Notes under the pieces: generated by a model
Databases searched by the model: none
What the model saw: only the letters and a program-made list of their open reading frames with translations
What the model was told of the DNA's origin: nothing
Virus record (IMG/VR): IMGVR_UViG_3300021958_000026
Source: an uncultured virus (IMG/VR IMGVR_UViG_3300021958_000026)
Lineage: Duplodnaviria; Heunggongvirae; Uroviricota; Caudoviricetes
Length of the DNA: 64,000 bases
Reading direction: 5' to 3' (one strand)
In this document: one piece after another, positions 1 to 64,000 of the stretch
Position numbering within the stretch: position 1 is the stretch's first letter
Layout of the letters: each line of letters starts with the position of its first letter
Made by a program: the position numbers and the translations under genes

Positions 1-645
1 ACGTAATCCGACCAACTCGTCCACATAATCCACTGGATTACAAAAGAACATTTGAAAATTACCATCAGGTAAACAGACTAATGCCATACACTCATCGACT
101 GGAACTCCTGTGAGTTCTTCGACCATCAATGCATATGCAGTCATTTGGACATACCAAGGTTTTGCATACTTCTCTTGTTTAAATTTGTTTGATGTCTTGA
201 AGTCAATGATGCATAATGAATCATCATATAGACCCACACAGTCAACACGACCAGCCATCTTTAAGTGTCTTGAATAAAGGGGTGCTTCTAGTGCAAGGGG
301 TGTTATCTCATCTAACACTGGTTTCACACCTTTAAACATTGCCTCTTCTAAAATGTTTTTAAATTCAATGTATGGTTTATCTTTTCGAAGATAGTCTTCA
401 ATGTGTTGGTGAATACGAGTACCACGTGATGCAGCTTTAGTTGACACACGGTTTGCTTCTTCTTCACCTACACGTTCTCTCCATAGTTTAATTTGGTCTC
501 TAGTTAAGAGACTGGTAACAGTAGTGACACTAGGATATTTGTTTCCTACTGAATCTACATAGAATCTTTTGCCGTCTATTGTTTCTGTGTGAAGGTCAAG
601 ATGTTCTAAATCAGTAATCTCCAGTGTACTCGTTTTAATTTCCAT
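1..645 (-). CDS. Cas4-like PD-(D/E)XK exonuclease (3' end runs off the window)
   Basis: My translation from ATG 645: YPSVTT...RGTRIH...EAPLYS...AGRVDCV...IIDFKTS...QMTAYA, a RecB/Cas4-type motif set common in T4-like phages; missing from the ORF track because it is truncated. Confidence 0.85.
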   Translation of the reverse strand, partial: MEIKTSTLEITDLEHLDLHTETIDGKRFYVDSVGNKYPSVTTVTSLLTRDQIKLWRERVGEEEANRVSTKAASRGTRIHQHIEDYLRKDKPYIEFKNILEEAMFKGVKPVLDEITPLALEAPLYSRHLKMAGRVDCVGLYDDSLCIIDFKTSNKFKQEKYAKPWYVQMTAYALMVEELTGVPVDECMALVCLPDGNFQMFFCNPVDYVDELVGLR

Positions 646-653
646 AATCTATT

Positions 654-962
654 TTACTTCTTTTTTGACTGGATGTCACGGTGTTTTTTGATAATACCTA
701 CAGTTTTTTCTCGTTTGATATCTTTGGTTCCATACTCATTGTAAACATTAGAGCCTGGATGTGCATCACCTATCTTTGACATTACCTCTTTGAATCCACC
801 ATCACGTTTATCTTTTACTGATACACCACTGACAATACTAGGTGCAGTGACTCGTGATTCAAGATGTGGGTTGGATTCTTTGAACTCATCTAACTTAGTG
901 TAAGACATGAAGTGTTCTTCAAGTTCATTTGTTTCTGTATTCAGAAATACATATGTTGGCAT
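654..962 (-). CDS. FmdB-like small regulatory/hypothetical protein
   Basis: Likely start MPTYVF at 962; the MPTY...DGGFKEVMSKI pattern is typical of T4-like marine phages. Confidence 0.6.
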   Translation of the reverse strand: MPTYVFLNTETNELEEHFMSYTKLDEFKESNPHLESRVTAPSIVSGVSVKDKRDGGFKEVMSKIGDAHPGSNVYNEYGTKDIKREKTVGIIKKHRDIQSKKK

Positions 963-963
963 A

Positions 964-1503
964 TCACGTTCCCATAAATGAAGGGACGTTTCGATTAGTC
1001 CACTTCGCAAAGTCTTTTTTGTATTTATTGTAGTAATTTTGATATGCTTCAATGACGTTAACATTCTTAACATCGTCAGGCATTGCACATGGAGGTGCAG
1101 AGAATAAACCCTTGTCCATGTTCTTAGGCAGTCTTTCTAATACGTCTCTGAGTAGAGAGTCAGTCTTGTGGACTTTACCATATCGATATGTGTATTCGTC
1201 ACACAATGCACAGAACAGTTTGTAAAGGTATTCATAGTTACCAGTCTTCTGACGTGTCCATATTGCAGTAGGGTGATTGATGTGTGATGCTTTGTATAAC
1301 AATGCATCCATGTATGCACTAGGGTGTTCCCACCTACGAATGTTTCTACCGTTTGCAGTCTTGTCCATCCACTCATTACCGTCTAACATACGATGAGCAG
1401 TAGACATCAATTGAGCATACTCAATAATCATTTTGACTACGTGTTTATCGCAGTGCAACTCTGCACACTTCTTTGGTTTCCTGTGTAAGTAAAATAAATT
1501 CAT
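964..1503 (-). CDS. Pyrimidine-dimer DNA glycosylase (DenV-related) family protein
   Basis: MNLFYL...HCDKHVVKMIIEYAQLMSTAH...HINHP...AYQNYY motifs. Confidence 0.65.
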   Translation of the reverse strand: MNLFYLHRKPKKCAELHCDKHVVKMIIEYAQLMSTAHRMLDGNEWMDKTANGRNIRRWEHPSAYMDALLYKASHINHPTAIWTRQKTGNYEYLYKLFCALCDEYTYRYGKVHKTDSLLRDVLERLPKNMDKGLFSAPPCAMPDDVKNVNVIEAYQNYYNKYKKDFAKWTNRNVPSFMGT

Positions 1504-1784
1504 AATTGTTTAATCTCCGATAAGAACTCTTCAACGTTTTTCCATGAAAGATGTCCTATCACATCATCAGTGATACCACTAGTATAACATAAGTCACCGT
1601 CTTCGTCTATGGTAAAATCTAAAACTGCTAGTTCCCATAAACCATTTTTACCACCGTATGAGAAATCATGTTTAACTACACTTGCACCATAACCATTTGG
1701 AAATGCATACTTATGTTGCACTCCATTGTTAACATAATTAGTATTCTTAAGATACTCTCTAAAGTTTTCTACTGTATCATACAT
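1500..1784 (-). CDS. Conserved phage hypothetical protein
   Basis: FPNGYGASVV...SYGG..GLWELAVL motif; GAGG RBS; ATGA overlap with the next gene. Confidence 0.7.
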   Translation of the reverse strand: MYDTVENFREYLKNTNYVNNGVQHKYAFPNGYGASVVKHDFSYGGKNGLWELAVLDFTIDEDGDLCYTSGITDDVIGHLSWKNVEEFLSEIKQL

Positions 1785-1792
1785 AATTTCCT

Positions 1793-2362
1793 CTACTTAT
1801 AAAATAAATGGTTATCAATGGTTGTTGTTCTGTTGAGACTGTCTGCCCAAAAGGGATAGACAAAATCTGCATGATAGTGGGTTGCACCCTCAGTGATATC
1901 AGTCCACTCACCGTTTACAATCCTACGTGCAAGTTGCATAGATGCAATCCAAGTCTTACTGTCTACAGGGTCATCAGACTTGCCATCACAATACCAACTA
2001 AACTGACACTGATTTCTTATTGGCACTTCGTTACCCTTCCAGTTGATACGAGTCTTTGAATCATAAACAACGTCACAGATAGTGTCAGGATACAAGTCAG
2101 ATTTAACTCGATTTAACACTACGTGTGACACTGCTATTTTACCAACCATAGGTTGGTTACCACTCTCAAAGTAAATGTTTTGTGCAAGACAAAAGACATC
2201 ACCGTTTTCATCAGATGCATGTGCTTGTTGCATTGTTGCAAACATAACTAACATACCAACAATAAATCCTATTGTTGTACCACCTGCACCTGCAAGTAAA
2301 ACACGAAGTGTTTCTCTTTCCTTTGCAGCTCCGTCTATTCCATATTTGTGTTTATGAATCAT
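1793..2362 (-). CDS. Cell wall hydrolase, SleB/Hydrolase_2 family
   Basis: N-terminal TM; CLAQNIYFES, VVLNRV, CQFSWYCDG, GATHYHA, HLFY motifs. Confidence 0.9.
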   Translation of the reverse strand: MIHKHKYGIDGAAKERETLRVLLAGAGGTTIGFIVGMLVMFATMQQAHASDENGDVFCLAQNIYFESGNQPMVGKIAVSHVVLNRVKSDLYPDTICDVVYDSKTRINWKGNEVPIRNQCQFSWYCDGKSDDPVDSKTWIASMQLARRIVNGEWTDITEGATHYHADFVYPFWADSLNRTTTIDNHLFYK

Positions 2363-2465
2363 CTTCTTTCTCCCACGGAAAAGGTTTGTTGATATGCAAA
2401 CCTACAAAAACCATACTTGCCATAATAATACATAGTAGGGTTCCACCTAAAAATCCAATCTCCAT
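2352..2465 (-). CDS. Small membrane protein (37 aa)
   Basis: MEIGFLGGTLLCIIMASMVFVGL...; hydrophobic, fills the gap between neighbours. Confidence 0.5.
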   Translation of the reverse strand: MEIGFLGGTLLCIIMASMVFVGLHINKPFPWEKEDDS

Positions 2466-2466
2466 A

Positions 2467-2679
2467 TTAATACCCACTTGTTGTATGAACATATCCATCA
2501 GGACAGTTGTATTCACCACAAACACATTGACCATTATCAGTGTCAATGTCATCGTTAGGTGCAAGGTCACGTGGATGTGTTGCACCGTACTTCTCTAGAT
2601 TGTACACATCTTCTGCAGTGTACTTACCACCACTAGTCTCAGCAAGAATGTGGTGTCGTTTTTCAATAGTCATAATCAT
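2467..2679 (-). CDS. Hypothetical protein with C-terminal Cys/His cluster
   Basis: GGAGGAG RBS; CVCGEYNCPDGYVH. Confidence 0.6.
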   Translation of the reverse strand: MIMTIEKRHHILAETSGGKYTAEDVYNLEKYGATHPRDLAPNDDIDTDNGQCVCGEYNCPDGYVHTTSGY

Positions 2680-2830
2680 TCTCCTCCAGTTCGATAATGA
2701 ACCAAAACATTAGTAGGAATCCTACTATTATAACACATAAACTGTCAAGTGGTAAGAGGGTTTCTGTATTGTGTTCAATACCACCTACACCACCTAACAC
2801 CAAAATAAATCCTAACATAAATCGTATCAT
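2663..2830 (-). CDS. Small two-TM membrane protein (not in ORF track)
   Basis: MIRFMLGFILVLGGVGGIEH...LCVIIVGFLLMFWFIIELEENDYDY*. Confidence 0.55.
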   Translation of the reverse strand: MIRFMLGFILVLGGVGGIEHNTETLLPLDSLCVIIVGFLLMFWFIIELEENDYDY

Positions 2831-3177
2831 TATGCAACCTCACTATAAGCAGGAGTGATATTACCACTCACAATTGCATCAACAACTTCTACAGCAGAGT
2901 AATTGAAACCACCAACATGCCATTGACATTCGCCTAGAGGGATATAACCATCCTTCCAATTGTAGATTGTTGCATGTACATAATCCCAATCGTCATCACC
3001 ATCAGGAACTTTAACAGTTAACGCCCATTCACAATTCACTTTTGCATATGGGTCTGCATCAGTGTAAGAAGGTTTACCCAACACAGACACTAGAGTGTCG
3101 TAGTCAGTATTAATGTACCCTTGTAAGTGGGAACCATTCTTACCATATTCATTTACATCGTATTCTAATATATTCAT
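2830..3177 (-). CDS. Conserved phage hypothetical protein
   Basis: AAGGAG RBS; ATIYNWK...WHVGG motif. Confidence 0.7.
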   Translation of the reverse strand: MNILEYDVNEYGKNGSHLQGYINTDYDTLVSVLGKPSYTDADPYAKVNCEWALTVKVPDGDDDWDYVHATIYNWKDGYIPLGECQWHVGGFNYSAVEVVDAIVSGNITPAYSEVA

Positions 3178-3186
3178 ATCGTCTCC

Positions 3187-3366
3187 TTAGTGAACTGCAA
3201 TAGCGAGACCATTCTCAACTATATCGTTCAACTCATTATTATCACAAAAATCGAATTCAAAATTCAAAACAGCTTTAGACCTCTTTGATGTGATATTGTA
3301 ATTTTCTAACTTGTCATCATCAAGAACTTTAATTTCAGGTTTTGGGTATATTGGATTGTTTATCAT
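3187..3366 (-). CDS. Hypothetical protein, 59 aa (not in ORF track)
   Basis: AGGAG RBS, MINNPIYPKPEIK...LAIAVH*. Confidence 0.6.
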   Translation of the reverse strand: MINNPIYPKPEIKVLDDDKLENYNITSKRSKAVLNFEFDFCDNNELNDIVENGLAIAVH

Positions 3367-3374
3367 TTTGTCTC

Positions 3375-3659
3375 CTATGCTACTAGTTTATCCCAATGAC
3401 CACTCACACCTATTGCAGAGTTGTCACATCCTTGTCCGTAAAACCAAAATTCCATATCTAAACCTTCGAATGATTCAGCATAGATGATACCTGTGAAAGG
3501 TTTTTTATCCAGTCTTTGACTATAACTGGTTGTTTCGTAAACCTCAGCTTCGATAAATGGAAAGTCATTGTTGACAACTTTGGTAATTGTACCTTCGTAA
3601 AACTTACCACTTTGTTTGTATCTGATGTCATCGTATTCGTTTAAGTATCCTATGTTCAT
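3375..3659 (-). CDS. Hypothetical early protein
   Basis: AAGGAG RBS, directly downstream of an early promoter. Confidence 0.7.
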   Translation of the reverse strand: MNIGYLNEYDDIRYKQSGKFYEGTITKVVNNDFPFIEAEVYETTSYSQRLDKKPFTGIIYAESFEGLDMEFWFYGQGCDNSAIGVSGHWDKLVA

Positions 3660-3689
3660 TTGTCTCCTTTATTAATCATCATGTAACCA

Positions 3690-3724
3690 TTATATAAAAA
3701 AATGGGGGGCATTGTCAACCCCCC
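3690..3724 (-). promoter_or_regulatory. Early sigma70-type promoter cassette
   Basis: GGGGG-TTGACA-ATGCCCCCCATTTTTTTA-TATAAT on the minus strand. Confidence 0.85.
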
Positions 3725-3731
3725 AAGAAGA

Positions 3732-4082
3732 TTATATAAGATAATCAGGCCCATACTTTCTCATTCCAAATATCTCATATCCATCAAACAGGTTACCACG
3801 TCCTGCATTCAGAGTTGGAGTTGACCAACCTGCAGCCTTCAGAACAGTACCAGTTTCAAATTTAGAGTTGGTTTTATTAATGAAACCCCACACAGTAAGT
3901 TGATTACCAGTGTTGGTAATTACTTTGATGTACTTACGTGCAACCTCAAAATAGGTATGATACTCAGTAAGAGTAGGGTATTCTTTGATATGCAGTTCAT
4001 TGATGTCATCACACAACTTTTGCACAAGAGGGATTAAGTTTTCTAGATTACGTTCCATTTCAGTCTCCTTATTTGTCATCAT
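3732..4082 (-). CDS. Conserved phage hypothetical early protein
   Basis: KYIKVI...VWGFI...GTVLKAAGWSTP...RGNL motif; the track's TTG start lies in the -35 box, so the start was corrected. Confidence 0.7.
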   Translation of the reverse strand: MMTNKETEMERNLENLIPLVQKLCDDINELHIKEYPTLTEYHTYFEVARKYIKVITNTGNQLTVWGFINKTNSKFETGTVLKAAGWSTPTLNAGRGNLFDGYEIFGMRKYGPDYLI

Positions 4083-4122
4083 GTGTATATAATAACAAAA
4101 AATGAGGGGCTTTGTCAACCCC
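4083..4122 (-). promoter_or_regulatory. Early sigma70-type promoter cassette
   Basis: GGGG-TTGACA-AAGCCCCTCATTTTTTGT-TATTAT. Confidence 0.85.
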
Positions 4123-4149
4123 TCTAAGTCATTGAATTGTCTCGTAAAA

Positions 4150-4234
4150 TGGTGCCTGAGGCGAGACTTGAACTCGCATGTCCGAAGACGAGGGATTTTA
4201 AGTCCCTTGTGTATACCAATTCCACCACTCAGGC
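4150..4234 (-). tRNA. tRNA-Leu(TAA)
   Basis: Cloverleaf GCCTGAG...AGGGA CT TAA AA TCCCT, long variable arm, GTTCAAGT, encoded CCA. Confidence 0.95.
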
Positions 4235-4235
4235 A

Positions 4236-4312
4236 TGGTCGGAGATACAGGATTTGAACCTGTGACCACTCGTCCCCAAAACGAGTGCGCTACCTGACTG
4301 CGCTAATCTCCG
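4236..4312 (-). tRNA. tRNA-Pro(TGG)
   Basis: CGGAGAT...CTCGT TT TGG GG ACGAG...GTTCAAATC...CCA. Confidence 0.95.
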
Positions 4313-4647
4313 TATTTTAGGTCTATAATCTCCGTATCAGTTAGGTCTCTCAGTGGAATATCGTCAATACCTTCTAATTCTAATTGTACGAACTCATCGT
4401 TATAAAAATCACTTTGAAACTGACCATCCTTAATCATATAGTCAAAGACATCCCATAGTTTTTGGAATCGCATGTCATAGAGTTCTTTGACTCCCAACAA
4501 TTTGTTCATTACTTTGTCAACGTACTTGGGTGGCATGTCAACAAACTCACCACTGTCTCCAATGTGTTCATACAAATCATTCACATCATCAACCACACTC
4601 CAACACTTCATGATTTGTTCTTCTAAATCAAAACGGTCATAGTTCAT
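4303..4647 (-). CDS. Hypothetical protein (stop codon inside tRNA-Pro)
   Basis: DRFDLEEQIMKCW motif; purine-rich RBS. Confidence 0.7.
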   Translation of the reverse strand: MNYDRFDLEEQIMKCWSVVDDVNDLYEHIGDSGEFVDMPPKYVDKVMNKLLGVKELYDMRFQKLWDVFDYMIKDGQFQSDFYNDEFVQLELEGIDDIPLRDLTDTEIIDLKYGD

Positions 4648-4774
4648 CTTCTTCTTCCTCCTTAGGAAATAAATCGAACTTAATTAAATCATAGGTCAAC
4701 CAAAAGGATACTCCTACTACGGTTATTGTGATAATTATTATTAACCACAAAAAGATTGTTAGTGTAAGTTCCAT
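4637..4774 (-). CDS. Small membrane protein (not in ORF track)
   Basis: MELTLTIFLWLIIIITITVVGVSFW...; GAGG RBS. Confidence 0.5.
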   Translation of the reverse strand: MELTLTIFLWLIIIITITVVGVSFWLTYDLIKFDLFPKEEEEDEL

Positions 4775-4791
4775 AACTTACCCTCTGTATT

Positions 4792-4868
4792 TGGCGTCCC
4801 TGACAGGAGTTGAACCTGTAACCTACGGTTTAGAAGACCGTTGCTCTATCCGATTGAGCTACAAGGAC
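4792..4868 (-). tRNA. tRNA-Arg(TCT)
   Basis: GTCCTTG...ACGGT CT TCT AA ACCGT...GTTCAACTC...CCA. Confidence 0.95.
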
Positions 4869-4875
4869 GGAAAGA

Positions 4876-5124
4876 TTAAAGTTGAATTTGTTCTTTGATT
4901 ACAAGTTTCTCTAGTGGTGTGAGGTCATTGATAGATTCAAACCGAGACCAAGTTGTACCATAAGTCACTAGTTTGTTTCCTGCAGTCACAGCTGCATTCC
5001 ACTTCTCATCTAATTCACGTTGTTTATCCAACGGTTGTTTTGAATTAGATGCATATATTTTATTGTCTTCGCAATCTCTAATCAGTTTCTGACCGAGTTT
5101 TACGTAGTATTCTTCTGCATTCAT
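4876..5124 (-). CDS. Hypothetical early protein
   Basis: GGAG RBS before MNAEEYY; the track's N-terminus is promoter sequence. Confidence 0.65.
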   Translation of the reverse strand: MNAEEYYVKLGQKLIRDCEDNKIYASNSKQPLDKQRELDEKWNAAVTAGNKLVTYGTTWSRFESINDLTPLEKLVIKEQIQL

Positions 5125-5147
5125 AATGTACTCCAAGTTAAGAAGTC

Positions 5148-5183
5148 TATAGTAACAAAAGTGGTGGGGCATTGTCTACCCCT
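5148..5183 (-). promoter_or_regulatory. Early promoter cassette (variant)
   Basis: GGGG-TAGACA-ATGCCCCACCACTTTTGT-TACTAT. Confidence 0.7.
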
Positions 5184-5186
5184 TTT

Positions 5187-5435
5187 TTATATGTTTTTTT
5201 GGATTTCGTTTAATTCGTTGATTTTCTTAGTGATAATCTCGACACGATTGGGCCAGTAGATGTAGTCTTTGTCAGAATCCTTGGCAAGATTCTCAAGGAG
5301 TGGTCTGATAAAGTTGTCTAATTTGTTGATGACTTCTGTTGCACTGGTGGTCTTTTCTACAATCTTAGTATCTACTGATGCAAGTTCATCAGCATCCATT
5401 GCAGTGAAACCAAAGTCGTTATATTCTATACTCAT
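5187..5435 (-). CDS. Conserved T4-like hypothetical protein
   Basis: DFGFTA...PLLENL...KDYIYWPNR motif; ATAAATA late promoter just upstream. Confidence 0.7.
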   Translation of the reverse strand: MSIEYNDFGFTAMDADELASVDTKIVEKTTSATEVINKLDNFIRPLLENLAKDSDKDYIYWPNRVEIITKKINELNEIQKNI

Positions 5436-5446
5436 AATGTTATTTA

Positions 5447-6061
5447 TTACATTCCGTTCTGTGGATATAGTGATTTTACCATTTTATCTACATCCTGTAA
5501 AGTGGATTTATCATCCTGAACTTCAAGATAGTTTGCATGTGCTTGAAGTGTCAAGTCAGTAATCTCTAAGTGTGGATAGATTGTAACCAACTTGTAAAGT
5601 AAAGATGCAACCTCTTGATGCTGTACAGATGGTAACTCATGGTTTAGTAAACCTAAGTTGACAGTGGTCATCTTGTATTTTCTATTAGAATTATAAGTTA
5701 GATTATTTGCAAGATGATTCAATGCATTCTTTTGTGCAGAGTACATGTATCCTTTTGAGATGTTAGGTTGTGATGCACGTGACGATATGTTGATAATATA
5801 CTTTGTACTATCATCGCACCACGCTTTGTGTGCAATATCTAAAACCTTTACTTGGTCAAAGTCCTGATGTGCAAAGTTGATAAGAACATCAATGTGGTTT
5901 TTATTCTCTTTGTCAAATATCCAACACTTGGTGTCATTGGCTGTAATGTCTTCTATTCGTAGAGACTTGACTGTAAATGTTTTACCTGCATTGGGTGTTG
6001 ACTCAAATGTTCGTTTGATTAACTCTGCAAGTCCTGTACTACCTGTTATTGCTATTTTCAT
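5447..6061 (-). CDS. Short-chain dehydrogenase/reductase (SDR)
   Basis: ITGSTGLA Rossmann motif, IINISS, catalytic YSAQK (YxxxK). Confidence 0.8.
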   Translation of the reverse strand: MKIAITGSTGLAELIKRTFESTPNAGKTFTVKSLRIEDITANDTKCWIFDKENKNHIDVLINFAHQDFDQVKVLDIAHKAWCDDSTKYIINISSRASQPNISKGYMYSAQKNALNHLANNLTYNSNRKYKMTTVNLGLLNHELPSVQHQEVASLLYKLVTIYPHLEITDLTLQAHANYLEVQDDKSTLQDVDKMVKSLYPQNGM

Positions 6062-6962
6062 AATACTCTCTCACTATATCAAATGACGGTTTACCAAATA
6101 ATGAACCGTCAACACTACACTTGTTACAAGGCGAATGACTTCTATCTCCTTTCATTAATCTCTTACGAATCTTTGTCATGGGTTTACTGAACCATACATC
6201 ATGCAAAGAATCTTGTAGAAGATTACCTACAACGTGTTCTCTTCCCCAATCGTTAGAACAGAACAATACGTCTCCGTTCCAATCAACAAACATTTTGTAG
6301 AATGGATAATGACAAGGTTTGCCTTTTAGATTCTCTACACTGTCGTCTTCTATGCCAACCCAATCGATAACACCACTTCTATTATTTAGAATGAGTCCAT
6401 GTTTTTCAAAATCACCCCAATGCATTCTGTATCTATAATTGTCTTCTCTTATTCTTGCATCTGACATCATTTTATCAAAATGTTCCATTTGATGAATGCC
6501 ATCGTAAAGATTAATGTAAAGTAAATCTAATCCATTTTTAAATAACTTTTTAGCATATTCAATATCTAACTTATCACCGTTAGTGTTACACTCAAGTGTT
6601 GCTTGTGGTAAACTAAATCTAAACTCTCTTACAATTTCGATAAAATTAGGATTCAGTAAGTTCTCACCAAATCCACTAAAAGATATTTTACCTTGAAAAT
6701 TATTGTCACCTAACTCTTCTGCAATAGTGTTTGCACCTTTAACAGTCATGTGTAGATTTCTATTTGGGAATACTTTAGGGTCATGTCTAGGACAAAAGAC
6801 ACAAGTTCTATTACAGAGTTCAGTAGTGTTTACTTCAACGGTAAGAATAGAGTCGAGAGGATTATTACCAGTGTTTTTTTCCCAATGTTTGGTTTCTTGT
6901 TCTCTACGATGTTCTAAGAAGTCGTATTGGTCGACAGCAGTTACAGGGATTCTATCTGACAT
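6039..6962 (-). CDS. Radical SAM protein with SPASM/twitch domain
   Basis: CNRTCVFC, SGFGE, NTNG; C-terminal PCHYPF...DWNGDVLFCSND...PCNKC. Confidence 0.9.
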   Translation of the reverse strand: MSDRIPVTAVDQYDFLEHRREQETKHWEKNTGNNPLDSILTVEVNTTELCNRTCVFCPRHDPKVFPNRNLHMTVKGANTIAEELGDNNFQGKISFSGFGENLLNPNFIEIVREFRFSLPQATLECNTNGDKLDIEYAKKLFKNGLDLLYINLYDGIHQMEHFDKMMSDARIREDNYRYRMHWGDFEKHGLILNNRSGVIDWVGIEDDSVENLKGKPCHYPFYKMFVDWNGDVLFCSNDWGREHVVGNLLQDSLHDVWFSKPMTKIRKRLMKGDRSHSPCNKCSVDGSLFGKPSFDIVREYYENSNNR

Positions 6963-7429
6963 GTTACGTGTCTCTCCCTATCTTCTGTTTCATGCACATA
7001 TCTGTACACTATGTCTGAACCAACGGTAAAGGGTTCTGCATAATATTTTGGAACACAGTAGAACTGTTCATCTTCATATTCGTCTAGTATTTTTGTTAGA
7101 GGATTTTTATTTGGGTTCCACAAAAAAGGTCTGAGAAAAATATGGTCACCTAGTGGTTGTTCTAATACAGAGAACACTAGAGTGTCACCATCTTTATAAA
7201 GGCATACTTTATCGATGTCATATTGACATCCTAGTTTTATGGTATAATCTTTTGGAAAGTTAAAACGAAGTAAATCCTCACAGACTTCCTGCTGGAACTC
7301 TGAATAAATTGGAGATACTTCGTTTGGTTTTAGTTCTCTTACAGTTGAGTTACTAGAAGTAACCACCGTCCCTCGAATTGTCGTTGTCATTGTCATCCTC
7401 ATCGGTTTCACTCGCAGAGATAAAACCAC
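6941..7429 (-). CDS. Hypothetical protein (start uncertain, probably near 7360)
   Basis: Long ORF filling the operon gap. Confidence 0.55.
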   Translation of the reverse strand: MVLSLRVKPMRMTMTTTIRGTVVTSSNSTVRELKPNEVSPIYSEFQQEVCEDLLRFNFPKDYTIKLGCQYDIDKVCLYKDGDTLVFSVLEQPLGDHIFLRPFLWNPNKNPLTKILDEYEDEQFYCVPKYYAEPFTVGSDIVYRYVHETEDRERHVTCQIESL

Positions 7430-8567
7430 TATCTTCTGTTAATTCTTTAATGTATGCTTCTGACTGTTCGACAAATGAGTCAATCATTTTTGCTTTAGTT
7501 TGAGTTAAGTCTACTTCAAAACCTAGTACATCTGCAGTCTCTTTGATTTTAGACTTGGTTAATGATTGTAATTCTGATTTATTTGGAATAACAATCTCAT
7601 CATACTCTTCTTCACCTTCTTCTTCTTTTGCAGATTCAAGGTCTTTGTAGTCATCCACTAATCTTAGATTGGGTGCATTACCAGCAGTTATTGTTGGTGC
7701 AAAGTCAGGTTGAGTTTCAGTGTCTTCTTCTTGTACTTGGAATGCATCATCAATATCTACGTCTTCGTCTTCTACGTCTTGAATGACCTCTTTATCAAAT
7801 TCAGAAAGGTCTTCTAAGTCAGGAAGTGTATCAACATTATCTTCCTTCCATTGTTCGACTGCTTGTTTGGTTTCGTCAATCTTCTCTTGCAGTTCTTCGT
7901 CTTCAGTGATTACGTCTTCTTGTGTAACTTCTGAGAAAGACTTCAAACCTTTTGATGCATTATCCCATTCTTCAGGTGTTACATCATCAAGTGATTTTGT
8001 TTCTTCTTCTGTTGCAGGATTTAATGCACGTACCATATCCCATGCTTTTGATTTGGGTTTAGGTGCAGGAGTTGGTTCAGGTTCTTGAACTTCTTGAGGT
8101 GTTAACTCAGGTGGAGTATAAGGTGTCCAATCAGGTGACTGTCTTATATCTTGACCGTTGACTTGAGCAATCAGTTCTTCAACTCTCTTCTCAAGTTCTT
8201 TTCTTCGAAGTCGTTCTTCATTGAGTTTGGTTTTTTCCAAATCAATTCGTTTTGCAAACTCTTCTTGTTTCTCAAGTTCTTCTATTGCAACAATCTCATT
8301 GAGTCTTTTCGTTGCAGTTTCTACTGCAAGATTGTACTCTCCTAATCCATTACCAATATCATCACGTACTAGAATCATTGCTTCTAGTTCATTGAGTTTT
8401 GCACCACCATTTTTAAGGTGAGTCTCTAGTAATGCATTTACAACTTGTGCTGTCTGAGGTTTTAGACCAATACGAAAGTCTTGAATACGTTTTTGAATTC
8501 TTTCCTTTTCGGAAAGTTCAGGTGGAGTTTGACTAAACTCCGAAGGTTTGTTTATTTCATCTGCCAT
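7353..8567 (-). CDS. Acidic coiled-coil protein with C-terminal HeH/SAP-like motif
   Basis: Coiled coil, Pro-rich linker, D/E-rich tract; LQSLTKSKIKETADVLGFEVDLTQTKAKMI. Confidence 0.6.
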   Translation of the reverse strand: MADEINKPSEFSQTPPELSEKERIQKRIQDFRIGLKPQTAQVVNALLETHLKNGGAKLNELEAMILVRDDIGNGLGEYNLAVETATKRLNEIVAIEELEKQEEFAKRIDLEKTKLNEERLRRKELEKRVEELIAQVNGQDIRQSPDWTPYTPPELTPQEVQEPEPTPAPKPKSKAWDMVRALNPATEEETKSLDDVTPEEWDNASKGLKSFSEVTQEDVITEDEELQEKIDETKQAVEQWKEDNVDTLPDLEDLSEFDKEVIQDVEDEDVDIDDAFQVQEEDTETQPDFAPTITAGNAPNLRLVDDYKDLESAKEEEGEEEYDEIVIPNKSELQSLTKSKIKETADVLGFEVDLTQTKAKMIDSFVEQSEAYIKELTEDSGFISASETDEDDNDNDNSRDGGYF

Positions 8568-8589
8568 AATATATCCCAATTAAAATCCA

Positions 8590-8677
8590 TGGAGTCCTAC
8601 TCGACTAGAAAGTTCTACACACTAGGAAATGTATATACATAACTTTCCCTTTTATCATATGTATAGTCTCTGAGGAC
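8590..8677 (-). ncRNA. Candidate structured RNA or leader ending in CCA
   Basis: GTCCT...AGGAC-TCCA closing stem, inner stems GACTA/TAGTC and TATACATA/TATGTATA; late promoter CTAAATA immediately upstream. Confidence 0.35.
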
Positions 8678-8685
8678 AAAAGTAT

Positions 8686-9207
8686 TTAGTTAAAAACTGT
8701 GTTCGGAAATGTCTTTTGTACGAACTTCTTATCAATGTTTTTGAATGGATTTACCTTGTCTTTGACTAGGTCAATCAACTCTGCTTCCTTAGCAGTAACA
8801 CCTTCTAGGAGTTGAATCCACATTGCTTCTCTTCGTACAGGTGGTACCTGTTCCGTTACAAAATATTTGAACTTCTTAAATTCAAATCGTAATGCAGTCT
8901 CAGTTAAGTCAGGGCCTGGTGCTGAGTTTTCACCGTATGGTGTTTTACCTTCAGGTAGTTGTGATACAATCTTATCATCAAACAACCATTGTAATACAGG
9001 TTTTACTGCACCGTTACGGTCACTGAATACTTGTAATCCAGTGATTGCATTTTCTTCTGACTCTGCAAGAACCAAGTCTGTTTGACATAGAATCTCGTAG
9101 ACATCTGCATTGTTAGTTAGTCGAACTCTCTTTTCGATGAGTTCCATTTTAGGTTTGTTAGGAGCACCCTTAGGTCTTCCTCTACCTCGTTTTTTCTCTT
9201 CTGTCAT
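8686..9207 (-). CDS. Conserved T4-like protein with N-terminal AT-hook
   Basis: KKRGRGRPKG; LPEG.TPY...RREAMWIQLLEG..EAEL motif. Confidence 0.7.
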   Translation of the reverse strand: MTEEKKRGRGRPKGAPNKPKMELIEKRVRLTNNADVYEILCQTDLVLAESEENAITGLQVFSDRNGAVKPVLQWLFDDKIVSQLPEGKTPYGENSAPGPDLTETALRFEFKKFKYFVTEQVPPVRREAMWIQLLEGVTAKEAELIDLVKDKVNPFKNIDKKFVQKTFPNTVFN

Positions 9208-10046
9208 AATTTAAAATCCTCGATATTATTTAGCAATTCATTCAGACGATGTGTTCTCAAGTAGTCAAATACTTTTCCACTTGGTACATCCACATTATCA
9301 AACTCACTTAGAATTTTGTCTTCCATGTCACTAGGAATGAAATCCAAATCAATAAGAGTTTGGTTTCGTAAGTAATTACGATAGTATTTATCGTCATTTT
9401 CAATGGTGATTCTCATATACTTATCAACCATTGGTTTACGAAGTGGAGTTTGCCTGATACCTTCATCCAAACAATTGTCATTGGATAGGATGTTTGGTAT
9501 ACCGTCTGACTTATCACCTCTAAGGATATGTTCTTTTAGGAATGCATTAGGGTCATCACACCGAATCATTTTGTTCAGGTTAGGTGAGAACTGTTGTACA
9601 CCCCTGTATTTGTGTAACTGTTGAAAGTCTTTATCACCACTCACAATAAGAATGTCTTCCTTATCACTGTAGTGTTTAGTGATGACTGCAATAATGTCAT
9701 CTGCTTCTGCTTGTTCTACGTACATATACTTGTACGGAAAGTTGTCTCTGATTTCTTCTTTGACTGTTTGGAGTGTATCGAATATCATCTTCCAATCCAT
9801 ATCAGATGCTTCACGTGCTTTCTTTCTGTTTGCTTTGTACTGAGGATAGAAGTCACGTCTCCATGGATTTGCAGCATCGGTACATAGTACAATTTGTCCG
9901 TAGTCACCACCGTGTCTTTTTTGGTAGTTACGAACAGAGTTAATAATCATATGACGAAGTAAATCTTCAGAGATTTCACCATCGTTCATTTTAAGTTGTG
10001 CCATCAAACCAGCAATAATGGTTTGAGTAAAGTCTATTAAAATCAT
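9204..10046 (-). CDS. rnh: RNase H / 5'-3' exonuclease (T4 Rnh)
   Basis: LIDF, WRRDFYPQYKANR, EADDII, SGDKDFQQL, GDKSDGIPN. Confidence 0.95.
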   Translation of the reverse strand: MILIDFTQTIIAGLMAQLKMNDGEISEDLLRHMIINSVRNYQKRHGGDYGQIVLCTDAANPWRRDFYPQYKANRKKAREASDMDWKMIFDTLQTVKEEIRDNFPYKYMYVEQAEADDIIAVITKHYSDKEDILIVSGDKDFQQLHKYRGVQQFSPNLNKMIRCDDPNAFLKEHILRGDKSDGIPNILSNDNCLDEGIRQTPLRKPMVDKYMRITIENDDKYYRNYLRNQTLIDLDFIPSDMEDKILSEFDNVDVPSGKVFDYLRTHRLNELLNNIEDFKL

Positions 10047-10855
10047 TTTATCACTTTTACTAATAATGTATTTTTGGTAATCAAATTGTTTCCGTCCTTT
10101 TCTTTTGACCTTGGTATCTCATCTAAGAAACCTTTAGCAATAATATTACCACCCACTACCAGTCTATCAAGTAATTGCAAATCTGTCAAGGTCTTTTCTT
10201 TACAAGTATTATATCCTGTAATACGAGAACCCTTAACTGACAATCCTCCGTTACCTGCATCAAACTGTGTAAGTTTTTTAGATGAAGTGTTGTAAGTGTA
10301 AAGCATCCTTGCACGAATAATTTCTTCAGGGTTAATCGATTCGTACTTGGTAAACTTCTGTTGGTAAGGTAATTTACGAACCATCTGTTTAGGTGTTTTG
10401 ATACGAACCTTACGTACAGGTTTGTATTCTTCAACGTATGCATCCACATCTTTTTCGATGTCTTGTAAAAATTTGATGAATCGTTTACGTTGAGGTTTGG
10501 TGAGGAAGTTGTATGCCTCTTCTATTTGTTCACACCCTTCTTTGTTTTCCAGTTCCTTTATCTGTTCGTTTAATAGTCCTCGCATGTATGCAACAACCTT
10601 ACCACTGTATTCTAGTTGTTTTAAATACTTGGACATGGAGAAAGAATTCTTACAGTCGTTATCTACAAACTTATCAATTTGTGCATCGACTTCAACATAA
10701 GCATCCAGTGCTTTCTGTCGCATTCTTTCTTGAATATTAACCACCTTGACTCCCTGCAAATTGGAAGTTACCTGCAATACTAATTCGTTCTGCACCTTCT
10801 TTATAGAAAGAGTGAACACAATGTTGCAACCATGATGGGAACATAATAATATCAC
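10043..10855 (-). CDS. Conserved T4-like hypothetical protein (real start probably ~10743)
   Basis: SINPEEII...YNT..KKL...GLSVKGS.I motif. Confidence 0.65.
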   Translation of the reverse strand: MILLCSHHGCNIVFTLSIKKVQNELVLQVTSNLQGVKVVNIQERMRQKALDAYVEVDAQIDKFVDNDCKNSFSMSKYLKQLEYSGKVVAYMRGLLNEQIKELENKEGCEQIEEAYNFLTKPQRKRFIKFLQDIEKDVDAYVEEYKPVRKVRIKTPKQMVRKLPYQQKFTKYESINPEEIIRARMLYTYNTSSKKLTQFDAGNGGLSVKGSRITGYNTCKEKTLTDLQLLDRLVVGGNIIAKGFLDEIPRSKEKDGNNLITKNTLLVKVIK

Positions 10856-11405
10856 CTACTTGAGGGTAGTGTTGATATTGTGAAAAGTTCATCCAGTTCA
10901 TTTCACCGTATTTTAGTTCAAGTGAACCACCTAGTGACTGACCTTTTTGTCTGTCGAAATGATTATCCAATGCTTCTTCATAAGAGATATCATTCTTAGT
11001 GTACATTACAAATGACCACATTCCATCATGTAGGTGAGGGGGGTTGTACTCGTTTGCTTTTTGAATGTTAACCCATAGTGCATCAACTAGACATTGATTG
11101 ATATCAAAATTTCCGAATTCATAACCAGTAACCTTTTCTATTCCATCACACATATTACTTAAGTGTTGATGTAGATGAGCATAGACTCTATCAGAGCAGA
11201 GGTCTGAAATATTGTATTGTTGAATGATACGTCCTGCAAGACGGTCACCCATATCACGTGACTCATCATTCCTAACAGTATCAACATGTGTTTGAAGTTC
11301 ATGTAAAATATTTACATCTAATTGACCCACATAAACTGGTGGCCCAAAAGGTGCAAATACATGACCTTGTGTTTTAGTCCAATCTTCTGGCATTCCTGTA
11401 TTCAT
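10737..11405 (-). CDS. 2OG-Fe(II) oxygenase
   Basis: WVNIQKANEYNPPHLH...FPSWLQHCV...RISIAGN. Confidence 0.85.
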   Translation of the reverse strand: MNTGMPEDWTKTQGHVFAPFGPPVYVGQLDVNILHELQTHVDTVRNDESRDMGDRLAGRIIQQYNISDLCSDRVYAHLHQHLSNMCDGIEKVTGYEFGNFDINQCLVDALWVNIQKANEYNPPHLHDGMWSFVMYTKNDISYEEALDNHFDRQKGQSLGGSLELKYGEMNWMNFSQYQHYPQVGDIIMFPSWLQHCVHSFYKEGAERISIAGNFQFAGSQGG

Positions 11406-11407
11406 AA

Positions 11408-11740
11408 TTAATTCTTATGTAGTTTAACAAAATATTCTGCATCAACAAGTACTAAAGGTTTGGTACGATTACGTTTGATAACTACAAGAGGTTCATACCC
11501 TTTGCAATTCTCAGTTGCCTGTTCGTATGCTTTCCAAACATTTACTGCTTCTTGATTCTTACATTCTACACTATAAGGGAAGATTTGTCTAGTCTGTTTT
11601 CCCATAATGATGTCCTCACCTTGAGAACCCATTGGACGTGACTCTATATCTTCTTCGTCTGCACCTAGTGTTTCAACTAAAAGACTCGCAAACCATTGTT
11701 GTAGTTTTCGTCCCTTAGCTTTCGCTGAACTTGTTTTCAT
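11408..11740 (-). CDS. Holliday-junction resolvase-like PD-(D/E)XK nuclease
   Basis: SAKAKGR, GEDI, SVECKNQE, PLVVIKRNR. Confidence 0.75.
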   Translation of the reverse strand: MKTSSAKAKGRKLQQWFASLLVETLGADEEDIESRPMGSQGEDIIMGKQTRQIFPYSVECKNQEAVNVWKAYEQATENCKGYEPLVVIKRNRTKPLVLVDAEYFVKLHKN

Positions 11741-12350
11741 AATCTTCAGGGTTGGGTGATTTTTGTCTTAGACATTCGTAAGGAATGTAGAGGTCACCTT
11801 CTTCTTCAGGAATGTAAAGGTGATTAATCATTGAACGGTTACAAGTGTCGATTGCATCGTAGACACTCTCCACTAAACTTTCTCCACCCAAGTTAAACGA
11901 GGTGTTGAAAATAATAGGAGTCCCAGTTCTTTCTCCAAACTTTTTAATTAGATTGTAGTAGACTGGATTGCCTTCTTCGGTTACGGTTTGAATTCGACAC
12001 GTACCATCTGCATGAACGAGAGAAGGAATCTCTTCGTATGCTTTGTCTTTAGCTTGAATTGCAAAAGACATGTAAGGTGAACCGTGTTCTTCTAATTGCA
12101 ACATATCAAAGTATTCACTTGCATGTTCTTTAAGAACACTACATGCAAAAGGTCTGTAGTCTTCTCTCTGTTTGACCTCGTTGACAATTTGTTTTGCTTC
12201 AGGATGACGTGGGTCAAATATGATGGAACGATTTCCTAATGCACGTGGGCCCCATTCAGACTGACCTTGATAGATTGCAACGATTTGTTGGTCATCAATG
12301 AGTTGGTCTAAGACCTCATCCATATCACGAATAATATTTGTTACAATCAT
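11715..12350 (-). CDS. Carbamoyltransferase C-terminal (YrdC-like) half, NodU/CmcH family
   Basis: EWGPRALGNRSII.DP, RPFA, HADGTCRIQTV, NTSFNLGGE. Confidence 0.9.
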   Translation of the reverse strand: MIVTNIIRDMDEVLDQLIDDQQIVAIYQGQSEWGPRALGNRSIIFDPRHPEAKQIVNEVKQREDYRPFACSVLKEHASEYFDMLQLEEHGSPYMSFAIQAKDKAYEEIPSLVHADGTCRIQTVTEEGNPVYYNLIKKFGERTGTPIIFNTSFNLGGESLVESVYDAIDTCNRSMINHLYIPEEEGDLYIPYECLRQKSPNPEDYENKFSES

Positions 12351-13540
12351 TCTTCTTCTCCATTTAATGTTTCAGTTACTTCCTCAACGATTTTATCCTC
12401 TAAGTGTCTTGCAAGATTTAATGTAACTCCAACTGCAGTTCCACCATCGTGTGCAATAGGGTCAACGAAAAATTCTACATCAGGGAATCGTTGCATGTAC
12501 TTATAATTGTTTGTACAGTTCAACGAGTAACCGCCTGAGAGGACGATTTTCTTAAGGTCAGGGTTTAGGTCTAATGCACGTTGAATAATTGCACAGGAGT
12601 GTTCTAAGGACTCCAGTTCACATTGTTGTGCTACTGTATGTCTAGAAAACACATTGTCTGTAATCGGTTGAGGTGCATAAGATGCCATACCCATAACCTT
12701 ACCTGCTGCACGACCTTTTGTATCACATCCTAATGCATAGGACAGATTACTAAAGTTCATACCACATGAGGGTAGGGAAGTGAACACTGTTGGTACACCT
12801 TCAATCTCAACTTCTAAATCGTCAGGACAATCCAAACAATTTTCTAACATGTTAACAAACCCATCAGCTTTCCACTCACTTAATCCTCTATGATTAGAGA
12901 GTCTTTGCCATTGTAACTTGGGTTCTGTGTGTTTAGAATCGATACGATAGATGGATTCAATTTCTTGATAATTAGGATAACGTTCATAGTGTCTCATGGC
13001 ACCACCACCGTCCCATGCGATTGCAATCACTGGTTCATCGTCTGCATACCAAGGTGAGAAATAATATCCACACTCTGCATGATACAAATGATGTTCAGTT
13101 TCAAAATGATATTTGTCCACTCCAAGTTGTTGTGCCATCTTGTCATGGATAGTGTTATCACCGTCTAGTAGTTCTTCCTTAATCGTAATACGAGGTTTTG
13201 CACCTTTAACATTGAACTCTTCCATGATAAGTTCAAGACGACTACGAGTTACTTGTTCGTGTGCAAAGGCATTTGCAATATCGATTTGTAGTCTACGGTC
13301 TTGTTTAACTTCTTCAGATAAACCTAAGAGAAGAACTCTACGGTCAAAGGATGCAAATGCAAGGTGTTCAGGTGTTTCAATACCACGTTGAACAATGGTT
13401 AAGAGTTCTGCTTCACTCTCTGAAGGTGACCAATACTTGTCACGTCTGTGTCTTTCTTCTTCCCACACATTCGTAATCTCACCGTCTTTAAAGGTAACAA
13501 TCGAAGTATCGTGTGAAGAATTAATCGCAAGAATTTCCAT
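12347..13540 (-). CDS. Carbamoyltransferase N-terminal (Kae1-like) half
   Basis: HDTS, EEERH.R.K, HHLYHA, DGGG, GKVMGMASY, LSGGYSLNC..N, DGGTAVG. Confidence 0.9.
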   Translation of the reverse strand: MEILAINSSHDTSIVTFKDGEITNVWEEERHRRDKYWSPSESEAELLTIVQRGIETPEHLAFASFDRRVLLLGLSEEVKQDRRLQIDIANAFAHEQVTRSRLELIMEEFNVKGAKPRITIKEELLDGDNTIHDKMAQQLGVDKYHFETEHHLYHAECGYYFSPWYADDEPVIAIAWDGGGAMRHYERYPNYQEIESIYRIDSKHTEPKLQWQRLSNHRGLSEWKADGFVNMLENCLDCPDDLEVEIEGVPTVFTSLPSCGMNFSNLSYALGCDTKGRAAGKVMGMASYAPQPITDNVFSRHTVAQQCELESLEHSCAIIQRALDLNPDLKKIVLSGGYSLNCTNNYKYMQRFPDVEFFVDPIAHDGGTAVGVTLNLARHLEDKIVEEVTETLNGEEE

Positions 13541-13573
13541 AATATATTTTCCTGTTTTATTTTATATAGTTAT

Positions 13574-13738
13574 TTAGGAGTCCGAATATTTTCTTTCCAG
13601 TTGCTCTATTGTTACCAAGTCATCGTCAATAAACATATTAATGATGTCTCGTTTACCTTGTTTCCATCCTGCAAACCAAGAACCTCCTGCACATGCAAGA
13701 ATAAAAACAGCGTGAATTAAAATTAAATCTGTGGTCAT
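13574..13738 (-). CDS. Small membrane protein (not in ORF track)
   Basis: MTTDLILIHAVFILACAGGSWFAGW...KYSDS*. Confidence 0.55.
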   Translation of the reverse strand: MTTDLILIHAVFILACAGGSWFAGWKQGKRDIINMFIDDDLVTIEQLERKYSDS

Positions 13739-13923
13739 ATACCATTCTCCCAATCGATGTCATCGTCATCCTTATTACGTTTAGGAAACGACAACTTATC
13801 TTTGTATTTATCCCAGTAAAATGTTACCACTGCATACAACCCAGTAAGTATCATCACCCAAAATAAAAGTGTAAATATTAAATGATACATGAAAAGAGGA
13901 AAGTTCCAAAACACATCCCACAT
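13735..13923 (-). CDS. Small membrane protein
   Basis: Hydrophobic N-terminal half; AGGAG RBS. Confidence 0.6.
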   Translation of the reverse strand: MWDVFWNFPLFMYHLIFTLLFWVMILTGLYAVVTFYWDKYKDKLSFPKRNKDDDDIDWENGI

Positions 13924-13924
13924 A

Positions 13925-14104
13925 CTATTCTCCTTTAGCGAAGTGTAACCTTCGTTCTACTATTTCACGAACATCTTTTTCTTTGTACCAAAGTCCACTA
14001 AACATTTGTGTGGAATCAGGCCATTCAACGATGTATCGTTTATACCCATAAGGACGTTCATAAAAAATACGAACATCCCCATAACTTTCTACTAATACTC
14101 TCAT
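13925..14104 (-). CDS. Hypothetical protein, 59 aa (not in ORF track)
   Basis: MRVLVESYGDVRIFYERPYGYKRY...AKGE*; ATGA overlap. Confidence 0.6.
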   Translation of the reverse strand: MRVLVESYGDVRIFYERPYGYKRYIVEWPDSTQMFSGLWYKEKDVREIVERRLHFAKGE

Positions 14105-14439
14105 GATATTGTATTAAATAAATTCCTTAATAAAAAGAATAACCCTGCACCGTTTAAAATAATCAATGCACGGTCATTCCATAAGACGGACACTACTAAC
14201 CATAGGACGATGCCGATGATGGACATGACTAGGTCATAGAGTTGAAACCCTTCGACTCCTCGCATCGACATTGCAACCAAAACAAATGCAGATGCAACCC
14301 ATTTAAGATACCAGTCTAAGGTATACTTAGGAGTTGCAGATTTAAATATTCGTGGGGATTTTAATTTCCCAATCTGTTCTTTTTGTTCTTCTGTAAATTC
14401 TATTTTTGGCACGTTACCTCCAACGTCTTTGCTAACCAA
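14101..14439 (-). CDS. Conserved three-TM membrane protein (start uncertain)
   Basis: WYLKWVAS...W.DRALIILN motif. Confidence 0.65.
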   Translation of the reverse strand: MVSKDVGGNVPKIEFTEEQKEQIGKLKSPRIFKSATPKYTLDWYLKWVASAFVLVAMSMRGVEGFQLYDLVMSIIGIVLWLVVSVLWNDRALIILNGAGLFFLLRNLFNTIS

Positions 14440-14550
14440 CTAGGGTCAATCGCAAATGCAATTATTAAAATAAACATGGTGACGAGTGTCACCATGTTTA
14501 GAAAGAACCATAGGATTGCTACGATATTCGTAAAACCTTTCCATGCAAAA

Positions 14551-16122
14551 TCAAGCACCAGTCAACTCCTTAAAGTAAGTGTCATGGTCATAATCCAAGT
14601 CATAATTCTCTTGAATATATTCTGCAAAGTGGTCTGCTCTCATATTTAAACGTTTACCGTTTATTTGTTTTGATGTTACGACTAGGTTGTCCATGGTAGT
14701 TTCACCACCAAGTGAATGTAACACATAGTGGTCTCCTACTGCACGGTCAAGTGTCAAAGGCACTCCAGTCCAAAAACACTTACCACCTTGTTCAGTCAGT
14801 CTTTGACTTTTCTCTTCGTCAGTAAAGGCACGCTTACCATCTTTTTTTGTGATACCCCACTCTTTAGGAGTGCAGGTATCTAGTACTTTTTTAATCGTCC
14901 CAATTGCAACTGCATTCTTACCACCAAACAATTGTTTGAAGGGTTGCATGACAGCAGCTGGGGGTGCATCATCGGAATTCTCTGCCTTCTCTGCAGTCCA
15001 CATGGTTTCTTTTTCAAAAAGTCTTTTCGTCATGCAACTCCAGTCGGTATAAATCTTGTCGAATTGAAGACCAAACTTAACAGGGTCTAACGAAACTGTT
15101 GGAGTGAGTTTTCTTCCAGTGCCTTTACCTGTGATGTCAATCAGTGACACTGCATAACACACCATTATCAACGAAACCATAGGCGACAAACGTTGTCTGT
15201 TAGGATAGTTCGAAATAATATTGAGTGCAAGGTTAAGAATCTGTCTGATAAGTTTTTCATCGGTATAGTTTACTGCAAAGATACCACCACTTTTTTGAAT
15301 TTCCTTTACCCACTTGGTTTGCATTGCTTGTGAGGATATACCTTTTTTCCAATCTTTACCGTATGAAAACAAGTAACACAAGTTCTGTAACCATTCGTCC
15401 ACTTCCATTCTACCGTTGAGTTTAAACCCTTTAGAGAAATAGTTGAGTGTTTGTTTGCCGTTTCTATCGGTGGTTCTCTGAAACAGAGGATGCACAAATT
15501 GTGAATACTGTGCAAGACCATCGTCTCTTGCAGTGTTACGAACAAAGTCAGAATACACACCCAACACGGCGTTTCGCATTTCTTGATGATTCATGGTATT
15601 GACATTGTTCAGAATTTTAATAAACAAGTTAGACGTTTCTTGGTCGTCTAAATTAACATACCACTTACAAGATATCTCATAGTTGCGAATTGCATCCTTG
15701 ACTTCATCAGGAAGTTCAGAATACAAGAGACCACTATAGTCTGTGTTTCTAAAAATAGTTTTAGGTGCAAGAGGAAACCCATCCTGCATATAGTCTAGGG
15801 GTGCAGAGGTTCTCTGTTGCCCATCGGTGAGTTCAAACCTCAGTGGACTCATCACTCGAATGTGAATTTCAGGAATGGACTTGTATCCTTCCTCTAAAAT
15901 AGTTTTAAGGACTTCCTGTTTCCACGGTACCGAAGCCACCTTTTCACGCTGGTAGGTACGTACACCTGTGAAGAAGTTTTTCTCTTTGAAACAAGAGTCG
16001 AATAACCAATCGATAGTCACTCCACCCTTAATAAAAGTCGAAGTCCCCTCATCGAAGGTTGGTTGAAATTCCGTGACAAAGTTTTCTTTGTCAGGGTCTA
16101 GTACATAGTTATGTTTTGTCAT
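14551..16122 (-). CDS. GmrSD-like protein: DUF262/ParB-like domain plus C-terminal HNH nuclease
   Basis: YQRE, DGQQR, LFIKILN, QEMRNA; CFWTG...GDHYVLHSLGGETTMDNL...N. Confidence 0.8.
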   Translation of the reverse strand: MTKHNYVLDPDKENFVTEFQPTFDEGTSTFIKGGVTIDWLFDSCFKEKNFFTGVRTYQREKVASVPWKQEVLKTILEEGYKSIPEIHIRVMSPLRFELTDGQQRTSAPLDYMQDGFPLAPKTIFRNTDYSGLLYSELPDEVKDAIRNYEISCKWYVNLDDQETSNLFIKILNNVNTMNHQEMRNAVLGVYSDFVRNTARDDGLAQYSQFVHPLFQRTTDRNGKQTLNYFSKGFKLNGRMEVDEWLQNLCYLFSYGKDWKKGISSQAMQTKWVKEIQKSGGIFAVNYTDEKLIRQILNLALNIISNYPNRQRLSPMVSLIMVCYAVSLIDITGKGTGRKLTPTVSLDPVKFGLQFDKIYTDWSCMTKRLFEKETMWTAEKAENSDDAPPAAVMQPFKQLFGGKNAVAIGTIKKVLDTCTPKEWGITKKDGKRAFTDEEKSQRLTEQGGKCFWTGVPLTLDRAVGDHYVLHSLGGETTMDNLVVTSKQINGKRLNMRADHFAEYIQENYDLDYDHDTYFKELTGA

Positions 16123-16208
16123 AAGCAGTCCTCCATGGACGTTTTTAAATATGTTGTTGTCTTAAGAACCTTTCTTAAATTTAACATATTCGTTATTAAT
16201 TATATTCA

Positions 16209-16240
16209 TTATACACAATAATGGGTGTAATGTCTAGGGG
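16209..16240 (-). promoter_or_regulatory. Sigma70-type promoter for the GmrSD-like gene
   Basis: TAGACA...TGTG-TATAAT on the minus strand. Confidence 0.65.
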
Positions 16241-16255
16241 AAAAATAAATAAAAG

Positions 16256-16408
16256 ATGAATAAACATCTAAAAGAAGTCGGAATGTCCTATATGGTACAC
16301 CTAGTCCACGCTTGGAAAATTGCAGGAATATTAATCATTCACGGAATATTCCCCAGTATATACACTCACAAAGCAAGGGACTTAATTAATCAGACTCACA
16401 AGCTATAA
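16256..16408 (+). CDS. Small membrane protein, DUF6356-like (not in ORF track)
   Basis: MNKHLKEVGMSYMVHLVHAW...IIHGIFPSIYTHKA; ATAAATA late promoter just upstream. Confidence 0.65.
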   Translation: MNKHLKEVGMSYMVHLVHAWKIAGILIIHGIFPSIYTHKARDLINQTHKL

Positions 16409-16627
16409 TATCTCATAATCTTTTATAGATGCAATAAAAATATCTTCGTATCTATCGTTGAGTATGTCGTAGCAAATAATACGCTCAGACTCTTTCTGTG
16501 ACTTAATAATAGTGTCATGTAGAGTGTAAGTAGAGGTAATCATTCTTCCACTTTTCATACTCTTAAACGTAATACGGACTTGGTTTCCCTTTAAATCCTT
16601 GTGTAGACGGTCAAAGGAGACAACCAT
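16403..16627 (-). CDS. Small hypothetical protein (SH3-like)
   Basis: VRITFKSMKSG...CYDI..D.YEDI. Confidence 0.6.
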   Translation of the reverse strand: MVVSFDRLHKDLKGNQVRITFKSMKSGRMITSTYTLHDTIIKSQKESERIICYDILNDRYEDIFIASIKDYEIL

Positions 16628-16824
16628 CAGTGGTCTTCCTTCAGTATAGGGAAATCAATGTACTCGCAGTGAGTGTTGTCTTTGTTGCAAATAAGCACAT
16701 TAGTCCAAACAAAACACTCATGATTGTCACACTTCCATTTAATAAGGTTATCGTTCGGCAGTATCGTGCAACCTGATAAAAAGGTTACGGAAGTGAAAAT
16801 GGCCAGAAAAAAAATTTTAGTCAT
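16627..16824 (-). CDS. Small Cys-rich lipoprotein
   Basis: Lipobox LSGC plus four further Cys. Confidence 0.6.
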   Translation of the reverse strand: MTKIFFLAIFTSVTFLSGCTILPNDNLIKWKCDNHECFVWTNVLICNKDNTHCEYIDFPILKEDH

Positions 16825-16834
16825 GTGTTTATAT

Positions 16835-16918
16835 ATCCACTGAGAATATTAAAGGTGGGGGGTTTAGTCGTTTCTCAGACCGTCTAGGAGTCCCTCAGCA
16901 CTGTTCTAAGACGTTCCC
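16835..16918 (-). ncRNA. Candidate structured RNA C (T-loop, possible pseudoknot)
   Basis: CGTCTTAG/CTAGACG stem, GTC-TGAGAAA-C-GAC hairpin, GCTGAGG/TCTCAGT pairing. Confidence 0.3.
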
Positions 16919-17143
16919 CTATACGTACCCCTTAGTCCACTCTTTGAACTCCTCAGAGACCAGTCTACGCAGTTCTACGATATGACCCTTTGATTGCAAC
17001 TCTGAGAGCATCCTATCTGCCTCTGAGAGACTCACAGGGGTCTCTGTGCGCTTCATTAAACCCATATAACTGTTGACACGAGTCCAATCACCTGTTATAG
17101 GGACGACCTTAGTGTCAATACTGTACACATCAAATAGATACAC
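16919..17143 (-). CDS. Hypothetical protein
   Basis: GAGGA RBS 5 nt before GTG at 17143. Confidence 0.55.
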   Translation of the reverse strand: MYLFDVYSIDTKVVPITGDWTRVNSYMGLMKRTETPVSLSEADRMLSELQSKGHIVELRRLVSEEFKEWTKGYV

Positions 17144-17174
17144 GTCTATCCTCTTGTTTATAACCTTGTTCAAG

Positions 17175-17285
17175 AAAAGGTGGGGGTCTTTCTCATTCCC
17201 CCCATGGATGGTCTCGGTGGTGTCTACCCCAGTGCCGTCACATTATTCATTACAAATACAAGAGTCTGCACTGGTTACTCTTATG
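17175..17285 (-). ncRNA. Candidate structured RNA B (pseudoknot plus T-loop hairpin)
   Basis: ATAAGAGT/ACTCTTGT stem whose loop CCAGTGC pairs with GCACTGG; GGGGG..TGAGAAA..CCCCC; TG-A-TATAAT upstream. Confidence 0.35.
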
Positions 17286-17320
17286 TGTCTATTATATCAT
17301 ACTTCTCACCAAATTAAAAG

Positions 17321-17403
17321 GGGAAAAAACGTCAAGCAGTTAATGTCTAGTCCATCATCATGGGATTCTCACCCACTTGGAGGACGCCAGAAGACGTTTT
17401 CCC
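17321..17403 (-). ncRNA. Candidate small RNA A (T-loop)
   Basis: Ends pair (GGGAAAACGTC/GACGTTTTTTCCC), inner GTGGG-TGAGAAT-CCCAT; starts just after an early promoter and ends in a U tract. Confidence 0.4.
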
Positions 17404-17416
17404 AAACAACATAGGT

Positions 17417-17449
17417 AGTATATCAAAAAATGAGGGGCTTTGTCAACCC
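17417..17449 (-). promoter_or_regulatory. Early promoter cassette
   Basis: GGG-TTGACA-AAGCCCCTCATTTTTTGA-TATACT. Confidence 0.85.
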
Positions 17450-17451
17450 TT

Positions 17452-17823
17452 TTATACCACCTGATACTCTTTATTCCACTGTCCTACGTTCACATCCACA
17501 TAATATGCAGTGTCAAAGTAGTCAATCATCGCATCAGTGTTATCATACCACACATCTGCAGGTTTCATAGCACTAAACAACTCAACAAGAAAGTCCTTTG
17601 CCACACCACTGAAGTGTTCATGATACCAATAGGGGTTAATCTGATAATGATAACCACCATCAGAGTTAGAATCTTTTTTAAAGTCTATAGAACCACTCTT
17701 CAGGTTAACCACTAGAGTAGAATGGTTATTCACTGCAATAGACCCCTTCATACCGTACTTCTTCAGTACTTCTTTAATAGAAGGAGAGAGTTTCTTTTTA
17801 AGTTCTTGTGATACGTATGCCAT
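17452..17823 (-). CDS. Conserved phage hypothetical early protein
   Basis: MAYVSQE.KK...YDNTDAMIDYFDTAYYVDVNVGQWNK.Y motif; GAGG RBS. Confidence 0.75.
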   Translation of the reverse strand: MAYVSQELKKKLSPSIKEVLKKYGMKGSIAVNNHSTLVVNLKSGSIDFKKDSNSDGGYHYQINPYWYHEHFSGVAKDFLVELFSAMKPADVWYDNTDAMIDYFDTAYYVDVNVGQWNKEYQVV

Positions 17824-17824
17824 G

Positions 17825-17923
17825 TTAGATAACCTCTGCAATAGTAAGTAATAGAAAGACTGATACCATAGGGACGATAAAGTCACCATCTAAAAGTCCG
17901 TGTTCTTGTATAAATCTCATCAT
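17825..17923 (-). CDS. Small leaderless hydrophobic peptide (32 aa)
   Basis: ATG 6 nt after TATAAT; MMRFIQEHGLLDGDFIVPMVSVFLLLIAEVI*. Confidence 0.45.
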   Translation of the reverse strand: MMRFIQEHGLLDGDFIVPMVSVFLLLTIAEVI

Positions 17924-17929
17924 GTAGCC

Positions 17930-17962
17930 ATTATATAAAAAAGTGAGGGGCATTGTCAACAC
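17930..17962 (-). promoter_or_regulatory. Early promoter cassette
   Basis: TTGACA-ATGCCCCTCACTTTTTTA-TATAAT. Confidence 0.85.
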
Positions 17963-18345
17963 TCAGAGACACACAGGTTTGACTCTGAATCTCTCTGAGA
18001 TGCTGTGTGCGTGTGGGTGCGTGTGGAGAAACCTCTGAGACCTACCACAAAATCTCCGCCGTGTCAACCCCTTGACTCCACGTTAAAAATCGTGTTTGTC
18101 TCCCCAAACAGCACCACCAAAACCCAAAATAATCCACTTTCTCCCACTCCCCTATATTTCGATTATTATTACACACTTTGACACACTTCTACACACAATA
18201 TATTCCCTTGCACCATAATCGCCTACAAATTATATTCAAAACCCCCTATACATAAGGGTTTCAGAGTGGTATAATAGTTTTAAGTAACCGAGAAACGTAG
18301 ATATATCCAAGGTGGAATAGTTACACGTCTCTCAAAAACAATAGG
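17962..18345. other. Longest non-coding region, between divergent transcription units; repeats and strand-biased composition
   Basis: GTGCGTGTGG x2, ACACAC x3, CTCWGAG x3, hairpin AAACCC..GGGTTT, TGG-TATAAT on the plus strand. Confidence 0.5.
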
Positions 18346-18353
18346 AGTAACCT

Positions 18354-18902
18354 ATGAACTTTGAAATAAGTCAGACCTTAGATGGTCACATACAGACCTA
18401 TGATACACCTCCATCAGCAGGTAAATCAGGTCAGAAAACAGGTGCAGAGTTTGAAAAAGAAGTCTTTGATTTCCTCACCTACAATGATATAAGTGTCCCT
18501 ACACATTACCGTGATAATAAACGAATTGTTACACGTCCTGTCTACACTAATTATGTGGGCGCAAGAGGTAAAAAGGGTGATATGACTGCAATCATTAATG
18601 GTAAACAGTATCATGTTGAGTGTAAAAGACTTAACACTTGTGAGAGTCATATAGAGAAACTTGCATATATCGACTTAAACCTGAGACATAATTGTTATAA
18701 ATCGCAGCTCGTGTTAGTGTATTCTATAGGGTTGGTACCTGATAATAAGTACAATGAAGTGCAAAACATGATGAATTCGATACGTGATGCAGGTGGGTTG
18801 GTGTTTGAATATAATGAATTTAGGAGTTGGATATATGAGTCCAAAAACAAGAAAGATACATCAAGAGACTATTACAACAGTCTTTACAGGATTACTGATT
18901 AA
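18354..18902 (+). CDS. PD-(D/E)XK restriction-endonuclease-like nuclease
   Basis: GAEFEKEV...GDMTA...HVECKR; AGGAG RBS; one of the few plus-strand genes. Confidence 0.7.
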   Translation: MNFEISQTLDGHIQTYDTPPSAGKSGQKTGAEFEKEVFDFLTYNDISVPTHYRDNKRIVTRPVYTNYVGARGKKGDMTAIINGKQYHVECKRLNTCESHIEKLAYIDLNLRHNCYKSQLVLVYSIGLVPDNKYNEVQNMMNSIRDAGGLVFEYNEFRSWIYESKNKKDTSRDYYNSLYRITD

Positions 18903-19074
18903 TTACCCTTTGAATCTATTGGGTTTGTATATTTGTATTGACCTATTGGGGTGGTCTGATACGTTTTTAATAGGTACTACGATTACCCTATGGATGACAC
19001 TTGTTGCATACACTAGAGTGTTTCTGATTCGCCGTCACTTTTACAATAAAGCACATATCGATTCTGATAACTAA
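18835..19074 (+). CDS. Small two-TM membrane protein
   Basis: AGGAG RBS before MSPKTRK; ETITTVFTGLLINY...R.FLIRRHF. Confidence 0.65.
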   Translation: MSPKTRKIHQETITTVFTGLLINYPLNLLGLYICIDLLGWSDTFLIGTTITLWMTLVAYTRVFLIRRHFYNKAHIDSDN

Positions 19075-19696
19075 CCGTCTTTTGATACATGGGTTTCTTT
19101 ACGTATACGTCTAGTGCCATGGAGACACGTGGTTGTTGATATTGATTGGTTTTGACTTCGTGTTCGAGTCTATGTCCGACTATGGTGAGTTTCCCTACCT
19201 CGTTTGGTGTATATGAGGGTCGAGCGTCCCTGTAGTAGTGTGTACCAGTCTTGGGGTTACCTGATAAAAACATGTTGCAGGGTATTACCTGATTAGGGTG
19301 ATATTCATGGAAATGTCTATGCAGGTCTTCTCCTTGTCTCAGAACGTTGCACCAGCATTGTAATAATACCCAATCCAAGTCTTTAAATTCATCCAGTCCC
19401 AACAAGCGTTGTGGTATATTCAGACGTTGGAAGTCAGGGTGATTTAACCAGTTATAGACATCATGTTGTCTTGTGAGACCCTTATAGGGTTTAGTGGAGG
19501 GGTTTGGTATGGCTTTGATTCTTTCTTCGTCTCTGAGGACGATATGAGTCATATAGTCGCATTCGTCAGGTGTGAAGAATGTATCAACTTCATTATAATA
19601 ATAGGGGTCTAAGTCGAGACCCCTATTATCTTGAAGATATAACCTGTCTTCTTGTTGGTTATAATATTTGAGAATTTCTTGTTTTACAAAACCCAT
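19013..19696 (-). CDS. 2OG-Fe(II) oxygenase
   Basis: WCNVLRQGEDLHRHFH...LEHEV...PRVSMALD. Confidence 0.75.
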   Translation of the reverse strand: MGFVKQEILKYYNQQEDRLYLQDNRGLDLDPYYYNEVDTFFTPDECDYMTHIVLRDEERIKAIPNPSTKPYKGLTRQHDVYNWLNHPDFQRLNIPQRLLGLDEFKDLDWVLLQCWCNVLRQGEDLHRHFHEYHPNQVIPCNMFLSGNPKTGTHYYRDARPSYTPNEVGKLTIVGHRLEHEVKTNQYQQPRVSMALDVYVKKPMYQKTVSYQNRYVLYCKSDGESETL

Positions 19697-20556
19697 AGGT
19701 GTAGGTACCTATCCGTAAATGGGTCTTTGTTGTCTTCTCCTCTTTCCAACACTAAGAATGAGCATTGTTTGGTGATGTCACGATATTCATGATTGAATTC
19801 GATGAATTTCGCTTCAGGTTCACCACCCATACCTCTCCAGTTATCAGGATTAGATTCGAATTCAGGTCTGACGATGTCCTCATACAGGTCATTGACTTCC
19901 TTATTCTTTGCAACATTGTCGACATGGTAACCACCGAAGGTACCCTTTTTGACTGGTAAAACAAACCCTTCGAATTCGTTCTCATAGAAATCAGCAACGT
20001 TATCGTACTTGGTTTGATACCCTTCAGGGTCTGTCATGAACTTACGATAAACATCACGTGTGTCACCTGCAACAAAACCAAAATAACAGTCACTGTACGT
20101 ATGTTCAGTGTCCCACCACTTTTCAGTTAGATGAATAAAGGGTAGGTTGTTGTCTGTGATATTGGTAATTTGTTCTGCATTGAACTTAAACGTTGTCTCA
20201 CTAGTAGTCCCTCTGTCAGGGATACCATCAAAACAGAATCCTCCTGCTAGGTCACGTGCAATGATGTTTGCATCGAAATACATGGTCTTAGTACCAGCAC
20301 CGAAGAAATCATCGTAATTATGCAGTTCTAGTGGAATAAATTTAGGGTTGGTGATTTTATCGTTACCCAAATAAGGAATAACACGAATGTCTTCATCCAA
20401 TCCTGTCTTGTCGTCAGTCAATACGTTTAGACGACAATTTTGAAATCCTACGTCACGTAAGACTCGAATACGGTCTAAGGATAATTTGAATCGATTGATG
20501 TCCTCAGTCGTTACACCATTATCCTTGGTTTTTATACAAACTAATTCAATAGCCAT
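19684..20556 (-). CDS. Divergent glycosyltransferase-like protein (GT-A?)
   Basis: LVCIK...LNVLTDD..GLD...MYFDANII pattern resembles phage GT-A proteins. Confidence 0.45.
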   Translation of the reverse strand: MAIELVCIKTKDNGVTTEDINRFKLSLDRIRVLRDVGFQNCRLNVLTDDKTGLDEDIRVIPYLGNDKITNPKFIPLELHNYDDFFGAGTKTMYFDANIIARDLAGGFCFDGIPDRGTTSETTFKFNAEQITNITDNNLPFIHLTEKWWDTEHTYSDCYFGFVAGDTRDVYRKFMTDPEGYQTKYDNVADFYENEFEGFVLPVKKGTFGGYHVDNVAKNKEVNDLYEDIVRPEFESNPDNWRGMGGEPEAKFIEFNHEYRDITKQCSFLVLERGEDNKDPFTDRYLHLWVL

Positions 20557-20581
20557 TTTATATTATATCTCCAATAATAAA

Positions 20582-20920
20582 TTAACTTCTTCGCATCCGT
20601 GCAATATCTTTTGCATGTTCCTTGTCTTCCATGAAGATAGGCACCATGTTAGATTTGTGCATGGTTGCGATTCCTAACAATTTCCTCTCGCCACTATACA
20701 CCATGGGTTCTTGACGTGGGGTCAAGTTTCCAGTTGTATGTGTGACTAGGGATGGAATTTCTTCCTTCACTTCTCTCATCACTTGGTCATAAATCTTCTG
20801 TTGTTGAGAGATTAGTTCATTATATTTAGTACGTTTTGACACAGTCTTAAAAGCATTGGTTTTTCTTTTCTTACCATGTGGCCCGTACTTGATACTTGAA
20901 CCTAAATTTAAAAATCCCAT
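20582..20920 (-). CDS. Conserved basic hypothetical protein
   Basis: YSGERKLLGIATMHKSNMVPIF motif. Confidence 0.7.
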   Translation of the reverse strand: MGFLNLGSSIKYGPHGKKRKTNAFKTVSKRTKYNELISQQQKIYDQVMREVKEEIPSLVTHTTGNLTPRQEPMVYSGERKLLGIATMHKSNMVPIFMEDKEHAKDIARMRRS

Positions 20921-20977
20921 AACTGACTCACTTATAATACAGTAATACTTCTATTGTACTACAGATGAGTCGTTCTG

Positions 20978-21196
20978 TCAATAGTGTTCTTCGTCTTTGT
21001 ACATGAGTTTGTAGTCATCGTCTACCACTCTGAGTTCAATGCCGTTGTCTGTCACGTTGCACACTAGAGTGTCACCTAGTTCCAGTCCCAACATCTGTTG
21101 AGAAATCCCTGCATCTAATCGAATACCACTTTCCATCACTTCAATAACGTATCCATGAAGTGTTACCGACCTACGGTCTCTATCTTGTTCAGTCAT
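20978..21196 (-). CDS. Hypothetical protein (AbrB-like?)
   Basis: AAGGAG RBS before MTEQD; LGLELGDTL pattern. Confidence 0.6.
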   Translation of the reverse strand: MTEQDRDRRSVTLHGYVIEVMESGIRLDAGISQQMLGLELGDTLVCNVTDNGIELRVVDDDYKLMYKDEEHY

Positions 21197-21206
21197 TTTA
21201 GTCTCC

Positions 21207-21509
21207 TTAGACTTCTTTGATAAAAATACCATCGACCATCTTTCCTTTACGGTCTTTGATATCCATCCATGCTTGGTTCATACAGTCACCCAAGGATAGA
21301 TTGTTTCGTGTTGCAATGTTAATTAACACTACAATACAGTCTCCGATGTCGTCTGCAACATCCTTACCCTTGCATACATTGTCACTGAGTTCACCGACTT
21401 CTTGAATCAGTTTGCATACTTGGTCTTTATCGTTTGCACCTTCGATAAGGTTTCTATCGTAGTGCCATTGTTTGATATTCTGTTCTAGTACATCTAAATC
21501 GTATCTCAT
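21207..21509 (-). CDS. MazG-like nucleotide pyrophosphohydrolase
   Basis: KLIQEVGEL...DDIGDCIVVL...IKDRKGKMVDGIFIKE. Confidence 0.85.
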   Translation of the reverse strand: MRYDLDVLEQNIKQWHYDRNLIEGANDKDQVCKLIQEVGELSDNVCKGKDVADDIGDCIVVLINIATRNNLSLGDCMNQAWMDIKDRKGKMVDGIFIKEV

Positions 21510-21532
21510 TACTGAGTCCTCATGTTAAAAAA

Positions 21533-21620
21533 TGGCGGAGAGGGTGGGATTCGAACCCACGGAACCTTTCGGTTCGCTGGTTTTCAAGACCAGTCTATTC
21601 GACCACTCTAGCACCTCTCC
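21533..21620 (-). tRNA. tRNA-Ser(TGA)
   Basis: GGAGAGG...CTGGT CT TGA AA ACCAG, long variable arm, CCA. Confidence 0.95.
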
Positions 21621-21624
21621 TTCA

Positions 21625-21700
21625 TGGTGGAGCTGGGCGGGTTCGAACCGCCGACCCCCTGCTTGCAAAGCAGGTGCTCTCCCAACTGAGCTACAGCCCC
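21625..21700 (-). tRNA. tRNA-Ala(TGC)
   Basis: GGGGCTG...CCTGC TT TGC AA GCAGG...CCA; G3-U70 pair. Confidence 0.95.
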
Positions 21701-22374
21701 AAATCAAAATCTTCTTTCCATAACCATTGTACAAACAGTTTGGTCTGTTCGTCAAGGGGAAATTTGGGTAATATAAAATCATTTAGCATCTTTTTTGATG
21801 CATCTTCATTCGTCCATACTTTTGTGGTAAAATCTACAGACACATTATTACAGATGGGTGCAACCTCTCCTCTAACGTCCTTGATATGTATGGTACGTGC
21901 AAAAGGTTTACCGTCTCTACATATCCATCGTGCCTGTGGTGACATAATCATGTTAGTGTACACTTGATGGAATCTTGATTCACTCATCTGTCCTCTGAAC
22001 TTAGGGACACCAGTTCCGTCTACATCTAAATTCATCATCACTGGAATGAATCGAAGACAAGACACAAACCTTTCATATGGGTCACGTGTCATAGTGAACA
22101 CATCGATGTTGTTCTCATCTATCCAGTCACCTAGTGTAGGATAGAGTTCAAATGCTTGGTCGATTGTGAGGTGAGCATGGTCATGCATTTCAACCTCTTC
22201 CATCTTTAAATTAGGATTATTAAAGAGTGGAAGAACACCATGCAGTGTCCTAAACCGATATTGATGCCCATAGTTCATTTTTACATAGTTCAGTAAAAGT
22301 GAACCTGCAGTTTTAGGTGCATGAAAAAACAACCCTTCAAATTTACGTGTTTCTAAATTTTGTAATCCGTACAT
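21691..22374 (-). CDS. Sulfotransferase family protein
   Basis: [10 protein letters not shown] (PAPS loop), RDPYERFVS. Confidence 0.8.
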
Positions 22375-22479
22375 TATGTAATCTGTAGTGTCAGTGACAT
22401 GAGTATTGTTATAAGAATGAAAAACACTGCACCCAATCCGAGTGCAGTGAATAACACATTTGCTAAGTTAGGAGAGAAC

Positions 22480-22668
22480 TTATCGAGTTCTCTTTTCGTC
22501 CCTACCCCTGTTAACAGGTTTTTTATTCTTCTTATCACGTTCTATATGCCAATCATGAGAGCAATATGCATCACAAAATACATGAAGATTGCTATCATCA
22601 ATCCAATACTTCACTTGAGTCAGGTCTAACATCGTCTGACACTGACTGCACTTCTGAAATTGACTCAT
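22480..22668 (-). CDS. Small zinc-finger protein
   Basis: CSQC...FCDAYC. Confidence 0.6.
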   Translation of the reverse strand: MSQFQKCSQCQTMLDLTQVKYWIDDSNLHVFCDAYCSHDWHIERDKKNKKPVNRGRDEKRTR

Positions 22669-23290
22669 CGTCTGTTCCTTCTTCTAATTGTTCGTCTTGA
22701 AATCCAAACCAAATTGCAAAGACCCATCGTTCTCCTTTGTATATGGGTTCCACTCCATGCCATCTTTTGGTTGAATGATTGAATGTTACCATTGTACCTC
22801 TACGAGGTTGAATTGTATGTCCTTCTACATTCAGTCTTCCTCCTTCATACTCCTCATTAAGAAAGAATATTGCAGTTGCAGTGTCCTCACTGTCTGCATC
22901 ATCTTTATGAAACGGAAATAATGTACCCTCAGGATATCTAATAATTTGTGCATAATTAACTTTGCCATATTCAGGTGCTTTAGGTAAGTAGTCGTAACAA
23001 AACTCTATACATCTATCGAACTCTACACTGCCTGGCTGGAGAACTGTAAACTCTTTAGTGTCAGGTATAGAGTACTTCCAAGTGTGGTTCATGTCCTCTT
23101 CATTTACTGCAGCAACCTTATTTTCCTGTCCTTCATGTCCCATGGTTATTTCTGAAAAGGGAAGTCGCATGTGTTCATTAATTATATTATCACATTCCTC
23201 TCTTGACAAGAGTCTTTCTCCAATAATTAACATTGGAGGTGCATTGTCGTCAAAATCTTGTTTTACTCTTTTAATATCTCTTCTTTTCAT
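22598..23290 (-). CDS. 2OG-Fe(II) oxygenase (prolyl-4-hydroxylase-like)
   Basis: FPFHKD, YEGG, WHGVEPI..GERW. Confidence 0.9.
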   Translation of the reverse strand: MKRRDIKRVKQDFDDNAPPMLIIGERLLSREECDNIINEHMRLPFSEITMGHEGQENKVAAVNEEDMNHTWKYSIPDTKEFTVLQPGSVEFDRCIEFCYDYLPKAPEYGKVNYAQIIRYPEGTLFPFHKDDADSEDTATAIFFLNEEYEGGRLNVEGHTIQPRRGTMVTFNHSTKRWHGVEPIYKGERWVFAIWFGFQDEQLEEGTDDESISEVQSVSDDVRPDSSEVLD

Positions 23291-24003
23291 TAGACTTGTC
23301 CATTGTAGTTAGGATTACCCCAAGGGTGGAAGAATCTCACCAATGTGTATCTCCACTTATCACCTGTAAATTTACTATAATCATCAATCCATGCACCATG
23401 TAATCTGTTGCCAGGGAATATGACACATCTATTGAACTTTGCAGGAATGATGTGTTCAACTGTAAAGTCATTCTCTACTGGATACAATAGATTCTTCTGT
23501 TCATCATTATGTATCCATTCACCACCATAGATTGCAGTACCACCATCATCCTCTTTGTCCAAATACACTAGCATGTTAAGTGTTGCACTCAAATCAGGAC
23601 ATGAAAGTTCACTGTCGATATGAGGGTAGTGTTGCAGTTTATTATCAAACACTGTAAGAGTTTGAAAACAGTTCACTTCAATGATGTTCTGAAAACTGTA
23701 TTCACCTTTCCAAAAATGCTGTCTGCATATGTCTTTGATTCTCTCGTTACTGTTAGTGTATAATCTTGTTGGATGACCAACTGTGTCTACAACTCTACAA
23801 TCATTATAGTCAATACCGTTTCTAGAATTCTTTCGTTCTGAGTTGTATTTCCACATCGGCACTGGACGTGACATTAAGTGTTCATAAATGTCATCAGGGT
23901 TCTCGTAAAAGTTATCAATTGTGATAACTTGAGTCTCCTCATCATATTGAGGTTCAATCGTTGGACTTAATGCCCATAATTCTTCTGTTATATAAGGTTT
24001 CAT
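23290..24003 (-). CDS. 2OG-Fe(II) oxygenase-like protein
   Basis: IDNFYENP, PHID, GGTAIY, KFNRCVIF...LHG, R. Confidence 0.8.
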   Translation of the reverse strand: MKPYITEELWALSPTIEPQYDEETQVITIDNFYENPDDIYEHLMSRPVPMWKYNSERKNSRNGIDYNDCRVVDTVGHPTRLYTNSNERIKDICRQHFWKGEYSFQNIIEVNCFQTLTVFDNKLQHYPHIDSELSCPDLSATLNMLVYLDKEDDGGTAIYGGEWIHNDEQKNLLYPVENDFTVEHIIPAKFNRCVIFPGNRLHGAWIDDYSKFTGDKWRYTLVRFFHPWGNPNYNGQV

Positions 24004-24755
24004 TTTAAAAAGTTATAAGACATAGGTGTACCATGTTGAGTGTTATTCAATGGTTCGTTATGTGTAAGGTTAAAGGATATTGATATACGTTCATAGTTGT
24101 CTGCCCTCTCAGGGTCAGGTGCAGGAACACCATGCATAAGATATGAGGGCCATAATAAGAACTCTCCTTCTCTAGGGAAGACTTGTATTTCATGTTGCAT
24201 GGTTGGAGTACCATACACTTTCATGTTTTCTAAACCTTGAATGTCATCATAGTATTCCATCTTTGCACGTGTAGCAAACTCTGCAACGTTATTTGGACTA
24301 AAAAACTTTATAGGTTGTGTGTCAACTGTCTTGACGTAAAATGTTCCTGAAATTAAAGAGTTGACATGGTTATGTGTGTCATGCCAATTTGCACCCTCAT
24401 ATCTGTTGACCCATGCACAAAAATGAATATCTGACCTATTCAATGCATCTACTTGATAATTGTAATGCAATCTAATAAACTCAATGTAAGAGTCTTTCAT
24501 GCAGTTTGCAAAATCCTCAAACCATGGCAATGATTCAGTCTTCTCTCTTGAATCTTCATGAAAATATGATGTGTATGTGTTGTTCACTTCACCATCAGGA
24601 TTACGTTCTTTTATCTCTGCAATGATGTCTCTTACGTCATCTGCAACTTCGTTTAAGTTTAGTGGACAGAATCCTCTGAACATGGGTGTTGCAAACAGTT
24701 GTAAGTGTTCACCTTTTGCAGGTTGATATTGTGTTTTAGGGTTGTTTGGTCTCAT
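24000..24755 (-). CDS. 2OG-Fe(II) oxygenase
   Basis: LFATP, WVN...HNH, SGTFYV, WPSYLMHGV, RISISFN. Confidence 0.85.
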   Translation of the reverse strand: MRPNNPKTQYQPAKGEHLQLFATPMFRGFCPLNLNEVADDVRDIIAEIKERNPDGEVNNTYTSYFHEDSREKTESLPWFEDFANCMKDSYIEFIRLHYNYQVDALNRSDIHFCAWVNRYEGANWHDTHNHVNSLISGTFYVKTVDTQPIKFFSPNNVAEFATRAKMEYYDDIQGLENMKVYGTPTMQHEIQVFPREGEFLLWPSYLMHGVPAPDPERADNYERISISFNLTHNEPLNNTQHGTPMSYNFLK

Positions 24756-25248
24756 TCTTTTTCACTTCCACACCAACAGCAGGTTCGTCATTGATGGTTA
24801 CATTACGATAATATACAACTACCTCACCCATTTGTTGGATGTATCTACGTAGTTCTTGCATGTTTGCAGACATCATTTCATAGTCTCCAATTGTGGTTGC
24901 AACAAATACTATGTCACCACCATTCAATCTTTTCATTTCATCTAAGAATCTATCTAAGTATGTATAACCCTCAGGCCACTCAGGATTCTCTCTGTCTTCA
25001 GGTAGACATTCTTTTGGTCTCTTCATAGACCCATCGTCTTGCAATCGTTTAATACAAGGATTGGTGATGACTGCTTCTGACACTACGTACCACTTAGGAT
25101 TCTGTAAATCAATTGGACGTGGTAATGTGGGTTGGATGATTTCCAACTTTACTGGTTCCGACTTAACCTCTATCTGACGTGTTCCTAATAAGGAACAACC
25201 ACTAATCAGAATCAGGAGAGTCGAGATTGCTAATGTTCTTGCTATCAT
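24736..25248 (-). CDS. Outer-membrane spanin-like lipoprotein (Rz1-like)
   Basis: Lipobox ISGC, Pro-rich segment, C-terminal helix; overlaps the upstream TM coiled-coil gene. Confidence 0.65.
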   Translation of the reverse strand: MIARTLAISTLLILISGCSLLGTRQIEVKSEPVKLEIIQPTLPRPIDLQNPKWYVVSEAVITNPCIKRLQDDGSMKRPKECLPEDRENPEWPEGYTYLDRFLDEMKRLNGGDIVFVATTIGDYEMMSANMQELRRYIQQMGEVVVYYRNVTINDEPAVGVEVKKNETKQP

Positions 25249-25582
25249 TCTCTATATCCTCAAAAACACTTGCAGTTCCATTGTTGATTCTTGTTTCAAT
25301 CAAGCCTGGTTTTGCAAGTGCAAGTTTATCTAAATTATGTCTTCGAAAGATGTCAAGATATCTATCTTTCTCTGCCTCTATTCGTGCATTTGCACGAGTC
25401 ATGGTCTGTAGTGCTTTACCCTGTCTTTCAAAGTTTTCTTTGATGGTCTCTATGGTACGTTTCTGTTCTTCGACTGCACCTTCCAACTTGATGTTGTTTG
25501 CAGTGAGTGTTTGATTCTCATTATACAAATACCATGACCCTAGTCCTAGTACCAGTATAATTGCAATAAAAAATTGATTCAT
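25202..25582 (-). CDS. Inner-membrane spanin-like protein (Rz-like)
   Basis: N-terminal TM plus coiled coil, AKPGLIE motif. Confidence 0.65.
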   Translation of the reverse strand: MNQFFIAIILVLGLGSWYLYNENQTLTANNIKLEGAVEEQKRTIETIKENFERQGKALQTMTRANARIEAEKDRYLDIFRRHNLDKLALAKPGLIETRINNGTASVFEDIENDSKNISNLDSPDSD

Positions 25583-25803
25583 TATAACTCCTCTATGGTG
25601 TAAGTAAGTCCTTCTGCTGACCTAAACTCCACACATTTACCTGATTCATGTTCTTTGAATTTCAAGTGTTTTTCTTTCTGAATCAGAATTTTACTCACAT
25701 TATGTACATGTGTGAAAGTGTTACCTGCATCTGATTTCCGATACACAGTAATCTTGTACTCAGGTTTCCACCACCTCTTTATTTTTTCCAAAATCTTCTT
25801 CAT
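25582..25803 (-). CDS. Hypothetical late protein
   Basis: TAAATA late promoter upstream; translational coupling. Confidence 0.6.
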   Translation of the reverse strand: MKKILEKIKRWWKPEYKITVYRKSDAGNTFTHVHNVSKILIQKEKHLKFKEHESGKCVEFRSAEGLTYTIEEL

Positions 25804-25826
25804 AATAATATTTATTTAGTGTATGT

Positions 25827-25851
25827 AAAAAAGGGTGACCCTAGTCACCCT
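25827..25851 (-). terminator. Rho-independent terminator
   Basis: AGGGTGAC-TAGG-GTCACCCT-TTTTT, preceded by a second hairpin. Confidence 0.75.
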
Positions 25852-25867
25852 GACACTTCCCCAAGTG

Positions 25868-26269
25868 TTATGCCACCATGTTCTTATTGTATTCTCTCAA
25901 GTCCTCGATTTCCTCAATCAAGTCCTCTGCACTACCTCTCCATGTTGGGTGGTCAGGTGTGTTAAAAGGTGAATCAATCACTTCAATGTTGGTGATATAA
26001 TCAAATGAACCACTCAGACCATTCAGTCTGTTGACATGTTTCATAACAAGAGCAGCAACAGATGCCTCCGTAAGAGAAGGTGAATTGTAATAAGAGTGTT
26101 CACCCTCACCAAATGCATCTTCCTCATAGATTAGTTTGTCCACGTGGAATCCAATCACATACTCAGAACCACCTTTGAACTTATGGAAGTTAGTTCCATA
26201 CTCCTCAAGATTCTGAGTGTTGACCACATACCATCTTGCAGTCCCATCTTTAATTCTATCTAATCCCAT
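25868..26269 (-). CDS. Conserved phage hypothetical protein
   Basis: TQ.LEEYG...KFKGGSEY motif; GGAG RBS. Confidence 0.7.
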   Translation of the reverse strand: MGLDRIKDGTARWYVVNTQNLEEYGTNFHKFKGGSEYVIGFHVDKLIYEEDAFGEGEHSYYNSPSLTEASVAALVMKHVNRLNGLSGSFDYITNIEVIDSPFNTPDHPTWRGSAEDLIEEIEDLREYNKNMVA

Positions 26270-26270
26270 A

Positions 26271-26783
26271 CTATACTCCGTTTCTTAAACCTTTTAAAAT
26301 ATTGATTGTCTTTTCTGCACTCTCGTGGATGATACCAATACCACCTGCATCTTCCCATGCTTTGATGTTCTTTGGTCTATCGTCAATCAATACGAATCCC
26401 TCTTTTGCAAAGGCACCCTTTTGACTTCCACTGTAAGTACAAGTAACAACAACTGTGGGGTCAATATACTTTCTTACCCACTTGTTCTTGTCATAGACTA
26501 CCAACTCTCTGTTCACAGTTCCTGCGGCAGTGAGTATCTCCCAAGGAAGACCAGTGTGTTTGATATATCCAATCAAATCTGCATAGTCAACCATTGGAGG
26601 TAACATTCCGAATAGTCTTTTGTTAGTTAATTCTTCTTTCCTGAGGTCATACTCAGAGTGACCAGCATCATCACTGGTGAGGGGTTTACCCATCATTTCA
26701 GAACATCCAGCAAGGAAGTCTGCAACAACTCCGTCCATATCAACGAAGATTCTTTTTACTTTGTTTACGTCTTTTTTCATCAT
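26271..26783 (-). CDS. 5'(3')-deoxyribonucleotidase, HAD superfamily
   Basis: FVDMDGVVADF, ILTA, K, LIDDRPKNIKAWE.AGG.GI; start corrected because the track start lies in the promoter. Confidence 0.85.
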   Translation of the reverse strand: MMKKDVNKVKRIFVDMDGVVADFLAGCSEMMGKPLTSDDAGHSEYDLRKEELTNKRLFGMLPPMVDYADLIGYIKHTGLPWEILTAAGTVNRELVVYDKNKWVRKYIDPTVVVTCTYSGSQKGAFAKEGFVLIDDRPKNIKAWEDAGGIGIIHESAEKTINILKGLRNGV

Positions 26784-26823
26784 GTGTATATAATAACAAA
26801 AAGTGAGGGGCATTGTCAACCCC
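26784..26823 (-). promoter_or_regulatory. Early promoter cassette
   Basis: Near-identical to 4083-4122. Confidence 0.85.
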
Positions 26824-26832
26824 TTTGGGGAT

Positions 26833-27252
26833 TTATTTCACCCAAAATAGTTCGTAAATAAACTCTTCTTTCTTGTATGCTTCACGTTCCCATGGTTGAC
26901 GTGAGTAGGGAATACCCACATAGTTTAGGGTCTTCCAATTCCTCATAGTGGGGGTAAGTTCACCCTTTAGGAATTGCTTTGCATGAATGAGTTCATGTGC
27001 AAGGGTGACCATCATTTGGTCGAGACTGAAATTGTACTTACCAATCTCAATCTCTACACAGTCTTTGTTACCCATGCAGTAACCGTAGTCACCACCTAGG
27101 TCTTTGGTGAATTTGACTTCGACAAAGATGTTCTTACGAAGTCGTGGCATGAAATAGTGTAATACTGACTTGACGTATTTCTCTATACGTTTTTTGTCTT
27201 TGATTTGTCCTTTGAACTCAACATGAATGTTGTCAATGAACGTCTTCTTCAT
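26833..27252 (-). CDS. Zinc metallopeptidase-like protein (HExxH)
   Basis: TLAHELIHAKQ...PWEREA. Confidence 0.75.
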   Translation of the reverse strand: MKKTFIDNIHVEFKGQIKDKKRIEKYVKSVLHYFMPRLRKNIFVEVKFTKDLGGDYGYCMGNKDCVEIEIGKYNFSLDQMMVTLAHELIHAKQFLKGELTPTMRNWKTLNYVGIPYSRQPWEREAYKKEEFIYELFWVK

Positions 27253-27409
27253 AGTCACTTTCCTCATCACTAATAATGTCACCACAGAAGGGGCAGAACT
27301 CTACTTCCTTTTCCTCTTCTTGGTACTCTGAATTGTCATCTAAATCGTACTGAATGTCAATATCCAGTTCACAATTATCACAATAAATTTCGTGTTTTAC
27401 CTTAGTCAT
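27233..27409 (-). CDS. Small zinc-ribbon protein (not in ORF track)
   Basis: MTKVKHEIYCDNC...FCPFCG... Confidence 0.65.
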   Translation of the reverse strand: MTKVKHEIYCDNCELDIDIQYDLDDNSEYQEEEKEVEFCPFCGDIISDEESDYEEDVH

Positions 27410-27668
27410 ATTTTGGTACGTAATCGTCCTCCGCTTTACCTGTCTTAACTACTATTTTATCCCACAGGGTTTCAAAGGACTTCTTCTCACCATCGAGTAC
27501 TGCATAGGGAAGTGGATGTTTGGCATCCTTTTCAGAGAACTCAATCCCTGCAGTATACACTCGAACTTCTTGATATTGACGGTCAATCATCTTAAACAGG
27601 TGTTTCCACCTCTCACATATCACGTCTTGTTTGTCATTACTGGGTAAGTATAACCTATATTGCCTCAC
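27402..27668 (-). CDS. Hypothetical protein (possible degenerate glutaredoxin fold)
   Basis: ORF directly downstream of the glutaredoxin gene; PLPYAVLDG resembles the cis-Pro motif. Confidence 0.5.
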   Translation of the reverse strand: MRQYRLYLPSNDKQDVICERWKHLFKMIDRQYQEVRVYTAGIEFSEKDAKHPLPYAVLDGEKKSFETLWDKIVVKTGKAEDDYVPKYD

Positions 27669-27716
27669 TTTGTCAACCCCTAAATTGAAATTTCTTTTTC
27701 CTTTAAAATCAATAAC

Positions 27717-27941
27717 TTACTTGTTGAGGTGCCACTCTAGGAGGTTATCATACCCCCCAATGGACTCTCCATTCACCCTAATTTGGGGAAAAGTCCTTGC
27801 ATTAGGGAACTGTTCAAACAGTTCTTCCCTAGTAAAGTCCTCATCAAGCATTTTGTATTCAAATTCATATCCCTGTTGTTCACAAAGAGACTTTGCCTTA
27901 ACACAATAAGGACACGATGGTTTACTGAATATCTCAATCAT
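27717..27941 (-). CDS. nrdC: Glutaredoxin
   Basis: CPYC, TFPQI, IGGY; adjacent to nrdB. Confidence 0.9.
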   Translation of the reverse strand: MIEIFSKPSCPYCVKAKSLCEQQGYEFEYKMLDEDFTREELFEQFPNARTFPQIRVNGESIGGYDNLLEWHLNK

Positions 27942-27950
27942 AATATACTC

Positions 27951-29048
27951 CTATAGTTTAAAATCTGCAAACGTATCGTCTGACACGTCCTGTTTAATAC
28001 CACCAATCACATAAGATTCAATCTCAGTTTCTTGTGGTGCATTCTGTAGTCCTCTACTGTTGAACCAGTGTTGTGTCCATGGTAAAGGATTGTTAGTTGA
28101 AGAGATACTAAAGATTGGTTTAAGACCAATTGCTTTTAATCTCTTATTACATATGTATTCAATATACTGATTCAACAAAGGTACACTTAGTCCAATCATC
28201 GAACCGTTCTTGAATAAAAACTCTGCCCATTCTTTCTCTTGTTGCACGGCACTTTCATAAAGTTCATACACTTCCTGTTCACAATCCTGCATGACTTGGT
28301 TCATGAGTTTGTCGTTCTCGTGGTTCTTGTAACACTTGAGAATGTGTTGTGACACTGCAAGGTGTTGTGATTCGTCTCTTGCAATAAACGAGATAATCTT
28401 TGCACTACCTTCCATGAGTTTCAGTTCTCCGAATCCGAATGAACATGCAAAGGATACAAAGAATCTAATTCCTTCTAAAATGTTTACACTTATAAGTGCA
28501 AGGTATAATGCTTTATACAAATCATAATCTTCAACTTTAAGACCTAAGAGTCTTCGTCTACCCAATTCAATAAACTGGTCGTATTTCTCTGTCACCATTT
28601 CTGCACGTTTGACAATAGCAGGTTCATCTAGTATAGTGTCAAAGATATCACTAGGGTCTGCATACACGTTCTTAATAATATGAGTGTATGAACGACTATG
28701 GATAGTCTCCATGAAGTCCCATGTGATGATACAAGACTCAAGTTCAGGTAGGGACACAAAAGGTAGGAATGCTATGGATGGTGCCCTTCCCTGAACTGAA
28801 TCAAGAAGTGTTTGATACCTTAAGTTAGATGTAAAGATATGCTTCTGTGCATCACTCAATGTTTGATAATCAGACCTATCTTTCTGTAATGACACTTCTT
28901 CAGGTCTCCAAAAGAAACCAAGTTGTGTCTGTGTTAACTTGTCAAATATAGGATATTTGAATGTATCAAATCGCTGTGTGTTGAGTGGTTCACCAAAGAA
29001 TAATTTCTGTTTAGTGAAGTCTATGTTGTTCTTGTTAAATACTGTCAT
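27951..29048 (-). CDS. nrdB: Ribonucleotide reductase class Ia, beta subunit
   Basis: FWRPEEV, LDSVQGR, ETIHSRSY, EGIRF, RDESQH. Confidence 0.97.
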   Translation of the reverse strand: MTVFNKNNIDFTKQKLFFGEPLNTQRFDTFKYPIFDKLTQTQLGFFWRPEEVSLQKDRSDYQTLSDAQKHIFTSNLRYQTLLDSVQGRAPSIAFLPFVSLPELESCIITWDFMETIHSRSYTHIIKNVYADPSDIFDTILDEPAIVKRAEMVTEKYDQFIELGRRRLLGLKVEDYDLYKALYLALISVNILEGIRFFVSFACSFGFGELKLMEGSAKIISFIARDESQHLAVSQHILKCYKNHENDKLMNQVMQDCEQEVYELYESAVQQEKEWAEFLFKNGSMIGLSVPLLNQYIEYICNKRLKAIGLKPIFSISSTNNPLPWTQHWFNSRGLQNAPQETEIESYVIGGIKQDVSDDTFADFKL

Positions 29049-29055
29049 TCTCTTC

Positions 29056-30030
29056 TCATTTCTTCTTTGTTTCTAATTTAGTTAAATGGGTATAGTTGTT
29101 ACAAAATAATGACCTGTCTACATCTGGCACTTCTCTGAATATATCCCTGTCCCAAAATTTACTAAATTTTTCAAAGTACTGTCGTTGTTCTGTAGTAGAA
29201 TCAATTGCACTATATCTATCTTTTCTACCATCAAATTCTAATACTGAATTTGGTGGAACAGCACCAACCATTCCCTGTCTATCTTCTTGGTTACCCCAAG
29301 GCAGATTTAACATGTTACTCTGTCTATTGTAAAAATGTACAAATATGTGATAAGAGTAATCACCAACAAATGTATCTCTCCAATGAGGTATGTTGGGCCC
29401 TTGATATAATAACACGTCTCCTACCTCTAATGTAACACATTTTGCTTTCTCTCTACGTCTTGGTGGAATTCCCTGAGTTTCTTCAACTAGTTGTTGATTG
29501 TTATGGAAATCAATGTAGTCTTGGTCGTTTTGCAACCATATCTTCCATGGACTTCCGTCATCTGATTTGTAATCTAAACACAAAGTTGCACTTACTTCAC
29601 ACGATGGTCTATCTGTATGAGACGTTAGATAAGCACCTCTTTCGTATCTTCTAGTATAAGAGTATGTTTCTCCTAAGTCAAGGTCAATTTTGTTATCTAA
29701 TGCATCATGAATCCATCTATGTATTGCAACACCCCATGGTGTACAATATCCACCTTTAGATTTGTTCTTTTGGTGTTCAGGAGTCATATGTGTGATGTCA
29801 GTGACCTCACGATGCATGAATGCATCTTCCCAATCAGGGTTATTTTCAGTTGTCTTCCATGTATCTAAACACATGTTTATAATATCTTTAGGTATGAAGT
29901 TACGTAACACTACGTATCTTTCTTTCATGAACTGCCATGTTTCAGGATTGGTTCTTCCCATAACCTTTTTACTACCATCACCAGCATCATGAATATATTG
30001 TACAGTTCTATCTTCTTCTCTAATTGGCAT
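29056..30030 (-). CDS. 2OG-Fe(II) oxygenase-like protein inserted between nrdA and nrdB
   Basis: TYSYTRRY..G..L..HTDRPSCEVS, GDVLLYQG...HWR. Confidence 0.8.
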   Translation of the reverse strand: MPIREEDRTVQYIHDAGDGSKKVMGRTNPETWQFMKERYVVLRNFIPKDIINMCLDTWKTTENNPDWEDAFMHREVTDITHMTPEHQKNKSKGGYCTPWGVAIHRWIHDALDNKIDLDLGETYSYTRRYERGAYLTSHTDRPSCEVSATLCLDYKSDDGSPWKIWLQNDQDYIDFHNNQQLVEETQGIPPRRREKAKCVTLEVGDVLLYQGPNIPHWRDTFVGDYSYHIFVHFYNRQSNMLNLPWGNQEDRQGMVGAVPPNSVLEFDGRKDRYSAIDSTTEQRQYFEKFSKFWDRDIFREVPDVDRSLFCNNYTHLTKLETKKK

Positions 30031-30045
30031 AATAATTGTTAATCC

Positions 30046-32358
30046 TTAAATGGCACAAGCCTCACAATCCTCTTCATCTGTGTCATATTGACTCATGACA
30101 TTAGCTGCATCGTCTACTGCACTTGGCATATCACCAACAACGTCTTCTGTTTTACCGTCCATGGTGTTTTGGTAATATGAAGTCTTCCAACCCATCTTGT
30201 ATGTGGTTAGAAGGTCACGTGCCATTACTGACACTGGAACTTCTCCGTTCTCATAGTTCTCAGGATTGTATGACCAGTTTCCTGAGATTGCTTGGTCGAA
30301 GAACTTCTGCATAACTGCAACCACATTGATATAACCTGTGTTATCTGGCATGTCCCATAATAGAGTATATGCAGACTTCAAGTGTGAGTACTGAGGTACA
30401 ATTTGTTTGAGTGTACCCTTCTTACTCTTCTTAACACTTAGATAGTCACGTGGTGGTTCAATACCATTTGTTGCGTTACACACAACACTAGAACTCTCTG
30501 ACGGCATCTGTGCAGTCAATGTGGAGTGTCTTAAACCGTGTTTGTGTATATCCTTTCTTAGTTGTTTCCAGTTCATGGATAATTTGTTAGGTACAATCTC
30601 ATCCACTTCTTTCTTGTAAGTGTCGATAGGTAGAATACCATCTGCATACTTAGTTCTTTGGAACCAATCACATGCACCCTTCTCTTGTGCAATAGTGTTA
30701 GATGACTTTAATAGGAAGTACTGAAACTTCTCTGTGAGGTCATGTACTAACTTCCATGCTTGTGGGTCATTGTATTTCACCTTATTCTTTGCAAGGAAGT
30801 GTGCAAGTCCAATGTATCCAATACCTAAACTTCTACGTGCAAGTGTTGATCTCTCTGCAGCTTTAACTGGATACTGTTGATAATCAATCAGTTCTTCTAG
30901 TCCTCTTACTGCAAGGTCACAGAGATTCTCCATTTCCTCATCCTTCGCAAGTCCAACATTTACTGCACTTAGAATACATAGTGCAATCTCACCTCTACCA
31001 TCAATATGGTCAATGGGGTCGGTGGGAAGTGTAATCTCTTGACAAAGATTACTCATGTTCACTTTGTCAAGAAAACTACTGTGCTCATTACAATGGTCTA
31101 TATTCATGATATAGATTCTGCCAGTCTCTGCACGTTCTTTTAATAGGTCTGTAATTAACTCTCTTGCACTTATTTTTGTTTTAGGTATGGACGTTGCACG
31201 TTCATACTTTTCATATAACTCATCAAACTCAGGTGTACCAAATGCTTCATATAAGCCAGGCACATCATGTGGTGAGAATAATGTTATGTCATCATTTCGA
31301 AGGAAACGTTCATAGAACAACTTTGATAACTGAATGGAGTAGTCCAACTTGCGAACTCTGTTGTCTTCTGTTCCTTTGTTGTTTTTAAGAACGATAATGT
31401 CTTCGATTTCTTGGTGCCAGATTGGAAAGTGGACAGTTGCACTACCTCCCCTGACTCCGTTTTGGGTACAACATCTAACGGTAGATTCGAACTTCTTAAG
31501 GAAGGGAATAACTCCAGTATGTTGCACTTCCCCACCTCTGATTCTTGCACCCAATCCTCTGATTCGTCCTGCATTGATACCGATACCTGCACGTTGTGCC
31601 ACGTATCTTCCGATTGCCATGTCACTGGAAAAAATACTCCCCAAGGTGTCGTCTGAGTCGACAAGCACACATGATGCAAACTGTCGTAGTGGGGTTCTAA
31701 CTCCTGACATAATTGGTGTCGGTATGTTAATTTTGAAAGTCGATATTGCATCGTAATATCGTTTAATGTAATCAAGTCTATTCTCCTTATATTCTCTGAA
31801 TAGTGTCATTGCAATAAGCATGTACATGAACTGTGGTGTTTCATATACGGTTGATGTAGACCTATCTTGCACCAAATACTTGTCTACAACCTGTTGTAAA
31901 CCTGCATAGGTGAAGTCCATGTCTCTACCATGTTTGATGTACTTGTCCAGTGTATCAAACTCTTCCTCTGTGTATAGTGTAAGAATCTCTTCATCGTACA
32001 CTCTATACTCTATGTTTCTTTTTGTTAGTTCTAACAGTGAAGGATAGATTTCACTGTCCTTCCACTTGGTGTTGAACACTTGTTTTTGAATTGCAAACAG
32101 AAGTAATCGTGCTGCAACGAATTGATAATTTGGTGATTCCAATGAGATTAAGTCACTTGCAGATTTGACTAGAATCTTTTGAATTTCTTTTGTGGTAATA
32201 CCATCATAAAATTGTAGACCACTGTTCATTTCTACCAATGACTCAGATACACCTGTAATTCCTTTACATGCTTTCTCCACCATTCTGTGGATTTTTTCTA
32301 ATTCAATTCCTTCTTTGGTTCCGTCTGACTTGACTACTTTGATGTCAGTATTACTCAT
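30046..32358 (-). CDS. nrdA: Ribonucleotide reductase class Ia, alpha subunit
   Basis: ATP cone, ASCVL, SNLCQEI, CILS, MPSESSS, TSYY, C-terminal CEAC. Confidence 0.97.
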   Translation of the reverse strand: MSNTDIKVVKSDGTKEGIELEKIHRMVEKACKGITGVSESLVEMNSGLQFYDGITTKEIQKILVKSASDLISLESPNYQFVAARLLLFAIQKQVFNTKWKDSEIYPSLLELTKRNIEYRVYDEEILTLYTEEEFDTLDKYIKHGRDMDFTYAGLQQVVDKYLVQDRSTSTVYETPQFMYMLIAMTLFREYKENRLDYIKRYYDAISTFKINIPTPIMSGVRTPLRQFASCVLVDSDDTLGSIFSSDMAIGRYVAQRAGIGINAGRIRGLGARIRGGEVQHTGVIPFLKKFESTVRCCTQNGVRGGSATVHFPIWHQEIEDIIVLKNNKGTEDNRVRKLDYSIQLSKLFYERFLRNDDITLFSPHDVPGLYEAFGTPEFDELYEKYERATSIPKTKISARELITDLLKERAETGRIYIMNIDHCNEHSSFLDKVNMSNLCQEITLPTDPIDHIDGRGEIALCILSAVNVGLAKDEEMENLCDLAVRGLEELIDYQQYPVKAAERSTLARRSLGIGYIGLAHFLAKNKVKYNDPQAWKLVHDLTEKFQYFLLKSSNTIAQEKGACDWFQRTKYADGILPIDTYKKEVDEIVPNKLSMNWKQLRKDIHKHGLRHSTLTAQMPSESSSVVCNATNGIEPPRDYLSVKKSKKGTLKQIVPQYSHLKSAYTLLWDMPDNTGYINVVAVMQKFFDQAISGNWSYNPENYENGEVPVSVMARDLLTTYKMGWKTSYYQNTMDGKTEDVVGDMPSAVDDAANVMSQYDTDEEDCEACAI

Positions 32359-33392
32359 ATTTTCTTGTACTCCGTTAGTGTTAGTTTTGCAGAAAGGCCA
32401 GTATATGTACAAGAGTTAATAATATCGATAATCTCATCCACTTCCAATCCACCTTTAACCATGTCATTGATGTCTTTGAAATTACTGACACGTTTGTCAT
32501 TCCAAATACAGACCTGCCATCCTTGGTCAATGACTTCGTCTATTTTCTTTAATATTTCAGAACTTCTTGGTTCGTTGTCATAAATGAGTATCGCATTCTC
32601 TTTAAAACTATTATCAAGTTTTTTAAAATCACTACCACCTACTGCAATACTGTTGGGTAGGAATAGACTGTCTATTGGCCCTTCTGTGACATAAACAGTC
32701 TTTGACTTGTCCACATTTCTTATATTATAGATGAGTGGAACATCATCTAGGAATCTCATTGTGAGGTATCGTAAAGGTGAATCATTGATTGCACGTCCAC
32801 TGACACCTGCTAATTCCCCATTTTCATCAAAAAATGGTAACACAATCCTAGGGTCATTCCCTAGAACTCTGTCTCTGTACTTACTACTTAAGTGTGACAG
32901 AGATTGTGAGTTGGAGACGAACCACAGTGCTTTAATGATTTCATCAGGAATGAGTCGTTCTTGTAGATATTCTCTTGCGACTACTTTGTCCCATGCACCG
33001 TGACACACTCCTTTGAGTGTCTCCATTGATTTATATAGTACATCTTGTTGGTCAACTTTACTCTTAAACTTGAATGCATTTGCAGACAACATTTTTTGAG
33101 GTCTACGTTTTCCACGCCCAGTTTCTTTCAACCACTCTTTCACATATTCTTTGTGAATAGTTGGGAAATGGTCTTTTATAAAGTTAACACTTGATGTTGA
33201 TTTACCACAGTTGTGACATTTATAGACAAATGATTGGTCAACTGTGAAATGATATGCACGTGCCTTATAGAGATTCTTCTGTGAATCTCCACAATAAAGA
33301 CATCGGTGATTTAATGTATTATCACCTTTCCATGATGCTCTGTCGAGTGATGACACGACCATCGAAAGGTATTTTCGTTCTAACCATAGCAT
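32355..33392 (-). CDS. 61: DNA primase (gp61)
   Basis: CLYCGDS...CHNC zinc ribbon, TOPRIM EGPIDS, YDNE, KDINDM. Confidence 0.95.
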   Translation of the reverse strand: MLWLERKYLSMVVSSLDRASWKGDNTLNHRCLYCGDSQKNLYKARAYHFTVDQSFVYKCHNCGKSTSSVNFIKDHFPTIHKEYVKEWLKETGRGKRRPQKMLSANAFKFKSKVDQQDVLYKSMETLKGVCHGAWDKVVAREYLQERLIPDEIIKALWFVSNSQSLSHLSSKYRDRVLGNDPRIVLPFFDENGELAGVSGRAINDSPLRYLTMRFLDDVPLIYNIRNVDKSKTVYVTEGPIDSLFLPNSIAVGGSDFKKLDNSFKENAILIYDNEPRSSEILKKIDEVIDQGWQVCIWNDKRVSNFKDINDMVKGGLEVDEIIDIINSCTYTGLSAKLTLTEYKKI

Positions 33393-33544
33393 ACATCTAG
33401 TATATCACTAAATGTACGTTATTTCAAGGGGATTTTCCTCTCTGATAAAAAAACATGCATTCAGTTCCCTAAATGCATGTTTCTATGTAAACGGACAAAA
33501 AGTGGACAGTTTGTCCGTAAAATGTCCGTTAATTACTCTAACTA

Positions 33545-33757
33545 TTATGCATCGATCAATGCTTGGATTTCTGCAACCTGTTCGCCATGTGTGACCATTG
33601 AAGCATCATATGCAACCTTTTGAGGGTCGTCTGCTTCCATGTCTGCATAACCAGTAGGTTGAGGTGGTAATCCTGCGCCATTGAACCATGCAAGTCTTCC
33701 TGCCAAGTCATCCATGCCTGGAATTGTTGGGGTATCGTATCCTTCAGGTGCTGCCAT
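33545..33757 (-). CDS. Small acidic hypothetical protein (late?)
   Basis: AGGAG RBS; TAAATA upstream. Confidence 0.65.
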   Translation of the reverse strand: MAAPEGYDTPTIPGMDDLAGRLAWFNGAGLPPQPTGYADMEADDPQKVAYDASMVTHGEQVAEIQALIDA

Positions 33758-33789
33758 GATTGTTTTCTCCTATTGTTAATATTAACCTA

Positions 33790-34608
33790 TTATTTAGTTT
33801 TTGACAAGTCTTTAACTCGTTTTTTTGGTACTTGAATTACATATCTATTTTCAACTACTTTCGGTTTTTCTTCATCTCTTTTACGTGCTATCATACCAGT
33901 TGATGACACTAGTAGTAACACTGCAAGGGGGTCAAACACGAAAATAAGTGCATAAATCACCCATCTCACTGCATTGTCAAGGTACTTGACAACCTCTTCT
34001 TCACCATATATTACCTCTGCAACGTACTTGATTGGCCCAATCTTTGAGTCTTGTTCCAACTGTTTACGTTGTATAGGTAGTTTGTCTTCAGTGTACTCTG
34101 TAATCAGATTAATAGAAGTGTCAATATCTTCTGCAATCTGTTGTCTCTCATCTCTTTGTTGTCTGTTGATATAGTTTCTATCTTGTGGTCTTCCTGTGGT
34201 CACAACAAGGTCTAAACCCTCTAATCTGTCATTGAGTCTGTCTATCTTGTCTCTCTCTGCACTGATACGTGTGTCCAATACAGACAGTTCTAAATTGTTA
34301 CCATCTCCTACGAGATTGACTTCGATGTTTGCCTTAGATAGATAACCAAATATACCTAGTGATGTTATCAACATGAGGACACCAACTGCAAGTAGTAAAT
34401 AGTACTTTAGGTAGTTTAACCTATCCCACACTAAGTGTAGGTATGCAGCGGTGACTAACTTCCCTGTCTCCAATGCAGTCATCATTACAACTGTTCCAAG
34501 GTATGCACCTGCAAACATAGTTGCCATACCGATAACTGAGAAGTATGCAGCGATTCCTGCAATGACAATTGAAGTCAATAGTGCTAAGTAATTCAAAAAT
34601 TTAATCAT
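33790..34608 (-). CDS. Conserved multi-TM coiled-coil membrane protein
   Basis: IAAYFSVIG...LETGKLV...ITSLGIFGYLSKA...GPIKYVAE...FVFDPLAVLLL. Confidence 0.75.
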   Translation of the reverse strand: MIKFLNYLALLTSIVIAGIAAYFSVIGMATMFAGAYLGTVVMMTALETGKLVTAAYLHLVWDRLNYLKYYLLLAVGVLMLITSLGIFGYLSKANIEVNLVGDGNNLELSVLDTRISAERDKIDRLNDRLEGLDLVVTTGRPQDRNYINRQQRDERQQIAEDIDTSINLITEYTEDKLPIQRKQLEQDSKIGPIKYVAEVIYGEEEVVKYLDNAVRWVIYALIFVFDPLAVLLLVSSTGMIARKRDEEKPKVVENRYVIQVPKKRVKDLSKTK

Positions 34609-34613
34609 AATGT

Positions 34614-35375
34614 TTATGTGAATCGTTTCATCACATCATGGAGTTTCCTTTTCTTTTTAGGTCTCCATGTTGCGACATCACTTCCAGTCCCTACGACTGC
34701 ACTACCAGTTGCATTAACTGGTGCATCTTCCATCATATCAAACTTGAGATACCTCATCAGTTTGTTTGCAAGTTCATGACCTGCAGCGATATCAGATGGG
34801 AAGTGTACACCCATTCTTACTCTTCCTAGTCCACTGATTTCTGCACCCTTAAAGAATCCGTCTTTGTGTTCAGGATATATTGTTGCATAATAGTTCGCAA
34901 CAATCTTAGGTTGCACCGTGTGACCTGAGGGGTACGATGGTGTGTTCGATGTTTCTGTTTTATATCTGTCAAAGTCGATACCAAGTTCCTTTGCAATTTG
35001 ATAAGGTCTTGGTCTATCGAACATGTTCTTGTAGTGTCGTATGATGGGTCTTACTTGTTCTCCTAAGTAAACCATTCTCTCTTCATCATACTCTAACCCT
35101 TCCTTCTCCATATATTCTTGAATATAGAAGTATGGGTTCTCATCTGTGTTGATGTATTCTAGTTCTTGTTCTTTGGTTGTGTTGTCTCGTATGTCTTTGA
35201 TTTCATCGAGCTCCATACGGACTTGTCTTGAATCATTCTTTGGAGGTGTGGGTAATGTAATGTCTTTCCAGTCACCACTAAAGACTTCAATATCTTTGTA
35301 CTTGACTTTCTTGTGATTACCAAAATCTGAGAACTTCAGATTATTGATGGTTTGGATTGCTTCAATATACATCAT
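34614..35375 (-). CDS. PAP2 / haloperoxidase-like phosphatase
   Basis: K..FDRPRP, PSYPSGH, RVRMGVHFPSD. Confidence 0.85.
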   Translation of the reverse strand: MMYIEAIQTINNLKFSDFGNHKKVKYKDIEVFSGDWKDITLPTPPKNDSRQVRMELDEIKDIRDNTTKEQELEYINTDENPYFYIQEYMEKEGLEYDEERMVYLGEQVRPIIRHYKNMFDRPRPYQIAKELGIDFDRYKTETSNTPSYPSGHTVQPKIVANYYATIYPEHKDGFFKGAEISGLGRVRMGVHFPSDIAAGHELANKLMRYLKFDMMEDAPVNATGSAVVGTGSDVATWRPKKKRKLHDVMKRFT

Positions 35376-35949
35376 CTGCAGTTACCAACACTCTTTCTCC
35401 CTCACAAACACCAGCGTAAACTGTTACACCATAGTATTGTGCATACTCATTGTTTACAAAGAGTTCGGATTTTGGAGTATATTCTGATTCGTTCTGAGTT
35501 AATTTTCTTCTGAGTCGATACATACCCCTTTCAAGTGTATCTAACAATGCAGATTCTGTAATCATGTCCGTGGTTACCATGTCGTTGTCTTTCAACCAAT
35601 GGTAAAATTCTTCTTCAAGTCTTTGCATTTGTTCGTCATTGAGTTCATTTGATTCCTTTAGTAGTGCAAGTGCAACAGCATATGATGCAAATGCAGATTT
35701 ACCAAAAGGCACTTTCTCAATGATTTTCTTGAGGTTAAAGACAAGACGATGTAGAGGTGTAAGGGATGCCTTTTCCTCATCAGTCTTAGGATTGTTTTCT
35801 ACTTTCTGATTAGAACCTTCAACTTGTTTGAACTTAATTCTGTTACCCTTGTCATCAATAAACCCAAATTTGAATGCAGGTTGTTTATTGAAGGGTGTGG
35901 TTAACATCTTCAGAATACGGAAAACTATTAATGTATCTACGACTCTCAT
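35362..35949 (-). CDS. Conserved T4-like protein
   Basis: FRILKMLTTPF...AFK.G.ID..G...TPLHRLVFNLKK motif; CTAAATA promoter. Confidence 0.65.
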   Translation of the reverse strand: MRVVDTLIVFRILKMLTTPFNKQPAFKFGFIDDKGNRIKFKQVEGSNQKVENNPKTDEEKASLTPLHRLVFNLKKIIEKVPFGKSAFASYAVALALLKESNELNDEQMQRLEEEFYHWLKDNDMVTTDMITESALLDTLERGMYRLRRKLTQNESEYTPKSELFVNNEYAQYYGVTVYAGVCEGERVLVTADDVY

Positions 35950-35980
35950 AGTACTATTTAGGTGTTTTGAAAGGTAGAGA

Positions 35981-36056
<76 letters not shown>

Positions 36057-36057
36057 G

Positions 36058-36429
36058 TTATAGTTCTCTTAGTCTTTCAACTAATTTATCATCTATTAGG
36101 ATATCTGACTTAAAGTCTTCTCTGACGTATCCTAAGTATAATAACATAGTTTTGATACTTGTCCAGTAGGTTTCTTCTTTGATTTTGAATTCTAGCATTC
36201 TCATGCACGGTTCAAATCCAAAGACGTTGAACAACGTGATGATGTGGTTTAACATTAGACGTTCACGTACTTCACCATATTCATGATGACGATACAGTAA
36301 TCGTTTAAGATATCGGAAACGTCTCAAGTCTTCTTGGAAATCTTCCATGTCCTCACATTGAGGGTCATCGTAGTATTTTAGTGCGAATGCTTGAAAGTTT
36401 TTTGCTGTGAGTTTGTCAAATAATCCCAT
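36058..36429 (-). CDS. Conserved T4-like hypothetical protein
   Basis: FALKYYDDPQC...F.EDLRRFRYLKRL...RLMLNHII.LFNVFG. Confidence 0.75.
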   Translation of the reverse strand: MGLFDKLTAKNFQAFALKYYDDPQCEDMEDFQEDLRRFRYLKRLLYRHHEYGEVRERLMLNHIITLFNVFGFEPCMRMLEFKIKEETYWTSIKTMLLYLGYVREDFKSDILIDDKLVERLREL

Positions 36430-36449
36430 AATATAATGTATTTAGATGT

Positions 36450-36473
36450 AAAAAAGGGGACAAGAAAGTCCCC
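36450..36473 (-). terminator. Rho-independent terminator
   Basis: GGGGAC-TTTCTT-GTCCCC-TTTTTT. Confidence 0.75.
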
Positions 36474-36478
36474 AAGTC

Positions 36479-36919
36479 TTACACTAAAGAACCGTAGACT
36501 TTGAAAGTTCCGTTGTCTAACTGTTCGTACTTGAATTTTACATCGATAACTTTTTCTTCCTTTTCTAGTTCATCGATGGGTGTGTCAACGGATTTACCGA
36601 TGATTTCACCAAACTGTGAGAACGATACTACTGTCTCACCTGACCCTGAAAATTCCTCTTCGGAAACTTCGTTTCTAGGGTCATCTGAAGGATGTTGTAC
36701 TCTGTTGATACCAACTTGTGCAAGTTTAGATTCTACTTGTCCGATTGCGGCCTTTGGATTTAGGAATTCTGACACTGCAGTGTGACCTAAAATTGCGTTG
36801 ATTGTCAACTTAACATCTTCATCAGTTACATCGTATGGTACTTTCTTTGAAGAAAGACCTGCACCAAAAAATGTTGATGGTCTGTAAAGTTCTGTTACAA
36901 ATTCTTTAAAATTTTTCAT
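36479..36919 (-). CDS. Probable head-packaged (internal) protein
   Basis: N-terminus MKNFKEFVTE resembles the T4 capsid-targeting sequence MKTYQEFIAE. Confidence 0.6.
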   Translation of the reverse strand: MKNFKEFVTELYRPSTFFGAGLSSKKVPYDVTDEDVKLTINAILGHTAVSEFLNPKAAIGQVESKLAQVGINRVQHPSDDPRNEVSEEEFSGSGETVVSFSQFGEIIGKSVDTPIDELEKEEKVIDVKFKYEQLDNGTFKVYGSLV

Positions 36920-36927
36920 AATACGTC

Positions 36928-37191
36928 CTAAGCGTTTGTTGCTACTGGAGTTCCAAAAACAGTTGCACTATCTGAAAAAACTTCATCAGTTGGGTCTTTT
37001 TGTAAGTCAATTGATTGACCTGCACCTATATGGATAGAACCAATTAATACATTTGCAGATGTTTCCACTGATACCACATGAAATGCAGAATCACTGTTGT
37101 ACAATCTGACTACTGTTGATGAACCGAAGTTACTACCGTTGGTTGAACCAACTTGTAGTGCTTCGTGTCCTGCCAATAACTTATATTTCAT
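36928..37191 (-). CDS. Probable small virion protein
   Basis: Beta-rich, VVRLYN...GSIHIGAG...KDPTD; lies in the late operon. Confidence 0.6.
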   Translation of the reverse strand: MKYKLLAGHEALQVGSTNGSNFGSSTVVRLYNSDSAFHVVSVETSANVLIGSIHIGAGQSIDLQKDPTDEVFSDSATVFGTPVATNA

Positions 37192-37201
37192 AATTTATCT
37201 C

Positions 37202-37492
37202 TTAACTATCTGCTAATACAGTATCGTCATCTACATCAGGTGTTGCTACGTCTGAATCGTCATCAAAGTCTGCAACGTCTGAACCCATTGAACCTGAAGA
37301 CATTGCGACTAATGTCTCCCACTGTACTCTTGAACCAACTTCTTTTCTTAATGCCCAACCTTCTGATACAACACCTGAATCTGCATTTGCAGTTACTTCA
37401 GCAGTGTCAACACCATAAGTGTTTGCCTTATCAGCGGTGTTAAGGTATTTTGGTTTTGAATCTTCGTTGTCTAATAATCCCCAAAGTGCCAT
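37202..37492 (-). CDS. Probable virion structural protein
   Basis: MALWG...YGVD..E...GW...RVQWETLVAM motif. Confidence 0.65.
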   Translation of the reverse strand: MALWGLLDNEDSKPKYLNTADKANTYGVDTAEVTANADSGVVSEGWALRKEVGSRVQWETLVAMSSGSMGSDVADFDDDSDVATPDVDDDTVLADS

Positions 37493-37503
37493 TTTTTTCT
37501 CCT

Positions 37504-38055
37504 TTAAAATCTGTTTGCAACACTCAATACACTATTGAATGTCTTTTTGAAAGACTTGGAGTCTTTCTGTAATAACTGTATATATTTAGTTCGAACAGGT
37601 GCTTTAACTTTCATTAATGTGTCATAAACTTTAACTGCATCATCTCTTTTGACCTTAGTTTTCTTATTGTCATTAGTAGAGATTTCACCGTCTTTTGTCA
37701 AGTCTTTAAAGTTACCTAACTGAACCATTACGTTCTTATCGGCCCACGCTTGTGAACCCATTGCGTTGTCATCCAATGCACTTATTGCTCTTTGAATAAC
37801 TTCGTCTTCTTGTGCCTCGGAGTATTTACCCCCAGCCATCGTAGAAATCTTTTCGATTCTCTTTCTTAAATCTTTTTCGTCTTTTGCCTGTGCAACTGCA
37901 CGTGCAATCTTTTTATTACCAGCATCAGACATCATTCCAAAGTCTGCAGTCTTCTCTGTCATGACTTTGTTGACTTTCTTTGCAGAGTCCTTAACGTAAC
38001 CTAGTTTCTTTAATTTCTCTTTAAAGATTTTGTATCTTGCGTCTACTCTATCCAT
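37504..38055 (-). CDS. Hypothetical basic protein (late block)
   Basis: VDAR.K.FKE motif; coupled start/stop. Confidence 0.65.
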   Translation of the reverse strand: MDRVDARYKIFKEKLKKLGYVKDSAKKVNKVMTEKTADFGMMSDAGNKKIARAVAQAKDEKDLRKRIEKISTMAGGKYSEAQEDEVIQRAISALDDNAMGSQAWADKNVMVQLGNFKDLTKDGEISTNDNKKTKVKRDDAVKVYDTLMKVKAPVRTKYIQLLQKDSKSFKKTFNSVLSVANRF

Positions 38056-38378
38056 TAATCTCTGTCCATGTCAATGACACCATCAAAGTTTCCTCTTTCG
38101 ATACCACCCATATAAGCAAATATTGCCTGTTCAGCATCTACTAGACCTTGATATATTGCATTTGGATTTCCTCTTGAAGAAGTCCCACCTGTTTCAGCAG
38201 TATACTGCATACTATCTTGCATCTTTGCAACTTTATGAATTGCCTTTTGCATAGTCTGTAAAGATTTGATTTCTTTCTTTCTGTCAAACTCTTTACCTTC
38301 AAACTTAGTAGGTTTATACTGAGGAATTCTTGCTTCTTCAAGTTGATGCATTTCCTTGTATGTTTCCAACAAGTTCAT
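38055..38378 (-). CDS. Hypothetical protein (late block)
   Basis: MNLLETYKEMHQLEE N-terminus. Confidence 0.65.
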   Translation of the reverse strand: MNLLETYKEMHQLEEARIPQYKPTKFEGKEFDRKKEIKSLQTMQKAIHKVAKMQDSMQYTAETGGTSSRGNPNAIYQGLVDAEQAIFAYMGGIERGNFDGVIDMDRD

Positions 38379-38379
38379 A

Positions 38380-39546
38380 TTATTTTAAACCTTTAGTCAA
38401 CATCTTGTCAATCTGAGGTGTTGATGTGTCCTTTTCTGTTGGGTCACCATATGATGACTTACCAATAACTATTCTTAAGAAGTCATTAACTGCCTTCTTA
38501 TTACCTTTAATTCTTATGTGTTTACCTAGTTGTGATGCTTTGATACCAAATCTTCTTGCTTGTTTTACAATTTCTAATGAGTGTTTGTTTTGTCCAGCAG
38601 GTGTTGGTATTTTATTTCTTGGGTCTACAGTGATGTTTGCAACTTCTTCGTCTAACTGAGGTGCATACTTTTGCCCGTCTTCCCACATCTGTCTGTATGC
38701 ATCCATAACATTTTTAGGTTTCTCACCTTCAGGTGATACTGCTTCGTTCTTACTTTTAAGTACTGCAGCTACCTGTTTGTGGTTAGACAAACCTTTCTTG
38801 ATCTTTTCGATTGCCTTGACAGCACCAGTGTAGTTACCACCTGCATATCGTTTATCAGATGCAACACCGATTGCCATCTTGATTTCTTTGGAGGTAAACC
38901 CCTCTGATACTACTTCTTCGACTTCTTCTTTGAATTTCAATCCAAGTCTTTTCTCATGTTTTTTGAGAAGTTGTGAAATTGTCATGTTTTTATTTGATGA
39001 TCTCATGAAATCATCAGCAAGTTCGTCATCTGATAGATATTTCATCTCTAACTGATCACCAATCTTTCGTCCTTCAGGTGAACCAACTTTTACATTTTGT
39101 TTGCCTTTGAGAAGTTTTTGCATTCCTGCAATTGCTTTTCTTTTCTCTGCAGGATTGCTGTCAAAGATACCAATTGCCATTGTTCCTTCTTGAACTTCGA
39201 CTTCGTCAGTCATGTATCCTGCAAACTTACCTTTTTTGATTGTGTTCTTTTTGATGATGTTAGAAAGTTTGTCTGTCTTTTTTGCGAGTAGTTTTTTTGC
39301 TTTCGTTCTATCGTGATATGTGAACTGGTAGTTCTTACCATTCTTATCATCTTTAACAATGTAACCTTTTGGAGTCATCTTGGTGACTTTACCCATGTAC
39401 TTAGCACCGTCAGCACGATAATAATCAATCTCTGTTCCTACTTTGATTGAGTTCTTAGTCTCAGTACCCATGCCATGTTTTGCAAGTTCTCTGTAGTTTT
39501 CTACGAGATTTCTTGATTCTTCTTTGAGTTCCTGCCAAAGATTCAT
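38380..39546 (-). CDS. Modular protein with Glu-rich linkers (probable internal-head polyprotein)
   Basis: Small basic domains separated by LVE, VQE, VSE and LDE linkers. Confidence 0.65.
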   Translation of the reverse strand: MNLWQELKEESRNLVENYRELAKHGMGTETKNSIKVGTEIDYYRADGAKYMGKVTKMTPKGYIVKDDKNGKNYQFTYHDRTKAKKLLAKKTDKLSNIIKKNTIKKGKFAGYMTDEVEVQEGTMAIGIFDSNPAEKRKAIAGMQKLLKGKQNVKVGSPEGRKIGDQLEMKYLSDDELADDFMRSSNKNMTISQLLKKHEKRLGLKFKEEVEEVVSEGFTSKEIKMAIGVASDKRYAGGNYTGAVKAIEKIKKGLSNHKQVAAVLKSKNEAVSPEGEKPKNVMDAYRQMWEDGQKYAPQLDEEVANITVDPRNKIPTPAGQNKHSLEIVKQARRFGIKASQLGKHIRIKGNKKAVNDFLRIVIGKSSYGDPTEKDTSTPQIDKMLTKGLK

Positions 39547-39547
39547 G

Positions 39548-39874
39548 TTACTTACTCTCTTGTTTAATAACTTCTTCTACGTCTTTAACTTTGTAAGATT
39601 TACCTGCACACATAAAGGTGTCATCACCTTTCTCTTTTGCAGCATTCAATGCACCAGTAAACTTGTTACCTTCGTCTTTCATTGCCTTAGAGATTGATTG
39701 TCTTCTTTTGTGTAGGTATTCGTCTGATGAGTCTGTGTCACCATCGTTGTCGATGTCTTTGTCTTTTCTGTCATCGAAATCTTTCTTCACTGCAGTAGGA
39801 TTGACTTTATCTAATCCTTTCTCAAGAAGTTCTCTTGAAGACTCAATCAGTGCTTTTGTTAGTTCGTCAATCAT
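39548..39874 (-). CDS. Hypothetical protein with DIDNDGD motif
   Basis: DKDIDNDGDTDSSDEYLHKRRQ, EGNKFTGAL. Confidence 0.65.
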   Translation of the reverse strand: MIDELTKALIESSRELLEKGLDKVNPTAVKKDFDDRKDKDIDNDGDTDSSDEYLHKRRQSISKAMKDEGNKFTGALNAAKEKGDDTFMCAGKSYKVKDVEEVIKQESK

Positions 39875-40455
39875 TGTTTTAATTCCCCTTTTTCAAAGTA
39901 ATTGAATAGTTGTTCTTTACCTGTTTCGTTGAGTTGTAGTTGTTTTGCAAGACGACCCAACATGTTTTTTTCTGTGAGTTTTTCAATAGACTTTTCTACT
40001 GATTCTTTTACTGGTTCAACTTCGTCTTTGAGGGGTTTTACACCTGCATCTTTAAACATCTTCATTAACTGATTGTTAGTTGCAAGTTTGATTTTGTTAT
40101 CTCTACCAAGTGCTTGAACAGTTTTTAAGAATCCTTGAGGATTTTGTTTTTGCATTTGTTGGATAACTTTAACACCAGTCATGTTTAACATCTTTGCTAC
40201 ACCATAACTAGCGTCTTTATCACCTTTTAGATTGAATAATTTGTCAATCATCTCACCAGCAGATGCTTCAAGGATGACTTCTTCATCGATGTTTGCTCGT
40301 TCTTCTTCATCGATTAATCGAAGTTCTTCTTCGATTTCTCTTGTGAGAACGTCATCTGCAGTCTCTTCTATAGAACCTTCTTTGTGTTCAGCAAAGGTTC
40401 CATACAATCGAACTTGTTCGAGTTTCTCTTTCCAGTTTTCTGATTTATAACTCAT
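39871..40455 (-). CDS. Hypothetical protein (late block)
   Basis: ATAAATA promoter directly upstream. Confidence 0.65.
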   Translation of the reverse strand: MSYKSENWKEKLEQVRLYGTFAEHKEGSIEETADDVLTREIEEELRLIDEEERANIDEEVILEASAGEMIDKLFNLKGDKDASYGVAKMLNMTGVKVIQQMQKQNPQGFLKTVQALGRDNKIKLATNNQLMKMFKDAGVKPLKDEVEPVKESVEKSIEKLTEKNMLGRLAKQLQLNETGKEQLFNYFEKGELKQ

Positions 40456-40466
40456 AGTAGTATTAT

Positions 40467-40751
40467 TTATATATTCTCTATTCTTACAATGAGGTTTCCC
40501 TCACCTTTTATTACTCTGTGGTAGGTATTTTGACCAATAAAGTACTCTTTTCCTGCTTCAAGGGGGACAGGTAACCTATCTTCCATTTGAAGTTTCCAAC
40601 CGTCACTAGACAAAACATGCACTTTTCTATGTTGTCTGTCTCTGTGCCAGACCAGTTCTTCAATATCTACCTCATCAGTAAACTCTCTAATAAGATATTG
40701 TCTGTCTGTTCCGTGCTGTAACTCTATTGTTTCAGTATAAGGTTTATTCAT
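40467..40751 (-). CDS. Small cupin-like protein
   Basis: ELVWHRDR...WKLQ...YHRVIKG. Confidence 0.65.
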   Translation of the reverse strand: MNKPYTETIELQHGTDRQYLIREFTDEVDIEELVWHRDRQHRKVHVLSSDGWKLQMEDRLPVPLEAGKEYFIGQNTYHRVIKGEGNLIVRIENI

Positions 40752-41010
40752 CTATCTCAGGGTAGTAGTTATCAGTTTTTTCGTTATAACCATAGTACCC
40801 AATACTATTAGGATTGGAATCATCAACATCAAACACCCCATCAACAAAATTTTCTGCACAAGATTCTGCATAACTCTCTGCATGGTCATGTAGTTTTCGT
40901 GTCTCCTTTAAGACGGTATCTTTTAAAAGGTCTACTTCAAACCCTTCTTCTGTAAGACGGATAACAGCTTTCCTGTTATCCTTCCAATATTCACTTATCA
41001 CATTACTCAT
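40744..41010 (-). CDS. Hypothetical protein
   Basis: AGGAG RBS; YAE..AENFV.G motif. Confidence 0.65.
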   Translation of the reverse strand: MSNVISEYWKDNRKAVIRLTEEGFEVDLLKDTVLKETRKLHDHAESYAESCAENFVDGVFDVDDSNPNSIGYYGYNEKTDNYYPEIDE

Positions 41011-41035
41011 AATTAACTCCTGTCAAATATTTAGT

Positions 41036-41575
41036 CTACCAAAAAAATGAGCCACCACCACTCAAACCAAGTTGTTTTGCGTAGTAGGGAAGTCGACATG
41101 CCCAGTAGGATGCTTTCGTCTTATCGTTTGCAGTTGAACAATTGTGTCTTGCAGCAAATGATTTACGTGCTTTTGGGTCATCAATCTTAACTTTTAGTCC
41201 TGTAGTGTCACCCCATGATACTTTCTTAATGTTTTTTGTTTGGGGGTCTCTGACGTATACGTAATATTTCTTTGAACCACCTTTCTTAGGTTTGTTGAGT
41301 TCAGGTTCTTCCTCTTCTGCGATGTCCATCATAGGACAATCCAGTGCTACTAACTGACCCTCATACACTTCGTATTCACCTAAGTCGGTTTCTATGATGT
41401 GTTTATCGACTTCTGTAAGTCTGTACTTCTGTTCATCTACCAGTTTTCTAACTTCTTTGATGGTTTCAAAGTACATGAACGAACCCAATCTAAATGGGTT
41501 GTCGATAAAGTTGGTTTTAGTCTCTTGTAAATCTAAGAGTACTGATTCTAATGCTTGTTCTTTTAATGTTTTCAT
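41036..41575 (-). CDS. Conserved T4-like protein
   Basis: LNKPKKGGSKKYYVYV...KKVSWGD...ARKSFAARHNC...YWAC. Confidence 0.7.
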   Translation of the reverse strand: MKTLKEQALESVLLDLQETKTNFIDNPFRLGSFMYFETIKEVRKLVDEQKYRLTEVDKHIIETDLGEYEVYEGQLVALDCPMMDIAEEEEPELNKPKKGGSKKYYVYVRDPQTKNIKKVSWGDTTGLKVKIDDPKARKSFAARHNCSTANDKTKASYWACRLPYYAKQLGLSGGGSFFW

Positions 41576-42306
41576 TATGCTAAATCTGTATCGTGGTTTA
41601 GATTACCCTTCTTTCTTTTTACAAGGAATGCATTCACTCTTGCATGACCCCACTGTTCAGGAGTTGTGCCTGGTCTGTGTCCTGTCTTCCATGCAGCAAC
41701 ACCTCTGTTGTAAACTTTTTTAAGTGTACCAACTGACACTCCTGACTTCTCTGCCTTTGCAGCAAGTGACTTGTCTGCATTTTCTTGATGCAGTTTTTCC
41801 ATTCTCTCTAAGTCTTCTATCTCAAAGAGACCACTGTCGATGTCATCTAAATCAGGAAGTTTATCTTCTGATTGTTCCTGAGTTTGAACCTTTGGTTTGA
41901 ACTTTCTCATTACCTCTTTGTGATACTTAGTCATATCTTTTTTACCAGCATCAATTGTAAGTTCACCCTGACTTAATCCATCATCGTTGATGTCTAGTTT
42001 GATTAACTGTTGACTTTTAAAGTAGTCTAATGCTTTCTGAGCATCTCCTTTATTTTTAAACTTATACTCTACGTATTCTACCTTTTCATTAATTGGTTTT
42101 ACTTCAAACTCTTCGTTGTAAGGGAATCCTTTTAGAGGATTTTGAAACACTTGACTGAAGTGTTTCTTCTTCTGTTGTTTTAACAGTTTCTGAGTCTCTT
42201 CAATATACTCTTCGATTGTTTGCCCAGGCGTATCTTCCTGATATGCATTTCTCATTTCTTCTGTGCCCATCTCGTGTACTCCGTTGTCGTGTTTGTTTCC
42301 TGCCAT
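41575..42306 (-). CDS. Modular hypothetical protein
   Basis: C-terminal LAAKAEKSG..GTLKKVYNRGVAAW..GHRPGTTPEQWG.ARVN. Confidence 0.7.
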   Translation of the reverse strand: MAGNKHDNGVHEMGTEEMRNAYQEDTPGQTIEEYIEETQKLLKQQKKKHFSQVFQNPLKGFPYNEEFEVKPINEKVEYVEYKFKNKGDAQKALDYFKSQQLIKLDINDDGLSQGELTIDAGKKDMTKYHKEVMRKFKPKVQTQEQSEDKLPDLDDIDSGLFEIEDLERMEKLHQENADKSLAAKAEKSGVSVGTLKKVYNRGVAAWKTGHRPGTTPEQWGHARVNAFLVKRKKGNLNHDTDLA

Positions 42307-43346
42307 TACCTATTCCTCGGTTCTTTTCTATTATAATTTTGTGTGACCACTGAAAGATTCTTCTTATCATTGTTCATAGGATTGTTATCCTTATGATGAA
42401 CATCCTTTCCTTTGATGTCTTTATTGTCTTTCATTAATCTACGTGCTTCATTTCTCTTTGCACGTCTTTTGATTTGTTCAGGTTGAGAATGGTAGTTTGC
42501 ATACTCTTTTTTGTAATCTCTCTCTTCTTCAACTTCAGTCTCTTCTTTTTTACCCTTTTTATTTCTTTTCTCGTAGTCTTTGATAGATTTTCTTGCAATC
42601 TTCATCATTGCCTTTTGATGTGCTTTCTGTTGAGACTTAGTTTTTTCTCTCTGTCTGTCTGCAAATCCTTCTTCAATAGTTTCTTCATCCATATCCATTT
42701 TTAAGAATAGTTTGTTGTCTTTTTGCATCTTGTTAGAGACCTTTGCACCAATCAATGCACCCATACGATTTAACATGACTATCCCTTTCTCAGGATTTCT
42801 ATCGTACTCTTTTTGTACTCTCTTTTTAAATGCACTGGTAAGTGCATCTATGATATTGTATGCATTAGCAACAAGTTTACCCTCTTCTATTGATTCTGAT
42901 TGAGTGTCAACTTCTTTTCTTTGTTTCTCTCTTTCTTTCTCTGCATCAACACTAGACTTTGCAGTGTCTGATTGTCTTTCCTGTCTACCCTTAAGTGCTT
43001 CTAGTTCTCTCTCATGACGTGCCTTAAGTTTCTCTATCTCATCTGCATGTTTTGCTTTGATGTCACTCACTGCATCTTCACCAAACATTTTCTTGTATTG
43101 TTTAGTGTACTGTGATGGTTTGGTTTCTGCAGACTTATCGCCTGGCGCAGGTTTGTATGCAGATGCATCATCGTCATCTTTCTTACTATTGGTTGCAAAA
43201 TGAGATGCACGTTTATCTTTAGTGGACTTAGACATCTCATCACCCTCGGCATCTTTTGCAAAATACCTTTTAGGTTGAGTACCTTTCTTGTCCTCTACAT
43301 CTTTGTCTTGTGCAGTTCTAATCTTTTCTCTTAATAGGTCTAACAT
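42306..43346 (-). CDS. Modular protein with C-terminal HNH-like domain
   Basis: RDYKKEY...KRNEARR...DVHHKDNNP.NN...NL...NR. Confidence 0.7.
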   Translation of the reverse strand: MLDLLREKIRTAQDKDVEDKKGTQPKRYFAKDAEGDEMSKSTKDKRASHFATNSKKDDDDASAYKPAPGDKSAETKPSQYTKQYKKMFGEDAVSDIKAKHADEIEKLKARHERELEALKGRQERQSDTAKSSVDAEKEREKQRKEVDTQSESIEEGKLVANAYNIIDALTSAFKKRVQKEYDRNPEKGIVMLNRMGALIGAKVSNKMQKDNKLFLKMDMDEETIEEGFADRQREKTKSQQKAHQKAMMKIARKSIKDYEKRNKKGKKEETEVEEERDYKKEYANYHSQPEQIKRRAKRNEARRLMKDNKDIKGKDVHHKDNNPMNNDKKNLSVVTQNYNRKEPRNR

Positions 43347-43347
43347 A

Positions 43348-44652
43348 TTATTTACTTCTCTTTGCAAGTAATTGTGCTTCTTTCCATGCAAGTGATTGTT
43401 TGTTTGCAGGGAACTTACTTGTCCATGTTAACATCTTACCGTATAGTGCATCCGATTTCTTAATCAATGCCTTGTGGTCATCGTTGTTTAGAATCTCAAT
43501 AAAGTCTTTCTTAAACAACTTTCTAAAATAGTCTACGTTCTTTTGTGATGCATTCCAATCTGCAGTTACCACTTCTTTAGGTAACTTTCTTGCACGTTCA
43601 GAGTTTCTTTGTTGTGCAAAATCTAGTGAAGTGTTAACGAATACCATCTTGTATTCGTATCCTGCTTTATCTAATAGGTTTTTATAAGATACAATTTTAC
43701 TTGCCTTTGCACCTGTAGTGTCAAAGACCATACCAAGTCTTCCTCTTAGATACGCATCCATTTGTTTTGCAGTAATTTCTTTTGCACGACTTCTGATTGG
43801 GTCTCTTAGGTCTGCATCCATGTTTCTCAAATCAAGACCAAGTCCTGCTTTCTTTAAACCGTTCTCGAATGCTTTGTCGGTGTTAACAATCTTAAGTCCT
43901 AGATTGACTAGGTTTAATTGATCCACCACAGTTGATTTACCTGACCCTGGCCCACCCATAAGGAATACTGCTTTGAAGATGCCTGGGTCATAGACACCCT
44001 CTGTAATCAAATCTTCTACCATGTACTGAGGTAGGTGTTGTAAGTCTTCTGTTAGACCCATTCCTTTACGGATATCTTTGTAAAGTTTCTGTGCAAATCG
44101 TTGTCCTGTTTTGGGTACTCCCTCTTTAAATGATTCGAAGTCACCCTTTTCTGCAAACTCTCTCATCTTAGATGCACTCATTCCTGACACATCATCTGCA
44201 TCAGGGTCACGTTCACCAGCAGAGACTATCTGAATCTCATCAAACTTATAGAAACCGTGTCTACCTTTTACTGAGTTATATTTTTTGATGATAGTATCGA
44301 ATTCTCTGACCCTATCTGACCCTACTACCATTCTAATCTTAGTGTAACCTTTGTCATGTAAGAAGGTGAGGATTTGAAAAATCTGTTTTACATCTGCATC
44401 TATTACATTAACTTGTTTACCGAAGAATGCTTTTAGATACTTAACTTTATCTTTGTGTGACAGCGGGTTCTTTACTTTATCATTTGAGTGTGAAGAAAAT
44501 AACAATGCATCACCGTATCCCTTCGCAACTTTTTGAAGTCTGTCTACTAACTTTGCATGTCCTGTAGTTGGAGGATTGAATCGACCAAAGGTGAACACTG
44601 CACCTTTACCTTTTGCTTCTGATAACCAACTTGTAAAATTTTTATTCGCCAT
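43348..44652 (-). CDS. HIGH-family nucleotidyltransferase fused to a P-loop (zeta/AAA_33-like) kinase
   Basis: TFGRFNPPTTGH, VVGSDR, MSASKMR; GGPGSGKS, VFDTTG, RNSER. Confidence 0.85.
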   Translation of the reverse strand: MANKNFTSWLSEAKGKGAVFTFGRFNPPTTGHAKLVDRLQKVAKGYGDALLFSSHSNDKVKNPLSHKDKVKYLKAFFGKQVNVIDADVKQIFQILTFLHDKGYTKIRMVVGSDRVREFDTIIKKYNSVKGRHGFYKFDEIQIVSAGERDPDADDVSGMSASKMREFAEKGDFESFKEGVPKTGQRFAQKLYKDIRKGMGLTEDLQHLPQYMVEDLITEGVYDPGIFKAVFLMGGPGSGKSTVVDQLNLVNLGLKIVNTDKAFENGLKKAGLGLDLRNMDADLRDPIRSRAKEITAKQMDAYLRGRLGMVFDTTGAKASKIVSYKNLLDKAGYEYKMVFVNTSLDFAQQRNSERARKLPKEVVTADWNASQKNVDYFRKLFKKDFIEILNNDDHKALIKKSDALYGKMLTWTSKFPANKQSLAWKEAQLLAKRSK

Positions 44653-45025
44653 CTTTCGTATCACCTTGTTTTTTATTCTTCATTTGTTCTTTTTTACGAA
44701 TCATTGGTAAAAGTTTCTTTGCGAGTTTTTTGATTGCAGACTTCTTCTTGTCTAACTTCTTTTCTAGTGCTTGTTTTCCACTCATACCTAGGTCACTCTT
44801 ATCTGTGTCTTTCAACATCTTCTTTGCGACCATATTACGTGCTTGTTTCTCTGCACGTTTCTGTAACTTTGCAGGGTCAAGATTCTTCTTCTTCATTGCC
44901 TTTTTACGTTTTGCAAGAATCTTATGTTTGTTCTTTTGGAATGCTTTCTTTTTCTTCAGACGAGTTTGCATAGAGTCTGCTTCTTGTATCTCTTCCCAAA
45001 TTTCTCTGAATGATTTAAGTTCCAT
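44642..45025 (-). CDS. Lys-rich basic protein
   Basis: MELKSFREIWEE...KLQKRAEKQAR...KKLLP; ATAAATA promoter. Confidence 0.65.
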   Translation of the reverse strand: MELKSFREIWEEIQEADSMQTRLKKKKAFQKNKHKILAKRKKAMKKKNLDPAKLQKRAEKQARNMVAKKMLKDTDKSDLGMSGKQALEKKLDKKKSAIKKLAKKLLPMIRKKEQMKNKKQGDTKDGE

Positions 45026-45029
45026 ATTA

Positions 45030-46238
45030 CTATTTATCCCAATTTTTTGCAGCGTTAAAATTATTTTGACTGAATTCCATCCTGTCAACTAACTTAACTG
45101 CCTTACCTTCTTGGTCAATTGCAACATATCCTTCAGGATTTACTGCTTTAAATCCTGTGGACGTTTTAACAAAGGTTCCAATACCTTTAACTCTGTTTAA
45201 TCCTTCTATGATAATCTGTTTTGACACTACCATCAACTCTTGGAATTTGGTTAGTGCATCAATCATAGACTTCAAACCTCTGAGTTCATTATATAACTGT
45301 TCACCAATCTCTCGTTTGATGTTCTTAGTCTTTTCTAGTTTAACTTTTGCGACTACCTTATCTCTCCAGTAGTTTTCAAAGTGTTTTAGATATCCGTTGT
45401 AGTTTGGTTTAAAAATACCAGCACGAATCTGTGCATTGCAATATGTTTTATAAGTTGCACCTGCACCTTTCTTTTCTATTGCACGTTGAACTTCTCTGAA
45501 TTTTTCGAGGTCTTTCTTTTTGATTTTGTGGAATTGTTTTCCGACTTCTGTGAGGTTGCGTGATAAACTGACCGTCTCCTTTGCTGTGAGAGTTGAGTTG
45601 CCCGAAACATCCTTATACGTTGCATCATCCATCCATACGTCTTTTGACGAACCAAGTTTAGAAATATCTGCCCCAAAGGATGCAGAAAGGTCTTCTATTG
45701 TACCACCTCTATATGTAGTATGGAAGACGATTCCTAGTTTTGCTGAAGCAATTTTTTTACCTAATTCAGAATTAGTCTGCACTCGATACACTATAGTGTT
45801 AGGCCCGAATGCAATATAGGACTCAAAGTCGTCCTTTATCATTTTCTTATCTTTTTCTGTGAACATCAAATCACCTTGGAGTATTTCATCACCCCAAGAT
45901 AGTTTGGATAGGTATTTGAATGAATCTAAAAACTTGGATTCTAGGTCACCTGAGAGTTCAGGTGCATCTTTGATTTCTTGTTCTGAAGTGTAAAATAATG
46001 GTGTTTGATTGAATAGTGATTTCTTTGCAACGAAAAATCTTCCGTCTTCAGGATGTTTCCCACAAAAAATTGCAGGGGCACCATCCCATTTCACTGTCAT
46101 GTTGAACCCTTTCTTTGCATTACCTTTCATCATGTCACGAAGACTTAATAAAAAGTACACAGATGCACGACCACCATTAATTCCGTTATTAATGATTTCG
46201 TCTTCTAGGTGTTCTAAATGTAAATTTTTGACTGCCAT
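45030..46238 (-). CDS. Conserved T4-like protein (DUF6267-like; ligase-type KxDG motif)
   Basis: NLHLEHLED, TVKWDGAPAI, QGDLMF, PEGYVAI, KLVDRMEFS. Confidence 0.75.
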   Translation of the reverse strand: MAVKNLHLEHLEDEIINNGINGGRASVYFLLSLRDMMKGNAKKGFNMTVKWDGAPAIFCGKHPEDGRFFVAKKSLFNQTPLFYTSEQEIKDAPELSGDLESKFLDSFKYLSKLSWGDEILQGDLMFTEKDKKMIKDDFESYIAFGPNTIVYRVQTNSELGKKIASAKLGIVFHTTYRGGTIEDLSASFGADISKLGSSKDVWMDDATYKDVSGNSTLTAKETVSLSRNLTEVGKQFHKIKKKDLEKFREVQRAIEKKGAGATYKTYCNAQIRAGIFKPNYNGYLKHFENYWRDKVVAKVKLEKTKNIKREIGEQLYNELRGLKSMIDALTKFQELMVVSKQIIIEGLNRVKGIGTFVKTSTGFKAVNPEGYVAIDQEGKAVKLVDRMEFSQNNFNAAKNWDK

Positions 46239-46294
46239 AATAGTAGTATATCACCTTTTTCGATGTAATACTACTATTTATGGTTATTTATTTC

Positions 46295-46678
46295 TTATAA
46301 ACCTGCATCAACGATGGTTCCATCGTCAACTTTTGATTGTAAATCGTCTCTATCTGTAGTTAATGCATTTATCTGATTAGTTAATTCAGTGGTCTTTTCT
46401 GCATCATATGATGTGAAGTCTGTTCCATTCCATTCATCCCATGCAGTAAAAGTAGCTAACTCTAATCCAGTTGAAGACGCTGATGCAGTAGGATTATCAG
46501 TTCTCCAATCTGCGAAGAAACCATCCCTTCCTGCAGCTGTTCTAACTTCATACTCTACAGTTCCATCAACATCAGCACCAAGTGAGTACTCTCTTGATAC
46601 ACCGTTTATCCAATCTTTTAGTTTTTGCGTCTCTGCGATGTTATCGTTCAAAGTTGCAATTTCATCTGCCCATGCCAT
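46295..46678 (-). CDS. Hypothetical acidic protein (virion-associated?)
   Basis: AGGAG RBS; helical termini. Confidence 0.65.
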   Translation of the reverse strand: MAWADEIATLNDNIAETQKLKDWINGVSREYSLGADVDGTVEYEVRTAAGRDGFFADWRTDNPTASASSTGLELATFTAWDEWNGTDFTSYDAEKTTELTNQINALTTDRDDLQSKVDDGTIVDAGL

Positions 46679-46708
46679 AGGTAATCTCCTAAATTTGTAT
46701 AGTACTAT

Positions 46709-46882
46709 TTAGGATTTTGACAATGGTGACTGAGATAATTTTGTTTCTATTTGTTTAATTTTTGTGGCACATTCAGTAACAGAAGATTGGTCTCCCTCTT
46801 TCTTTGCAGAACGGAGTTCTTTTTTCAATCTAATCTTCTTTTGCAGAAGGTCAATTACATCTTGTGATTTCAACGTTTTCAT
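46709..46882 (-). CDS. Small basic protein
   Basis: Start MKTLKSQ after ATAAATA; the track's N-terminus is tRNA sequence. Confidence 0.55.
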   Translation of the reverse strand: MKTLKSQDVIDLLQKKIRLKKELRSAKKEGDQSSVTECATKIKQIETKLSQSPLSKS

Positions 46883-46910
46883 AATACTAGTGGTATTTAT
46901 ATACCAAAAA

Positions 46911-46987
46911 TGGCGACCTGTAGGGGACTCGAACCCCTGACCTCTGCCGTGACAGGGCAGCGTTCTAACCAACTGAACTAACAGGCC
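46911..46987 (-). tRNA. tRNA-Asp(GTC)
   Basis: GGCCTGT...CTGCC CT GTC AC GGCAG...CCA. Confidence 0.95.
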
Positions 46988-47062
46988 TGGCACCCTGTAG
47001 GAGAATCGAACTCCTGTTGCATGGATGAAAACCATGTGTCCTAACCACTAGACGAACAGGGC
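46988..47062 (-). tRNA. tRNA-Glu(TTC)
   Basis: GCCCTGT...CATGG TT TTC AT CCATG...CCA. Confidence 0.95.
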
Positions 47063-47071
47063 AATTACTCT

Positions 47072-47104
47072 ATTATAGTAAAAAGTAGGGGCATTGTCAA
47101 CCCC
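47072..47104 (-). promoter_or_regulatory. Early promoter cassette driving tRNA-Glu/Asp
   Basis: GGGG-TTGACA-ATGCCCCTACTTTTTAC-TATAAT. Confidence 0.85.
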
Positions 47105-48483
47105 TAAATTTTAAAATCTGAAAACTTTTCTCGTCCTCTGTCAAACACTGGAGTGTCATCATCTACTGCAGAATCAACCAACTCTTCTTGTGCTGTTTGT
47201 TCACAATCATAGAGTTTCATTCTACTTCTATCAATACCAATGACAAACCTCTTAAACACTGTAGGGTCATTGTATCTATTCTTTAACTGTTTGACTACTA
47301 ACTGGTCTAGTTCTTCTAGTTCATCAGATGTAATCAATGCAAACATTAAGTCTGCAGTTGCAGGTAGACCAAATGACTCTGAAGTGTCTTCAAGTCCAAT
47401 GTCAGTAGAACCATAACCACTTCTTGTTGTTTGGGTTGCAGACACTAGTGGTACATCAAATTCCACTGCGAGTCCACGTAACTCTTCTGCAATACTCTTC
47501 ACCAATGTGTAAGAGTTTGCACCTGAGCCTGGCCTGATTCTATGACTTGCACAAATGTTTAGATAATCGATAAAGATAATGTCAGGTTGAAAGTCTTTCT
47601 TGATATCCAACTCTTGCAACAAGTGTCTGAAGTGACCTACGTGTGCTGATGCAGTTGGATACTCTTTGACAATCAGTTTACCCTTTGTCTTATCTTTGAG
47701 TTTCTCAATCTTCTTGTCGTACATCTTCTTGTTCATGTCAGCAAGTTCTTTCATAGGAACATTCATGATGTTTGCATCAATACGTTCTGCAATACGTTCC
47801 TCTGACATTTCCATAGTAATGTACAGAACATTCTTGTTCATCATCAAACATGATGCAGCTTGATGACACATGAACAATGATTTACCAACACCAGTACCTG
47901 CAAGTACGATATTGAGTGTTTTGTTTGGTAGACCACCTTTGGTAATCTTGTTGAAGTATTCTAAGTCAAACGGAATCTTCTCTTCTTCAGTGTGATAGAA
48001 CTCAAATCGTGCATCGGCATCTTCTAAGACATCGTGACCGATATGGGTGTCAAAGGACACGGAAAGTGCATCCTTCAATAACTCAGGTATTTCACCAGTA
48101 GACCTTTGAGATTTTTTATCAAGGACGGTGATGGAGTCCATCACGGCAATATAGATTGCACGGTCTTTACACCACTGTTCTGTTTCAGTGGCTAACCACT
48201 CTTGTGGTGTATCATCCGTATCCTTTCTAATCTTATCAACAATAGATTTAGAGTTTTGAACAACATTATCACTAAGACTAGTGTTGTTGTCAAGGTTGAT
48301 GAGAAGTGCTTCTACTGTTGGATTTTTAGTGTACTTGTCGAAGTAAGTTTTTACTTCTTCAAATATAACCTTCTCTTCAGGGTCTGTGAAATATTCTGAC
48401 TTAATGAATGGAATACACTTCCGTGTAAACTGCTCACTCTGTATCAGATTCTTCAGTATTGTCTGTTCCAGTCTTGCTTCCAT
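47104..48483 (-). CDS. 41: Replicative DNA helicase (gp41)
   Basis: [36 protein letters not shown]. Confidence 0.97.
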
Positions 48484-49486
48484 ATTTAAAATAATCTTGT
48501 ACCACCGTTTCTAATTGTTTCATTACATCTTCTGTAAAGTATTTCTCAGGGTTGTTGTTAATAGTTTTTCCGAATTCGGTTTTACCATTAGGCAACTCTA
48601 CCCTAGTAGATGACTTCTTAAAGACACCAAATGCAAGTGCAAGGTCTAATAGACCATAATACCTGTCGAGTCCTTTGTCGTATGTCAGTCTGACATCTAC
48701 AACTCTGTTCTCAACTGTAAGTCTTGATTTTGCATTCTTACAGTGTACTATATTTCCGATAACTTCGGTACCCTCTTTTTCTTTTTTCTTGGACAAATAG
48801 ACAATAGATGAAGCTGCATACTTCAATCCACTACCACCACCCATTTCTTTCTGAGGGAACATGGAACCAATCACATCATAAGTGTGGTTGGTAACAATCA
48901 TTGGAACCTTTGCACGTCCTAGTTTAAGAGTAAGAACTCTGAATGCACCTTTTACTACTTGGGCACGTGTCATATCTCTTGTCTCTTTACCATCTGCAGT
49001 GTCCTCAATCTCTTTGGTTGTAGATAACATACCAAGTGAATCAAGAACAAACATCATTGGTGGACGCTTGTCTTCAGGGGTTTCAAGATATTTGTCAAGA
49101 ATGTTAATGGACTGAGTCCTAAATTCTTGTACGGTTACTACTGGTACGATGACGAATCTACTTGAGTCGACTCCTCTCTCTTCAATCATATCTTTAGTGA
49201 TTGCAGATTCAGATTCGAAATAGATTACGGCTGCATCAGGATGGTCTTCTAAGAATTGTTTACACATTCCTAGTGCAAAGAACGTTTTACCTGTTGCAGA
49301 TTCACCTGCGATTGCAGTAATTTTGTTTGAAGGAAGTCCACCGTATAGTGAACCACTTAATAATGCATTGAAGATGAAAGACCCACTGTCAATAAACGAG
49401 TCTACATCACCAGCTGCAACACCATCAGCAACGACACTAGCGTATTCGTTACCACTGGATTTTACTAAGTCTTTAATAAATGACAT
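48434..49486 (-). CDS. uvsX: RecA-like recombinase UvsX
   Basis: [33 protein letters not shown]. Confidence 0.95.
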
Positions 49487-49530
49487 AATATACACCTCTC
49501 ATAATGTTAATACCATTATAGGATATGTAC

Positions 49531-49710
49531 TTACTTTTGTATAGGGGTTTTTTGAAATTCTTTTGATAATTCACAAAGTTTATCATCAAACCTTGTGTGT
49601 TCTTGCATCATTGCTGTGAGCATACGAACTTGGGTTTCTAAATGAATGATGAACCCAAAATTGATGAGTACCATGATAATAAAGAAACAATCTAGAGCAT
49701 CAAGTGTCAT
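49531..49710 (-). CDS. Small membrane protein (not in ORF track)
   Basis: MTLDALDCFFIIMVLINFGFIIHL...PIQK*; ATGA overlap. Confidence 0.55.
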   Translation of the reverse strand: MTLDALDCFFIIMVLINFGFIIHLETQVRMLTAMMQEHTRFDDKLCELSKEFQKTPIQK

Positions 49711-50144
49711 TCTACAAGTCCTTTCTCAATCAAGATTTTTCTGTTTTCTAAATGTAGAGATTCAACTAAATCTTTGTTCTCTCCACTGTACTCTACTGCA
49801 TGATGGTCATCAATCATCTGTTGATTGACATTTATTTCTGTTCCAAAAACAGGATGACCTTCATTAAAATGGATATAGATTTCACCTAGGATTCTTCCGA
49901 ACTTTCCTTTGTCGTGTGAAATAAGAGAGATACGTTCTGCACTCTCTAAAAGTTTCTTTAAGTGTCTCTTGGATGCCTTTCCGAATTTCTTTTCTTCAAG
50001 GTCTCTTGTTCTTGACTCAGGAGTATCGATACCCATAAGTCTGACCCTTTGTTTTTTATAGGTCATTCCAAATCCAAGATCGATGTCGACATCAATTGTG
50101 TCTCCGTCAACCACTTTTACTACTGATACATTATATTGATACAT
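49707..50144 (-). CDS. Thermonuclease (SNase-like)
   Basis: VVDGDT, RVRLMGIDTPES, GKFGRILG. Confidence 0.9.
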   Translation of the reverse strand: MYQYNVSVVKVVDGDTIDVDIDLGFGMTYKKQRVRLMGIDTPESRTRDLEEKKFGKASKRHLKKLLESAERISLISHDKGKFGRILGEIYIHFNEGHPVFGTEINVNQQMIDDHHAVEYSGENKDLVESLHLENRKILIEKGLVE

Positions 50145-50161
50145 AATCCTTTATTTATAAG

Positions 50162-50185
50162 AAAGGGGAACTTCAGTTCCCCTTT
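50162..50185 (-). terminator. Rho-independent terminator hairpin
   Basis: AAAGGGGAAC-TGAA-GTTCCCCTTT. Confidence 0.75.
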
Positions 50186-50264
50186 ACAGTTCTACATTTC
50201 TGTGGGAACTCTGAACAATAGAGCATCATTGCCTCAAGCAACATTGCTGTTGGAATGATATCCT

Positions 50265-50540
50265 CTACTTTTTTTCAGGTTGCTCATTCTGTAGTTCGTC
50301 TGTCTGTCTGTCGACTTCTTCAGCAACGTTATCAACGATACCTGTTGCTGTATCAACAGCAAGTGTTCCGACTGATACTACATCATTAGCAACTGCCTTG
50401 GTGATTGTTGCAGTTCCTTTGACTGCTCCATCAACAACGCCAGTTGTAAACTCTTTACCACCTTCAATAACTGCTCCAACTGAGGCACATGAAGGAAGTA
50501 ATACCACAGAAAATAGTAACATATACATTACTATTCTCAT
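50265..50540 (-). CDS. Small lipoprotein; candidate -1 frameshift extends it to 50173
   Basis: Lipobox LPSC, amphipathic G/V/A/T repeats; ends GAA AAA AAG TAG. Confidence 0.75.
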   Translation of the reverse strand: MRIVMYMLLFSVVLLPSCASVGAVIEGGKEFTTGVVDGAVKGTATITKAVANDVVSVGTLAVDTATGIVDNVAEEVDRQTDELQNEQPEKK

Positions 50541-50598
50541 AATTACTCCAATATTGGTGTATTTCGTTAGACTGCCAACTGCAAATCTAACCCCTCAT

Positions 50599-50838
50599 TT
50601 ATTTATGTAAGGTGATAACCTGTGGATTATGATGTTCGTAATCATAAAATTTCATAGTCTCTTCTATTTGCATTCTGAAATGTCCATATGCTATAATAAG
50701 TGACATACAAACAAATACTGCAAATGAATATATTACGATATTAAACATTGCAATAGGGAATAGATAGAAGAGTGCAAGTATATGAGCAACCAACACACTG
50801 TACACATAAAACTTGATACTAATCAGTAGATGCCACAT
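50599..50838 (-). CDS. Membrane protein
   Basis: Two hydrophobic segments. Confidence 0.55.
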   Translation of the reverse strand: MWHLLISIKFYVYSVLVAHILALFYLFPIAMFNIVIYSFAVFVCMSLIIAYGHFRMQIEETMKFYDYEHHNPQVITLHK

Positions 50839-50992
50839 CTTTATCTAAAAGTAAATCTTTGAAGTCATTTGAATGCCAATAACTGTCTAGTGTAATATCC
50901 ACTACCAGTGCAATCAAAACGAATGTTAAAATTATTCCGAGATATAAGTTGATGAAAGCATTAATTTTCATCCATCGTATCATGTGTTTCAT
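50819..50992 (-). CDS. Small membrane protein (not in ORF track)
   Basis: MKHMIRWMKINAFINLYLGIILTFVLIALVVD...STD*. Confidence 0.55.
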   Translation of the reverse strand: MKHMIRWMKINAFINLYLGIILTFVLIALVVDITLDSYWHSNDFKDLLLDKDVASTD

Positions 50993-51219
50993 TTTCTATT
51001 CCTTATAAATTCTAATTCTTGTTGCCAATTTTTCTTATTCTGTTCTGCCTCGCCACTTCCTCTTTGGGCTAATATAACTCTACCCCCATCCATATCAACA
51101 CGAATACTGTCGGTGGTAATAACCTCACCATGTCGTCCAATGAATACTCCTGTTAGTTCTCCCTTTGTATCTTCAGGATGAAGATTGTTTATTAGTTCTA
51201 TAAGTTCTTCTTTTGTCAT
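50989..51219 (-). CDS. Hypothetical protein
   Basis: ATGA overlap with the polymerase stop codon. Confidence 0.65.
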   Translation of the reverse strand: MTKEELIELINNLHPEDTKGELTGVFIGRHGEVITTDSIRVDMDGGRVILAQRGSGEAEQNKKNWQQELEFIRNRK

Positions 51220-53732
51220 GCGAAAAATGAATCAAGTGATGCAACTGGTTCTACGTTCCAGTTAATCAAGTTAACAATTGCTTTCAGTGGTTCTACGAAT
51301 GCTTTATCAAATTGCATATCATAATCTACAAATCTGTGTAGGTCAAACTCACGTGGTAGTGTTCCTGTGAATGAAATGACATTCTCATTGATTGGATTAG
51401 GTACAGTCAGATAAGTAAACATAATTTTTTCTCCGTTCTTAATCTTTTCATACCTCATGTCGATGTTCTTTTTTTCCAAGTAATGATTGTAAAGCAGTGA
51501 CCCTCTTACGTGAATGGGTGTACCCTTAGTGTAAATAGTCGTAGAGTCTTTGTATTGTTGTAGGTTGTTGCAACTACGAGGTGATGAAATATCCTCTACA
51601 GGAAGATTTCTAAAATCCTTACGTGCAGTTTCTACGAACTCCCACAGTTCTTGTTCAGTTCCAGTCATAACAACCTTTAAAGCATCTGTTAGTTTTGTTC
51701 TGACCCATTGAGGTGTAGAAGACTTTGCAGTTTCGATACCCATCATTTTGAGTTTAGGTTCTGCAAGTCTAACACCTTCGTTGTCATGTACGTTCAGTAT
51801 GTACCGTTTCTTTGCAGTCCAAATACCTCTGTCTGCAATTACCTCACGACCCATTTCCATCTTCTGTTGGAATGCATTAGTGTAATCTTTAAGTTCATCA
51901 AAACCCTTTGCAAGGACGTTTTCAATCTGTGTTTCTGCCTTGGACAAAAAGTCGATAACCTTTTCCTTTGGAGTGTCCTCAGGGAACACTTGTTTGACCA
52001 TATCGTCCATAGTGATATACACTGAGTCAGTATCGATTGCAATCACAAAGTCTTTATTGTCTGTCTTTAACACTTCGTTCAGATACTTATTGATGGTCTT
52101 CTCTGCCCATTGGATAACCAACTGACCACTTAGTGTAATTGCCTCTGCAAGGTTTATATCAAAGAATGCAAAGTACTGATTTGCAAGAGCACCATAAGCA
52201 GAGTTGAGTGCAATCTTACGAACCTGTTGATTGTTGTATGCACGTTTGATAAGTGTATCAAGTTCTTTCTTACGTTTAGAGTCTTTACAAACTTCACGTT
52301 CTTTCTGATACTCAATCATCTTACGTTTCCATGCCTTACGTTCTTCGTAGAACTTCTCCATGAGTTCAGGAAGGAAACCTTGTTTGTCTCTCTTGAACAT
52401 GACACCGTTAGGTGTGACACTTAAGTCTTTCTGTTTGATGTAAGATAAGTCACACTGTTGATTCAACATTCGTTGTACGTTGACATCTTGACGATTACCC
52501 CTCACCATCTTCTCAGGTGAAATGTTAAACTGCATAATCAAGTGAGGATACAGTGAGTTCAAGTCAAAAGACATGACCCAATTGTGTCCACCAACCAATG
52601 GTTCTTTGACATATGCACCTTGGATAGCATGTGTCTTATCGTTACCAGTCTTCAGTCTTTGTGGTGGTGTTTGAATGTTCTGTTCTTTAAGGAAGTTATA
52701 GATGATGGTTTCCCAATACTTCACCATTCCAAACACATCTGCATAGTTACACTTTGCATTGTATGCCATGGTCTGAGTCAGTTCAATGAACCCAAGTTTC
52801 TCATCCAGTTCTTCAACAAGTGTAACGTCTTTGAGGTTATACTCTAAGAACTTTGCATAGTCCTGTTTGTAAAGTGTATGCAGTGACCCATACTCTGAGT
52901 AATCAATCTTACCTTTACCCAATTCAACCTGTGCAATGGATTCTAGTTTGTAAGATGGTTGATTGACGAAGGTATGTTTACGATAGAGTTCAAGATAGTC
53001 AAGCACGTTTACACCGTAAAGTGTGTACTTCATATTCTTCTGATAACCATAGGATGTAAACTCTCTGACATCAGACATGTTCCATGGTGAGAGTTTCTTG
53101 TGTTCACCTTCACCGAATAGTTTATCGATACGATTACAAAGATAGGTAATATCAAATGTATCTACATTCCAACCAGTGATGACATCAAAGTTGGACTTTC
53201 TCCAATACTTCATAAACTCAGTCAGTAGGAATGCTTCGTTCTTACAGTTGTGATAAACTATATCAGTTCGATTGTGTTCCCATGGGCCAATACCAAACAC
53301 TTGTGCATCTTTACCAAATGGTTTGATGGTGATTGCATTTACTTTTTCGTTTGCAAAGATTGGGTCAGGGAATCCATCTTCACACTCACACTCAATATCA
53401 AGTGTTGCAACTGACACTAGATTAGTATCGTAGTTGATATCGCCTTGGAATTTATCTGCAATGTAAGTGTAGATGTATCTGTCGTATCCGTGGATTTCAA
53501 ATCCTTCAACCCCTGAATACTTCTCTCTGAACTTTCTTGCACCACCCATTGAGTTAAGTTCAACAACTTCAAGAGCTCTACCGTCCAATGAACGATAAGC
53601 AGTCTCCCCTCTTTTGGATGGAATGTAATGTTTAGGACGATAGTCAATGGTAACCTTTTTCTTTTGGTTACCTTGATATCCTATCGCAAGAATTTTGTCT
53701 CGTGTACGAGTGACGTTAGTGTAGAAATCCAT
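51216..53732 (-). CDS. 43: DNA polymerase family B (gp43)
   Basis: Exonuclease DIE, GWN..FD, YN..D; polymerase SFDLNSLYP, KIALNSAYG, DTDS, KKRY. Confidence 0.98.
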   Translation of the reverse strand: MDFYTNVTRTRDKILAIGYQGNQKKKVTIDYRPKHYIPSKRGETAYRSLDGRALEVVELNSMGGARKFREKYSGVEGFEIHGYDRYIYTYIADKFQGDINYDTNLVSVATLDIECECEDGFPDPIFANEKVNAITIKPFGKDAQVFGIGPWEHNRTDIVYHNCKNEAFLLTEFMKYWRKSNFDVITGWNVDTFDITYLCNRIDKLFGEGEHKKLSPWNMSDVREFTSYGYQKNMKYTLYGVNVLDYLELYRKHTFVNQPSYKLESIAQVELGKGKIDYSEYGSLHTLYKQDYAKFLEYNLKDVTLVEELDEKLGFIELTQTMAYNAKCNYADVFGMVKYWETIIYNFLKEQNIQTPPQRLKTGNDKTHAIQGAYVKEPLVGGHNWVMSFDLNSLYPHLIMQFNISPEKMVRGNRQDVNVQRMLNQQCDLSYIKQKDLSVTPNGVMFKRDKQGFLPELMEKFYEERKAWKRKMIEYQKEREVCKDSKRKKELDTLIKRAYNNQQVRKIALNSAYGALANQYFAFFDINLAEAITLSGQLVIQWAEKTINKYLNEVLKTDNKDFVIAIDTDSVYITMDDMVKQVFPEDTPKEKVIDFLSKAETQIENVLAKGFDELKDYTNAFQQKMEMGREVIADRGIWTAKKRYILNVHDNEGVRLAEPKLKMMGIETAKSSTPQWVRTKLTDALKVVMTGTEQELWEFVETARKDFRNLPVEDISSPRSCNNLQQYKDSTTIYTKGTPIHVRGSLLYNHYLEKKNIDMRYEKIKNGEKIMFTYLTVPNPINENVISFTGTLPREFDLHRFVDYDMQFDKAFVEPLKAIVNLINWNVEPVASLDSFFA

Positions 53733-53752
53733 ACTGTAAGTATACTACAGTA

Positions 53753-53989
53753 CTAGGATTCTGTCAATGTGGTTATACCTTTTTTATTGTTTAAAATGTC
53801 ATATACTGCATCATACTTATCTTTTGAACTAGCAAGTTTTTCTATTTGTATATCTAACGCTTGTGCAATATCAGAATGGTCTCCAATACCTGCAGGGTGG
53901 TTTTGATAAACTTCGATGTTTGCCATTGCGACATCCATCTCACCTTGATACTGACTCATCAGTGCTTTTAACATTGTTTCTCTTCCCAT
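53753..53989 (-). CDS. Conserved hypothetical protein
   Basis: ANIEVY..HPAGIGDHSDI motif, typical upstream of gp43. Confidence 0.7.
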   Translation of the reverse strand: MGRETMLKALMSQYQGEMDVAMANIEVYQNHPAGIGDHSDIAQALDIQIEKLASSKDKYDAVYDILNNKKGITTLTES

Positions 53990-54264
53990 TATCTACCTCG
54001 TTGGTTTCCAGTTGATACTTTATAGTTTGTTTCCAACTGTGGTTTCACTTCAAAGACATTCATAACCATGTCTCTTTTAAAAGTGAAATTATATTCTTTT
54101 GCAAATGGAACGTAATCTGCAAGATTAACTTCCATTCTCCCTTCAGTGACGTTTACTAGACATTGTTTGACATCTTCTAGTTTATGGTCACCGTTCCACT
54201 TTTGAGTGTGGAAACCTATAACAACTTCACCAGTTGTTAATCGTAATGCTTTAATATTAGACAT
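53989..54264 (-). CDS. Small Sm-like conserved protein
   Basis: IKALRLTTGEVVIG N-terminus. Confidence 0.65.
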   Translation of the reverse strand: MSNIKALRLTTGEVVIGFHTQKWNGDHKLEDVKQCLVNVTEGRMEVNLADYVPFAKEYNFTFKRDMVMNVFEVKPQLETNYKVSTGNQRGR

Positions 54265-54700
54265 TCTCTAATCTCGACATAAGTCTCTCTGCACGGTTAG
54301 TAACTTGTCTGTACCATTTACTATCACGTCCTTCAACTCCTGCCTTTTTCCAGTCTCCTTCTTCTAGTGCTTTTCTGAAGTTTTTAAATCCACCTAGTCT
54401 TGTACGTCCCATGTTGAACATCATATTAACCAAGACCTGCTGGACTTCGTCTGGCCAACTAGTAAACCCTTCTCCGTATAATGCAACACATTCGGAGATT
54501 GCTGTGTCGAGGTCTCTTTCGAAACACTCCTTAACTCTTTCTTCATTGACTGGAGTTCCAACTGGTTGTCCATGTTCCTCGTCACTTTCGAGGACAAGGT
54601 GACCAACTCCAAATGTTGGGTAACCGAGGTGGTCAAGGTAGATTTCATTTACTACTCCCTCATCTATTTTAAGTTGTTCGAATACTGCTTCTCTGTTCAT
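54257..54700 (-). CDS. T4-type lysozyme (GH24)
   Basis: LKIDEG..Y.DHLGYPTFGVGHL, NMMFNMG, DSKWYRQVTNRA; start corrected to MNREAV. Confidence 0.9.
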   Translation of the reverse strand: MNREAVFEQLKIDEGVVNEIYLDHLGYPTFGVGHLVLESDEEHGQPVGTPVNEERVKECFERDLDTAISECVALYGEGFTSWPDEVQQVLVNMMFNMGRTRLGGFKNFRKALEEGDWKKAGVEGRDSKWYRQVTNRAERLMSRLENV

Positions 54701-54701
54701 G

Positions 54702-54839
54702 TTAACTTCCTTGTCGTAAATCGATTTGTTCTTGGATTTTAGACGCTTTATCTTCTTCTGAAGAATACTCAATAATCGTCCATTCGGAAAATTCTTCCCC
54801 ATCAATCGTCCATGTTATCTGCACTTGTTCCTGCATCAT
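54702..54839 (-). CDS. Small acidic protein, 45 aa (not in ORF track)
   Basis: GGAG RBS; MMQEQVQITWTIDGEEFSEWTIIEY...QGS*. Confidence 0.55.
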   Translation of the reverse strand: MMQEQVQITWTIDGEEFSEWTIIEYSSEEDKASKIQEQIDLRQGS

Positions 54840-55113
54840 CTTTCTCCACTTGATGTTGTATGAGTTCCACTAAAATGTCACCCATAAGTTTTTGTAAGTT
54901 TGCATCTTTATTTAGTTCATCTATGTCTGCACTTTCTGGCGCTTTAACAATGTTTCGTTGAAAATTTAAATGTTGTTTACCTTCAACAAATTGAACTTTA
55001 CCATATACAAAAATGACACCCTCGTAGGGTGCCTGTGTGATTTCTATTCCTGTCATGTTGAGTTTATCATTGTCGACAACTCTGTACACTCCAGTGTCAA
55101 ATAATTCGGTCAT
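54802..55113 (-). CDS. Conserved hypothetical protein
   Basis: GIEIT..PYEGVIFVYGKV...MGDILVELI. Confidence 0.7.
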   Translation of the reverse strand: MTELFDTGVYRVVDNDKLNMTGIEITQAPYEGVIFVYGKVQFVEGKQHLNFQRNIVKAPESADIDELNKDANLQKLMGDILVELIQHQVEKDDAGTSADNMDD

Positions 55114-56450
55114 AGGATTTCTCTCCAAATATAAGTAGGTTCAGATGTGGTAGAGTCAAATATGTTTGGGTGTGACATTAAAGCACTTCTGTAAGGAGTC
55201 CATTTAATTCCTCTACCCCATCCCATATGTCCAAAAAGTTCTGATTTGGTTATAGAACCATGTGTTTTTACAATTTCAATAAGTTCTTCTAGTTTTTCAG
55301 TTTCACTCATTCTATGAGTGTCGTCAACAATAATTTCAATATCTTCAATCATCTTTTCCATTTCATTCTTATATAATAGATTGTCCTTTAACCATTGTTG
55401 ACCTATTCGTGAACGTTCATTTCTATGTTGTCCATCATCCAAGTGTTTGTTGAGTAGTGTTAAGGCGTCTTCATCTGTTGTAAAAAATTCTGCATTACCC
55501 TGTAGTTCATGGTAATAAGCACCATCATAAAAAATATAAGGGCACCCATTCATCAAACCATCAGTTGCAGCTACACTCCAACCACCATACTTTTGTTGTG
55601 GTGCAAATCCAACCAAACAATTTCTAAGTTTGTTATAGTATCCTCTTTTGTCAAACTTTTCATTTGTCATGTACTCACGTGGTACATCACCTTCAAACAA
55701 AGGTATCCACACTTTAAAGTCTTGTCTTTGTGTATATAGTTTATCCATCAATGAGACAAAATGGTCAAAGTGTTTGTATGCTTCACATCTATGATTGAAT
55801 ACAATAACCCTGTCAGGTGAGTCATTTGGTTCTACAATCTCCTCTTCTCTAACACCTAGATGCTGTACTTGTAGTATCTTATCCAAATCAGTTATTGTAG
55901 ACTCATTAAACCTTTGTTTTGCTTGTTCTAGTACCATCCTCTTTTGTTCTTGTGTGTTGATGTAACACTTCTCGTATTCTAAGAGACCAAGCATATTCTG
56001 ATTAAATGCGCCCTTAAACCATGCAACAATATGGTCAAAGTCAAACCAATGAGAATACCCCATAACCTTAGGTGTATGATGTGTTAGATTATACATTGTG
56101 TTAACTAGTTGATGTGTATGTTCAGGTAAATGCGACATCACGATATCAAAATCTTTATCATGACTAAGCAAAGTTTTCATGTGCATTACATCAAAATGAC
56201 TTCTCATTGCAGGAGGATAAGTCGGTAAAGATGCAAACATTTGTTCTGTGTTGTCGAAGGTCAACCCATCAATATACTCAGGAGAAATAATATGCCAAAA
56301 GAAATTATGTCCTTGTGTTTCACGAATCATATTCTTTAACACTTGAACGTAAGAATCTTTTTCCAAATCTTTCTGCCATGTGATGTTAGGATACACTAAA
56401 ATCCTAATTGTTTTTGCAATCTCTTGGTCTGTATAAAATTTATCTAGCAT
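55110..56450 (-). CDS. GT-B glycosyltransferase-like protein with C-terminal wHTH-like extension
   Basis: DFDIVMSH, VFNHR...K, WSVAATDGLMNGCPYI; C-terminal GSITKSELFGHMGW. Confidence 0.65.
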   Translation of the reverse strand: MLDKFYTDQEIAKTIRILVYPNITWQKDLEKDSYVQVLKNMIRETQGHNFFWHIISPEYIDGLTFDNTEQMFASLPTYPPAMRSHFDVMHMKTLLSHDKDFDIVMSHLPEHTHQLVNTMYNLTHHTPKVMGYSHWFDFDHIVAWFKGAFNQNMLGLLEYEKCYINTQEQKRMVLEQAKQRFNESTITDLDKILQVQHLGVREEEIVEPNDSPDRVIVFNHRCEAYKHFDHFVSLMDKLYTQRQDFKVWIPLFEGDVPREYMTNEKFDKRGYYNKLRNCLVGFAPQQKYGGWSVAATDGLMNGCPYIFYDGAYYHELQGNAEFFTTDEDALTLLNKHLDDGQHRNERSRIGQQWLKDNLLYKNEMEKMIEDIEIIVDDTHRMSETEKLEELIEIVKTHGSITKSELFGHMGWGRGIKWTPYRSALMSHPNIFDSTTSEPTYIWREIL

Positions 56451-56457
56451 AATAAAA

Positions 56458-56532
56458 TGGAGCGGATAGTGAGAATCGAACTCACATTCCCTGTTTGGTA
56501 AACAGGAGTAATAACCGTTATACTATATCCGC
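56458..56532 (-). tRNA. tRNA-Gly(ACC)
   Basis: GCGGATA TA GTATAACGGTTATTAC T CCTGT TT ACC AA ACAGG GAAT GTGAG TTCGATT CTCAC TATCCGC T CCA. Confidence 0.92.
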
Positions 56533-56925
56533 TTATAACTTAATTCTATCCCTCAACGATGATGTTGAAAATGAATGTTTTCTGTTAGTGTAGAACACTT
56601 TAATCGGTAGTTCCTCACCTGTGAAGTGTTTGTCTTTATAGTCTTCACCTACAAATCTAACATCTATAGGTGTCGACTCAAGCAAGTCTAATAGACTTTG
56701 TTCAGTGTCATATGGTATCACTTCGTCTACATATTTCACTGCATTTAATTGTACAAATCTCTCGTAGACAGATTGTACTGGTTGATTCTTTTCTTGTCTG
56801 TCGATAGATGGGTCTGTCTGTAATCCTACAATAAGATGGTCACAGTTTTCTTTTGCCTGTTTTAACATAACCACATGACCTGCATGTAAGAGGTCAAATG
56901 CACCACATGTAAATCCTATTGTCAT
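56533..56925 (-). CDS. Glycerol-3-phosphate cytidylyltransferase (TagD-like)
   Basis: GAFDLLHAGH, LIVGLQTD, ER...VKYVDEV, STSSLR; start corrected to MTIGF. Confidence 0.85.
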   Translation of the reverse strand: MTIGFTCGAFDLLHAGHVVMLKQAKENCDHLIVGLQTDPSIDRQEKNQPVQSVYERFVQLNAVKYVDEVIPYDTEQSLLDLLESTPIDVRFVGEDYKDKHFTGEELPIKVFYTNRKHSFSTSSLRDRIKL

Positions 56926-58034
56926 CTTATTATATCTATCTTGTTCATGGTTTCCTGATTCCATACTTCTAACTCTGTTCTCAGTCTACCTTGTTGTTTA
57001 ACATTGTCATATCTTTTCGATGCATGTTTCTTCCACCATGCAATGACATTTTCAAATTCAAATCTATCAAAGTTCTCAGCTTTATTTAGCGTTTCTGTTT
57101 TACCCAATAATACATCACGTACATTTGTGTAACCATACTCTGACATGTAGAATCGTTTCTGTGTCGTTACATCTTGTGCAGTATTCATCACTTTACAAAA
57201 GTGTTCATATGCAGTAGTGTCATATTTTTTAAGATTTGACTTAATAATACCCACCATCTTGGTCTGCATTTTAAGTTTACGTGATGATGCACCTTTATGA
57301 ATCAATGGTTCGCTATCATTTCGTGTTTCAAACCAATCTCTTAATTCAAAGTATATTTCTTCGCCAAGTGTCAGAAGAAATTGACTTTGTGTATCTCCTT
57401 TATATCTTAGATACGGTCTCATACCATCGTACATACTTGCACCTTTGATGTTACCATACAAAGATGTAGTTTCAAATAAACAAAACTCTGTATTATATTT
57501 CTCATTTAACATTCTACGACTTGCATGAGAACAACACACAGCCGCAAGAAGTTTACCACCAAGATAATTAAATCCGAATGGTTGTACAGGGACAATATTA
57601 AATCCCATGATTGCACGTTTGTTGAAGATATCTAAGTCAGGTGTCTGACCAAGATAGACATTACGTGGTTTTGAGTTAATTAGTGGTGAACCAAAACGAA
57701 TGAACCCAACTACAGTATTAGTGTTGGTTTCTTTCACCACAAGTTTTAAAGTCTTGCCTGGATTTTCATCAGGTGAAAATGATGCAACCTTTTCAATCAT
57801 TGCATCAAAGGTTTCATTAGGAAGTTTTGCAACTTCGAAATTCATGTCCATAGGATGCATATTATGTTGTTGGAACATGTCATCTTCAAGTCCAAAACCA
57901 AGCAATGGTGCAGGTAAGTCTTTCACCCTTTCAATTTTTCTTACACGAAAATAATCATCAATACGATTAAAGTCATGGAAGTATTCCATAACTTTCGTTG
58001 CAACTTGAATTGTGTCTTGTTTAGTTAGTTCCAT
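56922..58034 (-). CDS. DUF4338/DruA-like (GNAT/Mom-related) protein
   Basis: VGFIRFGSP...PR, IVPVQPFGFNYLGGKLLA, ETTSLYG...SMYDG. Confidence 0.55.
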   Translation of the reverse strand: MELTKQDTIQVATKVMEYFHDFNRIDDYFRVRKIERVKDLPAPLLGFGLEDDMFQQHNMHPMDMNFEVAKLPNETFDAMIEKVASFSPDENPGKTLKLVVKETNTNTVVGFIRFGSPLINSKPRNVYLGQTPDLDIFNKRAIMGFNIVPVQPFGFNYLGGKLLAAVCCSHASRRMLNEKYNTEFCLFETTSLYGNIKGASMYDGMRPYLRYKGDTQSQFLLTLGEEIYFELRDWFETRNDSEPLIHKGASSRKLKMQTKMVGIIKSNLKKYDTTAYEHFCKVMNTAQDVTTQKRFYMSEYGYTNVRDVLLGKTETLNKAENFDRFEFENVIAWWKKHASKRYDNVKQQGRLRTELEVWNQETMNKIDIIR

Positions 58035-58097
58035 AAATGCTCAAAAAAAACCACTCTTTCATTATACTATAAAAGAGTGGTTTAGGTAAGTGGGTTT

Positions 58098-58601
58098 TTA
58101 GAGATTTGCTAATACATTCTCAGGTGTAGATACCTCATATGGGTCAGTCTCGATGTTATCACCAAAACCTTCCTCTGAGAATACTTTCTCTACTTTACCA
58201 TCATTCAGTACAACTGCATATCTCCAAGACCTGATACCAAATCCTAGATTTGCTTTCTCTACGGATGCACCAAATAGTTCTGTGAACTCTCCGTTACCAT
58301 CAGGTAATGGGAAGATGTTCTGAACTTTTAAATCTTCAAACCACTTGTTCATTGCAAATGTATCATTTACTGATACACAATAAATTTCATTAATACCTTT
58401 TGCAAAGAATTGGTCAGCAAGTTTATCAAATGCTGGTACTTGGTTAGTTGAACAGGTTGGGGTAAATGCGCCTGGCAATCCAAACAACACTACTCTTTTT
58501 CCTGCAAACTGGGCACCAGTACTCAGATTCTGCCACTCACCTGCAACTCTGATAGGTAGAATAACGTCAGGTACTTGTGTACCTATTTCAGGGTTAAACA
58601 T
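58098..58601 (-). CDS. Peroxiredoxin (Prx5 type)
   Basis: LPGAFTPTCS, CVSVND, DGNGEFT, RSWRYA. Confidence 0.93.
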   Translation of the reverse strand: MFNPEIGTQVPDVILPIRVAGEWQNLSTGAQFAGKRVVLFGLPGAFTPTCSTNQVPAFDKLADQFFAKGINEIYCVSVNDTFAMNKWFEDLKVQNIFPLPDGNGEFTELFGASVEKANLGFGIRSWRYAVVLNDGKVEKVFSEEGFGDNIETDPYEVSTPENVLANL

Positions 58602-58670
58602 AATATAATTCTCCTAGATTTATGTTACCCCTCATTATACAACAAGGGGTAACGTCCTGTCTAGGGGTTT

Positions 58671-59090
58671 TTAAGAAATTTCGATAGAAACTGGTTTCTT
58701 TTCTTCAGGAATTACTCTCTTAAGTGAAACACTTAAAATACCATCCTCAAGTTTTGCACCCTCTACAACAATTTCTTCTGCGAGTGTGAAAGTTCTCTTG
58801 AATGCACGAGAAGCAAGTCCTTTATGAACGAACTCCTTTTCTTCCTTAGAATCTACCTTACCTTCAATAGTCAAAGTCTCTGCCTCTTTTGAGATTGAGA
58901 TTTCGTCCCTCTTGAATCCTGCGACTGCAAGTTCTACACTGTAAGATTCATCGTCAATCTTAACAATGTTGTAAGGTGGATAGGAAACATTAGATGGGAC
59001 TGTTGCAGCCTTCTCTAACAGTTGAAGAGTTCTGTCGAACCCAATTGCGAATGGGAATGATCTCCCATAGATATCATCAAAGATAGTCAT
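58671..59090 (-). CDS. Small heat-shock protein Hsp20
   Basis: IGFDR, YPPYNI, LAVAGF, HKGLASRAFKRTFTLA, L.DGIL, PEEKKP. Confidence 0.95.
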   Translation of the reverse strand: MTIFDDIYGRSFPFAIGFDRTLQLLEKAATVPSNVSYPPYNIVKIDDESYSVELAVAGFKRDEISISKEAETLTIEGKVDSKEEKEFVHKGLASRAFKRTFTLAEEIVVEGAKLEDGILSVSLKRVIPEEKKPVSIEIS

Positions 59091-59152
59091 TACTTTTCTC
59101 CTTTATTAAGCAAGTTAAAATAGTGCATACCGATTATTCGCATATGCACTAC
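59091..59152 (-). promoter_or_regulatory. ROSE-like RNA thermometer in the hsp20 5' UTR
   Basis: 5' hairpin TAGTGCATA/TATGCACTA, then CUUGCU pairing with AGGAG with a bulged G; promoter TTGAAA-N18-TATAAT upstream. Confidence 0.65.
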
Positions 59153-59197
59153 TATTATATAGTATCAAATACTATTTTTTCAAGTGGTTTTTTTAAA

Positions 59198-59320
59198 TTA
59201 TTTTAAAAATCTATTACAAACTTTATGAAACTGATTCCGTTTCATTAGCTTGTCGTATGCTTTGAATCTGTCAATGAGAAAGTGTCCCACATTGGCAGAC
59301 CATGATGCTAAATTTTGCAT
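59198..59320 (-). CDS. Small basic protein, 40 aa (not in ORF track)
   Basis: AGGAG RBS; MQNLASWSANVGHFLIDRF...FLK*. Confidence 0.55.
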   Translation of the reverse strand: MQNLASWSANVGHFLIDRFKAYDKLMKRNQFHKVCNRFLK

Positions 59321-59418
59321 TTTAATCTCCTATGTTATTGTTACGTTCTGTGATTCTTTGACTTCTTCGGTTGTGACCTACTTGTCATTGAACTGTCACA
59401 TAATTGTAACAATACTAT

Positions 59419-59625
59419 TTAGGAGAATACTATGTTTGATTTTCCAAGTTTGTTTCTTCTTTCGATTTCTATTTTTACTTTACGTCTGAGTTTAGGTTTT
59501 TTGTTCTCATTGTAGAACTCAACTAACTCATCAATTGTTTTCTGCTTCATGTATTCATGAGAGATAGATTTCTTTTTTGTGTTTCTATCAATCTGTATAG
59601 TAGTTTTTCCAAATTTCACGGGCAT
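59419..59625 (-). CDS. Small basic conserved protein
   Basis: GGAG RBS; MPVKF...KPKLRRKVKIEIERR. Confidence 0.65.
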   Translation of the reverse strand: MPVKFGKTTIQIDRNTKKKSISHEYMKQKTIDELVEFYNENKKPKLRRKVKIEIERRNKLGKSNIVFS

Positions 59626-59657
59626 GATTTACTCCATTATTATTATTATGATTTTAT

Positions 59658-60266
59658 TTATCGTTTTTTACAACGTTGTGATGCACGGTCAATTACCTGT
59701 AAGTTGTTATGTACTACGTATGCAGTCAATACAAAGGGCAGAACCATATCTCCATATGTAAGTGAGTCTTCTTCCTCTAGAGTATAGAATGGTGATAAAA
59801 ATAATGTCTTGTGTAATATCAGTCTATCAAAACTAGGTACTTCAGGTAAAAGGGGATTTGCTTCAAAGACACAATCATAATCCATCCCTCTGTCAGTTGT
59901 CCAAACATCTGCAAATTGTAATAACCAAAATGCAGACATTGTGTATGTGTCTACACGTGGTCTTGAATCAAAGGGTATAGACCTCAATTGATTCGGATTT
60001 TCCTTTAACTTTAATCGAATCGACTCTTGTAAAGAATCCATCTTGACACTTTCCAGCAGTTGTGGATGATAGCAACACTCGTACCCCCTCGTAATTGCGA
60101 GTCTGTCCTTCGAGTCTAGATGCCAAGTTGACGGCGTCTCCAATGACGGAATAGTCAAATCTAAGTTCTGACCCCATGTTTCCGACAATGCATTCGCCTG
60201 TGTTGATACCGATACCAACATCAATCCTAGGAAGACCCATCTCTTCAAGTTCTGTAATAAGTTCAT
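59658..60266 (-). CDS. Exported/membrane protein (DUF5658-like C-terminus) overprinted on the cyclase 3' end
   Basis: Signal peptide MNLLQNLKRWVFLGLMLVSVSTQANA; LQFADVWTT...EANPL motif. Confidence 0.6.
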   Translation of the reverse strand: MNLLQNLKRWVFLGLMLVSVSTQANALSETWGQNLDLTIPSLETPSTWHLDSKDRLAITRGYECCYHPQLLESVKMDSLQESIRLKLKENPNQLRSIPFDSRPRVDTYTMSAFWLLQFADVWTTDRGMDYDCVFEANPLLPEVPSFDRLILHKTLFLSPFYTLEEEDSLTYGDMVLPFVLTAYVVHNNLQVIDRASQRCKKR

Positions 60267-61809
60267 CTGCTTTTTCTGAAATTTCCCTTGCAGATTTAAC
60301 TGCCATACCTGCGTGATTTTCACAGTCTAAGGGAGCATTCCAAAACGCCATGATACAATCTCCCATATACTTGTCGATGGTTCCACCGTTTGCAAGTATA
60401 ATTTTGGTCATTGTGTCTAAGTATTTATTAATAAGTTCGACTAAACCTTCAGGGTCATTGTTGTTTTTGTAGTATTCTGACACTGGAGTAAACCCACAGA
60501 TGTCCATGAACAAGAATGTCATCTCCTTTCTTTGTCCACCTAACACTAACATGTCAGGGTTGTCTTGTAATTGTTTGACCATGTCAGGAGATAAATACTT
60601 TTGGAACTGTTTTCTAATCTGTTCCTTGAGTTGATAAGTCTTATAGTATTGATTATATGATGCGTGACCGAAAACTATCAAGGAGGCGATAGATGAGTAG
60701 AAGGTATCGAAAAGAACGAGACTTGAAGTCCACAAATATAAACCCCCACCCACCTGAAATCCTACAACACTTAGACAACCTAACACCCCAAGAGTTGTGG
60801 GAAGTTTGTAGACCATTACCAACGTTATTAGAAGGACTGACAGAAGAAGAACAATTTCTAAAAATTCAAGATAGTAGGATTGTTGTATTTGAACTTCTTG
60901 TAAGACGGTTTGGAGAATTGAGGCTTGAACTTCGTGGGGATACATTGTACCCACTGGAGTTGAAACTGGATTATTCAGACCCTCTGCCGTTAGACCCCAA
61001 ATTAGAATCTTATCCTGAATATCTGACTGCGTAAGGTCAACTGCTGAGATTCTCTCAAAGTGATTCCAATAGGAGATTAATATGTCTCCTGTTGGAGTCG
61101 TTTCTATAGGGTCTTCTCTCCCCATACGAATCCATTCAATACCTACGTCTTCTGTGACTCTTGTCTGATAATTTGGTTGGTCGTAATATGCACGTAACAC
61201 TTCTAACACTATCGATGGGTAAATCTCATCGTTTGCAGTAACAATCAACGGCGCACTACGCACCGTTCCGTCAAAGTTTGGTGTACCACTAAATGGTGGA
61301 GTTGCAGTTGTGACTCCTACACCGTATGTGTTCTCTTGTAAGATAGGAAGAGGTGCAACGATTCCTGTAAAATTCCACGCAGAATTTTTTATGTCTCCAC
61401 CACCGAACACTGAAGTGTTAACAAATGGCGCAGAACCTTTTTGTATTTGTGCAGATGGAGCTGCAGATAAAATTGTAAGTCTGTTGATTAGTCCCTCTGC
61501 AAGTTTTAAATCTTCCTCAGGTTGTCTATCAGGTTTTGCAAAGAGTTGTGTAAACACATGAGTGTTAGTGTAATGAGAGTTGAGAAGTAAATCAGTGTAG
61601 ATACCTCTCTTGAATGGATATTGTCCGAACTCTTCTAGTGACCTTTCGTCTATGTCTACTAAGACAATATCATTACTGTGAATCTTTTCTTGTTGTTGGT
61701 GTAAGAAATCGAACCATGACCACTGAATGTTTTCTACGATGTATGGATTCCAAACTTTGAGTCCGACTAGTAACGCAATAGTTACTAAGACTGTTTTCCA
61801 ACTATACAC
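59968..61809 (-). CDS. CHASE2-domain class III adenylate cyclase
   Basis: TM-CHASE2 (IVLVDIDERSL..GQYP, DGTVR)-3TM; FMDICGFT, DKYMGD, GIGINTG, DYSVIGDAVNLASRLE; Lys/Asp pair indicates ATP specificity. Confidence 0.93.
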   Translation of the reverse strand: MYSWKTVLVTIALLVGLKVWNPYIVENIQWSWFDFLHQQQEKIHSNDIVLVDIDERSLEEFGQYPFKRGIYTDLLLNSHYTNTHVFTQLFAKPDRQPEEDLKLAEGLINRLTILSAAPSAQIQKGSAPFVNTSVFGGGDIKNSAWNFTGIVAPLPILQENTYGVGVTTATPPFSGTPNFDGTVRSAPLIVTANDEIYPSIVLEVLRAYYDQPNYQTRVTEDVGIEWIRMGREDPIETTPTGDILISYWNHFERISAVDLTQSDIQDKILIWGLTAEGLNNPVSTPVGTMYPHEVQASILQTVLQEVQIQQSYYLEFLEIVLLLSVLLITLVMVYKLPTTLGVLGCLSVVGFQVGGGLYLWTSSLVLFDTFYSSIASLIVFGHASYNQYYKTYQLKEQIRKQFQKYLSPDMVKQLQDNPDMLVLGGQRKEMTFLFMDICGFTPVSEYYKNNNDPEGLVELINKYLDTMTKIILANGGTIDKYMGDCIMAFWNAPLDCENHAGMAVKSAREISEKADELITELEEMGLPRIDVGIGINTGECIVGNMGSELRFDYSVIGDAVNLASRLEGQTRNYEGVRVLLSSTTAGKCQDGFFTRVDSIKVKGKSESIEVYTL

Positions 61810-62200
61810 GTTTTGATTCCCAATCCTCTATTGCCTTTCTGATTGAGTCTTCTGCAAGAACTGAGCAGTGTAATTTGATTGGTGGTAGTTCTAAAATTTC
61901 TGCAATCTCTTTATCTTTAATTTGTTTTGCTTCTTCTATGGTTTTACCTTTGAGTAAATCTACGAATAGTGAACTACTTGCGATTGCACTTCCACAACCA
62001 TAAGTCTTAAACTTCACGTCTACTATCATTTCGTTCTCGTCAAGTTTAAGTTGCAGTTTCATTACATCACCACAAGCAGGTGCTCCTGTCATTCCTGTTG
62101 CAACGTTTGGGTCGTTGGGGTCGAATCTACCAACTGAGAATTGTTCAGGTGCATTGAGAACACCTTCGAATCTATCGATTACTTTTTGTGAATATGGCAT
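61802..62200 (-). CDS. iscU: Fe-S cluster scaffold IscU
   Basis: GAPACGDVM, FKTYGCGSAIASSS, LPPIKLHCSVLAE. Confidence 0.93.
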   Translation of the reverse strand: MPYSQKVIDRFEGVLNAPEQFSVGRFDPNDPNVATGMTGAPACGDVMKLQLKLDENEMIVDVKFKTYGCGSAIASSSLFVDLLKGKTIEEAKQIKDKEIAEILELPPIKLHCSVLAEDSIRKAIEDWESKRV

Positions 62201-62937
62201 TAGTTACCTTGTGTTACTGTGACTGAACAACCACCAACTGTAACACAGTTTTGTGAAAGTGAATATGATTGTGTAGTTGTACCTTGTTGTAAAAGATTTA
62301 ATGTGGTTGGGTCTGAACCTGATAATGAGATGTATGCAGTATGGTTAGCGCCACTACCTTTTTGTCTGAGTGTGATGTCATTACCATCTACCCATGTTGT
62401 TAGATTGATTGTCTTTGCACCGTCATGTTGTTGTCTCACCCAAATATCATTATAATCACTATAGATAATACTTGTGAATGTATGACCACTAGTGCTTCCT
62501 TGATTTGTTTGATGACCTTGCATATGATTATTGTCACCATGTATATCTAATCTTGCATAATGACCACCACCTTCGTCACCATCATATGAGTATGTAGTAG
62601 ATGTTGCACCATCCCATGCAACACCTTGACCCCAACGGACAATGTTGTCTTGTCCATCAAGATGCCATAGTTCTATAACATTATTTGTAGTTGTATCATT
62701 TTGCTGAATGAGTGTAAGAGTCATATCTGCACCATTGACATAAGAATATGCATCATACATCTTGATAACATTGTTTGCACCAAATTGATTGATTGTGAGA
62801 TTGAAGTTATCCCCACCAGTTTGGTCAATGGTAATTTCATTGTCTGCGAATGCAACTGAACAATATGAAAGTAGGATTAACCACCCTATGATTAAGAGTG
62901 GTTTATCCTTAGTTTTTTTATTATTTAAAATATCCAT
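62200..62937 (-). CDS. Curlin-like secreted beta-solenoid protein
   Basis: Signal peptide ending AFA; repeated Q-x-G-x-x-N and alternating hydrophobic strands. Confidence 0.65.
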   Translation of the reverse strand: MDILNNKKTKDKPLLIIGWLILLSYCSVAFADNEITIDQTGGDNFNLTINQFGANNVIKMYDAYSYVNGADMTLTLIQQNDTTTNNVIELWHLDGQDNIVRWGQGVAWDGATSTTYSYDGDEGGGHYARLDIHGDNNHMQGHQTNQGSTSGHTFTSIIYSDYNDIWVRQQHDGAKTINLTTWVDGNDITLRQKGSGANHTAYISLSGSDPTTLNLLQQGTTTQSYSLSQNCVTVGGCSVTVTQGN

Positions 62938-63074
62938 AGCAAAAACATACCGACTAGAACTCCTTCTCCGAATGAAATCCACAACATGTGGTAGTCATCC
63001 AGTCTTAGTGACTTCTGCAGTGAGAACAATCTGTCCTCATGCCAGTCACGGAGTTTTTCTAGGTGTTTTAACAT
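62925..63074 (-). CDS. Small membrane protein, 49 aa (not in ORF track)
   Basis: GGAGG RBS; MLKHLEKLRDWH...WISFGEGVLVGMFLLWIF*. Confidence 0.6.
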   Translation of the reverse strand: MLKHLEKLRDWHEDRLFSLQKSLRLDDYHMLWISFGEGVLVGMFLLWIF

Positions 63075-63106
63075 ACCTTTTCCTCCATATTGGTTAGGTA
63101 TTATAT

Positions 63107-64000
63107 TTAGTTAACTTGACGTATCCGAACATCTATACTATCTCCACTATTTGTGGTGATGATACCTTCATATCCATCAACTATTGTATCTAGTGTTATA
63201 TTGGCACCAGCTGCAAATTTTAACGATATCACACCGTTAACATCACGATAAAAGACAATACCACCATCTTCGATGAAGATGTTATACTGTGAATTATCGT
63301 TCTTACCAAAGTTTGCACCTTTGATAACAAACTCACCTGAACCACCTGAAGTTTCTTGTTGGTCAGCAAGTTGTTTTGTGGTTTTTATAAGTTCTTCCAC
63401 TACATCTAGTAAGTCAACAAGGAAGTCTACATCTAAGAAATCTACATCTAATGCAGAGTATTCTAAGTCTCTTCCAGTATCTTCTAATGCATCTTGTTCT
63501 AAATCATTAAATTCTAAAAAATCTACATCCAATAACCCTTGGTCTTGGTCTAAGTCATCCTGTGCCTGTTCTTGTATCGCATCTGAGACCTCCTTAGGGG
63601 GATTTACAATGAACATGTTATCAATCATTGAGGGGGTTACATTTTGTATTGTGACTGTTGGTGTAGGTGGTGTTGCTAATGACGATACCATTGTTGCAGA
63701 ATATGCTTCTGTAAGTGTCACTTGACCACCTTCATTTGACACTACTATTTCACCTGATGCATCACCAAATGCATCTGGCAAAAGTACCACAAGTGAACGT
63801 CCAAGTTCATCTATGGTTGTTGTAAAATCTGTTCCGTTGATTGCAATTTGTGCCGTAGGTGTTGTGACACTTATGTTTCTTTTTTTGATTTTGTTTCCTG
63901 CACCTGAAGCGAATCGTGCAGTTCCCCTTGCCATTCGAATTGCCATTTTGGATTTCGATGGGTCAGGGTCGTAGTATGCCTCATCGATGTACACTATAGT
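63107..64000 (-). CDS. FecR-domain protein (5' end outside the window)
   Basis: GTARFASG...VTTPTAQIAINGTDF..T.DELGRSLVVLLP; acidic DVDFL repeats. Confidence 0.8.
   Translation of the reverse strand, partial: TIVYIDEAYYDPDPSKSKMAIRMARGTARFASGAGNKIKKRNISVTTPTAQIAINGTDFTTTIDELGRSLVVLLPDAFGDASGEIVVSNEGGQVTLTEAYSATMVSSLATPPTPTVTIQNVTPSMIDNMFIVNPPKEVSDAIQEQAQDDLDQDQGLLDVDFLEFNDLEQDALEDTGRDLEYSALDVDFLDVDFLVDLLDVVEELIKTTKQLADQQETSGGSGEFVIKGANFGKNDNSQYNIFIEDGGIVFYRDVNGVISLKFAAGANITLDTIVDGYEGIITTNSGDSIDVRIRQVN

Follow-up and report, generated by a model that had tools for sequence, protein, structure and literature searches.

Among phages, the programmed frameshifts with good support come mostly from genes for tail chaperones and capsid proteins, and from a few replication genes. 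Three bacterial systems resemble the locus described below. In the dnaX gene of E. coli, which yields tau and gamma, the signal comprises the heptamer A_AAA_AAG, a 3' stem-loop, and a Shine-Dalgarno-like element about 10 nt 5' of the heptamer. The orfA-orfB transposase genes of the IS3 family also shift frame on A_AAA_AAG, with the help of a hairpin or a pseudoknot. In Bacillus subtilis, cdd encodes a cytoplasmic enzyme and has a -1 frameshift near its stop codon, on CGA_AAG with an upstream Shine-Dalgarno-like stimulator; to our knowledge, no conserved family-wide tail domain is associated with it. Among tailed phages, the -1 frameshift of the lambda G/GT tail assembly chaperone and its analogues are reportedly the subject of work by Levin, Hendrix and Casjens in 1993 and by Xu, Hendrix and Duda in 2004.

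The locus considered here is the end of a small lipoprotein gene within a 64,000-nucleotide stretch of DNA from an uncultured virus, an aquatic T4-like phage (the whole stretch is called the window below). To judge from the comparison of sequences, this gene very probably undergoes programmed -1 ribosomal frameshifting. The predicted mechanism is a classical X_XXY_YYZ -1 frameshift, whose layout is closest to that of lambda G/GT and whose signal is closest to those of dnaX and the IS3 family. As in lambda G/GT, slipping would occur at the extreme 3' end of the upstream ORF; the minor form would be a C-terminally extended one that contains the whole short form. The lambda heptamer itself, G_GGA_AAG, is found in 18 of 92 contexts of the lipoprotein family, and in both cases position and phase are kept across diverged phages while the sequences drift. 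However, the proteins are unrelated in sequence, the lipoprotein having no PHROG or Pfam match, and whereas the chaperone is cytoplasmic and its genes lie between those of the tail tube and the tape measure, the lipoprotein is predicted to be exported and is encoded in a replication or hypervariable region. Its extension has only 31-74 aa, and most lipoprotein lineages add a 3' hairpin. With dnaX the window shares the heptamer, a predicted stem-loop that begins a few bases further 3', and two predicted products per gene at a set ratio, but the shifted product of dnaX is the shorter one, as its -1 stop is met at once, while that of the lipoprotein gene would be the longer, and the proteins are unrelated. 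The IS3 elements use the same class of heptamer and a 3' structure, and their fusion protein is likewise obtained only by slipping; they differ in having a long catalytic downstream domain and a longer overlap in place of the lipoprotein's short tail, and no mobile-element features are found in the surroundings of the lipoprotein gene. As for cdd, the likeness is that slippage on a Lys codon at the gene end gives some of the subunits a short C-terminal extension.

The Slip Site in the Window

All genes of the window lie on the minus strand. The zero-frame lipoprotein gene, which would give the short form (50265..50540, minus strand), encodes a precursor of 91 aa that has a hydrophobic signal as well as a cysteine at position 18 (LLPSC), and it stops at TAG 50267-50265. 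The translation of this ORF (50540..50265) is MRIVMYMLLFSVVLLPSC ASVGAVIEGGKEFTTGVVDG...DRQTDELQNEQPEKK. Direct reading of the 3' end gives ...CAA CCT GAA AAA AAG TAG, as the first-pass annotation had reported, with a run of seven A's at 50275-50269 and the G at 50268. The slippery heptamer A_AAA_AAG (50268..50274, minus strand, thus read from 50274 to 50268) has X_XXY_YYZ phasing relative to the zero frame, and it ends with AAG, the codon that precedes the stop of the short form. A -1-frame TGA is located immediately 5' of the heptamer (50275..50277, minus strand) and restricts the frame change to it, so that ribosomes coming from upstream can enter the window's -1 ORF only within the heptamer. 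The -1 extension (50173..50268, minus strand) is read from G50268 and consists of 31 codons, VEDIIPTAMLLEAMMLYCSEFPQKCRTVKGN, followed by TGA at 50175-50173; with it, the long form would be a 122-aa precursor. That this frame stays open for 31 codons and ends in the loop of a terminator had also been noted at first pass, and both points hold. The TGA sits in the 4-nt loop of an intrinsic-terminator-like hairpin, GGGGAAC-TGAA-GTTCCCC with a T-rich tail (50156..50182, minus strand), the GGGGAAC/GTTCCCC stem of which spans 50182-50165.

Such an arrangement could be accidental, with a lysine-rich C-terminus, an open frame, and a terminator merely coinciding, or it could be the remnant of a single ORF split by an indel or an assembly error. 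Within the window, a coincidence has some ground: of the 110 minus-strand ORFs that encode 60 aa or more, six contain an in-phase XXXYYYZ in their last three codons, and in three of these six the -1 ORF is 29 codons or longer. By itself, then, the window genome shows a slip-site arrangement that is not clearly beyond chance, and for this reason the case rests on the comparison with relatives. A split ORF can be addressed at the site itself. Contigs from three sequencing runs (two RNA libraries and one DNA library) cover it with no inserted or deleted letter. A run of eight A's, raised in the first-pass annotation as an assembly error that would restore one continuous ORF, occurs in no contig or run examined, and the contigs of the three runs, which drop rare variants, exclude eight A's as the consensus.

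The runs containing the stretch are labeled as estuary, marine, seawater, freshwater, soil, and wastewater metagenomes. The RNA-library contigs are no proof of transcription, and they say nothing about the level of expression or about minor slipped transcripts.

Relatives and the Exchange of Heptamers

A protein search yields 532 clusters related to the lipoprotein, and at 50% identity there are 39 representative clusters. Among the best 120 of the 532, no match has an informative name: these clusters are called "hypothetical protein" or bear gene-call coordinates, with one phosphodiesterase/alkaline phosphatase D-like label. No match to the lipoprotein is found in 50,697 cultured-phage records (tblastn), nor in one genome per species for 185,579 prokaryote species. 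When the region is compared to cultured phages by blastn, the sole match is the adjoining nuclease gene of cyanomyophages, and the window's DNA polymerase is at most 48% identical to the polymerases of T4-like cyanophages. The lipoprotein of the nearest record (G001) is identical to that of the window.

Loci L001-L225 come from three scans of uncultured viral contigs, and the 224 loci with a complete 3' end, together with the window, were collapsed to 121 distinct contexts of 210 nt. A strict X_XXY_YYZ is present in phase in the last three codons of 92 of these, along with a -1 ORF that ends in a two-cysteine motif. The heptamer is A_AAA_AAG in 66 contexts, G_GGA_AAG in 18, C_CCA_AAA in six, and C_CCA_AAC and G_GGA_AAC in one each. 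Three further contexts (L089, L126, and L135) end in GAG GAA AAG, which is a relaxed G_GAA_AAG, and again have the motif in the -1 frame. The arrangement thereby recurs in 95 of the 121 contexts, down to about 35-45% protein identity. The -1 ORFs of the 92 strict contexts have 31-74 codons (median 41), and their terminal motif is C-x5-6-C, mostly in the form Y-C-[ST]-x-N-P-x-E-C; in the window it is Cys-x6-Cys. The Cys motif is in the zero frame in none of the 121 contexts. Both the heptamer and the -1-frame tail are missing from 26 contexts, and 22 of the 23 corresponding tree rows form one clade (SH-aLRT 94) of proteins that mostly end in ...PDFPTG[EK]LK..; the others are L174, L220, and L218. 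The last of these is the single contradiction, as its Cys tail is in the +1 frame and there is no slippery site; either an assembly error or a genuine variant may account for it. The first-pass annotation had made its proposal depend on homologues keeping the heptamer. An in-phase slippery heptamer is indeed kept, with variable spelling, in the 92 strict and three relaxed contexts, and L218 is the only tail-bearing homologue without a slip site.

These relatives also bear on chance and decay. The arrangement is shared by 95 of the 121 contexts, with purifying selection on both of its parts (see below), and the divergence of the contigs excludes redundant copies of one assembly. No uninterrupted fused form is found in the nine clusters examined among the best 120 of the 532 (the four longest included), where the long members are extended at the N-terminus only, nor in 24 of the 39 representative clusters examined. 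Along with the absence of any zero-frame Cys motif and the three runs free of indels, these observations make a coincidence or a split ORF barely credible.

How the heptamers replace one another was followed on a tree built by maximum likelihood from 101 distinct mature proteins after removal of their last eight residues (70 columns). Many forks of this tree are unresolved; 18 changes of heptamer type are counted on it, and its well-supported branches force at least five changes between A_AAA_AAG and G_GGA_AAG. In L144 (...TPEKK) and L156 (...APEGK), the proteins are near-identical and differ only in the slippery heptamer. An exchange of heptamers that is in phase and fixed at the gene end would be difficult to account for without selection on slipperiness itself. 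The gene family and its clear record of heptamer exchange are what is new here, and they offer a clean natural experiment on slip-site evolution, with at least five heptamers exchanged while phase and position remain fixed.

The same record helps to distinguish between the ribosome and RNA polymerase as the slipping machine. The polymerase could stutter on the seven A's and produce some transcripts with eight, fusing the frames with no slip of the ribosome. In some bacteria, slippage on homopolymers is known to lead to the same result, as in Thermus dnaX, and the window and 65 other distinct contexts do have runs of 6-7 A's. However, 26 of the 92 strict sites (those with G_GGA_AAG, C_CCA_AAA, C_CCA_AAC, or G_GGA_AAC) have runs of only 3-4 bases, and all 26 keep the X_XXY_YYZ phase, which is relevant to the re-pairing of tRNA and not to the polymerase. 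The exchange with such short-run sites argues for slippage of the ribosome over that of RNA polymerase. The hairpins found 5-8 nt downstream fit a ribosomal pause, and the two RNA-library contigs show seven A's and no indel, a weak argument since contigs drop minor variants. Transcriptional slippage is accordingly considered to be highly improbable.

The -1 Frame as a Coding Sequence

The coding test used 45 nearest-neighbor edges among 81 distinct extension sequences. The differences fall 120, 77, and 230 times on -1-frame codon positions 1, 2, and 3, respectively (chi-square p = 1e-19). Among the changed codons, the ratio of synonymous to non-synonymous is 158:178 in the -1 frame, vs. 45:290 and 33:302 in the other phases. 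In group A alone, to which the window belongs, the variable columns number 7, 2, and 18 at codon positions 1, 2, and 3, out of 25 each. Judging from these alignments, purifying selection is acting both on the zero-frame part and on the -1 ORF, and the conservation of the -1 ORF that had been predicted for the homologues is seen in the third-position excess as well as in the codon ratios.

When translated, 72 distinct extension peptides align along one plan, in which a short conserved start leads into a charged linker whose length varies, then into an amphipathic helix, and finally into the Cys loop. The conserved start comes directly after the slip site and reads VxRSFFKPF, GLSLFSRR, or RISSFRQF depending on the lineage. 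Neither cysteine of the extension varies among 45 aligned sequences. The shortest extensions are those of the window's group, from which the linker is absent.

A rival reading is that the -1 ORF is a small gene of its own, translated by independent initiation or by re-initiation after the lipoprotein stop and never joined to the lipoprotein. In-frame start codons are common, as an ATG, GTG, or TTG precedes the Cys motif in 76 of the 92 -1 ORFs, including that of the window, which has ATG at codons 9, 14, and 15. In the other 16 (e.g., L054-L058) there is no such codon before the motif, and independent initiation is thus excluded, for those 16 only. Further points against a separate gene are that a start codon adjoins the zero-frame stop in none of the groups read, that each lineage read keeps the residues immediately past the slip site, and that the obligatory in-phase slippery heptamer would be left without a reason. 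In the window, about 17 nt separate GAGGA from the first ATG, more than is usual for a ribosome-binding site. A separate small gene is therefore very unlikely, and the reading in which the tail is joined to the lipoprotein by frameshifting is kept. Upstream of the heptamer, there are at most 16 open -1-frame codons in any context, and in 36 of the 92 contexts, the window type (L001) included, a -1-frame stop abuts the heptamer.

RNA Structures Downstream of the Slip Site

In the window, the slip site is followed by a predicted stem-loop (50219..50267, minus strand), with outer pairs UAGAG/CUCUA from +1 and a main stem UAUCAUUCC...GG.AAUGAUG from +8. For the 55 nt 3' of the heptamer, RNAfold gives -15.0 kcal/mol and places a small inner stem inside the main stem. 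This inner stem had been described at first pass as CAACA-GCAA-UGUUG with a GNRA loop. The complementarity is present, but RNAfold favors AGCA/UGCU, and the GNRA-loop stem is not the conserved part of the structure. The stability of the window's hairpin depends on the test used. Against mononucleotide shuffles, the fold of the 70 nt after the heptamer is unremarkable (z = -0.9), while another fold test gives z = -4.3, a value that owes much to the terminator included in it. The 45 nt that start at +4 (in L001, identical to the window here) are in the top 2.5% of stability among same-size segments of their own locus.

When this own-locus comparison is extended to the family, the 45 nt from +4 belong to the most stable 5% for 29 of 70 distinct sequences, to the top 10% for 34, and to the top 25% for 48. 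Seven of the 70 fold below their own-locus median, and all seven belong to the subfamily L198-L224, where the stems are about 20 nt downstream. The hairpin of the C_CCA_AAA lineage is likewise weak. The sequence of the stem differs by lineage, and in most of them it starts 5-8 nt 3' of the heptamer. According to RNAalifold, compensatory changes affect 4 of 10 pairs among 14 group-B-type sequences and 2 of 16 pairs among 11 group-A sequences, the window being one of them. The idea that homologues would retain the hairpin holds for most lineages, with compensatory changes in some pairs, but not as a universal rule. On the evidence of these folds, the hairpin is a frequent and non-obligatory companion of the slip site.

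A Model for Two Lipoprotein Forms

The core reading of the first-pass annotation, a -1 frameshift at A_AAA_AAG that produces a short lipoprotein and a Cys-x6-Cys-extended one, is supported by the heptamers of the homologues, by the coding -1 ORF, and for the most part by the hairpins. Most ribosomes would read GAA AAA AAG and stop at TAG, yielding the 91-aa precursor, of which about 74 aa would be left after cleavage at Cys18. Some ribosomes, held over A_AAA_AAG by the downstream stem-loop, would slip back by one base in the host, both Lys-tRNAs re-pairing from AAA/AAG to AAA/AAA. After this slip they would read the 31 codons of the -1 frame and stop in the loop of the terminator. The resulting 122-aa form would gain a hydrophobic/amphipathic helix closed by the Cys-x6-Cys loop, in which the two cysteines may form a disulfide. 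As the short and long forms would share the lipid anchor and the long helical body, both are expected to work jointly in the cell envelope, in proportions set by the efficiency of the slip.

This family, seen only in uncultured aquatic T4-like phages among the collections searched, would add a predicted exported protein to the kinds of phage genes that use frameshifting. Gene callers miss the tail, and every database entry examined for the family is the truncated short form. No published description of the slip site was found in the literature searched, which is that outside of subscription journals. The available portion of the PRFect paper makes no mention of any lipoprotein (PMC10885494), and that of the pelagimyophage paper mentions neither the lipoprotein nor a frameshift (PMC7029224).

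Lipoprotein Features and Genomic Neighbors

The N-terminal segment MRIVMYMLLFSVVLLPSC contains an n-region, an h-region, and the cysteine, with Pro at position -2. A bacterial lipoprotein, as a substrate of signal peptidase II, has a charged n-region, a hydrophobic h-region, and a lipobox of the form [LVI][ASTVI][GAS]C, for which Pro at -2 is unusual. The lipoboxes of many relatives are canonical (AASC, LASC, ISGC, AVGC), and Cys18 is invariant in a 14-sequence alignment and present in 90% or more of 65 sequences. Pfam LPAM_1 matches one of five members only (E = 0.36). Sequence searches of Pfam, PHROGs, and the PDB gave no family match above threshold for the lipoprotein. In the ESM Atlas, viral hypothetical clusters are found as well as DUF6726 at 0.88, below the level of a lead, and DUF6726 was set aside after its Pfam model matched only one of five members (E = 0.72). 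AlphaFold2 models the short form as a single long helix with low confidence (mean pLDDT 57), which is too weak for a fold search. The extension modeled alone (L201 type, 71 aa) has a mean pLDDT of 69.6 and consists of a disordered linker followed by a helix at residues 33-65, for which pLDDT is 83-86.

Several known families were considered and rejected. For the extension, the Pfam matches all stay below the curated threshold: CP12 is hit by 4 of the 45 sequences (E = 0.025 at best) and HdeA by 5 (E = 0.038 at best). The resemblance to HdeB in the PDB has an E of 0.32. For the lipoprotein itself, an o-spanin of the Rz1-like type is discounted, with no PHROG match and no i-spanin neighbor in the window; in the C_CCA_AAA/C lineage, a separate pair made of an i-spanin and a lipoprotein o-spanin is already present just upstream in 7 of 7 contexts, which makes the gene an extra one in that lineage. 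A lambda-type tail assembly chaperone (G/GT) is discounted as well, as the gene adjoins DNA polymerase and SNase/UvsX and has no family match.

The lipoprotein gene belongs to the replication module, where it lies between DNA polymerase and SNase/UvsX; the genes around it encode an SNase-type nuclease, UvsX, a gp41-type helicase, and DNA polymerase. Small genes accompany it in many relatives. The window encodes a single-pass membrane protein of 57 aa (50819-50992), a homologue of which is upstream in 45 distinct contexts, and a secreted DUF5658-like protein of about 155 aa (below the Pfam cut-off) is downstream in 33. The latter carries a similar motif, YYCDNNPxEC, and its homologue in the window is 9 kb away (59664-60095). 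Upstream there is also a curlin-repeat protein in 21 contexts (above the threshold of Pfam Curlin_rpt for L060 and L067), a T4-lysozyme-like protein in four, and the i-spanin/o-spanin pair in all seven contexts of the C_CCA_AAA/C lineage. To the extent that gene content can tell, these neighbors point to the cell envelope and not to one function. The lipoprotein's function thus probably concerns the envelope, and superinfection exclusion and lysis control, the two roles suggested at first pass, are guesses. Phage curli genes of pelagimyophages are described in PMC7029224, and the lipoprotein family provides a handle on an envelope module that neighbors these unexplained curli-like genes of pelagimyophage-type phages.

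A more specific possibility, which we consider unlikely though worth stating, is that the two isoforms, made in a fixed ratio, co-assemble through their shared helix into a lipid-anchored oligomer, in which the disulfide-looped helix of some subunits docks onto an envelope partner. Candidate partners from among the neighbors would be the small membrane proteins, the secreted protein with Y-C-x-x-N-P-x-E-C, the curlin-repeat proteins, and the spanins. If such an oligomer exists, it would represent a widespread and previously unrecognized device for envelope remodeling or superinfection exclusion in abundant aquatic T4-like phages, tuned by recoding.

As to the timing of expression, which the first-pass annotation took to be late, the motif TATAAATA, the T4 late-promoter consensus, is not enriched in the window (3 copies seen vs. 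4.0 expected), so that timing cannot be read from it. One copy is located at 50152-50159, before the next gene.

Genes surrounding the lipoprotein gene

In groups B and C2, two subsets of relatives of the lipoprotein gene, a curlin-repeat gene adjoins it on the upstream side. The encoded proteins (viral-contig loci L060:94-624 and L067:480-1379) match Pfam Curlin_rpt with 25.0 and 21.3 bits, respectively, vs a cut-off of 20.7, and there is no curli gene in the 64,000-nt window itself. In the lineage with C_CCA_AAA, all seven distinct contexts (non-identical sequences around the gene end) have a pair of overlapping i-spanin and o-spanin genes a short way upstream of the frameshifted lipoprotein gene. 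In L083 the two are at 26-409 and 327-887 (phrog_739 and phrog_812), and the second carries the lipobox LIISGC. In the window, two genes for small membrane proteins, neither with a family match, sit just upstream of the lipoprotein gene on the minus strand (50819-50992 and 50599-50838). Because homologues of the 57-aa single-pass membrane protein are found upstream of the lipoprotein gene in 45 distinct contexts, this protein may be a functional partner of the lipoprotein.

On the downstream side, the immediate neighbour in 33 distinct contexts encodes a secreted DUF5658-like protein of about 155 aa (L103:1644-2108, L060:1215-1721 and L201:1681-2229), with a DUF5658 match under the Pfam cut-off (E about 2e-4). 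Close to its N-terminus is the motif YYCDNNPxEC, which closely resembles YCSxNPxEC, the tail motif in the frameshift extension. The window homologue (59664-60095, minus strand) lies 9 kb from the lipoprotein gene, and its version of the motif is YECCYHPQ.

Slip-site exceptions and other heptamers

In one related locus, L218, the lipoprotein gene ends GAA GAA AAG AAG TAG, without a slippery heptamer, and this is the sole locus in which the conserved Cys tail is in the +1 frame; this arrangement may be genuine or may stem from an assembly error. Elsewhere in the window, two minus-strand genes have slippery heptamers in phase at their ends. In the 2OG-Fe(II) oxygenase gene (24000-24755) the heptamer is T_TTA_AAA (within 24000-24012), and the -1 frame there is that of the following gene, with a start/stop overlap of 4 bases (24000-24003). 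In gene 21691-22374 it is T_TTG_GGG (within 21691-21700), with a -1 ORF of 29 codons. Both are probably ordinary overlaps. At the A_AAA_AAG site of the lipoprotein gene the slipping tRNA would be tRNA-Lys, and no gene for it is present among the window's nine tRNA genes (4150-56532: Leu, Pro, Arg, Ser, Ala, Thr, Asp, Glu and Gly).

Other features of the window

TATAAATA (50152-50159) precedes the start of the nuclease gene by 8 nt and CATAAATA (50600-50607) that of the lipoprotein gene by about 60 nt; both minus-strand motifs are similar to the T4 late-promoter consensus. Such motifs are not enriched across the window (3 found vs 4.0 expected). Also on the minus strand are genes for a 370-aa protein that matches Druantia DruA at a borderline score (56925-58034; 27.3 bits vs a cut-off of 27) and for a phage-encoded 613-aa protein combining a CHASE2 sensor with an adenylate/guanylate cyclase domain (59971-61809), near which lie FecR-like, NifU-like, Hsp20 and redoxin genes.

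Follow-up and report, generated by a model that had tools for sequence, protein, structure and literature searches.

The locus raises the question of whether a phage tRNA-Gly gene with the anticodon ACC can be real and, if it is, what such a tRNA would do. Bacterial tRNA-Gly species carry the anticodons GCC, UCC or CCC, and the gene analysed here, found in a 64,000-nucleotide stretch of DNA from an uncultured virus (referred to throughout as the window), falls outside that set. In the parts that bear on this anticodon, PMC4928997 asks why eukaryotes lack tRNA-Gly(ACC), and PMC11066159 describes unmodified A34 tRNAs as few.

The gene occupies positions 56458-56532 on the minus strand, is 75 nt long with an encoded CCA, and is supported by ARAGORN, by Rfam family RF00005, by its sequence and by covariation with relatives. 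ARAGORN reports it as a tRNA-Gly with the anticodon acc at position 34, one of nine tRNAs in the window, all of them on the minus strand, and its RF00005 score is 63.8 bits, the gathering score being 29 (Rfam E 1.6e-11). The anticodon A34 C35 C36 lies at 56497-56499 (minus strand; ARAGORN and sequence), A34 being base 56499 of the window (T on the plus strand). The 7-bp acceptor stem opens with G1-C72, C2-G71 and G3-C70, and the discriminator is U73; all five pairs of the anticodon stem are Watson-Crick (C27-G43, C28-G42, U29-A41, G30-C40 and U31-A39) and the loop reads U32 U33 A34 C35 C36 A37 A38 (UUACCAA). The elbow is normal: G18 G19 are in place and the T-loop reads TTCGATT. The T stem (GUGAG/CUCAC) contains three G-C pairs. 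Folded as a single strand, the sequence gave -22.8 kcal/mol against -13.5 +/- 3.1 for shuffles, a value matched by 2 of 200 shuffles. The original prediction of an intact Gly-type cloverleaf with an ACC anticodon holds in every detail that it described. The non-ribosomal cell-wall tRNA-Gly species of Staphylococcus have lost G18 G19 and have weakened T-stem pairs; these features are missing from the window tRNA, which keeps G18 G19 and has a G-C-rich T stem. In PMC9976931, the relevant part of which is its Table 1, bacterial glycine identity is assigned to U73, G1-C72, C2-G71, G3-C70, C35 and C36, with base 34 absent from the list, and all six of these elements are present in the window tRNA when read from the minus strand. 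It shares its cloverleaf and identity set with bacterial-type elongator tRNA-Gly and differs from it in the anticodon.

The source phage is an uncultured T4-like myovirus. The window has a G+C content of about 37%, and 79 of its 82 long ORFs lie on the minus strand; its family-B DNA polymerase finds its best match, at 48% identity, in Synechococcus myoviruses, and the other replication genes encode a DnaB-like helicase, a RecA/UvsX-like protein and RNase H, accompanied by ribonucleotide reductase and many auxiliary genes. Megablast of the segment 55000-58500 returned no close relatives in GenBank. The public runs that contain this phage carry the metagenome labels estuary, marine, freshwater and soil, and in the nearest record (G001) the tRNA-Gly region is uncovered and five other tRNAs are present. 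Among the auxiliary content we noted a 613-aa protein in which a CHASE2 sensor domain is fused to an adenylate/guanylate cyclase domain (59968-61809, minus strand), with a NifU-like gene next after it (61802-62200) and peroxiredoxin and Hsp20 genes nearby; a carbamoyltransferase divided between two ORFs with a 4-nt overlap (11715-13540, minus strand; N-terminal part 12347-13540, C-terminal part 11715-12350); and a 438-aa protein (43348-44664, minus strand) in which a cytidylyltransferase-like domain is joined to an AAA/zeta-toxin-like kinase domain, its gene lying next to that of a DUF6267 protein (45030-46238).

The original prediction had suggested a resemblance of the tRNA body to T4 tRNA-Gly(UCC), and alignment bears it out: the window gene is 80% identical to the tRNA-Gly genes of T4 and T2 with 75 of 75 nt aligned, and the T2 record AJ880101.1 labels its own copy UCC. 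The phage genes have in common the glycine identity elements, the encoded CCA and a T4-like setting; they differ in that base 34 of the window tRNA is A, not U. The location of the window gene also sets it apart from the tRNA genes that T4-like marine phages carry: it is solitary within a protein-coding operon and is not part of a tRNA cluster.

We asked whether the anticodon is kept in related phages. Nine IMG/VR loci were retrieved through the downstream 446-aa protein, and among 11 related loci examined the tRNA-Gly was ACC in nine and UCC in one (L010, at the same site), with no tRNA in the remaining one. The ACC genes have several body types, with stems that differ by compensatory changes, and the loop is constantly UUACCAA. 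In a set of 14 tRNA-Gly genes (10 ACC genes of at least seven types and four UCC genes) all 280 of 280 pair cells were paired and both sides changed in 16 of the 20 pairs; none of 500 shuffles reached the observed covariation.

A wider census of IMG/VR used a single pattern of D-arm plus anticodon loop with N at position 34, and returned 99 phage contigs with a tRNA-Gly body, in which position 34 was G in 50, T in 27, A in 21 and C in one. The 21 ACC contigs came from 21 different datasets, and they fall into at least four separate clusters in an approximate tree drawn from 55 distinct 72-mers in which base 34 was masked; these sequences are short, and the tree carries no support values. When the same pattern was applied to cellular genome contigs, position 34 was C in 85, G in 28 and T in seven of the 120 matches listed, and A34 was found in none of these 120. 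A metagenome scan with the exact window-type body and N at position 34 found one contig, with A. Base 34 is constant inside each cluster, and the loop outside it (U32 U33 ... A37 A38) is identical in ACC and UCC relatives; UCC is retained in the sister phages L010, L152, L153, L154 and L189. With nucleotide identities of 78-81%, three syntenic lineages lie at roughly equal distances from one another, and since two of them carry ACC (the window type and the L011 type) and one carries UCC (the L010 type), base 34 must have changed at least twice, between U and A only.

The base itself was checked in independent data. In an independent DNA run (X11, record 3) a contig is identical to the window over 56458-57492 and so has the same base at 56499, and contigs from three RNA libraries (X15 record 12, X16 record 18 and X17 record 28) also carry the genomic base; these are assembled contigs, from which rare variants drop out. 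Taken together, the relatives, the IMG/VR census, the independent DNA run and the RNA-library contigs rule out an assembly or sequencing error at 56499. Because ACC is kept across diverged relatives it is a real variant, and we conclude that it is a genuine, conserved phage variant that, for the T4-type body and among the contigs listed, is phage-specific.

Some observations concern the movement of the gene and the occurrence of A34 elsewhere. In the relative L020 (1315-1546) a tRNA-Gly(ACC) that is 92% identical lies at a different place, directly upstream of a tRNA-Glu/tRNA-Asp pair beside a helicase gene; the tRNA-Glu/tRNA-Asp site compared with it in the window is at 46911-47062. The DNA contig of run X11 departs from the window precisely at the 3' end of the tRNA-Gly. 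The gene appears to be mobile, or to mark a recombination junction. Other rare A34 tRNAs were seen in tRNA blocks of the IMG/VR phage contigs L156, L168, L180 and L166, namely Ser(AGA), Ser(ACU), Thr(AGU) and Leu(AAG), as well as Arg(ACG); A34 occurs in 25 of 429 phage tRNAs, a figure whose Gly(ACC) part is biased by the choice of loci.

If the gene is real, which codons would it serve? GGT had been named as the dominant glycine codon, and a count over 82 window ORFs agrees: out of 1084 glycine codons 630 (58%) are GGT, 321 (30%) GGA, 89 (8%) GGG and 44 (4%) GGC. Seven of the nine window tRNAs form Watson-Crick pairs with the codon used most in their own family: tRNA-Leu UAA (TTA, 30% of the family), tRNA-Arg UCU (AGA, 54%), tRNA-Ser UGA (TCA, 37%), tRNA-Ala UGC (GCA, 81%), tRNA-Thr UGU (ACA, 42%), tRNA-Glu UUC (GAA, 71%) and tRNA-Gly ACC (GGT, 58%). 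The other two, tRNA-Pro UGG and tRNA-Asp GUC, are cognate to the second codon of their families. The ACC anticodon therefore obeys the same rule as the other tRNAs of this phage. As a further detail of codon usage, the 81% share of GCA that matches the phage tRNA-Ala(UGC) is a share of 929 alanine codons, and AGC and CGC each make up about 1% of their own codon families in the window.

In none of the 12 stretches with ACC was there a second tRNA-Gly. A near-identical 87-kb contig that extends past the window (G002) has a single tRNA, Gly(ACC), and in the roughly 141 kb of this phage lineage that the window and G002 represent, Gly(ACC) is the only Gly tRNA. The same is true of a 162-kb contig of another lineage (G003), which has a block of 22 tRNAs. 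GGT makes up 73% of glycine codons in L146, a 20-kb stretch of that 162-kb contig, and 63% in L149, from the sister contig G004, with GGC at 1% in each. In G003, a contig with 28% G+C, ARAGORN also called a tRNA with the anticodon CUA ('tRNA-Pyl'; L121:258-329), which is of the amber-suppressor type and could point to recoding of TAG.

The original prediction had gone on to propose that the anticodon is tuned to GGU. As a description of the window, where GGT makes up 58% of glycine codons, this fits; as a driver of the change it fares less well. Glycine codons were counted, over no more than 20 kb each, in the window and in 47 of the 99 census contigs, which were the longer ones and included several for each tRNA type. 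At the level of lineages the GGT share was 0.558 for ACC (n=5) against 0.450 for the others (n=34), which is not significant (p=0.074), and the GGC share was 0.070 against 0.163 (p=0.117), with GGC also below 0.10 in 14 of the 34 non-ACC lineages. The UCC sisters L152, L153 and L154 have GGT shares of 0.54, 0.59 and 0.51, and the ACC loci that share the gene block (the window and L032-type lineages) are no different at 0.50-0.60. A34 is tolerated and is stable within clusters, and a selective advantage over U34 in the UCC form would be hypothetical; the two or more changes of base 34 fit near-neutrality as well as they fit selection.

The reading that we favour, and to which we give somewhat better than an even chance, is that the gene encodes a functional, charged elongator tRNA with an unmodified A34 that reads GGU best. 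The tRNA would be transcribed together with its flanking genes and then cut from the transcript. Co-transcription fits with an RNA-library contig (X15 record 12) that spans 56421-56988 and bridges both gene junctions around the tRNA, although such contigs could be DNA or precursor RNA. The host GlyRS would then glycylate the mature tRNA, recognising U73, C35, C36 and the three outermost pairs of the acceptor stem and ignoring base 34. A34 would remain adenosine and form a Watson-Crick pair with GGU, the commonest glycine codon of the phage, and GGC and GGG would be read more weakly by two-out-of-three reading. Because all four GGN codons specify glycine, A34 carries no risk of miscoding, which would account for the repeated appearance in phages, and the tolerance there, of a change from U to A at position 34.

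Published work on engineered tRNAs lends itself to comparison. According to the portion of PMC4928997 that cites Boren et al. (1993), GlyRS charges both the ACC and the ICC forms and an engineered ACC tRNA supports elongation, and in the E. coli experiments described in part of PMC11066159 an orthogonal tRNA(ACC) read GGU at 1.3%, GGC at 0.40% and GGG at 0.33%, with GGA reading below detection and no inosine signal. These tRNAs have the same anticodon as the phage gene and were charged, read GGU best and showed no inosine; they are laboratory mutants, in contrast to the phage gene, which is natural, conserved and widespread. A cellular parallel in the same source (PMC11066159, in part) is Mycoplasma tRNA-Thr(AGU), where a four-codon box is served by an A34 tRNA that is inosine-free in Mycoplasma; there, however, the amino acid is another, the genome is a cellular one under reduction and there is no phage context. 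A point against a GGU decoder is that GGA accounts for 30% of the glycine codons in the window, a codon that A34 reads weakly if at all on the E. coli data in that part of PMC11066159.

The surroundings of the gene, which the original prediction had overlooked, bear on its role. The 5' end of the tRNA abuts the stop codon of a 143-aa cytidylyltransferase-like ORF (56533-56964, minus strand; PF01467, 59.9 bits; phrog_7878), and upstream of this lies the gene for a 370-aa protein of the DruA/DUF4338 family with a predicted GNAT fold (56922-58034, minus strand; PF14236). On the other side, the ATG of a 446-aa ORF (55110-56450, minus strand) begins 7 nt past the CCA. This ORF is syntenic in relatives and may be a glycosyltransferase, for which a sub-threshold Glycos_transf_1 match (E 0.055) is a lead only; it had no Pfam or PHROG match at threshold, and a sequence search against solved structures gave only chance-level flavodoxin rows. 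The PF14236 match of the 370-aa protein is close to the limit (27.3 bits against a cut-off of 27), its homologue in Pelagibacter phage HTVC008M scores 40.9 bits, and the family is large, with 6327 proteins at E<=1e-5 and precomputed PF14236 assignments in most of the 120 homologues listed. The only PHROG match of the protein is phrog_19197, of unknown function, and a sequence search against solved structures returned no hits. When folds were compared, phage Mu Mom nominally came out as the best match. Mom (PF25680, PDB 8bv8) modifies adenine in DNA with Gly-tRNA(Gly), whereas the window neighbour belongs to the DruA family PF14236 and has no sequence similarity to Mom: the PF25680 profile did not match it at E<=1, hhalign gave probabilities of 0.6% and 0.2%, and none of 74 window ORFs scanned had a PHROG 'Mom-like' match. 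Phage Mu is not known to carry a tRNA gene. HTVC008M and cyanophages have homologues of the 370-aa protein, of which one, 49% identical, is named 'methylcarbamoylase mom' in GenBank. The tRNA-Gly sits within a module made up of a GNAT protein with a possibly Mom-like fold, a cytidylyltransferase and a putative glycosyltransferase.

The order DruA-like gene, cytidylyltransferase, tRNA-Gly, 446-aa ORF is found in the window and in L124, L144, L139, L140, L142 and L147, all with ACC, and in L154 with UCC; in L152 and L153, where the DruA-like protein is 45-47% identical, a tRNA-Gly(UCC) follows 4 nt after the DruA-like gene. We surveyed 3 kb on either side of 80 DruA-like genes, 63 of which had at least 1 kb of sequence downstream. 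At six of these loci there was a tRNA, in all six a tRNA-Gly (five ACC, one UCC), two of the five ACC genes being of another body type and lying about 600 nt upstream; at the other 74 there was no tRNA within 3 kb. Conversely, nine of 47 tRNA-Gly contigs carry a DruA-like gene (six ACC, three UCC and no GCC), and none was found on the ACC contigs G003 (162 kb), G004, G011 and G013, all of which are fragments.

A potential explanation for this arrangement is that the tRNA is mainly a glycine donor, in which Gly-tRNA(Gly) would feed the neighbouring DruA-family GNAT protein for a Mom-like transfer onto DNA or another acceptor, with the cytidylyltransferase and the putative glycosyltransferase extending the modification. 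Such a role would free base 34 from decoding constraint and so would explain the switching between U and A. It would agree with the gene order being kept in both ACC and UCC relatives, with the finding that every tRNA near the surveyed DruA-like genes is a tRNA-Gly, with the GenBank name of the 49%-identical homologue, and with HTVC008M, which has a DruA-like gene and Gly(ACC) as its sole tRNA. As described in the part of PMC13219725 concerned, the glycine that Mom attaches to adenine in DNA is taken from Gly-tRNA(Gly), for which each of the three E. coli isoacceptors will serve, and that precedent too speaks for a donor. Set against this are the 74 of 80 DruA-like loci that have no tRNA within 3 kb, the four fragmentary ACC contigs on which no DruA-like gene was seen, the elbow and G-C-rich T stem, which are of the ordinary ribosomal type, and the fixation of base 34 in each cluster, where no drift is seen. 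We regard donation as a serious rival to decoding, or as a second job of the same tRNA, but consider it unlikely.

Two further explanations, both raised by the original prediction, concern A34 itself. Were A34 converted to inosine by the host TadA or by a phage enzyme, ICC would read GGU, GGC and GGA, together 92% of the glycine codons, and a single tRNA for all three would suit a phage with one Gly tRNA. The loop has U33 A34 C35 and A37 in common with bacterial tRNA-Arg(ACG), in which a genomic A34 becomes I34 through TadA (the TadA substrate discussed in part of PMC11066159), but it has U32 and C36 in place of C32 and G36, which places UUACCAA outside the tRNA-Arg(ACG) type required of TadA substrates. 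In the sections of PMC11066159 that report these assays, an ACC tRNA was unmodified by E. coli TadA and any inosine was seen in only three of 15 A34 tRNAs, and the corresponding part of PMC4928997 finds that eukaryotic ADAT deaminates tRNA-Gly(ACC) poorly, owing to its anticodon loop. A phage-encoded enzyme was sought in Pfam among 78 window ORFs, which represent a partial genome, and no CMP/dCMP- or TadA-type deaminase family was found. The genomic base at 56499 in the three RNA-library contigs also points away from inosine, if weakly. We therefore judge the inosine suggestion, which these results go against, to be very unlikely. Phage tRNAs can evade tRNA-targeting defences by changes in the anticodon loop, and with this general precedent A34 might be a decoy change by which the phage tRNA escapes a host defence that disables tRNA-Gly, be it an anticodon nuclease or another system aimed at tRNAs. 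The restriction of ACC to phages for this body type (21 of 99 viral contigs against none among the 120 cellular contigs listed) would be in keeping with this, but there are sister phages with UCC in the same place and the remainder of the loop is the same in ACC and UCC relatives, and escape from a nuclease seems to us extremely improbable.

The reading of the gene as an elongator tRNA for GGU can be taken up in a cultured phage. In Pelagibacter phage HTVC008M (NC_020484.1) Rfam found a lone tRNA, at 49.5 bits, which ARAGORN calls tRNA-Gly(acc); it lies just upstream of the ribosomal protein S21 gene (L128:1501-1574, about 91140-91213 of NC_020484.1), and its T-loop and D-loop are unusual. NC_020484.1 has no annotation at this position, and Table 1 of PMC7029224, the part of that paper that bears on this, gives zero tRNAs for HTVC008M. 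A phage tRNA-Gly(ACC) is undescribed in the literature that we searched, and the supplementary tRNA tables of phage surveys may contain ACC.

The literature treats tRNA-Gly(ACC) as an anticodon avoided by life; in phages it is a natural, conserved gene. Should the tRNA-Gly, in its ACC or UCC form, be integral to a DNA-hypermodification module in an abundant group of ocean T4-like phages, built from a Mom-like DruA-family GNAT, a cytidylyltransferase and a glycosyltransferase, with a transferase and not the ribosome as its main client and base 34 free to alternate between U and A, which we think doubtful, this would be the first phage known to bring its own tRNA for a tRNA-dependent DNA modification. 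The presence of Gly(ACC) as the sole, unannotated tRNA of HTVC008M, a cultured phage of the cultured host Pelagibacter HTCC1062, makes these ideas testable in an existing phage-host culture, and because matched ACC and UCC versions occur at one genomic site, both A34 decoding in vivo and the avoidance of this anticodon by cells become directly testable.
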